This document shows positions 1 through 44,084 of a stretch of DNA of 44,084 bases, piece by piece. The notes beneath the pieces are model-generated. The model searched no databases, was not told the origin of the DNA, and saw nothing but the letters and a program-made list of their open reading frames with translations. The number at the start of each line of letters is the position of its first letter. The first letter of the stretch is position 1. Origin of the DNA: Reclinomonas americana ATCC 50394 (lineage: Eukaryota); NCBI GenBank assembly GCA_048213135.1, contig PS015082.1:224466-268549 (forward strand). The letters are read 5' to 3'. A program made the translations under genes and the position numbers.

Positions 1-1152
1 CAGGCGGCTGGTATCAGTGCGGATGAGATTGCGCCAAGCAGCCATGCCGATCCTTCTGCCTCGGCATCGTCGGCAAGCAGTGAGCCGACGGCTGTTGGCG
101 ATGCTAATGCGGCACCGCGCGGTGAGGTGTCGATTGCGGCGGTGGAGGTGGCTGGTGGTCAGATGATGGACGTGCTGGCGCCACCACCACCGCAGTCGGA
201 TCAGTCGCCACCGGCCGAGCAGGCGGTGGAGTTGGTGGTCACGGATCCGGATTCACGGCGACCGCTGCAGTACCCGCCGCGCCATCTGCGACCGCGTGCA
301 CCCGCCGGTAAGTACGAGCATCTGATGGCGCTGACGCCCAACATGGACATGGTCAGCGACCACGATCGTCGCAACTACTCCATCTGTGCTCGCCAGTTGC
401 ACTTGGCCATGGTGGAGGCCGAGTGGGCCACGATCCCCTCGGAGGAGGAGGTGGTGGAGAATCTGTGTCGCATTCAGTGCAACCATTTTGGTGCGTGTAT
501 TGTAGAAGAGTGTGTGTGCATGTGTGTGCAAGCATCTTACTCTTATGTGTCAGATCTGGAGGACGACGATGAGGAGTCGTATGCCGAGGCGCTGTATACG
601 TACATTAGTATGATGAATCACTCGTGCGAGCCGAATGGCGAGGTGGAGATCGAGGTGTGTGTGACCCTGCTTATCCACTGATATTGGAAGACGTTGTGCT
701 GATCTCTCTCTTGTGCGTGTAGAATGGATACATTATTCGCCTGGTGGCCCTCAAGGACATTGAGGTCGGCGACGAGGTCAACATCTCCTACGTCGACACC
801 TCGTGGACTCTCTTTTCGCGCCAGAAGCACTTGCGGCGATTCCACTTGTTCGACTGTATGGTAAGCAGTATGTGCGGGTGGGCATGCGCACGCTTGGGAG
901 CATCTTGATTCTGACCGACCCCGTTCTCGTGCGCCGCTGCAGTGCTCGCGGTGCGTCCGCGAGACGGCGGAGGAGGAGTCGAATGCGCGCGCTCGCCGTG
1001 AGCGAGAAGAGTCGGGAGCTGCGGATCCGGCAGATCCGGCTGAGGACGACGACGAAGAGGAGGAGGAAGAGGAGGATGCCAACGAGGAGAACGAAGATGC
1101 CGAGGGAACCGATGGTGGCGAGGGCGACGACGAAGAAGCCGACGAGGAGTAG
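1..1152 (+). CDS. SMYD-like SET-domain lysine methyltransferase, 5'-truncated, with acidic C-terminal tail
   Basis: Introns 491-553, 655-722 and 861-942 give ...CRIQCNHFDL..ALYTYISMMNHSCEPN..IRLVALKDIEVGDEVNISYVD..FDCMCSRC (SET motifs NHSCxPN and GDEVxISY, post-SET CxCxxC). A D/E-rich tail follows, with TAG at 1150-1152. Confidence 0.88.
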
Positions 1153-1309
1153 ACACCCGCAGCGGCAGTGGGCTTCATGGCGGCCGAATGAGCGAGGAAT
1201 CCACCCGCCCACAATTACCGCACCACTCGTCTCTCGTTCTTCTCGTTCTTTTTACAGCCCTAGGTACAGAAGAGTGTATCGTGTGTTGCGGATAGTGCGT
1301 CTCATCTCA

Positions 1310-1993
1310 CTACTGGATGCCTGTTGGCGACGGAGCGTCGGCTGTATCCGTGGCCGGCATGGACGCCGACGCAGCCGCTGCCGACGACGATGCCTTTTCC
1401 GCGTACTGCAGCCCACGCGTGGAGTGACACGCCGTAAAGTCCAGCACGATCTCTCTGCACACACAAGTGACACTGAGCAGCGACACGAGACAACTCCCTC
1501 GCCAGATGCGCACAAACAAACACCGAACGCAACACTCGACGATGCTCGCCCGGCACAACACCCGCACTCTCCGCCAACGTCATCCGCGGATCCTTCAGTG
1601 GCACCGGCTGCTCCTGACTGCGCGCTGCCGCCGCCATCAACTCACGAATGCGCGCATCGCGCTGTGCCGCGGTCGACTCGGCAAACATTGGATCCTGCTC
1701 GACCATCGCCCGCAGCTCGTTCACCGCCGGAAGCGGAGTGCTCTTGCTCGGCATCACCACCATCTTCCACTTGCCAAGCGGAGTCTCCTCGTACTCGGCG
1801 ATCAGACGCTCCAGTTCCGCCGCGGTGATGCTCGGACTGTGAACAACAACGTCAAGCGCGTAACAAAGAGAGAATCGCATCTTGCTCTCGTCGCTCACCT
1901 CACGTCCAGTGGCACCTTGCGTGGTGTCAGCAGTGAGATCACCAGGTGGCACACGTCGCCACTTGCACTGTCGCTGCTCTCGCTCGATTGCAT
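1310..1993 (-). CDS. Ubiquitin-like domain protein (~180 aa, 3 exons)
   Basis: Exons 1993-1899, 1836-1534 and 1454-1310 join in frame: MQSSESSDSASGDVCHLVISLLTPRKVPLDVSPSITAAELERLIAEYEETPLGKWKMVV...LKDPRMTLAESAGVVPGEHRRVEIVLDF. The pattern parallels ubiquitin b1-b2-helix-b3 and LED.RTL..b5. Confidence 0.62.
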
Positions 1994-2058
1994 GTCTTGT
2001 CAAGTGTCCCGCCCTTCCGTTCATCCGTCCTCGTGCTTCCGTCATTGTTGTTGCGGGA

Positions 2059-3615
2059 ATGAGCTTGGAAGTGTCGCCGTTTGAGGTCCGCGCATGCTAT
2101 GCTGTGCTGTATGTGTGCACTCGCCCACTGCCTTCTTCACAGGTGACGCAGATCAGTGCATCGCCGCGCTTTGAGAATGTGTATGCAGTGGCGTCGTTTG
2201 AGTTTGGCAGCTGGTACCACGGCGGTCGTGTGACACTGGTCAAGCATGCAGAGAAGAGTGATGATGATGATGATGATGATGATGCAACGGGCACTGTGAC
2301 AGTGGTGGCCGAGCTGGAGAACGGCACCGGTGTGCATGATGTGGTGTGGTCAGAGCAGTTTCCCAGCGTCTTGGCCACGGCCAACTACAATGCAAGTTGA
2401 GCGACAAAGAGAGAGGAGGTCTTGCTTCTCCTTGCTTCGTTGCTGATGATGGATGCAGCAATGTCACTGTGGAATGCAAATCGCGGCAAGAAGCTGGCAG
2501 TGTGTCATGCACATCATGCGCCGGTGTTGTCGGTCTCGTGGAACCAGCTGGCGTCGCAGCATGTGCTGACGGCGTCGGAGTCGTCGCGTGCCAAGTTGTT
2601 TGATGTCAACAGTTTCGTGTGTGGGGCGCGCTGCTCGTTTTCTTGCTCTGCGCCGTGCACGTGACTCGGGTACACGCAGATCTCGAGTATGTCATCAGCG
2701 TGTTTGGCGAGCACACCAAGGCCGTGCGCTGTGTACGGTGCGTGCTGCGTGCCAGTCGGCGTCTGTGCTGCAGGTTGCTGCTCACCACGGTCTCAGGTGG
2801 AACGACAACAACACGGACGAGTTTGCGACGGTGTCGGATGACGCGCTGTTGAAAGTGTGGGATCGCCGCATCGATGAAAGCGTGTCGACGTTCTTTGATC
2901 GGGAGAGCACGGCCCCGCTGCGTTCGTGCGACTGGAACAAGCGTGATGTTTCGTTCCTTTTTCACTTTTATTGTGTGCGTTGTGTTTCCCTCTTGTTGAC
3001 ATGCTGATGTGCAGGACTGGCTCATTGCTGTGGCTGCCGATGACGGCTGTGTGAAGATATGGGACACTCGCAACACGCTGCAGCCGGTGGCATCGCGCGC
3101 TGCGCATCGTCACGCCGTGCAGGCGGTGCGTTTTGACACACGCGAGCCCGGACTGCTGGCTTCGGCATCGGCCGACCACACCATGCGTGTGTGGGACACC
3201 AGCACAGGTGCAGTCGCTGCATTTCACCTGCTCGACAGCGCGCGCACTGCGCCTGACTTCGTTTGACCCCGTAGGTGGCATCTATCTCACCCACGAACAT
3301 CGACTGCATTCGATGTCAGTGCGCGCACTGGAGTGGTCGTTGCATTCGTCGCGTGCCATCGTCATCTCCGGCTCGGCCGATGGCAAGGCTCTGTGGACAC
3401 CACTGAATCGTGCAGTGCATGTGCAAGAGTGGCACGATGATGCGGGCGACTTGGTGGTATGTGTGTGTGTGTGGCGTGGGCCTTCTTCTGGTGACCAGTC
3501 CGTCGCTCACCTCCTCTTTTGATGATTGTGCCAGGTGAAAAAGCGCCTGCCAGCACGCCGCCGTGAGAGCATGCACACGACCTCGTTTCCCGCCACCTTC
3601 GACGCCAAACTGTAG
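2059..3615 (+). CDS. PEX7: PEX7-like WD40 protein (PTS2-receptor family, divergent)
   Basis: Seven GT-AG introns (donors 2086, 2396, 2612, 2739, 2948, 3208, 3457). Blocks SPRFENVYAVAS, DVVWSE..VLATAN, LRSCDWNKRDDWLIAVAADDGCVKIWDTRN and HRHAVQAVRF..LLASASADHTMRVWD follow PEX7 blades in order. Ends FDAKL-TAG. Confidence 0.8.
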
Positions 3616-3646
3616 CAACAACAGGAGCAACACTAGTTTTACATTC

Positions 3647-6600
3647 TCACGGTTTTCGTGAGAAGTCCATATTGACACGAGCACCGACACTCATGCCGAT
3701 GGCGCCAGACGCAGTTCCCCCAAACTGTGCACCGAGGGGTGTGCCAAAACCGCTGCTACCGCCGCCACCAATGCCGCCGTCGCGTCCGCTACCCATGGCC
3801 TCCGGCGACGGGGTATCACGCGGTGGCGGCGTCGTGCGACCGAGGCCCTTGCGCGAAGTCTGTCGTGAGATACGCGGCAAGTTCGTTCCGCTGTTGGAGC
3901 GAATGATGGTGGTCAGCATGTCGGAAATGGGCAAGGCGCCTGACAGCACGCCGTCGCGACTCTGGGGAGTGCTACGGCCGGTCTCGCCCGGCTCCATAAA
4001 CAGGCCGGCCGGTGCCGATGCCGCAATCGATCCTCGCGGCGCCACTCGCGGCAGTGAGTGACCGATCGGCTCCGGTGTGGCCATATCCTCGCCCAACAGC
4101 AACTCGGCGAAATCGCCACCGATCGGGTAGATGAGCTCGCACAGAGTGTACAAGAATTGGGTGCGCGCCAGTCTCTTTCCTTCCAGTGTCATCTCGTCCT
4201 CTGCAATCGTCGTAAGTGGGTGAACGCACAGTCTATGTCATGCGGAAGTACATACCATCGCGTGGTTCCATGCGCTGTCCGTTCTTGGAGATGCTGGAAC
4301 GCAGCTCCATGTAGGGCACCTCTTCCGACTGACGGAAGAGCTTGGCGAGGCACTGCGGCACCACCGCCTCGGTAATCGCTCCGCTGGCCGCCATGGACTG
4401 CATCACCGCGAGGCAGCGGCGCAGCGAGATCTTGTCCTCCTCTTGCACGTCGGCACTGGGACGTGAATACGAGTAGCCGATGCGGAGTGATTCGGAGAGC
4501 GCGAGAGCCTTGAGGAAGACCTCCACCACCTCCAGCGGCCACTGCTCCGACATGAAACGACCAAAGACCTCCACTCGCAAGTTATCGGCTCTGCGCGGAA
4601 GACACAGATGTGAGTGACGAGTGGATATCGAGAAACAAACAGCAACCATACCAACCTGTTGACTTGAATGCAGCCGACAAGTCCCGAGAGGTAACTGTCC
4701 AGCAGCTGCGTGCCGAATTTTTTCTGCCAGAAGCGCCCACGAGCATTGTCAGCACCACACATGCTTGAGTTTGCCAGTCCAGCGTCGACGCAACATGCAT
4801 GTACTTGATGATGTGTGCAGGGAATGGCTCGTGTTCCATGTTTTTCTCCGACATTGTGCCGTCGGAGGCGATCTTGTCTTGATAAATGCCACTGCGCACG
4901 ACAAAGGGAAAATTGTCAACAAGGAGTGCGCTGTCCACCCACACCATCGCGCCACTCAACTTCATGAGACGCAGAAGCCAGGTCAACACGCGCGGTTTCA
5001 CGTGCGGTGCGCGCTGCAGGGCGGCCACAAGCTCGGGATACTTGGCACCGAACGAGGTGAGCAAGTTCGAGCCCGTGCTACTCGACACCGTGGTCAGTGT
5101 GTCGTCATCGTACACGGTGGTGGCTCGGCTGTCGATGCTGAAGCGCTGTTCGCGGTATCCTCGGTATGCCCGCTGGATGGCCACGGCCGAGTTGCGACGT
5201 GCAGTCTGTACGGGTGGCGGGAACAGTTCCTCGACATCGTCTGTCTGCACATGAATGTTCCGACGCGCACCATTGGCCTCCAGCAGCTCAGCCAGCTCGC
5301 GCTGCAGTGCAGCGATGCGATCGGCATCGGGGCCGGTGACCACAGTTGGGTGGCGTGGAGCGGTCGGCGCAAAGCTGCTGAGTTGGTCGGCAGCGTTGCC
5401 CGGCGTCAGCGTCGAGCGGCGTCCTTGTGCTCGAGAGCCAGCACCACCACTGCCACTGCCAGTGCCACTGCCTCCAGTGTTGGTCTGGAAGCGCACACCT
5501 GTCGAGACGTGAGCACGAGAGCCGCCGTTGGCGTTGCGAGTCAACGTGGACCGCATTGCCGACTTGACGGCCTTGCCGCCACCACTGCCGCGGGCTGGAG
5601 GCGCGTGACGTGGCACATCCTCGGCCTGTGTAGTGCCCCGGCAGTGAGTGGTGAGTGAGAGACTGCGGCCATGGAATGTCACACAAGAATGACCGACTGC
5701 TCACCTTTTCGCCCCTCGCACTCGAGCCACGCACTGTGCGCAACTTGTTCTTCACGGCGTCGAGCTGCGATGCCATGCGTAAGACAGGAAGAAATCACCA
5801 CTTGTCGATTGATACATCATCGTACACACACACTCACCAGCTTCATCAGCTCGCCTTCGGACTCGGGCAACAGTTGTTCGACAATGTTGTTGGTGCTGGT
5901 GTGAATGGAGCGCAGCTTCTCGGCGACGTTGGCCACCCAGTCGGTCAGTTCCACAGCAGTCTTGGCCACGTGTACGGTGGTCGGCTCGGCCCGAGATGCA
6001 CTAGGCGGGCTCTGTGGAATTCCCAGACCGGCCGACTCGGAGAGCGACTGCTGAATCGACGTCGACAACTGCGGCAGCGCCGTGTTTGTCGCATCGGCAG
6101 AGTCGCGTGAATTTGGTCGTGACGAGCGCTTGCCGGTGGAGCCCTGCTTCCGGTGACCTGTGCGAGTGCCACATCGACTGCCAGCACGTGTCTCAGCACG
6201 GAGAAAGACAGAGAGCAGCCGAAAAGCGCTTCCAGTGTCACTCACCTTGCTGCACCCAACACCAATCGAGACGCATGGTCGGCTCCGCGCGGTGTGAGGT
6301 TCACGGTGGCCAGCGGGCCATCTGTTTCGACTCGATCTTGCTGTTTTCCCAGGGCCTCCATGAGATCGTTGACGACGCCGTCGGCCTCGAGCAGGCGTGC
6401 CGCCATATTTACGAGCTGTCCCATGACGCCCTCAGGCACACCTCCCTTGGACTCCAGCTCGGCGAGGAATTGCTTCACGCCATCGGCTGACGATGGCGGC
6501 GGAGGCGGTGGTGGCGGTGGCGTGGCCGGGCGGGGTGGAGACTGCAGACGACGAGGTCCCCGTCGCCGCCGCTCACCGCCTTCTTCGTCACCTTCTCCCG

Positions 6601-9600
6601 CCGCGCCGTCGTCATCCTCGATCATGTCGCCTGCCGCTGCCGGATCATCAGCAGCATCGAAACGCACACGACCCGATTTTTGTGCACTCGACGAACGAGA
6701 GTGCGACTGGCTGCGCATTCCTCCACTGTGCATGCACAAACACACACACACCATATGTCAGCAACACCTTGTCAGGCAGCAACGAGGATCACTCCCACGA
6801 ACAACACGCACGATTTCTTGTCCTGCAAGTCGTCGCCGTCATCGGTTTCCTCCTCTTCTGCCGGTGCCTTCCCACCGTTGCCGTCGGGTTCCGGCGTCAA
6901 TCGCAGCTGACTGAGGTCGGCTGGCATGGAGTGCGACTTGAAATCCAGCAGGGTTGGTCGGGCCGACGCCTCCTCCACCACCATGGCCCGCAGTCGTTGT
7001 TGTACCAGCGCCATGTCCGTCGGCAGATCGTCGCCCGACGAGAGCAGTTTGAGCAGCTGTGTGGGCGAATCCACGGCGATGCCGTCCTGTTCAGTCTGCT
7101 CTTGCAGACTGAGGAGTTTGGTGGCCAGCAGCTCCACCGGACCCGCATCAACGCCGGTGGTGGCGGTCGGTGGATGGGTGCGCATGAGCAAAATGTCGGG
7201 CAACTTGCGTGCCGCCTCGCGCAGCAGTTTGTTGAGGTTGCGGATTTCGGTGGTGTACAAGTCGCAGTCCTGCTGCAACTTCCACAACTCGCCCTTCTGA
7301 ATGTTGTTGATGCGCTGCAAGTTGGCGGCGGCACTCTCCAGCTCCGCCACGCGCTCCGTCTTGTCGGCCAGCTCTCCACGGAGCACAATGACACGGTCGC
7401 GTTCCCGTTGGAGGGCCGCTCGATAGGCAAACACAACGTCGTCGTGCAGAAGACCCAGTTGCTTGCGCACCTGTTCCAGCAGAATACCGCGCTCGGCGCA
7501 CTGCACAAACACCTGCCGCACGATTTCGATCAGCACCACGTCCCAGATCTGCAGGCGCTCCTCGGCCTCGGCAATCGCCGACTGCGTCTTCCAGGCACGC
7601 TCTCGCCGCTCGTCGTCGAGCGTGTCCTCCAGGTCCACATCAAACACCGGCACCAGCACGTCCTGATCCAAATCCTGATCGCAGTGCGGGCCAAGGGCAG
7701 TCGACACGGTGCTCGGGCCCGACGTACCGGCGGCTGATTGTAGGCGGAAGAAATGATTGGCCACGGCCTGGGCCGACTTGACTCCCCGAGCCTTTTGCTG
7801 CTGCGATGTCGGCGACGACACAAACTTGTTGAGCGGCTCGCGTTGATGGAGGGTGCGCGACAGCCGTGCAGCTGCCCGTCGCACGTGACGGCCAAGCATG
7901 TCGTCCACGGTGCGCGCCAACAACAAAACCTCCACGCGGCCAGTCGGTCGTCGATCGGGCGCAGGAAACAGCGGTTTCCGCCACACTTGCTCGTGAGGAT
8001 CGTATTCCTGCGTGGCAAAGGCGGTGGTGAGACAAACTCGATCAGCAGGGGGAGTGTAAGAAGAAATCGTACCTCGTCATCATCGGCGTGCACCGACGGC
8101 AGTGGTGTTTTCAGGTACACGTGGTACTCGGGCGGAATCATGGTGCACGGTCGATGTTCGTCGGCCAGTCGTGGGGCGTTGCGAACCAGCTCAAAGTACG
8201 TGCGGTCAGACTCTGCCTCGGCCACCGCGTCGCCATTATTGATGGCGCCCGCACCGCCGCCATCCGTGACCACTGTGGCCGCGTGATCCGCCGACGCACG
8301 ACTGGCACCAAGAGGCCCAGAGAACACCTCCAGACCCAGCTCTCGCCGCACATCCTCGTCCTGCACGAACTCCATCATGCCGAAAACGCGATGGCGCGCG
8401 CGCCAGTCGGGACTGAGCGCGCGGTCGTACAGGTGCGAGACGTCTTCGCGCATAATGGGCGCCGACACCCTGTCAGCGGCAGCCGTTGGCGGTGCTGGGG
8501 AGGCCGACGAGTGCAGTCCAGGTGAGTTGCGGTCGCCGGTGCCGAGAGCCAGCGTCATGGCGGCCTGCATGTTGGGTTTCGGTAGTTGTGGGTTCGGACG
8601 CAGACGATGTGGTCGACTGGCTGTGGTTGGCTTGCCGGGCGAGGGTGACGGCGAGCGTGTGGGTGGCATGTTGGGTCCGGCACGAATGACACGCTGCGGA
8701 CGAGGCGGTGGATCGGGAATCGGTGACACGGGTTTCGGCGACATGGGCGACCCTGGCTGGCTAAAGCTGCGCGCCAGTGGTGGTGGCGTCGACATGCGAC
8801 GCGCCTCGTCGTCCGACGACGCAAATGTCGGCGGCAGAGGCGACTTGCGCGATCCCATTGACGACTGCGGCGGAAGTGGTGAGGTGCGCAGCTGCGAAGG
8901 AATGCCCACCGCCACCTGCGTGTGCAAGTGAGTGAGTGAGAGGGAGAGTGTGAAGAAGAAGAAGAGAATGGCACACCTGCTTGTGCGACGACCCCAACAT
9001 GCGTCGCTTGCTGCGCTTGTCGTTCGGATCGTACGTGCGCAGCGTCCAGTCGCGATTCGAGGGCGGCGGCATCGGCAACTCGGGGTCACTGACGGCGCCC
9101 TCCGCATGTGCTTTCGCCGCCGCCACAGCCGCCTCTGCTGCGGCCGCCGCCACCTCCGCGTCCGTGGCCTCGGCACTGCCGGAGAAGGGCGGCAGACCAT
9201 CCTCATCCTCGTGCACACCCCGCAGCTGCTCGAAATCCCGCGTCTGATACACGCGATCGAGACGCGCCTGCGTGCGCGGAGTGAGCCGCACATTGGCCTG
9301 CTGCGCCTGCATGATCTGCTGCTGCTCCTCATCGTGCGGGTCAATGACCGGCCGACCAAAGAACATCTCCTGTTTCATCATCTGCACGTGCAGGCTGGCA
9401 CGCTTGGCCAGGCCCAGCTGCTGCGCTCGGATGGCCAGCTGCCGCATCTCCTCGTCCTCTTCCTCATCATCGTCGTCGTCGTCGTCATTGTCGTCGTAGC
9501 CGTCAGAGAAGCCGTACTCGGGCTCCAACAGAGGACTGCTCGGAGGCAGCGGTGCGAGCGGTGGCGACTCTGCCTGCGCGGCTGCTGCTGTGGACGATGA

Positions 9601-9855
9601 GATGGAGAATGTGGCGTGGTGATGATGCCGCACAGGCGGCGGTGTGGTTACGCGAGTGGTATCCACAGTGGCCGCCAACTGCGCCTCATCATTGTCGTGA
9701 TCGGCAGGCACTGGGGGTGACGCGGATCGCGTGGTGCTCTCTGTGTGTGTGGCAGGGGAGTGAGTGGGTGGGGTGGGNNNNNNNNNNNNNNNNNNNNGGG
9801 GAAGCGTGAGGTGTGTGTGTGAACCTGCATCCCAGGCCCCATCAAAGTCGCTCAT
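3647..9855 (-). CDS. Large AXDND1-like protein (axonemal dynein light chain/p28-type domain, coiled coil, IQ motif, C-terminal helical domain)
   Basis: Exons join in frame from ~9.7 kb to 3647. MIPPEYHV, PLFPAPDRRPTGRVEVLLLARTVDDML and IWDVVLIEIVRQVFVQCAERGILLEQVR match the Ax_dynein_light/AXDND1 pattern; IQ motif AIQRAYRGYREQR at ~5145-5185. The start is uncertain because of the N gap at 9778-9797. Confidence 0.72.
9778..9797. other. Assembly gap (20 N)
   Basis: Run of N. Confidence 1.
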
Positions 9856-10125
9856 GGTGAACGAGATGACGATTGATGCACGGGGGTGACATGTGCGACT
9901 CGAACAACGGTTGATTTGCGCGCGGTGTCGACGAGGGCCATCATGATTGTGGTTGACGGGAAGGAGACGGGGAAGGCGAGTTGGGGAAGGTGCGAGCTGC
10001 GGCTGGGATCAGCGGTGGATGTGGAGAACGAAGAAGGAAAGGAACTGAGATGATGAGTGAATTGAATGAATTCGGTTTCCGATTGATTACGGTGATCCAA
10101 AGTTCAAAAAGCCTGCAGTCTTTCG

Positions 10126-10470
10126 TACCAGCAGCGGTACATCCGTGCCTAAACGAAGGCTGCAACTTGGACCGGTGGCATATTACTTCTCGTGAAGAAT
10201 GAAGGCAAACATCCGGTGCATGCTAATCGATCAGATCTGGATTCAGTTTTCGGCTTCGATCTCTTTCCTGTCGGCCAGCTGGCCTCCATCTCCGCGCCAG
10301 CAGTATTCCCTGTACCAGCAGAGGCTGCAGCTTGGACCGCTGGCACAGCACTTCCCATGGAACGGAGATCAAAAGGACAAGCGAATCCTGGATTCAGTTT
10401 CCAGATTGCTGTCGGCTTCGAGCTTCAACCCCGTCTGCCAGCTGGCCAGCAACCTACATGTCAGCAGCAG
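10126..10470. repeat. Degenerate two-copy direct repeat (~150-190 bp spacing) in an unusually long intergenic region
   Basis: Collinear blocks occur twice: GTACCAGCAG (10126, 10312), GGCTGCARCTTGGACCGSTGGCA (10158, 10323), CTGGATTCAGTTT (10238, 10388), CGGCTTCGA and GCCAGCTGGCC. Confidence 0.7.
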
Positions 10471-10548
10471 CAGCTCACTCCTGCGCCTTCTCAGAGACGT
10501 AACGACGACAGAGGAGAACGGAATATGCCAAGACAACAGGTTCATTCG

Positions 10549-10962
10549 TCAAGTGGCTGCTGCTGACGACGACGACGACAAGAACGAAGACGACGCAGCC
10601 GCCGTGGCCATCACCCGCTGATGCCACTCCATCAACGACGCCTCCTCGCGCTCACACACCTCCCTTCTCCTCTCCAGCTCCTCGCGCCGCCCACGCATCT
10701 CCTCCGCCAGCGCACGCAACCGCTGCACCGTGCCCGCCGCATCAAACTGCACACACTCCCACAACGCCACACCCTGCTCCGCCGCCGCCCCCGCTTTCCC
10801 GCTCTCCAGCAGCGCGCGGATCAGAGGCGCACCTGTCTCTGACGACGACGACGATGATGATGACAGAGTGCCGCTCACTCGCTCGCTCAACGCCTTGATG
10901 TCGTCGCGCGCTTGTGCAGCGCTCACGTCGAAGAACGAGGTGGCGGCCGCACCACTGCTCAT
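10549..10962 (-). CDS. Hypothetical ~137-aa protein with C-terminal coiled coil
   Basis: ATG at 10962, head-to-head with MCU. Coding-like composition (..VQRLRALAEEMRGRREELERRREVCEREEASLMEWHQR). No family recognised. Confidence 0.5.
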   Translation of the reverse strand: MSSGAAATSFFDVSAAQARDDIKALSERVSGTLSSSSSSSSETGAPLIRALLESGKAGAAAEQGVALWECVQFDAAGTVQRLRALAEEMRGRREELERRREVCEREEASLMEWHQRVMATAAASSSFLSSSSSAAAT

Positions 10963-11013
10963 GGAGAAGACGATCAATTGTCAATCGACCGACTTTGTGA
11001 GTGGACGTAAACG

Positions 11014-11936
11014 ATGGCGTGGGCAAGCAGAGCAGTCAACTCGCTGTGCGCAGCGCCCTTGCTGCTGCGCCGCTCCTTTGCCACGGCCTCTGCTGGTGCA
11101 CAAAACAGAGCGAGTCATGGCGCGCGCGATCTCTCACTCACTCTCACTCTCATGCACACACAGACGGCTTTGCGGCGGTGCGCAGTGCGCTGGAGGCCGA
11201 GTCGTCGCCACGCGTGTCGTGGGCGCGCTTCCAGGAGCTCTGTGCCTCGGCCAAGACGCCTGCGTCGGCGGTGGAGGTGGCGGAGAAGTTGCAGGCGGAG
11301 GGCGCGGTGGTGTTGGGACGCGGAGGCCTGGAGAGACACCTCGAGCAGTCGGTGTTTGTCAAGCCGGCGGCGGTGGTGGCCGCGCTCAATGACGCGCTGG
11401 ATGTGTCGGGCGAGAATCGCAAGGCGAGTCTCTCTCAAACACACACTCACCGCGCTCATCGGCTCTTTTGTGCTCATCGCGACTGTGCGCAACAGAGTCG
11501 CCTGCGTGAGGTGGAGAACAACCTGGTGACGTGGAAGAAGGAGGTGGCGGAGTTGAACGCGGCCAAGCAGAAGCTCGATGTGCAGGCGTTGGCCTCGGCC
11601 AATCGCACCATCAATGCGGGTCTGGCGTTCCTCGTGGCGCAGACCTCGTATCTCTTCTACCTCACCTACGACGTGTACGCGTGGGATGTGACGGAGCCGA
11701 TCTGCTTCTTTGCCAGTTCCATCACCGTCTTCACCGGCTACTTTTACTACTTGACCACGCGACAGGAGTACACGCACGACTCGATGCGGACGACGCTCTT
11801 CTTCCGCCGTCGCGACAAGCTGTACAAGCGTACGGGCTTTGACCTGTCGCACTATGAGGAGCTGCTGGAGCGCATTCATGCCGGCGAGACCGAGGTTCAA
11901 CGACTTCGCATGCTGCTGGGATTGCCCGCCAAGTAA
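11014..11936 (+). CDS. MCU: Mitochondrial calcium uniporter (plant/protist-type N-terminus)
   Basis: Presequence-like MAWASRAVNSLCAAPLLLRRSFATA; VSWARFQELC..GAVVLG..VFVKP; coiled coil; TM1-WDVTEP-TM2-YYLTTRQEY; GFDLSHYEEL. Intron 1 ends at 11163 (donor 11096 or 11114); intron 2 is 11424-11495. Confidence 0.92.
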
Positions 11937-12158
11937 GAGACACAGCAAGAGTGGAGGAGAGAGAGTAGAGAGTACCTTTCCTTATTGTTTTTGATGTCGG
12001 TGTTTGCGGCAAGTTCGTCGTCGTCGTGTGCTGCTGGTGGTGCAGTGTGTTAAGCACACCACCGACTGCTCGGCCGCCTTGCCGCTCCCTCCCTCTGCCT
12101 CTTCCCTCCCTCCTCTCGCTGTCATTGTACACAATCAAGTTACTTCGTGTGACCTTTA

Positions 12159-13035
12159 TCATGTGGCGCTCTCGAGTAGTGTCTCTCGCCGCCGCTGCGT
12201 GGCGGGTTTCTGATCGCGCGCCACCGTCAGCGACGAGGGATCCCACAGCTGCAACGCCTCGGCCACCGCCGGCGAGTACAAGTGCCGCAACACACTCTGC
12301 TCCTGCTTGTGCATCTGCCGGTACTGCCGGTCGGTTTCGTGCTCGTAGCCGACCAGGTGACACAAGCCGTGAACCAGTAACTGTGCATACAATGAGCAGC
12401 GGTGGAAGGAGCCGGAGCGACTCGTGCAGGCGCGCAACTCTGTCAATGTGCATGTCGAGCGTCACGTCGGGAAAGGGCGTCGCCAGACCGTCAAACTCCG
12501 ACTTGTAATCGTCGTACTCTCCAGCGGCCATGCGCCGGAGGATCTCTCTACGCCTCGTCAGCAAGCACGCCAGCAACGGAAGGAGGACAAGCAAGGAAGG
12601 CGAGCGCGCAACTGCGGGCACACAATGATATCACCAACATTGCGCTCGTCTTCGTGCTGCGGCGCCGGCAACACTCCCGGTCGCACAGACTGACCAACGC
12701 AACAGACAGTGAGTCACAGCAGCAGCAGCAGTATCAGTCTCCCACCAACGCGGACCTCATGGAAGGGAAAGGAGAGTACATCCGGGCACCCATCGCGCCC
12801 TCTGTACCGCGCATTGACCGCCCTCGCTCGCGCCGGCTGGTACAGCGCCACTCCACACATGTACCGCGCATAGCCGAGGTGCTCCAGTGCCGCAGCCACC
12901 ACACGCGCCACACGCGCAGGATGCACAAACACGTACTCGTGCACGAGGCTTTGTGTAAGCACTCTGGCGCGCGATGGAGCGTGAGAGAGAGAGGAGAACG
13001 ACAAAGGCGGGGAAGACCCACCTCACGAGCTCCAT
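12159..13035 (-). CDS. YBEY: YbeY endoribonuclease (organellar-type)
   Basis: Five exons: MELVRVL...VNARYRGRDGCPDVLSFPFHE / SVRPGVLPAPQHEDERNVGDIIVCPQ / ...IDR / LLVHGLCHLVGYEHET, containing the H3xH5xH zinc motif. Confidence 0.92.
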
Positions 13036-13083
13036 CGACAACGAGGAAGGTGCCAATCACGCTCGCGTCTTTTGTGATATCAC

Positions 13084-16000
13084 ATGTCTGCGCGCGGTGA
13101 CACCAGTCGCTCTCCATCGCCGCCTGCGTCGTCCTCTGCGCGACCAGCCGCGCAGCCTCCGCCACTGATCTCACACAGCACGCACCATGGCAGTGTGTCG
13201 ACTCTGTTGCAGCGATTGGCGCGCGCAGCTGCGCTGCAAGAGGACCCGGCGTTTGCCATGCAGCAGCAGCTGTTGCGGCAACAGCAGCAGCAGTTGCAGG
13301 CGCAGCAGCAGCCGGCGAGAGAGTCGAGCACGAGTGGGCGCGAGCAGGAGGTGATCAAGTCGATGCGATTGCCGGTGTATTCGCGCGTAATGCCCACGCA
13401 GAGACACTTGGATCTCTTGCAAAGAGTGAGCGATGTGTGTGTGTGCGAAAGAGAGACAGGGTTTGTTGCCAACACATGCACGTGCGTCATAGGGATTGGC
13501 GGCGCCGCAGCGTGTGTTCTACTTGGACGGGAGCAGTGATGAGTTTGTCGTTCGCGCCAACACCACCGTATCGCAGCTGTGTCGTATGGTGGTCGACAGT
13601 GTGTACCCGCCACTGCCGAATCGTCATCTCTATGCTATCTACTGGTCGACTGCGGGCGGCGATGTGCTGCTGGACGCGGAGATGTCGGTGAACAAGGTGC
13701 GCGATCGGCTCGTCAGCTCGGTCACTAGCATGGTCGAGGCCGGTGATTACACGTCGTCGGCGGGTGGATCGTCGCAGACTGCTGCGCACTGGGCTCGATA
13801 TGTGCGACAGGTGTGTGGCGAGGAGAGAGAGAGAGAAGCAATGCGTTACTTTCTCTTACGCGCGCTCGACAGCTGGAGCAAGAGGTTGTCCGCGGCTTCT
13901 TCCTGTTCCGACAGCGGCTGTTCCCGCCCATGGAAAAGTTCTTTCATGAGCAGCAGGCCACGCGACCGGGCTTTCCGGTGCTCTCTCGTTGCGTTGCTGC
14001 GACAGACTTGTCTTTCTTTCTCTCTCTCCTCTCCCTGTCAGCTATCTCACTGTGCACGCACAGGGCATTTCCGAATGCTGGAGCTGGTGTACCTGCACGT
14101 GCGACAGGCGTTCCTGGCGGGCCGCTTCCTGCTGTCGCTCGACGAGGCGGTGGACGTGGCGGCGAGCATTCTGTGCGCGGACGAGTATCGCGTCGGCCAC
14201 AATGACGGACCCGATCCACCAGGTGATTTCCACGTATGGGCAGAGAGCACTTGGGTTGCCTTTGCTTACCGCACACGCAGTCGAGTATCGCAGCAGCACG
14301 CACTTGTCGCAAGACGACCGGCCATTCGTGCGGTACGATGCAGCACCACCATGGCGCTCTTGTGGCCGGTCGCGTGCGGTTCGTGCCCTCGCCAATCTTT
14401 TCTTTTACACTCCTGTTTTTTTCTAGCTGATCAACATTGCGATGCAGGTCGGTGACGACGACGACGCCGTTGCCGATGCTGGTGCGTTGTCTATCACGTG
14501 GGAACTCAACCACTCAAATGCTTACTCTTTCGAGACTGCAGGGTCGCCTTCTGCTCATCCCGAGTGCCGCGAACGCGGATGTCTGCTGATGGCCCTGCCG
14601 CGCATCCTGCGCTGCTCCGAGTCGATGAGCTCTGCGCAGCTGCACAGTCGCATCGCACAATGTGTGAGTGTGGATATTTTGCTCTTCCCCTCCCTCCCTC
14701 TCGCTTATCGACTACGGGTTGTGTTTCGCAGAGGAACGAAGCCCGCGATCGTCTCTCGCTGCTGTACGATGCGGAATTCGCTCGCGTCAACCGAATTCAC
14801 AACGAGGCCGTCGAAGCACGGGAGAGGCAACTGGCGGATGAGTGGCGCAGGCGAGCAGAGGAAGAGGGTCTCACTGTGGTCGCCGCTGGTGAGTGGAAGT
14901 GGGTGGCGCCAAAGTGCCTTCCACAACCTCATCAATCCTCTCTGTCTCGTCGTTGTGTCGCCCAGATCATGCTGAGCAGCTGACGGCACGCTCCACCACG
15001 CGACTTGCCGCCGAGGAGAGGAGAGAGCGAGAGCGGTACGGCGAGTTTCACAAGCGCATGTGGATTGCGGCCGACCGCATGGAGGCCGTGGTCACCCGCT
15101 TGATCGATGAGTGTGTGCACACGTACTTTGATGCGCAGGTATGCAGCAGGGGAAGAGAGAGCGCATGCGTTTCTCGGCTCTCACTCTCTCTCTCTCTCTC
15201 TTCCGGGCGCAGCTCGTGCACGGCGGGTGTCGGCAACCGCGTGTGATTTCCATCCATGCCAACGGTGTCACGGTGTACAAGTACCCCACGATGGTGTCAG
15301 CGCATTGTGTTGCGTCTAACTGGTGTGCGTTCGTCCTTGCTAATTGTTGTGGCGCGCAGGAGAACCCTGAGGTGTACTTTGTCCACGAGATCGTGTCGTA
15401 CAACAACCACCCACTGGCATTCCAGCTGGAGATCGACCTCGACGAGGACGTGGCGCTGCGAGAGAACTGCACGCGGTCATTTACGCGGACGTTTGCCACG
15501 CCTCTGCGCCGAGTTTCGTTCGCCACTGCATTGTCTCCTCGTCTTGACAGTTTGTTGTTGTTGATGGTGGTGCACGCAGTCCATGGACATGGTGCGCCTG
15601 ATGAATGACTACGTCAGCTACCATCTGTGGACACTCGACGAGGCGCAGCGGCAGCGGCAGTACGAGGAGCGATGCGCCGAGTTGGGCCAGCGACACGCTG
15701 TGTACGTCGATCGGCCAGTCCCCCTACCGCCGCCACCCCACCAGTGCGCACCGCAAATGTCGTACGGTCTGCTCATCATCTTCCTCCCCCTCCCTTATTC
15801 CCATCGTGCACACGGCTGACGTAGTCTTCGTAGACGTGTACGTGGCCGTGCGCTTCGGTACCGAAATTCCCATCATGTCGGCGCACCACGAGAGCGTGCA
15901 ATTTGACTCGAGGCGCTCGATGCGCTCGGTCATGAGCGCGGTCGGCGCGTCGACGAGCAGCCTGCTGCGCGCCAACAGCAGTGTTGGCCAGATGATGCTG

Positions 16001-16930
16001 CGCAAGCACGTGCACAGCATGTCGGGCGCGGCCTCGACTGGACGACTCATGAGCATGTTTCGGAGGTCCGACACGCAGCCGCGCCACCACTGCGCTGTGT
16101 TGTTGCGCGGCACCGACGGCACGGTACGTGGGCCTTGATATATCAGGATCTACGATAACCCCTCACCTTGTGTGCATGCGGGAGCAGAAGTTCATTTTCG
16201 AGTACAACCAAAAGGTGGACGACGGCATCGATCGAGTGCATCTCGAGTCCACCGCCGACATTTACCAGTACAAAGTACAGCGCTACGTTGCGTGTGGAAA
16301 AACATGGCGCCAGTCCCACCTCCGCATCCGCTGCGCCTCACACTCTTCCGTCCCGCAGGTCGGCAAGAGCACTCGTACGCTGGCCAATTTCCGCACGTGG
16401 TACGAAAAGTGGGAGGCGGCAGTGGGCTCCATTCCGAGCATTCCCACCAGCAACTGGGTGCGCAACTTGCGCTCGCCTGACACACCGTAGAGAGTGCACT
16501 CATCACACACCGATTGCAGAGCGGATACCGGTACCTGCGACGACCGATTCAGTGGGACGACGAAAACCAGCGATGGGAACCCAAGCTGGTCGACCTGTCG
16601 TGGCTCGACTGGGGTCTCGGTGCCGAATTCCTGTTGGCGGCCGTCTACTACTTGTGTGCCGCCGAGGGCGCGGTCAACATCCAGACGGCCACGTGGTTCG
16701 ACGCTGCGTTCGTCACTGTGCGCGACGCATTCGAGGAGGTGAGACGACATTTGCCATCCATATTTCACGCGCGCACTCACCTCCAGCTGGTCGTTGCGCA
16801 GTCGAAGAAGATTCAGAACGTGAGCGAACCCGACATCTCCGACGAGGACGTCATTGAGATCGCTCGCCGGCTACGTGAAGATCCGTCCGCGATGCCAGCC
16901 GACGACGCCGACGACGATGGTTACCAGTAG
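13084..16930 (+). CDS. FERM-domain protein with a C-terminal PPPDE/permuted-papain-like region
   Basis: RVFYLDGSSDEFVVRANTTVSQLC (F1 lobe), LELVYLHVRQAFLAGRFLLSLDEAVDVAASIL (F2) and ISIHANGVTVY..FATPLRRSMDMVRLMNDYV (F3). Many GT-AG introns; the exon structure at 14220-14450 is unresolved. Stop at 16928-16930. Confidence 0.75.
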
Positions 16931-17030
16931 CCGCTGGCATTTGGCAAATTCTGTATAAAAACTGTGTGATGTTGTTGTGTTGTTGTTGTTGTCGTTGGAG
17001 TGGGAGTGGTTGTCACCGCCTTGCGGCTCG

Positions 17031-18336
17031 TCATTCATCCGCCAACGACGGCGGGCGCTCGCTCGGCAGAGTGGCGCCGAGTTCCTCAACGAGTTCCGAG
17101 GGCAGTGAGGCGCGCGCACGCTCGTAGGCGTCCCACCACCAGCTTTGAATGATGCGCAGCGGCGGATGTGCCTCGAACAGGCGCTCCTGCGTGGACCACG
17201 GCTTGTAGTGGGCGTAGTGGACCACGTGGACTTGCTCGCGGTGCCAGGCGAACGGGTACGACTCGGCCAGCGCCAGCTGGTCGGCGTTGAAGAGAGGCGG
17301 CAAATCGCAGACGTGTCGACGCACCGACGGCCGCCACGCAGCGACCTCGCGGCGCGTGCGCTGCAGATCGTCCTCGTCGGTGTCGGCGGGAGGAGCCGAC
17401 CACGCCTGGCCACCAAAGTAGCTGTTGAGGAACCCGCCGTCGGCGCCATCAAACGAAAACACATCGTCGATGGCAAGCAGCATGCGATCAAAGACGAGCG
17501 CACTCGGTCGCAGCACCATCACTCCCGTGTTGTGGTATCCGAGCCAGTCGCGCCCGACTGTGCGCACATGCAAACAAACATGAGCATGCTTCTTCTCTGA
17601 TGCTGCTGCTTCGATGGAAGAGTCACGCACGACTGAGAACATTATCGGCCGCCGGCGCGTAATACAGCAGCCCATCGATGGGCTGCATCAGCAGCGTGTC
17701 GCTGTCGAGGAACACCACACGATCGAACTGCGTCATGGACCACACGCGCAGCTTGACAAACAGATTGGAAAAGTAGGCACGACCGCGTCGCGCCTGCTGC
17801 TTTGGTGGATCTGGCACCGGCTCCACGTCCACGACACGCGCATGCACCGCCTGCAGCGCTGCCAGCTCGCCATGAGGACCACCAACAAGCAAGGACAACT
17901 GACTCCAACACGACAAACCTCGCCGACCAGCCGCCGAAACGCTATCATTGGCCACCATGACAATGAACGGCACATGCGGATGAAAGCGATGCGCATTCGA
18001 GGCCACAGTGCACGCGCCAGCAAGATACGAGTCACCGCCCAAGTCTGCAATGCATGCGTGTAAGACACACATACATGTGAGAGTGAGCGGGTGTGAATGC
18101 GCGTAACAAGTGACAATGGCCACACGTGCACTTGACCACGGTTCCCATACGCACGGTGCACGTGCACTGCTATAGCATGAGCGCTTATGAAGAAGAAGTT
18201 TGCATGCATGCACGTCAAACCTGATCGTCACTGTAGACCCCTCACGACGCGTCCACAGCAGCAACACCACAGAAGCGACTAGTAGAAGGCCCACAAGCGC
18301 GATAATACGACGCAAGTGGCGACGCACGTGCAACAT
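17031..18336 (-). CDS. GT8 (glycogenin/PGSIP-like) type II membrane glycosyltransferase
   Basis: N-terminal TM IIALVGLLLVASVVLLLW; VAIVTYLGGDSYLAGA; FVKLRVWSMTQFDRVVFLDSDTL (DxD); HNTGVMVLRPS; FDGADGGFLNSYF; VVHYAHYKPW. Confidence 0.88.
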
Positions 18337-18407
18337 CGAAAGACAAAGAAAGGCGCGTGTCCCGTCCCGCTCACGCTCATCACACTCGACGATCGCACGC
18401 CATCACC

Positions 18408-18827
18408 ATGAACTCTGATCAGCTTGACAAGTTGCGCGCGCGCGTGTGTGTACATGCCTTGCCTCTCACTCACATGCTTTTTACTCTCTCTCTCTCTCTT
18501 TGCTCTCACCAAAACAGCATCATCGACACTGACGCTGCCGACTTGAAGGCATACGGCCAGTCACACGGCAATGCCATCCCCAACAGCATGATCTCGGCTG
18601 ATGGCGAGCAGATCTCTGCGGCCACTGCTGCTGTTGCGTTTTACACACAATGTGGAAAAGATGAGTGTGAGAAGTCTCTCACGCACACACAAAAATCTTC
18701 CACATGCGCAGTACGTGCACTCGGTGGAGGCCTCGGTGCTGTCGGTGAGCACGTGCTTGTTGCCACATGCGCGCGCGTGTGTGTGTGTGTGACTCACAAA
18801 TGACATTCACACGTGCAGGGACTGTGA
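18408..18827 (+). CDS. Putative 59-aa microprotein, 4 exons
   Basis: Introns 18431-18517, 18633-18711 and 18745-18818, each with a CTCAC-type branch motif and CAG. Product MNSDQLDNIIDTDAADLKAYGQSHGNAIPNSMISADGEQISAATAAYVHSVEASVLSGL. AATAAA at 18849-18854. Confidence 0.65.
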
Positions 18828-18891
18828 GAAGCCGCTCTTCTGTGCACCAATAAACCATGATGTTTCTCGTACTTTGTTGCATGATTGATGT

Positions 18892-21800
18892 TTACCAGTA
18901 CGCTGTGACGAGTGGAGATACGTAGATGGGATAGCCGGCGGGTAAATCGGAGCTGGAGAGGGTGAGATTGCGCAGGGCGACGGCGTCGTTTTGAATGGAG
19001 CCGCGTTCCGAGGCCGTGCTGCTCATGTAGATGATCTCTTGGAGGCAGGCGGCCCAGAGGCCGCGCACGATTTCGCGGTTGAGTCGGCATACGCGAAAGT
19101 CGACTTGAGCGCGCGTCATGCGCACAAAGGCAAACGTGCCCGACATGGCATCCGTGTCGATTACAGCGCGAAGTGTAAACTGCATGCACACGCGATCTGC
19201 ATGAGCAACAACAACAACAGCGAGAGGACTTCCATCTCGTCAACGCACCAGTTGTTCGTGATTGTGCACAATGGCGGCGTTCCAGCGCGGATCACTCTCC
19301 GGGTAAATGTGAATGCGGCCGCGGTAGTCGTTGTTGAGGGCCGAGAAGAGGCCGTCGTCGTCCGTCATGTAGTCCGCAATGTAGCCCTGCGTGCGAATGA
19401 GACAGACGGATGGAGAGGGTCGAGCGATGCAGCCTGCTGCTCCCGCACTCACCACTTGATCCTGGTACAACTGGAACGCGTATCGCACACCCTCCGTAAA
19501 CACCTCGTTCACCAGCTGCGGCTGCGACTGCGTCCATCGCTCCCGTCGCGCGCTCAGGTGCGGATACTGGCCCGTAAATGACATGTACAGTGCGGCCATA
19601 AAGTGTTGCCTGCAGTAGAGGAGAGAGACGCAGGTCAGCCACCTTCCCGCGCGCGCCATCTAGCTCCATCGTGGCCACGACGCAACAGATCCGCCACGGG
19701 TTGGCCGTCTGGGTTGCGCAGGTTCTTGCGCGCCGCGAGAACCGTCAAATAACACAGTTTGACGATGCGATCCGTGGCGGCGCTGCACTGGTACTGCGTG
19801 CGTGACACACTGCGTCGCACATAGCTTGTGGTCAGCTCCATGTGCACGTGTTTGCGCGCCACACGAGCGGAATGCGCAACTTTTGTCGTCGGTGTTCCAC
19901 ACACAGACGAATGAAATTGCCGTACACCTCGAAGAACTTGTGCAGCGTGACACCCCCCAACTCAATGTCGTAGTCGGCATCTGTTCGTGCACCAACAACG
20001 TCGGTGAGCAACAACAGCGCGTGATGAGTGGGGAAAAGGACGTCGCACGCAACCCCATCTCGGCGAGAAACTCGGCGTCTTGTCGACATGGTCGTCGGGC
20101 AGCGACACGACAGCCTCCGCCACAGTCGGCACTGCGCGACGGCGTGACGTGCGGCCACCACTGCCGTTGTTGATTGTCATATTGTTGATGCCCTGCAACC
20201 TCCCCCGTGAGCAATTCATCCCGATTCACAGGCGCGCTGATCGCCGCACGCAACAAACGACGGCTCACTCTCCAACGAGTCGCTTGGCATCACCGCTGTC
20301 GCCGGGCGGTTCACTGCAGAGTGAGAGAATATGAGCATGGCAGACTAGAAGTGATTGTGCGTCGTTGTGAAGAGGCGCACCCATCACCGCGTCATCATTG
20401 ATGGACACAGGCGAGGTCACCGCCGACGAGCCGCCGCGCTCGGCAACAGGTCGGAGCCACTGGTCGACATCCTCGCGATCGAGCAGCAACCAAATCAGGG
20501 AGCACGTGTATAGGCGCACAAACTGCGCCCTCTGCTCAAAGTCGCCAAACATGCTGTGCGGCTGCAAGATGGCCATTGAATACGACGGCACCTCCATGTC
20601 TGCCACATGAAATGCATTGTCAGTTCATGGAGTGAGATGAATGGAGGGCACACAAGAATACGCACCGCGCAACAACCGCCACGTGGCGATGCGATACATC
20701 AGCAGTCGACCAATGGGCAGCGGGCCGTGATCGTGCGCCACCTGGGGAAAGTGAATCCACGATCAGAACGCGGACAACAAACACCCCCCGGCTTCTTAGA
20801 TCAAACCTTGGCTTCGTGAATTTGCAGGCGCTCCTGCTCGTGGCAGTAGGTACCTGCGCGACGGCACGTCAACCGCAACACCCTTTCTGGCCGACGAATA
20901 GAGAAAGCTGGAGAGACGTACCCATAAACTCCATGCCGCGAAGCTGGAACGTGATGAATCCATTTCCGACCTCGACAATGTGCACGAACGCAGAGGATCG
21001 ATCGCACTGGAAGAACAGCATGTCGCCGACTCCCACCGTACCGAGCTGCGTAACACGTAACACATGAGCCGGCGCAACAGAGATTCAGGCGCGCAAAGCA
21101 CCCGAGAACATACCTTGCCTTCGTCGATGCAAGACGGCAACACAGAGCGCAGCGCGCCGGCAAGTTGTTCGTACACCACCGAGTCGGGCGAGTCGGCTGA
21201 ATACTCGGAGGTCGCCGAGGTGGTATCTCCTAATCAGCGTCGACGCGCAAGTCAGTCAGGCACAGAAGTGACGAAGAATGCAACACGACGCACTTGATTT
21301 GCCTGTACAAAATGCACACCATGTGAGCAACCGCCGACTCAAGCAGAACACGTACAACCGCGAAAGAACGAACCGAGTTTGGACGTCTGATAGTCACGCT
21401 CCCAGAACTTGAGGGGTCTTTGGTAGCCGAGCACGAATGCGCCGCTGCCCATCAGTGGCATCCACACAAAGTCAAAGGCCACCGAAATGGCCATCATGAA
21501 GATGGCCAGTGAGAACGCTGCGTCGGTGGGTGCGCGTGAGCAACTGCGTACAGCAATGCTCAGCGCAGTGCCCTGGAAGGGGACGCAACACGGCACGCCG
21601 AGAGCGTGAAAGATTAGTTGCGCGTATCCCGTGTCGGAGAAGGGCGGCACAGTGAACGAGAGAGTACCACGAGCACGCACGGCCGCCAAGTCCACCTGCA
21701 ATCGTCGACACTGTCGTCAAGCACCCTCCAATACACATCAATTGGCAGAAGCACGCACCTTTTGTGCAATGATCATGCCCAGCGCGTAGTCAATGATGAA

Positions 21801-24800
21801 TGTCTCCGACCATCGTCGATAGTCGAAATTCTCGATCAGCACAGTGAACAGCAGTGCCACCCATTGCCGCGACGGATACGCCAAGCAGGACCGCACGCAC
21901 TTCAACAGGCACAGCGTCTGCATCACCAGAGCAGGTGTCCGACCAAAGCGCACCACGCCATACGGCACCGAGTGCACAAAGCCCGCACAGCAAATGTACA
22001 CCAACAAGACACGCTCCAGCAGCATGAACCAACGCGAGATGAACTGCAGCGCTGGTGATTCGGTGGCCATCTGTGCGTGGACGCACATTGTCAAGCGCTA
22101 CTCATGACGATCATCGAGACACACACACACACACACACACACCAGTGGCCGACGCCAGATCTGGAACGGGAACATTTTCCGCAGCTCCGGGATCAAGAAG
22201 TGTATCAGAAATCCACCTCCCACCACAATGCCTGTGGCACCGCACGAGAGAATAGGTGAGCAGCTCAACAAGAGACTGCATTCATAGACAGAGAAACGCG
22301 GTGCACGCACCGAAAAATGTCCAGAATGTGGTCCCACTGATCACGCCAATTCCGTTGACGGTGATGAACGCGGTCTTCATGGACTTGTGGTACCATTCGA
22401 GACCAACAAAGAGCGCGCTGATGCCGAAAATGACCACCATCACCAGCAGGTCCAGTAGCAAACGGCGCTATGCGTGTGACAGGCAACGGTGAGAGATAAC
22501 TACAAAACTGGAAGACCATACTTGACAGGAGGCGTACCAGTGGTCGCGTCGGGATCACAATCGAGGATTCGTCACTCTTGCCGCCGCGCAACAGGCTATG
22601 TATGGGCGCCCACAACGCGTGTGGTGAACTGGGCGATCGGCTGAGGAACCACCTACAAGTGACACACCAAGGTGCGAGTCAGAAACCAGGACGCGCAACA
22701 GGCGGTACACCATGCGACGCACCCAAACGCCGCCGCCAGGCCCACTACACCAATCTGACTGCCCACAGCCTGGCCACCGACAAAACCGGCGTCAAACGCC
22801 CCCAATCCGACGCCACACAAAACCGCCCAGAGAGCACCAAATTTGAGCACCTCGGTCACTGCTGCTGCCAGCGACACCGTGGCTGCGCGTGCGCGTGCGC
22901 GTGAGAATGCTGGAGGTGAAAAGAACCGACTGCGTGTGTGTGACAGGTGTACGTACCTCCACCACCAAATACATACACGTTAATTTCTTCTAGGATAAAC
23001 ATTACAAAGGTGATGGCCTGGGGGAGCAGACCCAGCGCAAACACCAGCGGCATCAGCAACAGGATAAACGAGAGGACGTCGGCGACACTCGATGCCACAT
23101 TGCCGCCGACGAAATGTAGACTATAGAACATCCTGTGAAGTGGGAGCAGCCCCTCCACGGTGAGGAAGGGAAAAAGAGAGAGAGAGAGAGAAGGAAAAAG
23201 CAAAAGAGACGCACCACTGTGTGGTTGAGCCGCGCTGCCCATCGGCAATCAAAATCGCACCAGCCATCCAGCAAAAGTGGAATGCACGACTAAAAGCATT
23301 CATACGGTCGCCGGGGACCGGCGAGTGTGAATCGGGATACGGCTGTGCCAGGCACACACTATAAGTCTTCCTCCTCGCATCATATCTTCATCGCCACTGC
23401 TCACCGTCTTGATGAGAGCGAACTCGGCCGCCGCCACCACAAACCACATGGTGATGGCCCCGAACCCACGATACACGTGCCTGATCTCCCACGCTGACAA
23501 GACGCGATGAGTCCGTGCAGGGGGACACATTTTGGCAAGGCAAAAAACACACGCACCGAGGACCACCACACCGAGGCCGAGCAGCAGACACAACGCAAAA
23601 TGCCACCACGTTCGATCGCGATCCGCAAACTCCTCCAACGCTAGCCTGTCGAACGGCAAGCTCCACTCGCGACCGCAGCACTGGGGTTGGAGGCGCATTT
23701 GATTGTGAGCTGATCGGATGCCACACACGCACACAGAGAGACAATAGTACGCAACATGAACTGCGCTCTTGGCGTACTCGTCCTCATCCTGCTGATGCAC
23801 GTCCGTCAAGCTGCGTCGCCACACTCCACTACGATGCAGCAAAAGAAACACGTGTGTCACTCAATGTCACTCGCACCAAGAGCCATGTGCAAAAATCGGT
23901 CACGCACGGTTGCTGAAATGTGGAGTACGACGGCATGATTTCATGCAGTGCCACTCGACCACTCGGAATCGACGCCGTGCGCTGTGCACTGCTGGCTTCA
24001 TGTGATCTGCGCAGGAGTGAGACAGCGCGTGCCGCGGAGAACGATGAAAACAGCAGAGTGTGAGCTTGCCTTGTGCGCGCCAACTCAGCATCCTCGGGTG
24101 TCGCAAAAATCGTGTACGCTTGCAAGTGACCGAATTCATCCACATACGTAAACGTCTCACCACGCGGCTCAGCCACTCCGGAGCCAACGGGTGGGAACAG
24201 AACCACTGTATCACCGATGAGAAAAGGCGAGCACAGAAGAAAAACCCAGACCACCGCGACAACACTCACCGGTGGTGGCCGGCACTGCGGGACCGGCAGC
24301 CGCTCGGCCGGGAGCACCAGCTGACGCACAAGGATTTCAGAGTGCGCTGACATCACATTGTGTGCGACAATATATAACGTACCACCAAACGAGGCCGACG
24401 ACACGTCAGACACGTCGCAGACAAAGGGCACCTGTCCAAAATTGCACGACAGCGACATGACCTCCGAGTCCACGCACACGCCGTCCTTGTCGGCCACGCA
24501 TACACACGGGTACATGACATCATCGCGCCCAGAGATGACAAAGAATGCTGCGCATGGCGTGAGTCGGCAGCTCGAAGGGGCAGAGCGAAGCACCTGCACA
24601 CTCACTCACCAACAACTGTGCCGTTGAGTGTGAAGAAACCGCGACGATTCGACCAATCAACACCTGCAAGCAGCGTTGAGTGCAGTGCGTTGTTGCGTGG
24701 AGAGCGCGGAGAAAAGAGAGGACGCACCGCATCCCACAATGTCGTGCGTGCCGTACGACGACACCGTTTCGGCAGCACGAGTGCCGCGTGTTGTCGTAAA

Positions 24801-26630
24801 CACGCTACCGTCTGACGCATACGTGTACCTGCGAAGGGAACGTGAGTTGAAGGGAGGTGACTGGCATGCTGGGCCACAGGTGCGACGTACCCTCCGAACC
24901 AGCCGGGAATTCCACGCACCAGCTCCCACTCAGCCGGTGCCAAGCCGATGGCGACAAAGGGTCTGCGCACAAGCACTTTGTGTGAGGAATGACTTGAGCG
25001 GAGAACAAGTCCATTCACGAATCACCTCGCCACGAAATCCACGCGCACTTCGTAATAGAAGGTGGGATACAGCGACGTCACCTGGGCGTTACCGAGAACC
25101 AGCACTGGTCGTTCATCGGTAATAGTAGTACTGCGCGATGGCCATGTCAGTACATCAATCGAGTTTGGATGACAGGTGTGAACGAGGTACGTGCGACGCA
25201 ACTCTACACGCACAACCATTGTGTGCGCATGATTCTCAAAAGTAACGCTCGGCAAGTTGCGGCCCTCGCCACGTTCAAACGCAGTGGGATACCGCATCGG
25301 CACGGAGCCAATCTCCATGCGAGAAGGAGCAAATGGCACATCTGCAGGCATTCGGTCGGCAACGTGCAAGCACACGCCAACAAGGGAGAGCAATGCTTAC
25401 CACTTCCACGCAGCGTGCCTTCTGCCGTTTCCGGAGCCACAGCGAGAATGGCATCCATATTGAAACCCGGTGCTGCAACACAATGCTGAGATGAGTGCCC
25501 CACCATCACTGTGCCCTGCCCTGCCCTGTGATTTCCAAACCTCGATCCCACTCGCCAGCATCACTCGGCTCGCCCTCTGTGGTGCGATCCACTTCCGACA
25601 CGCCACCAGGTCGGCGTTCTATGGTGGACGTTTGCGGTGTCGGTGCCGCAACATGCATGCTCACGTCGTCCACATCCTGTCACGACATGAGCTCTCGCAC
25701 AGTATTTCCTCCCCGCCACGCGAATACGCACCACCGTGGTCTGATATCGGCTACGTGGATGCCCGTCGCCGTCGTCATCATCATCGTCGTCGTCAGAGTC
25801 CCTCGATGCAGAAGACGATGATGCTCCCTCATCGTGATCCTCGTCAGTGGCACCCGACGGTCCCAGCGGGGCGGCGGCCGACGCCGGGGTCGGCTGCAGC
25901 AGTTGCTCATTCGACCCATCCGCAGTACTGCTACCTCCTGCCGCCGACGAATTGACGCGCGACACGCCACCACCGTGGTCAGCAACAGGAGACGACGACG
26001 ACACAACAATGGTCGTCGTCGTTGTCGTCGTTGTCGCGGCGGCGGCTGCATGCTCCGGTGGCAATCGAAATGGAGGTGCCAGAGCGGATGGAGCACGCAC
26101 CGCACTGATCTCCACCACCGACACATCATCATCACCATCGTCGGTCGTGTCACCATCGTCTGCGTTGACGCCACCCACGCCAGCAGCACTCGGTCGCTGC
26201 GCCTGCTGTTGTGGCTGCTGCTGTTGCTGCTGCTGATGATGTGCTGCCTCTGTCTTCGCCGCCTCCTTCTTCTGCTTGCGATCAAACACCACATGCAGGT
26301 ACCACGTCGTCGCTCGAATCACCAGCAGCACCACACCAAACACCACCAGCGTCACAATCTCCGCCGTGCGATCCGCAAAGCCAATCGTCTGCAGTCGATG
26401 CACATCAGACAACTGACATTCGATGACGGAATGCAAGCAGGGCGAGATGGAGGCAGTAGAGTGTATGTGTGTATGGGCGTGTGTGTGAGAGAGAGAGAGA
26501 GAAGCGTCTCACGAACCACATCCAGCGCGACAGGCAACGCGAAAAACAGGATCCAAATGTACAATGACAGCGTGTTGGCCATCATCCCACGCTGTGCCAC
26601 CGCATGAAGCCCGCCTGTGATGACACTCGG

Positions 26631-26691
<61 letters not shown>

Positions 26692-26784
26692 CAAAAATAT
26701 CATTCACACTTTGCATGCTCTCCGCACTTGCGCGACTCACGCAGAACGCACCACCGTGCGCAGGAAGAAGACCAGCACGGCCAT
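18892..26784 (-). CDS. PCNX: Pecanex-family multipass membrane protein with an internal SPRY domain
   Basis: N-terminus MAVLVFFLRTVPSVITGG..NTLSLYIWILFFALP; YVDEFGHLQAYT; FDRLALEEFADRDR; HIVEVGNGFITFQLRGMEF; C-terminus FRVCRLNREIVRGLWAAC..ERGSIQN..LRNL..GYPIYVSPLVT. These are pecanex signatures. Many introns, not all resolved. Confidence 0.9.
26634..26689. repeat. (CA)n microsatellite in pecanex intron 1
   Basis: About 28 perfect CA units. Confidence 0.98.
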
Positions 26785-26885
26785 CACAAGAAAGAGAGGC
26801 ACACACACAGGCCTCTCACTGTGCACGTGAGGGGACAACTAAAGCTTACGCGCTCGCACTGTCCCTCACCCTTCCCCATCCGTCA

Positions 26886-28000
26886 ATGTTTATCATCAGT
26901 GAGCTGAAGGACTTGGTGCGTGTCGACCCACCAGACTTGGAGCGCGCACCACGCGTGGTTCTGCAAGAGGAACTGCACAAGAGATATGCAGGAAAGGTCT
27001 GTGCATGTGAGAGTGGAGAAGAGATGCCATGCAGTCACTCACATCTCCTCTTCTTCCAACAACAGGTGCTGGATGGCGTCGGCCTGTGCATCATGGTGAC
27101 ACAGATATTGACAGTGGGCGATGCCATTATTCATCCGGGTTACGGTGCCACGCATGCACCTGTGCAAGTTCTGCATCTCACTCTCTCTCTCTCTCGCACA
27201 CACTCTCTCTCTGTGCTCACACTCTTCTCGTGCTCAGTTCCGCTTGCTGGTGTTCCGACCCTTTGTCGGCGAGATCCTCGTGGGCACTGTGCACTCGCAG
27301 GTTCCACAAGGCATCAATGGTTGGCGTGTGTGTGTGCGTTTGTGTGTGTGTGTGTGTGTGTGCCACGTTTGCTGATGTCTTTGTTGTTGCAGTATCGCTC
27401 GGCTTCTTCAGTGATGTGTGGATTCCGAAGGCCGCGCTGCAGCGTGGGAGTGTGTACAGCAAGGACGACCAGATCTTTGTGTGGTCGGTGCCGGAGACGG
27501 GCACCAAGCTGATGATGGACGATGGAGAACGTATTCGCTTTCGAGTGCAGGCAGTGGAGTTTCATCCGCCCACGCCCACGGGCGCAGCGCTGTTGATGGT
27601 AGGCGACGGGGATGGGGATAAGCCGTTGCCGACGATTGTGTCACGGTTGGAGGCTGCGGCGCAAAAGGACGACGATCAGGCGCCGGTGCCAGCGCGTGGT
27701 CTCAGCATCCAGACGCCGGGCGGTGGCGGTGGCAGCGCAGAGGAGGCAGCGAAAGCCTCGCGACGCACGCAGCCGCCGATGGTGGTCATCGGGTCGATCT
27801 GTGACGACATGCTTGGCATGTCGTACTGGTGGCAGCAGACGGAGATGTCGGATGCGTTTCTCGAGGGCACCGGTTACGCCGAGTACGCCGATGCGGAAGC
27901 GTATGATGCGGCGGTGGCAGGCGCCGAAGATGGTGCGGGCGAGCAAGGCGGCTACGAGGCCATGGAGGGCGACGAAGAGGCCGGCGGCGGTGATACATGA
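26886..28000 (+). CDS. POLR3H: RNA polymerase III subunit RPC25/RPC8
   Basis: MFIISELKDLVRVDP..RYAGK/VLDGVGLCI..V(Q)/FRLLVFRPFVGEILVG..VSLGFFSDVWIP..ERIRFRV..VIGSICDDMLGMSYWW. Three introns and an acidic tail. Confidence 0.93.
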
Positions 28001-28025
28001 AAAAGAAAAAACAACATTGTTGCTC

Positions 28026-31000
28026 CTACAGTTCATTTAACATTTCCAACACGATTTCGGCCCGCACCTTGGGATCGCCGGCCACACAGGTGTAGATGCC
28101 GGGCGCCAGTAGCTCGGCCAGCGACAGATACACTACAAAATCCTCCTCTGCCAGAGAGGGAACACGCGCGCCAAAAAGTGAGAGACCATGGCGGGGGAGA
28201 GAGTTGGGCGACGACAAGGCAGCGCACCAGAAGTAATGTCGAGATCGGCACGCATGGTGTGCACCACGCTCTCGTCCAGCATTTTGTCAAAGTACGGACT
28301 GGCTCGAACGAACACATGGTGAGTGCTGGGGCGACACAAGTCGTACATGCGTAAGGGGTGACGCAACTGCTTGGCCTGCACATACGCCACCAGCACGTAG
28401 GCACGACGAATGAGTAACCGCAACGACTGCACAATGAATCCCTCGCGAATGCGCTCCGGTAATGTGAAGATCTGTGGTGCGCCAACGACACAGTGAGAGG
28501 ACGGAGCAATCAAGCAAGCGAGGAAAACACTTCTTCGCACACCGTTTGTGTGATTTCCTTGATGACAGGAGCGGTCTTTTTCGTGCGCGACACCAGCGGA
28601 ATCTTGTTGTCACTGAGATGTGGAGACGGAGGGTAGTGAGTAAACTAGGCAGTCAAAGCAACCAGCACAGACAGAGACACTCACCGCGATGATTCTGGTC
28701 GTCGGCCGCCGTCGATGCTCGTATCCGACATGGCCGAGTTGAACTGATCACCAGCACCGGCGACCGACCCGCCCGCGGCTGATGATCCTAATGCGCCACC
28801 GCCGCCGCCGCCACCGCCGCCGCCATAGCCTCCAGCGTATGCACCGCCGCCACCGACAGCCGTAGCACTCAGCGCGCCAGCCACAAATCCCACGCCGGAA
28901 CCACCGCCACTGAAGAGATTGCCACTCACAGTGCTGCTGCCGGCCACACTGCCGCCCGCGTAGCTGTCTGCGAGATGAAGTGAGCGAAACGGAAGGGAGG
29001 CCATCGCGCGCAACCTCTTCATGCACGCGGTACCTTGCTGATCCGAGTCGCCGACGGTACTGTGGTACAGCGTGTCGAGAAACTCGTTGCGGAACGACTG
29101 ATAGTCGTTGAATGGCCGGCATTGGTAGATTTTTCGTGACGACAAGTTGACAATCGTGGTGGGATAGTGCGCACGCAGGAGGTGGTGCTCTGGAATGGAC
29201 TGCGTGGTATCCTGCGCGTCGCGTTTCAGCTACGTGACACCAACATAGTCACCGACAACGAAAAAAACACCGCACCAGCAGAAGACCCTGCACGAACAGG
29301 TCGGGAACGAATACGGGCCGATCGGGCCGACAGTAGCCACTCAAGATGCGCTCATGCGGCAGCAGGAATAGTGACATGAAATCGACATACTGCGCGAGCG
29401 GGTGAGACGAACGTGATGGTGGGAAGGAGACTTGTCATATCTCGTTCCAACTCACGTTGTTGACTTCCTGCGACGACCGACCGACCACCACCGTGTGCCG
29501 ATGTGTTTGAAAGTGGGACGACAGGGCACTGCGGTGGCAATGTGTCAACATAGCCAAGCAAGCAAGAAAGAACACTCCGAAACGACAAACCGCGCAAGAA
29601 ACTGCTGATCCTCGTCCTTCAAACTGACCAGCACGGTGTTGTGGCCGTGTGGTGGCAAGGTGATTTCACTCAGATACACCAACTCCATGTGCTCCATAAA
29701 CTCCACCAACAGCGGAGTAAACAGGCTAATCACATCGACTGTCTGGCTCTGTACAGGAGGCGCGCGTTGTCAAACGGTGCGCAAGCCTTGGACACGGAAG
29801 TGAGATGCTGTACCTTGTCTCTATCAGGCGACGACAGGTGCTGGTACTTTTCCTGCAGCAGCCGCAGTCGTGACACCAAAAAATCCATGTGCTCCTCCAC
29901 CACCTCCTGCATCACGAGGAACTTGCGCAGCGCCGAATGCCGCAACAGCAGCGACAGAGCGAATTTCGTCGACGAGCGATCAAGCACGCCAACAAACACA
30001 AACGTCATGGTGATGAGATCTACAAGAGGGGGAAAGAAGGCAAGATCAGCGTGGCGGGATGCAGATGCGCGGTGATGACAAGGAGACACACCAATGGCAG
30101 GCAGGGCACAAAATTTGACTTCGACGTCGGCGGCGAACTCGAAGCGCGCAATCTCCTCCACGAGCGCGAACCGACCAATGACAAACAGGTCTTCCTCGCG
30201 CTGCTCGGCCTCTGGAATGTTGGAGGCCCACACGGTGAGCACTCGGGGCCCGAGCAAATTGTCCCACACCGTCAACTCGGCCAAGTTGAACATCGTGAGA
30301 TTGGACGGCAGCGGAATGTACTCGCCGCGGCGTGTGTTGATGGAATTCATTCCCCACGACATGCCGTCGCCGCCTGTCACCATCGGGGTCAGCCAGCAAC
30401 GCAAGATCGTTGCGACAAACCTCGCACTCACCTCCGAATCCACTCGTGTCTTGCATGGCAAAGAACTCGTCCTGCAAAAAACATTTCATTCTCAAGTCAG
30501 CACCCACCCCCCACAAATGTCTCGCGCGTGAGCGGCACCACGTAACTGCACCACCACCCCCTCCGTCACCACAGCCACCAAGATCGTCGTCCGCGATTCC
30601 GCGAATCATTGCCCCGCCGCTTCCGCCACCAATGCCACCATCGTCGTCGTCACCACCGCCGCCGCTGCCGCCCCCCTCCAAATCCGCCATGCGCAACGCA
30701 CCCTCATCGCCCAGCGTCTGCACACTGACCTCTCCCGCTCCCGCACTGTGCGGCAGCGACAGCAGTGGCACATGCAAGAGCGGCGACGGTGTGCGTGGCG
30801 GCGGTGGCGCCAGATCCACCGACAAAAACGGCGATGGTGAGCTGCTGGCCGACGCAGACAACGACTTGCGCCGGTCACCACCAGCCTCCACGGCCACTGG
30901 CGTCGGCGGCAACATCACCGGCGGCGTGAATGGCGACTGCACCGACAAGAGCGGTGGCGACACTCCCGACTGAGCACACAGTGAGCACACACATGGACAG

Positions 31001-31486
31001 GCAAAGCGCTCTCGCACACTGACCTCCACTGCGGCGTGATCGTCAGCACTCTGTGTGTGCGCACACTGCAGATGAGCCACAACATATGCAGAGGGAGAGA
31101 GAGAGTGCGTGCGTGTGTGCGTGAGAGAACGCCCACAAACCTCCGAGAGCCCAGGCACCACTGGTGACAGCAACAGTGGAGATCCCAGTGCGACTGCAGG
31201 GCGCACCACATCACCAGCCTCCAACGCATCCTCCATCACTTCCTCCTCCTCATCTTCCTCTTCATCATCCTCATCATCTTCATCGTACTCTTCATCATCG
31301 TAGAGCTCATCGTCGCGTGCGGCGGTGGGGTCTCCGGCGGAACTCATCTCGCGAGAGGATTCGTCTGTGTTTGTGTGCGTGAGGGAGAGTGCGTGAAGAG
31401 TGGCCATGGTCGGAACTCGCTCATTCACCTTCGTCGATGCCAAGAACAGTGCGGAACGTGGATACCAGCCAACTGCCACTCGACAT
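28026..31486 (-). CDS. C9orf72: C9orf72-like DENN-domain protein with acidic/Pro-rich N-terminal extension
   Basis: WDNLLGPRVLTVW, VEVKFCALP, FLARALSSHFQTHRHTVVVG, SLFLLPHER, DLFVQG, HYPTTIVN and LAELLAPGIY match C9orf72 blocks in order. The start codon (31486 or 31347) is less certain. Confidence 0.88.
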
Positions 31487-31684
31487 CTCATTCACACACA
31501 GCTGAGAAGCGTGTGTGTGCGTGTTGTGTGCGTGTGTGATTGTATGCCGGCTTGTTCTTCCGTTCAGGACACGCTGCACTCGACGCTCTTCATTCACTTG
31601 TGCTCTCCTTATTGTTACGGAGCACGACAGACGACGAGGACTGAACAACTGTGCACTGCATGTGCTTCTCTGCCTGCTCTGTCA

Positions 31685-34503
31685 TTAGCGTCGCTGTGCA
31701 TGTCCGCCGACGCACCCGTTCACGACGTACGTCGTCACAATGCCAATGCCCTTGACTGCAACGAAAGAGAGAGAAAGTCAGATGCATGGACGACGTTGGG
31801 AGCTGTTTTTGCTACACGACGGCGCACCTTCGACACTGGCGGTTTCCACGTCGAACAAGCCGCGTGTGCTCCGATTTGTAGACTGTGAGCGTGCAACAAG
31901 GTCAGCCATTCGCCTCCGCCATCACGACCACAAGCACGCACCTCGCTCATTTGAATGCCACCGACCGGGGCCGAGCTTTCCATTCGTGACGCCATGTTGA
32001 CAGAGTCTGCGAGAGAGGAGTTCAGTGGACGGCGACACCGGCGACGGGCACCACGAAAAATGATGCACGCACCACCATACAAGTCGAACGTTCGAATCAG
32101 ATCCGCGACGATGCCCGACGTCACTGGACCCGTGTTGATGCCGACACGGAAGGCAATGTCCAATTGCCGCTGTGAACCAACAAGATCACGTCAGTCTCGC
32201 CTTTGCAAAAACACATGCCAGTGTCCGGACCGCGCGCGCAACTCTTCTCGCCACTCCAAGAATGGCCTGTTTGGCTGCCAGTGCAAAGTTGACAATGGCC
32301 TCGGCGTGGTCGTGTCGCGGCACGTACATGCCCGACACGGCAAGGTATGCGGAGCCTTGTTATCGGGAAGATATCCACAGTGAGCAAGCCAGATGCCAAC
32401 ACCTCCTCGCAGGGTGCCACCACTCACCGATTGTCTTTACGCGCTCCACATTGTGTGTACGAACAAGTGAGTCGAAAGCACTGACCAGATCGTGCACCAC
32501 TTGCACTTTGTCCAGCAGAGAGACTGCGGCACCTGTCGTCGCAGCGTCGTTTAGATCATGCAGGGGGAATGGGTGCTAGACTGTGTGTGTGACTCACCGA
32601 CAGCACCGTCTGTCGACACGTGCTTGACCGAGATGACCTTGATGAAGGTGCAAGTGACCTCGGGGTGGAACTCGAACATGGTTGGCGACTGCGTGGCTTC
32701 GGTCTGTGCAATGGCGAAGAGGTCAGGGCGATTGTTAGTGGTCGGGGAGTGTGAGACTGGCTGGCCCACCGCTGTGAGCATGTCTCGAGCGCGGTCGGCG
32801 GAAAACGCGGCGAGCTTGTCGAGTGCTGCGCGCGGGAAGGATAGCGATAGCAACTGCAACAGTCACCATAAAAATGTGAGTCGCGTGTTGGGAGGAGGGA
32901 CGGCAAGAAGCTGCGCGACTCACCTGCTCGAGCCGGCTGTTGCTCACACGCTGCGCCTCGGCGGCCTCCAGCTGCGTATTCAACTCCGACACTCTGATTT
33001 CCACTCGACGGTGGCCGTCCAGTTGCGCTTCCGCAGCAAAGAGAGCCATGCGTATGCTGCATGGCGAGGTGACCGACCTCAGCAATTGGACTCATACGAG
33101 GAAAACAGCAGGTGACAGAAAACGCAACACTTGTCCATCCTTGCGCGTAAGCTCCGCCTCCACCGACGGCAAGCGCTTGCAACTCTGCAGCAGGTCGCGC
33201 AACACCAGCGGTCGCAGCAGCGTTGCTGCGTTCATCACTGGTGCTTGTGCTGCAGTTGGCGACATTGCGAGATCAGAGAGACAGCAAGCATACACGCGCG
33301 CACATGCATTTATGCTCAGGCAAACTCACAAGCCGTGCCGACAAGGTCTTCCATGCTGTACCCGAGAAGACGCGGAACGGCGGTGTTGCACCACACAACT
33401 GTTCCGCCGTCATCCATGTCACACCACAGAATCTGTGCAGGTGTTGGTCAACGCAGGAGCGACGGTAGGTGGAGTGGATGAGCTGTCTGTCACGCAACAG
33501 CGTCTGCCGAAGTGGACAGCACCGATGTCAGCTCATCGATCTTCTCCTCAAAGCCGGCGCGCAATTTGGCTGCCGTCACGTTGCTTTCGATAAAGGCACC
33601 CAGGTAGCGCTCATTGCCCAACAACACATCAGCCACTTGTACGCGCACGGGGAAGAGTTGGCCGTCCCGGCGCAGTGCTTGTAGTTCACGTGGGCTGTCA
33701 TGAAAAAGTCAGCTTTTTTCCAGCAAGCGAGAGGAAGCACAGAAGCAAGGTCGACTCACTGAAGAGTCAGCACGGTGTGCTGCGCGAGGTCACGCTCACG
33801 GCTCAAGTAGTCGGCCACATAGCTGCAGCGCAAACAATCAGTACAGTCGCGCGCTCATTCATACGTAAAGCAGTAGTGTGCAGACGCAACGATTGGTGGC
33901 GCTCGGCATGCGGCGGTGGCATGAGCATTTTGATGTTATGACCCACCATCTCGGAGGCCTTGGAGTAGCCAAAGAGCTCCACAGCAAAGCTGTTCACTTG
34001 GTGGATGACACCGTGAATGTCGGCAAAAATTGCAGCCTGTTCCATGGTGGACACCATGGCGGTAGCCTGTACGGATGTCACAACACACGCGTTGAGACAA
34101 GTAGTGAGGGGCACTCATCGAAACGATTAAACACCTTGGCCTGTCGACTCAGACGGTCAGCGGCGGCGGCCACCGCCTCGGTTGTCTCGCGCATCATAGT
34201 CACAAAGAGTCGCCGACCGTCGAGCTCGATCTCGAGCACCTCGATAGCCATCGGTAACAAACTACCGTCCACACGCACGACCTGATATGTTACGATCAGC
34301 GAAGCCGTGTGCACGCATACCCACTTGCAGACGCGTACGCAACCTCTGAGAAGCGCGACAGTGCTAGCGGCTTGCGGGTTGCAACAGGTTGCGTCATGTG
34401 TTTCAGCACAAGTGCATCATGAATCGCGTGCAAATGCGGAGGAATGAGAATCTGGTGCGTGGGGCGTAGTGAGCGACGGGCGACGAAACCTGGTGCACAC
34501 ACA

Positions 34504-34589
<86 letters not shown>

Positions 34590-37500
34590 GATATTGCTGC
34601 CAACAATGGACTCGTGGTTGTAGCCAAGCAAGCGCGTCACTATGCGGTTCGCAAACTCAATGGTCCCCTGTAACACGTATACAGTTGAGTAGCTGACGGG
34701 CACGCGGAGAAAAAGATACATGTGCCATACCTTGTCGTTTGTGGCGACCAAAGCGCGCGCTGTGTCATCACACAGCCAATCGCGACCGAATAATAATCAG
34801 TCACGTGTAGCAGAATAAGTATGGCGTAGCATGGACGCAACACGACGTGAGAGAGCGGAACTTGTGCTCGGCCTCGTTCATCGATTGATTAATGTCCATG
34901 GATTGCAGGATGGTATCTGTGTGGATCACCATCGAGGAGACTAAGTCATTCGGTGGCAGGCAAGGAACATGCTCAAGCGGACGCAACGAGGAAGCATGTG
35001 CAGCTGCAATTCAGGCACGGCGTTGACAGCGGACATTGGCAAGAACAACAGGGAACGCTTGAAAAAGCGCAGCTGCTGGTCGGCCTCTTGCAGCGATGGA
35101 ACCAATAGTGTCAGGGAGCCGACAATGGCAACCAACAGGCCGCCAACAAGCATCGCTTGCGAGAAGAACGCATAGCGTCGAATAAAGTTTTCAAGTCCAG
35201 TCTGCAGCACCTGTAATAATAGTTAAGCATTGCTGCACAACTTGGTTACCGATGTCGTCGCCACGTACCAGGTTGCTGCGGTCGAAGTAGTCGGCAGCAG
35301 TAACGCGGGCCGCAAGAAGGAAGCTGATCAGATCAACATCGCTGGCTGCGGCTGGCACCTGAGGGTCTTCTGCACCAAGAATGGCCGTGGCGCTAAACAT
35401 CTTCGCCAACTACAAGTAGCAGCATTGCAGTTGGTGACGATGCTGACGACACAGTGGCGCACAAGCAGAGTGTACGAACCAGTGAGCTAATGTCGAGGCA
35501 TCTCACGTCACGACGCCAGCCGCTCTCCATTGCTGTTTCCTCGGCCGCCGTGCAGCGCGCGCTAAACAGGAGTCGGTGCTGTTCCGCATCGGCCTTCGCG
35601 TCCCAGCCATTCTCTACCACGAGTTCGCTGGCAGCAACATTTTTGCTCATGCACTGACGCACAAAGAGTCATGGGGCGAATTCGAAGCAGTCGACATCAC
35701 AGTAGCGAGGGAGCTTACCGAATCGCGGAACCTGATCAACGATTCCTGCGTTTGCGAGCGTGGCTTCATGCCTGCCGGATGTACGTATCGCACAGCATAC
35801 ATGATGAGCATGGGCATGTCGGAGCTGCGGTCTTGAATCATGTCGATAACTGCCACAGCGTTGCCGGTCTCCTTTCCAATGGTGGCGGCACTATACCTGC
35901 GCGTGCAATGGTTCAGTTCAGGGTGTATTAAAAGAGAAAAGGAGAGAGATGCTTGCTACGCAACGAAATGCAGCACATGACAATGAGTGTGAAGCACATG
36001 ACAACCATGGCGCGGAAGAACAGGTTGCGTGCGAACTGGAAATCAACGCGCATGCATTGTGTCGCCAGATATCCAGGCTTCATGGTGGTTGACGGATGCA
36101 CACCCTGTTCGACATTTCTGTCAACAAACGTGCTCGCTGTTCACCACACTAAGGATGCATGGTACGCAACATCTCGGGCCGCCTCCGAAGACGCAAGGTA
36201 GGTCAGGTAGAGGTCGCGAATCTTGATGCGCACGGCGCGAGCCGACTCTGCTGGGATGAGTGCGAACGCACTCAGGCCGTTGTTCAAGTTGTATCGAACG
36301 TTCAGGTACGCCGGGTAGAATGTGGCCAACAGCAGCACCACCGACACTCTGCAGTAGGTGAAGGGAGGTTGAGCAATTCCGGCGACAGTGGTGAAGAAGA
36401 CGAGAAAACCAGGGCGCACCCAGCCACGGCAACCAATTCTAGCCAAGCCTGCTTCGAGTACGTGGTAGCACTATCGCGCAGCAGAGCGCCGTATTGCCGC
36501 GCAATTGTGGTCATCTGGTCCATGACTGCAACGGAGTTTGTCATCACCGAGATGAAGGCTGGCGAATTTAATACCACCGAGCCGAGCAATCGAGTCGACT
36601 TGCCGGCAAGTGTCTGCACGATTGGCAACAGCGTGCGTGCACGAGGGGGTGAGCGGGGACAGGTGGCGTGAGACAGGAATCGCATGCGCAACTGCTGCAT
36701 TGTCAACAGTCGCAACGAGCATGTCGACAGCGCTGCTGCTTTCAGTCTGCATAGAGGTGCCAACATTGCTAAACTGGAGGTAGGTGGACTCCACTCGCGC
36801 GGCTGTGGAATCGAGGAATTGCCTGAGAGGTAGGGGTGTACCAAGTCAGCGACGCGGCGCTTTCAGATGCAAGAATGTTGCGCGATTGTGAGCACTTACT
36901 GAAGCGCCAGTTGCCGGATAGCATCCGTTACGAAGGTGGTGTTGGCACGTAACTCGCTGCGCAGGTCGTCAATGATGGCACCTTTTGTCGAGGCGTCCCC
37001 GTTCTTCGACGTCTCGTGCATCATGGTGACCGAAAGACCGGCCAGTGAAATGTTGATACTGACGTGGTACACCGATATTAGTTTGCTGCATACACGGCAA
37101 CAGACAACGGTGGACGAAACGAGGCGTCGGCAAGGGTAGTGAAAAAGTCACGGCCGTCTTGGAACTCCGCCGCCTTTGCCGTAGAGCGGGCGAACACGAG
37201 GACCATCGCTATAACACATGTGACGATCAGCAAGCCTAGCACCCACAGGGCTCGCACTGTGGTTGGATTCTGCGTACGAATCGCGTGAGGCCAACCACTC
37301 ACAACTTACGGTGTGGCATTGCGTCGAAACCCGCTCACCTTCTCCGCAAGGATGGTGCGACGCATGGCGTCGGAGCAGCTGCTGATTCCAGTGGCGCTCG
37401 ATCGGCTGGAGCTACTGCCTGACTGCCGTGAGCTGAGCCCGCAAACAACAGCAGGAGTAAGCATCATAGTCGTGCCTGGATAGTACCACTGCTGCGGAGA

Positions 37501-40500
37501 CGTACCTGGCGCCAGAGTGTACCGACCCCGCGTCACTCTGCGAGTCGACCTGTCTCTCACCAAAGTTAACAGCTGTGCACAACAACCAAGAAACGCGAGT
37601 CAGTGCCAAATGCCGCGTCTCACCAGCACCGTCGCTACAAACGCAACAGCTTTGCTTCATTGAGCCGCCCGCAATCTGCATGCCACGTAGGAGCTCGTGA
37701 GGAAATCAAGTGAAGAACTTCGCAGTCATCGCAATACGACTGCCCCACCTGACTGTTCCGCGCATCTGCCCGAACTGCCAGTACGCCCGAGGCTGTGTGT
37801 GGCAGTCTGGTGTTCCCGTCGAATTCAGTCGCCTGGGTCCACACTGCCTTGGGTGCGGCAGCTACAGTCGACCCGAGACGCTCCGAAACTGGAATCTCCT
37901 CCAATGAGTCACCGCTGTCGACGGTCGATATGGACGACGCTGCAGTCAGACGAGACCCCACCAACTTTCAGGTGCACTACACAAGCAAAGCACGGCGCCG
38001 TACATACACGCAACATTCCCCCATGTAGCTCCCTGCCTCGACCACAGCAACATCGTCAGCCTCTGGCACCCTATCGCTGTCCTCGTTTGCAGTGGGTGTC
38101 TGCCAGTCCGAGGTGGCGTACGCCAGCTTGCGCAGTTTCTTGATGCGCAGGCAGTCAGTACTGATGGGGTCTTGACGACAATCATGCGTCACCGCAAAGC
38201 AAACCTCGACAGCCTCCTTGACGGCGAACTCGCGCTCCATCACGTTGCCCACGGTATGCATCTTGTTGCCTTCGGCATCGCTCAGCGCGGCCGCCAGCTC
38301 GTCCAGTCTATGGCCAGCCGCCGTGTCGTTCTTGATGTCCGTGACGAACTGTTGTGTTGCACACACGCAAACGCGTGAGTGAACAGTCGTCATCAAAACT
38401 CTTTCTCTCTCGCTCACGCACCTGCGCATACGCCGAGACGACTTCTGACTGCTCTGGGAAATCTCGTAGCATGCTCCTGAACAGTGCCTCACACGTGGCC
38501 TCTTGTTCTTTCATGGACAGCAGCAACGAAAGGGTCTTGTCGGCTGCGAAGCAAGTAGGTAACAGTGAGAAAGGCCGCTTAATCGTCGTGCAGGATACAT
38601 GCAGAGATCCACTTGCCTCGGTGCATCGGCTCCTCCAGTTGCCGCCACAGTGCAATCAACAAGACGTAACAGCGACACCATTCCTGGTGCACTGCGGCCA
38701 GCCGAGCACGGAAGGTATTGTCCTTGAAGTTGCAGTCTTGTGCCATTCCCTCGGACATGGTCGTGGCGACGCGTTGCAAGTCCAATGGCAGTGACCTGCT
38801 GGCAGCGGTGCGAGCACTGACCTCGGCCAGCAGCTGCTTGCCATCGCTGCTGTTCACGCCAAAGTCCAACAAGTACACCGCGTACATCAGTTGCACAACA
38901 TCGCTGCTGGCGTCGCCGTCGCCAAAGCGCATCATGCCTACGTGAATGAGATGGGTCACGGTGAGCCACGAGTACGGCGAGAGAGAGAGAGAGAAAGGCA
39001 AAACGCACCGAGTTCGAAGAGGTCCACTGCGCGGCCCCAGGCATCGGCTGCTGTGCTGGGCGGCAAGCGCGCGGCCAGCTCCACCGACCACTGGTTCGGG
39101 AACAGCGCGGCAAGATGGTTGTCCAGCGAACCACTGTCCGACAATTCACTGCCTCCCTGTGCTTGTCCTCGCTGTGCAATGCCGTGGGTGAGAAGGTGCA
39201 GCAAAAATGAGAAGCAGGACCAGGTGCCCCCACTCACCAGGTAGCGCACAGTGGGACTCGACAGTCCCATGAGACTGGCTGCACGCAGGTTGCTGCTGCT
39301 GCTGCCGTTGCTACTGGCCGAGCTCAAGGCCATGGCGGCATACCGATCGATTCGAGCACAGATCGTACGACGACGGAGGTTCATGGTGATGATGCCGAGC
39401 AGGAGGCCGAGCGCCAGAGAGCCAGCACACATGGCGATGGTGATCAACCACAACAGTGTCGACGGCAAGGCCACCAGCGCCGAGTAAGCGCAGCCAATAG
39501 CCGCCAAACCAGTGGCGGCGCACAGACCAGTGGCCAGAGTCGACGAGAAGCGCATGTACAGGGGGACGTAGCGCACTATGCCGATGAACAAGAGGGCGGC
39601 GCAAAGCAGTGCCACACCCACGTGTGCCAGCGGTATGGCGTGCGCCACGAATGTGTGTGTCAGCGCCAGCAGGTAGCGCACGACCACCAGTGCCGCAAAG
39701 TAACGGCCACTGAGGAAGCCGGCCGACCACAGACCAGAGGTGGGGCGGAATTCCACGGCACTGTGCACGAGATGACGATGGTGAGGAGATGAAGGAGTAA
39801 CTTCTGGGTGCTGCAGTTAATGTGTGTGGAACGCAACACAAGGGAGGTAATCACGCCGAGAATGCAGAGCACCGTGGCCAGAATGAGGCCCGCAGCACCG
39901 GCAAAGGCGTTTGTCGGGTTATCGCACGCTTCATTCGTCACAGGAGATGAGTGCCACGGCAAGGTGATGAGATGAGAATAACAATGGTACACAACTCCAC
40001 ACATCGATCTCGTCGGTCGCACTCAAGTGCTGCAGCGACGAAAAGTCGCAATGCAGCGGCCGCATGAGCAGCAGCGTGAGGGACGAGAAAAATGGCCCTA
40101 CCACCAGACTCAGCTGCGCACACGAGTGATGATGAGAACACCGCATGCCTGCTCGACCCGCACACACGGCGCCCACGCAACTTGCACGCGGAACAGCAGT
40201 GCCAACGTACTCGGAGCGGTCCCGGCTCCGGCGTCGACCTTGGAGCGCAGCGCCTCCACTCCCTGCTCACGGCATCGCCACCACAGCTGTCCGAGGAACA
40301 GCACCACAAAGGCGAAGGCAAAGAGCCAGCCCGTGAGTAGGCGCACAACGGACAGTGACTGCGTGCATGGTCACGATGACGGCGTCAACAGGTGAAACGA
40401 CGGAAGAGAGAAGGACTGCGGATGCAACGTGGGACACGTACGAACCGAGGGCATCAACTGAGCCGCCACGAACACGCCCTCGCCACCAAGCGGATGGGCT

Positions 40501-40720
40501 AAAACAGCAGGCGAGAACACCAATGCGAACACAGACAAGTGGATCCACGCCATGGCGACTGCATCGATGGCAGGCACCTGCGGGAGGGAGAAGCTGACCG
40601 ATCAGGACAAGACGGGCAAAAGCGCAACGTTGCGCATCGCGAGCGGGAGAAGAGCGACGAAACTCGGCTCCACAGCTGACTGCAGTGCAATGCACGCTGA
40701 ACTTGGTGGAATACGGTCAT
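31685..40720 (-). CDS. TmcB/TmcC-like multipass membrane protein with TPR-like region, three PAS domains and a class III nucleotide cyclase-like domain
   Basis: N-terminal TM cluster at 39.2-40.6 kb; helical block EALFRSMLRDFPEQSEVVSAYAQFVTDIKND; further TMs; PAS motifs GTIEFAN..LLGY..IVGSNI, GVIHQVNSFAVELFGYSKASEMVGHNIKMLMP and GTVVWCNTAVPRLLGYS; cyclase motifs KTIG, RVGINTGPV, FDLYGDSVNMASRMES and VKGIG. TAA at 31685-31687. Confidence 0.85.
34496..34586. repeat. (CA)n microsatellite within a PAS-region intron
   Basis: About 45 CA units with one TA interruption. Confidence 0.98.
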
Positions 40721-41256
40721 CGCGCAAGACAACAATGTCAAAGTCTGTATCTCTGTCGCGAATGTCTCGTCACACGTGCGTGCTCTTTGCTCTCCACCAC
40801 AGCACACAAAAAAATATATAAACAGCAACGGGATACAGGTCTCGGAATCTCTGATCACCGCAATTGGGAGGGACGGTTGCGATTGCCGTGCTTGCCAAAA
40901 GTTAAGATCACAACTAGCGATTGGCGCCCGCGAGATTAGGAAGATGCGCTGCGTGCCACTGGCCACGAATGGTGAGCGAGACGGCAGTTTGGTGGGAATG
41001 TGAGCAGTGCACGCTCATTTGTGGTGGAAGAGAGATGGAAGAGAGATGGAACAGAGTCTGAGAAGAGAGAGGAAGCGTTCACTCTGTGTTTGCCAAACAA
41101 GGTCATCAATGCATTGTTCGTATGTGCAAGTATGTGGTCATTCAGGAGGCCTGAATGAATGCAGGGAGAGAGAGAGAGAGAGAGAGTGTGTGTGTGTGTG
41201 TGTGTGTGCGTGTGTGTGTGTGTGGAGGAGAGAGGAGGGAAGGAAGAGAGAGAGAG

Positions 41257-41276
41257 NNNNNNNNNNNNNNNNNNNN
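41257..41276. other. Assembly gap (20 N) flanked by GA/GT microsatellites
   Basis: Run of N; (GA)n and (GT)n at 41166-41256. Confidence 1.
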
Positions 41277-41343
41277 AAGATAAACTGCATTGCGATACTA
41301 TGTTACCACAACACACAGAGAGGGAGCTGGATAGTGGTCTTGC

Positions 41344-41405
41344 AAAACAACAAGTTACGACAGAAACTTCATGATCATGAAGTTTCTGTCGTAACTTGTT
41401 GTTTT
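41344..41405. repeat. Perfect 62-bp palindrome with no spacer
   Basis: AAAACAACAAGTTACGACAGAAACTTCATGA|TCATGAAGTTTCTGTCGTAACTTGTTGTTTT, checked base by base (31/31 pairs). Confidence 0.97.
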
Positions 41406-41428
41406 TTTCAGGTTTTTTGTGTGTGTGT

Positions 41429-41582
41429 TCGCTCTCGGAGCTCGAGCTTCGAACAAGTCGAGAACTGCGATCTTCACCGCATAAGCGTGGTTGACCAGTG
41501 GATTTGACGCACTTGCATAGATTCAACCACGCTTATGCGGTGAAGATCGCAGTTCTCGACCTGTTCGGAGCTCCGAGAGCGA
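41429..41582. repeat. Long inverted repeat (38-bp perfect core, 28-nt loop, extended outer arms)
   Basis: 41457-41494 is the exact reverse complement of 41523-41560. Outer pairs are 41450-41455/41562-41567 and 41429-41443/41568-41582. Confidence 0.95.
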
Positions 41583-41605
41583 AACAAGGAACATGCTGCT
41601 GCCAT

Positions 41606-41857
41606 AAGACTGGTGTCTGTGTTGATGTTTTGGATATGGTTGAACTTGGTCATCAAGACAGCTGTTGCTTGTTTGTTGGTGAATGAATTGTTGTTGTTGT
41701 CGGCACATCGAATTCGGGGAACGGCCATAGCCAGCAAACAAGGCAAAGCCGGGTCCGGATCCGTGAAGCAAGAAGCAAAGTACAGGCAGTGGAGGTGTCG
41801 CCCTCAAGACTGGTGTTTGTGTTGATGTTTTAGATATGGTGGGGCACGCCCATCAAG
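41606..41857. repeat. 35-bp direct repeat at exactly 200-bp spacing
   Basis: AAGACTGGTGTYTGTGTTGATGTTTTRGATATGGT at 41606 and 41806 (2 mismatches), each followed 10 nt later by CATCAAG (41651, 41851). Confidence 0.92.
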
Positions 41858-42499
41858 CGCGCGCTGTCGGTTGTTTGTCGATGTGTCGCAACAACAACAA
41901 CAACTTTACTAATCCAAACAGCAACACAGCTGCATGATGATCACCATCTTGAGTGAGCACGAGAAACCTTCTTCGCGAATTCGATTCCACTTGCAGCTGG
42001 AATTTTGCAATTGGCTGCTGATCTGCATGCATGCGCAGCAGCTGCAGTTTGGCGCGCTGTGCAAAGAGTTCCAGCTGCTGCAGCTGTGTGTGTCAAATTC
42101 ACGCAGTTGGCCATGATCATGAACCAATATATTGCAGCCGTTTTGTGACCCGTATCTCCGCATGGTGTATCGTCGGTATCATAAAAACAACAAATTTCAA
42201 CGACATGTACACACATAATAATCCATTTCTTTTTTCACCACCAGCGACCGCAAACGGCGCGCGGCGCGCATGCCACACGTGATGATCTTCAGGGATCGCT
42301 CAAGAGCCGTCGACGTCTTCCGCACACGCCGCTTACAGATGCAGCGTGACTACAGTGTGGATTCAGTCATATTCTGCGTCAGGAGTTAGTGTAGCCCCGC
42401 GGGCACAGATTACGTTGTCTAACTGCAGTGTCGGACAACGCGTTTTTTCTGTTTCCGAGTGTACACCACCTCCCATAGTACAGTACTCCTCGAAGACGC

Positions 42500-43538
42500 A
42501 TGGGCGCCTGTGGAAGCATGAACTCTGTGCGCACACAGATCGGCGTCAGCACCGTCAATCGAATCAAGTTGCCGCCCTCGACGATGGCGCTGCGGCCGGC
42601 CGCAAAGCGGCACATAGCATCGGCGGCCATCACCGCCGTCGCCACTACCACCACCGCCGCCGCACAGGATGTGAGACCAACGGATGACGCCGACCAGTCA
42701 CCAGTGCACCGACGCGTCGAGAGCAGCAGCGGCGGCCACACGCCACGATCGAGATTAGCGTGCGTCAAGGGCGATCTGCAGCTGGAAACGGGCTGCGTTG
42801 GCGGCAGCGGTCTACAGCGCTACTCTTCCGGCACCCGTTTCCGCAAGGAGTTGTGGGCACAAGGCGGAGCCGACGACGAGGAAGACGAGGATGCCGACGT
42901 CGACGCTGGTGATGTCGAAGACTTGGTAAGTGAGGCTTGCCAACACATTCGTGTTGTTGTTACTATTGGCTGGCTGCTCACTCTTCGCGTCTCGGTTTTT
43001 TCATCAGGCTTCGTTCGCTGCACTCGTCACAGTGCGTGGCGCCGTGGGCCACAGCGGTCAGGGCGCGAGGCTCCGCACCAAGGCCGCCCTCGGGTGGTCG
43101 GCCAGTGAGACGCACGCCGAGTCGCTGACGGTGTCGTTCCAGCCGACGGTGACGCGCCTCATCTTTGATCCGCGGACCAGCACCAGCGCCATTATGCAGA
43201 CGTCGACGTGCCCATCACCGACGTCGGAGAGCAGCTTTGCCGAGGCTGTATGTGCTGCAAGTGTGTGCAGCCAGTCGACGGTGGCCAGCAACGGTTGCTG
43301 TATGTGGACCGAGGAGACGCTGCGGGATGGCACACGCGCCCACCGACACAACTCACCACGCAAGGTCATGTCGTCACCTCGTCGCGGTGGCCATGGTGGT
43401 TGTGGCAATGCCACTTCAAAACTGATCACATCGGCCTCCTCCGGATCGACACCTCGCTCAAATTCATCGCGGTCGCCAACCGGCGCCGGCGGCCGTCACG
43501 CTCGGGTGTACCCCAACATCGTGGCCGCTCATGTGTAG
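42500..43538 (+). CDS. Hypothetical protein (weak; possibly a decayed gene)
   Basis: ORF 42500-42925 joins 43008-43538 in frame across a GTAAGT..GCTCAC..CAG intron. Acidic patch; no family recognised. Confidence 0.35.
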
Positions 43539-44039
43539 TTCAGGGTGCAAGGTGTATAGAAATGTAATGAATGTTAAATTAATCGCTTGTTTGGCTGGGC
43601 ACTCGGGTTCCTCGCGATCGATCATGATCACGATATCGATTGCAGACGTCGCGATCGGTGGTGCACGACGACAAATGTCTCACCGACGAGACTGCAAAGC
43701 ATCCCTCTCACATCTCAACAGCCATCTATCTTCCTTCACAACACGTTTGTCGTGCACGTGACAGCGATCACGAAGTACTTGTACCGACTGCAGGACAAGC
43801 ATGATCGCGCGAGTCAACGGCTTGCGGACTCCTTGCCACCAAGCACACATTTAGGCAAGCAACACAGCCACAGGGAGCGTTTCGCCTTTCTAGGTTTGTG
43901 TCAACGTCGTTCGCATGACGACGGCGGACGACACACATTTGCATGTGCAGGACTTCGTCAGTCACCAAGGAGAAATACGATGCCAGTGGGATGCTTGATG
44001 GACGCTGTGTAAGAGCTCTCTCTGTGTTGTGTGTGTTTT

Positions 44040-44043
<4 letters not shown>

Positions 44044-44072
<29 letters not shown>

Positions 44073-44084
44073 CTCTCTCTCTCT
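44044..44084. repeat. (TG)n/(TC)n microsatellite at the window end
   Basis: Directly visible. Confidence 0.95.

Follow-up and report, generated by a model that had tools for sequence, protein, structure and literature searches.

The gene at 2059–3615 (+) of our window, a stretch of 44,084 nucleotides of the Reclinomonas americana genome, almost certainly encodes Gcp1 (Gsp-co-occurring protein 1), to judge from its sequence. We put the probability at roughly one half that this protein is a PEX5-imported peroxisomal scaffold of a T2SS-derived system and not a PTS2 receptor, and that the canonical PEX7 imports the Gsp proteins bearing a PTS2-type motif. The gene itself is known, as the Gcp1 sequence, its family and its PTS1 were published in 2021. 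Horvathova et al. (PMC8134430) described Gcp1 in jakobids, malawimonads, heteroloboseans and hemimastigotes, reported Gcp1–3 as the WD40 paralogues closest to Pex7, and predicted a PTS1 on most Gcp1 proteins. Comparisons with this paper refer throughout to the portions of its text and supplements covered here. The published Gcp1 and the present gene share the kinship with PEX7, the PTS1, and the co-occurrence with PEX7, Gcp2, Gcp3 and the Gsp genes; in the sections covered, the published account leaves the lost glutamates and the kept Glu80 unanalysed. The initial annotation of this DNA had suggested a rewired import route. As something new or species-specific this does not hold, because the protein is Gcp1, known across four lineages with its PTS1 already predicted.

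The gene has eight exons with GT-AG introns of 57–78 nt and gives an open 365-aa WD40 protein. By eye, this model is identical to the row labelled Reclinomonas americana in Supplementary Data 1 (PMC8134430). Its features are as follows.

2059..2085 (+): exon 1 with the start codon, in agreement with the published Gcp1 row
2143..2395 (+): exon 2, blades 1–2; the published sequence starts it at 2143
2260..2283 (+): eight consecutive aspartates; the loop behind blade 1 that holds them is variable and differs in length between orthologues
2353..2355 (+): codon of Glu80, the kept equivalent of the PEX7 bottom-face glutamate, from the alignment
2459..2611 (+): exon 3; its donor at 2612 agrees with the published sequence
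2521–2523 (+): exon 3, codon of Pro115, in place of the first cargo-binding glutamate, from the alignment
2680..2737 (+): exon 4, from the gene model
2797..2947 (+): exon 5, from the gene model
2915–2917 (+): exon 5, codon of Pro204, in place of the second cargo-binding glutamate, from the alignment
3015..3207 (+): exon 6, WD40 repeats (Pfam WD40, E 4.6e-09)
3275..3456 (+): exon 7, which opens the C-terminal extension of the family, from the gene model and alignment
3313–3315 (+): exon 7, codon of Met292, in place of the third glutamate, from the alignment
3457..3534 (+): last intron, with GT-AG ends and a length of 78 nt that keeps the frame but brings in stops, predicted from the sequence
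3535..3615 (+): exon 8, which closes the conserved extension and adds a flexible tail, the PTS1 and the stop, from sequence and alignment
3604–3612 (+): PTS1 Ala-Lys-Leu, with the stop extending to 3615, from the sequence

An alternative in-frame acceptor is possible for exon 2, which would then start at 2152. This intron-1 acceptor, at 2151, would have given the first intron position in common with PEX7; it was dropped, because the published sequence uses 2142. Under the published Gcp1 model, Gcp1 and PEX7 have no intron position in common.

To place the protein, exon 2 alone was searched against 1.84 billion representative proteins, which gave nine matches at E ≤ 0.001. Five matches with one or two matched stretches were examined, four long multi-repeat proteins being left out. 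All five proved to be family members, three of them full-length, and one is named Gsp-co-occurring protein 1, from Malawimonas jakobiformis (QRZ58750.1; 46% identity, E 5e-101). The R. americana protein shows 37–46% identity to Gcp1 family members versus 22–31% to PEX7s. With phmmer, Gcp1 scored 82–117 bits against full-length PEX7s and 69 bits against RBBP4. Other searches added little: word-based searches of proteins, made with exons 5 and 6, turned up no orthologue, a metagenome scan for Gcp1 gave only three unrelated WD40 loci, an Atlas search with exons 1–2 gave no usable family, and PDB sequence searches with single Gcp1 exons returned generic WD40 matches or none.

A PEX7 phylogeny had been proposed as a check, and it was run with 13 rows. 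The Gcp1 clade, with the R. americana protein inside it, had a support of 100/99. The PEX7 rows formed their own clade (97/97), with R. americana Gcp1 outside. The Gcp1 clade may be the sister of PEX7 (82/73 with a single outgroup). A larger published tree suggests that the Gcp1 group is sister to PEX7 (PMC8134430). The separate clade, together with a canonical PEX7 in the same genome, bears out the earlier reading of the gene as a repurposed PEX7 paralogue with a PTS1 of its own.

This canonical PEX7 had been named as a thing to look for. Our pattern search of the genome found it as a near-identical pair, with all three glutamates kept and without a PTS1 end. Five similar proteins were aligned, one of them annotated as a PTS2 receptor, and the best PDB match of their alignment was yeast Pex7 (3W15). 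A genome search with full-length PEX7 gave 243 generic WD40 matches, among which more PEX7-like genes could hide; long WD40-repeat ORFs with few introns make up a large family in this genome. Many loci of this genome occur as near-identical pairs, and Gcp1 was seen once, on contig C74.

Beside Gcp1 and PEX7, the genome carries Gcp2, Gcp3, GspE and GspEN2A. The R. americana Gcp2 and Gcp3 models match the published rows by eye. Like Gcp1, both are PEX7-related propellers with the same phylogenetic profile; unlike Gcp1, they have no PTS1 in R. americana. Gcp3 also differs from Gcp1 in having no Glu80 equivalent and in keeping an acidic residue and an aromatic one at the third glutamate site of PEX7, a pair found by eye in all eight published Gcp3 rows. 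The R. americana Gcp3 gene (contig C319) has a GC-AG intron.

A PEX5-like gene pair (contigs C326 and C1464) was found by a loose pattern and identified as PEX5-like by its TPR motif. The gene is partly unreadable; its readable part showed no clear WxxxF motif and no N-terminal cysteine, and a search by the TPR exon found no second gene copy. Copies of a peroxisomal-looking thiolase, presumably of the peroxisomal type, run off their contigs ahead of the N-terminus. Two megabase contigs of the assembly (C1 and C2), whose thiolase genes have no introns, have a bacterial look.

The fold was predicted for the orthologue QRZ58750.1, with PEX7 rows in its alignment. The model had a pLDDT of 89; the C-terminal part adds two strands to the propeller, and residues 344–360 form a disordered tail. 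Its top Foldseek match was yeast Pex7 (3W15), with RBBP4/7 narrowly behind. PEX7, both as 3W15 and as the R. americana copy, is like Gcp1 a collinear seven-blade propeller, and R. americana PEX7 and Gcp1 are 26% identical over the whole length. Gcp1 is unlike PEX7 in that its cargo-face residues are replaced, a C-terminal hairpin, a tail and a PTS1 are added, and it forms a separate clade.

The replacement includes three columns of the alignment, which we take to be human E113, E200 and E287. These residues of PEX7 are implicated in binding PTS2 cargo or the co-receptor. Among six canonical PEX7s, the first and third columns are always Glu (6/6 each), and the second is Glu in 5/6, the remaining one being Asp. 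When R. americana Gcp1 was aligned with them, it had Pro115, Pro204 and Met292, and the earlier claim that the PTS2-binding glutamates are replaced in this protein is thereby confirmed. By eye, the equivalents of E113 and E200 are absent from all nine published Gcp1 rows; the loss of the third glutamate does not extend to the whole family (Glu in 2/9 and Asp in 2/9). The PEX7-invariant blade-1 loop and aromatic top-face positions are also replaced in Gcp1. Four Gcp1 sequences share 69 invariant columns, 23 of them common to PEX7 including Glu80, and the invariant top-loop residues peculiar to Gcp1 include Trp33, His35, Asn69 and Asn90. Since its top face has been replaced, Gcp1 is probably not a PTS2 receptor.

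We suggest that PEX7 was duplicated long ago, that one copy retained the propeller of seven blades and swapped the whole PTS2-binding top face for conserved residues of its own, and that the ancestor of Gcp1 gained a C-terminal hairpin and a flexible tail ending in a PTS1. Gcp1 would then be carried into peroxisomes as PEX5 cargo. Inside the peroxisome, or where import takes place, it may serve the Gsp/Gcp (T2SS-derived) machinery as a scaffold or adaptor. GspE, EL, EN2A, EN2B, F and G, which make up the motor, platform and pilins, would reach the peroxisome via PTS2-type helices and the canonical PEX7. The initial annotation had offered two options, a matrix WD40 protein that enters as PEX5 cargo and a receptor for some other signal. 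From the sequences, the former appears to fit better, and the latter would have a candidate ligand in the Gsp helices.

These helices were recognised in the published Gsp rows. By eye, the N-terminal region of 52 of 55 rows contains the nonapeptide R-[LIVMAT]-x-x-[LIV]-x-x-[HQ]-[LIVMF], a figure to be read with the facts that this relaxed pattern was fitted after the rows were seen and that the rows come from related, non-independent species. The rows were those of parts 1, 2 and 4–7 of the 12 parts of Supplementary Data 1 (PMC8134430); further GspG rows are in part 3. Among the rows covered, the nonapeptide occurs in GspE (8/8), GspEL (10/10), GspEN2A (10/10), GspEN2B (8/10), GspF (8/8) and GspG (8/9), and in none of the 12 rows of the secretin GspD. 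As background, the relaxed pattern without Met at position 2 was found in 21 of 499 ORF starts (first 100 residues) and in 0 of 40 proteins. The classical PTS2 consensus, (R/K)(L/V/I)x5(H/Q)(L/A) (PMC3178647), was taken as published and matches 27 of the 55 rows. In R. americana, GspE (contigs C292 and C300) and GspEN2A (contigs C526 and C540) have the relaxed nonapeptide only, with Met and Ile at position 9, and the published GspG row is without it. In N. gruberi, acyl-CoA oxidase-like proteins listed on the peroxisomal sheet also have this motif at their start.

No report of PTS2 signals on Gsp proteins was found in the literature searched, with subscription journals and supplementary PDFs largely outside the search. 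In the portions covered, PTS2 is named once in the main text of PMC8134430, as the cargo signal of PEX7, and there is no mention of it in those of PMC10128026 or PMC7050145. Of the 13 GspDN2 rows in Supplementary Data 1 of PMC8134430, 10 have a PTS1 score, and the GspDN2 rows show a near-miss to PTS2, with Phe at position 5, within the folded domain. In N. gruberi, the start of Gcp6 is of the PTS2 type, and Gcp13 ends in SKL.

The question is then which propeller reads the Gsp motif. The Arg and the His/Gln of a PTS2 are read by the acidic pockets of PEX7. The Gsp motif keeps both, that is, the positions read by the glutamates that Gcp1 lacks, and PEX7 would thus be the natural reader. It is rather unlikely that Gcp1, alone or with Gcp2 and Gcp3, is instead a dedicated receptor, whose rebuilt top face binds the variant Gsp helices and whose own PTS1 rides PEX5 in place of the PEX7-binding box. 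In favour of such a receptor, the three PEX7 paralogues share one phylogenetic profile with six or more Gsp proteins that bear the motif, 25 of 52 Gsp motifs differ from the classical consensus (in residue 2 or 9), and Gcp1 has invariant top-loop residues of its own and keeps Glu80. However, the Gsp motifs retain Arg and His/Gln, yet the two acids are missing from all nine Gcp1 rows. Moreover, neither Gcp2 nor Gcp3 of R. americana has a Glu at the first cargo-binding site, and a PTS1 provides entry with no obvious recycling.

The reading of Gcp1 as a resident scaffold, with PEX7 as importer, would place the machine in peroxisomes. The published Naegleria gradient bears on this. Twenty Gsp/Gcp rows of Supplementary Data 2 (PMC8134430) were taken; Gcp3 and Gcp12 were not found under those names. 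Fourteen of the 20 rows were detected only in the densest fraction, and Gcp1 was detected in 4/4 dense replicates and 0/10 lighter ones. Missing values of the proteome were imputed before clustering, and NgGcp1 was placed in the mitochondrial cluster (PMC8134430). Imputed values underlie the 'mitochondrial' assignment of Gcp1, whose own gradient data do not decide.

The log2 step from OPT-1520 to OPT-2030 (OPT-2030 minus OPT-1520) was 1.7–1.9 for four mitochondrial markers, 2.9–4.4 for six peroxisomal markers, and 2.65–5.0 for the six system proteins that have a middle-fraction value. In a rank test, these six proteins gave p = 0.01 against the mitochondrial markers and p = 0.31 against the peroxisomal ones, with markers that are few and hand-picked and with two of the six system-protein steps resting on one value. 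GspG1 (3.22) and GspF (2.65) are among them, though both are filed as mitochondrial. PMP34 (2.63) is likewise on the sheet taken as mitochondrial, and the authors note cluster leakage (PMC8134430). All six measurable system proteins thus behave like peroxisomal markers in the Naegleria gradient, a reading that we did not find in the literature searched.

The published model holds that the machine is mitochondrial and exports a matured protein, which Gcp1–3 pick up at the surface of the mitochondrion and bring to peroxisomes. The Gsp N-termini would then be mitochondrial presequences that resemble PTS2. This hypothesis is set out in PMC8134430 and in a 2023 review (PMC10128026), and it has microscopy, fractionation and heterologous targeting on its side. 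Antibodies to NgGspG1 and NgGspEN2A showed co-fractionation and co-staining with mitochondria, GspD, E and G1 fusions were found in yeast mitochondria, GspD was imported into yeast mitochondria, and the T. brucei mitochondrion received both tested GspG proteins and the first 160 residues of NgGspG1 (PMC8134430). T. brucei is a host with a PTS2 route. In the microscopy section of the paper, MitoTracker is named and no peroxisomal marker is. The N-terminal signals of different organelles can be structurally alike (PMC4585086). However, presequences have no consensus according to the same source, yet Arg1, Leu/Ile/Val5, His/Gln8 and a hydrophobic residue at position 9 recur in the 52 of 55 Gsp rows at a variable distance from the start. 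The 14 of 20 rows detected only in the densest fraction and imputed before clustering, the filing of PMP34, and the six system proteins that sit with the peroxisomal markers, GspG1 and GspF included, also speak against this model, and we consider it quite unlikely.

For the system as a whole, we propose only tentatively, at somewhat less than even odds, that the T2SS-derived machine of jakobids, malawimonads, heteroloboseans and hemimastigotes is largely peroxisomal. Its ATPase module, platform and pilins would enter by PTS2, Gcp1, GspDN2 and Gcp13 by PTS1, and the three PEX7 paralogues would be resident adaptors. The odds are kept at this level because the published mitochondrial microscopy and targeting data are real. 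The PTS2-type motif on Gsp proteins and the re-reading of the gradient could explain why three PEX7 paralogues travel with the system. The system has been presented as a remnant of the early mitochondrion, and the motif on six subunit families, together with the gradient, offers a cheap and direct test of a peroxisomal function. The published sequences of the parts of the machine appear to carry overlooked peroxisome import signals, which calls its mitochondrial location into question. If the machine is peroxisomal, a bacterial secretion apparatus would have been redirected to this organelle early in the history of eukaryotes.

The import of Gcp1 itself would depend on its C-terminus. The last exon (3535–3615) does read as first described and ends in Ala-Lys-Leu and a stop at 3604–3615. 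If the intron 3457–3534 were retained, or the sole earlier acceptor (3498) were used, the protein would end without AKL. We favour the spliced form over retention or acceptor 3498, as Lys342 and Pro345 in exon 8, invariant in four of four full-length family members, continue the motif opened in exon 7, and as the curated published Reclinomonas americana Gcp1 sequence has the same 3457–3534 splice. A PTS1 is predicted in eight of the nine published Gcp1 rows, from four lineages and with six different tripeptides, and the R. americana protein has a predictor score of 5.35 in the published table (PMC8134430). By composition, about 0.25% of proteins would end in a PTS1-type tripeptide by chance, and such an end is seen in none of six PEX7s, one of which is truncated. 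It is very improbable that AKL is non-functional in R. americana, through a weak context or another last splice, and that the protein is cytosolic: an earlier acceptor or intron retention would remove AKL, one orthologue has no PTS1 and Asp precedes the R. americana tripeptide, yet exon 8 encodes invariant family residues and the signal recurs across the lineages.

While the cargo face was rebuilt, one residue of the opposite face was kept. Glu80, in a Trp-Ser-Glu loop, is invariant in six PEX7 and four Gcp1 sequences and is kept, by eye, in eight of the nine published rows. It presumably corresponds to E77 of human PEX7. In the portion of PMC12339391 covered, E77 is required for PEX39 and PEX13 to bind the bottom face through their (R/K)PWE motifs, and not for the binding of PEX5 or cargo. 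The kept Glu80 may therefore let Gcp1 still touch the (R/K)PWE motifs of PEX13 or PEX39. The genome has a PEX39-type KPWE domain above the Pfam cut-off (positions 1483–1656 of a locus on contig C133), with Asn where the Lys/Arg of the motif belongs and an Arg two residues earlier. A search for PEX13 in the genome by the pattern PKPWE gave two unrelated matches only. A complex prediction of M. jakobiformis Gcp1 with the R. americana KPWE domain scored 0.00 with a poorly folded partner and is evidence neither way. The rebuilt cargo face, set against the kept docking-face glutamate, points to the surfaces of Gcp1 that are worth mutating.

In the neighbourhood of Gcp1, an ORF at 1305–1880 (−) lies head to head with it, the two starts being 178 bases apart; this ORF had no Pfam match and no Atlas match at ≥ 0.9. 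The region 1–1152 (+) is the 3′ part of a SET-domain gene (a weak match, E 0.005), and 11001–11936 (+) is a mitochondrial calcium uniporter gene (E 3e-38).
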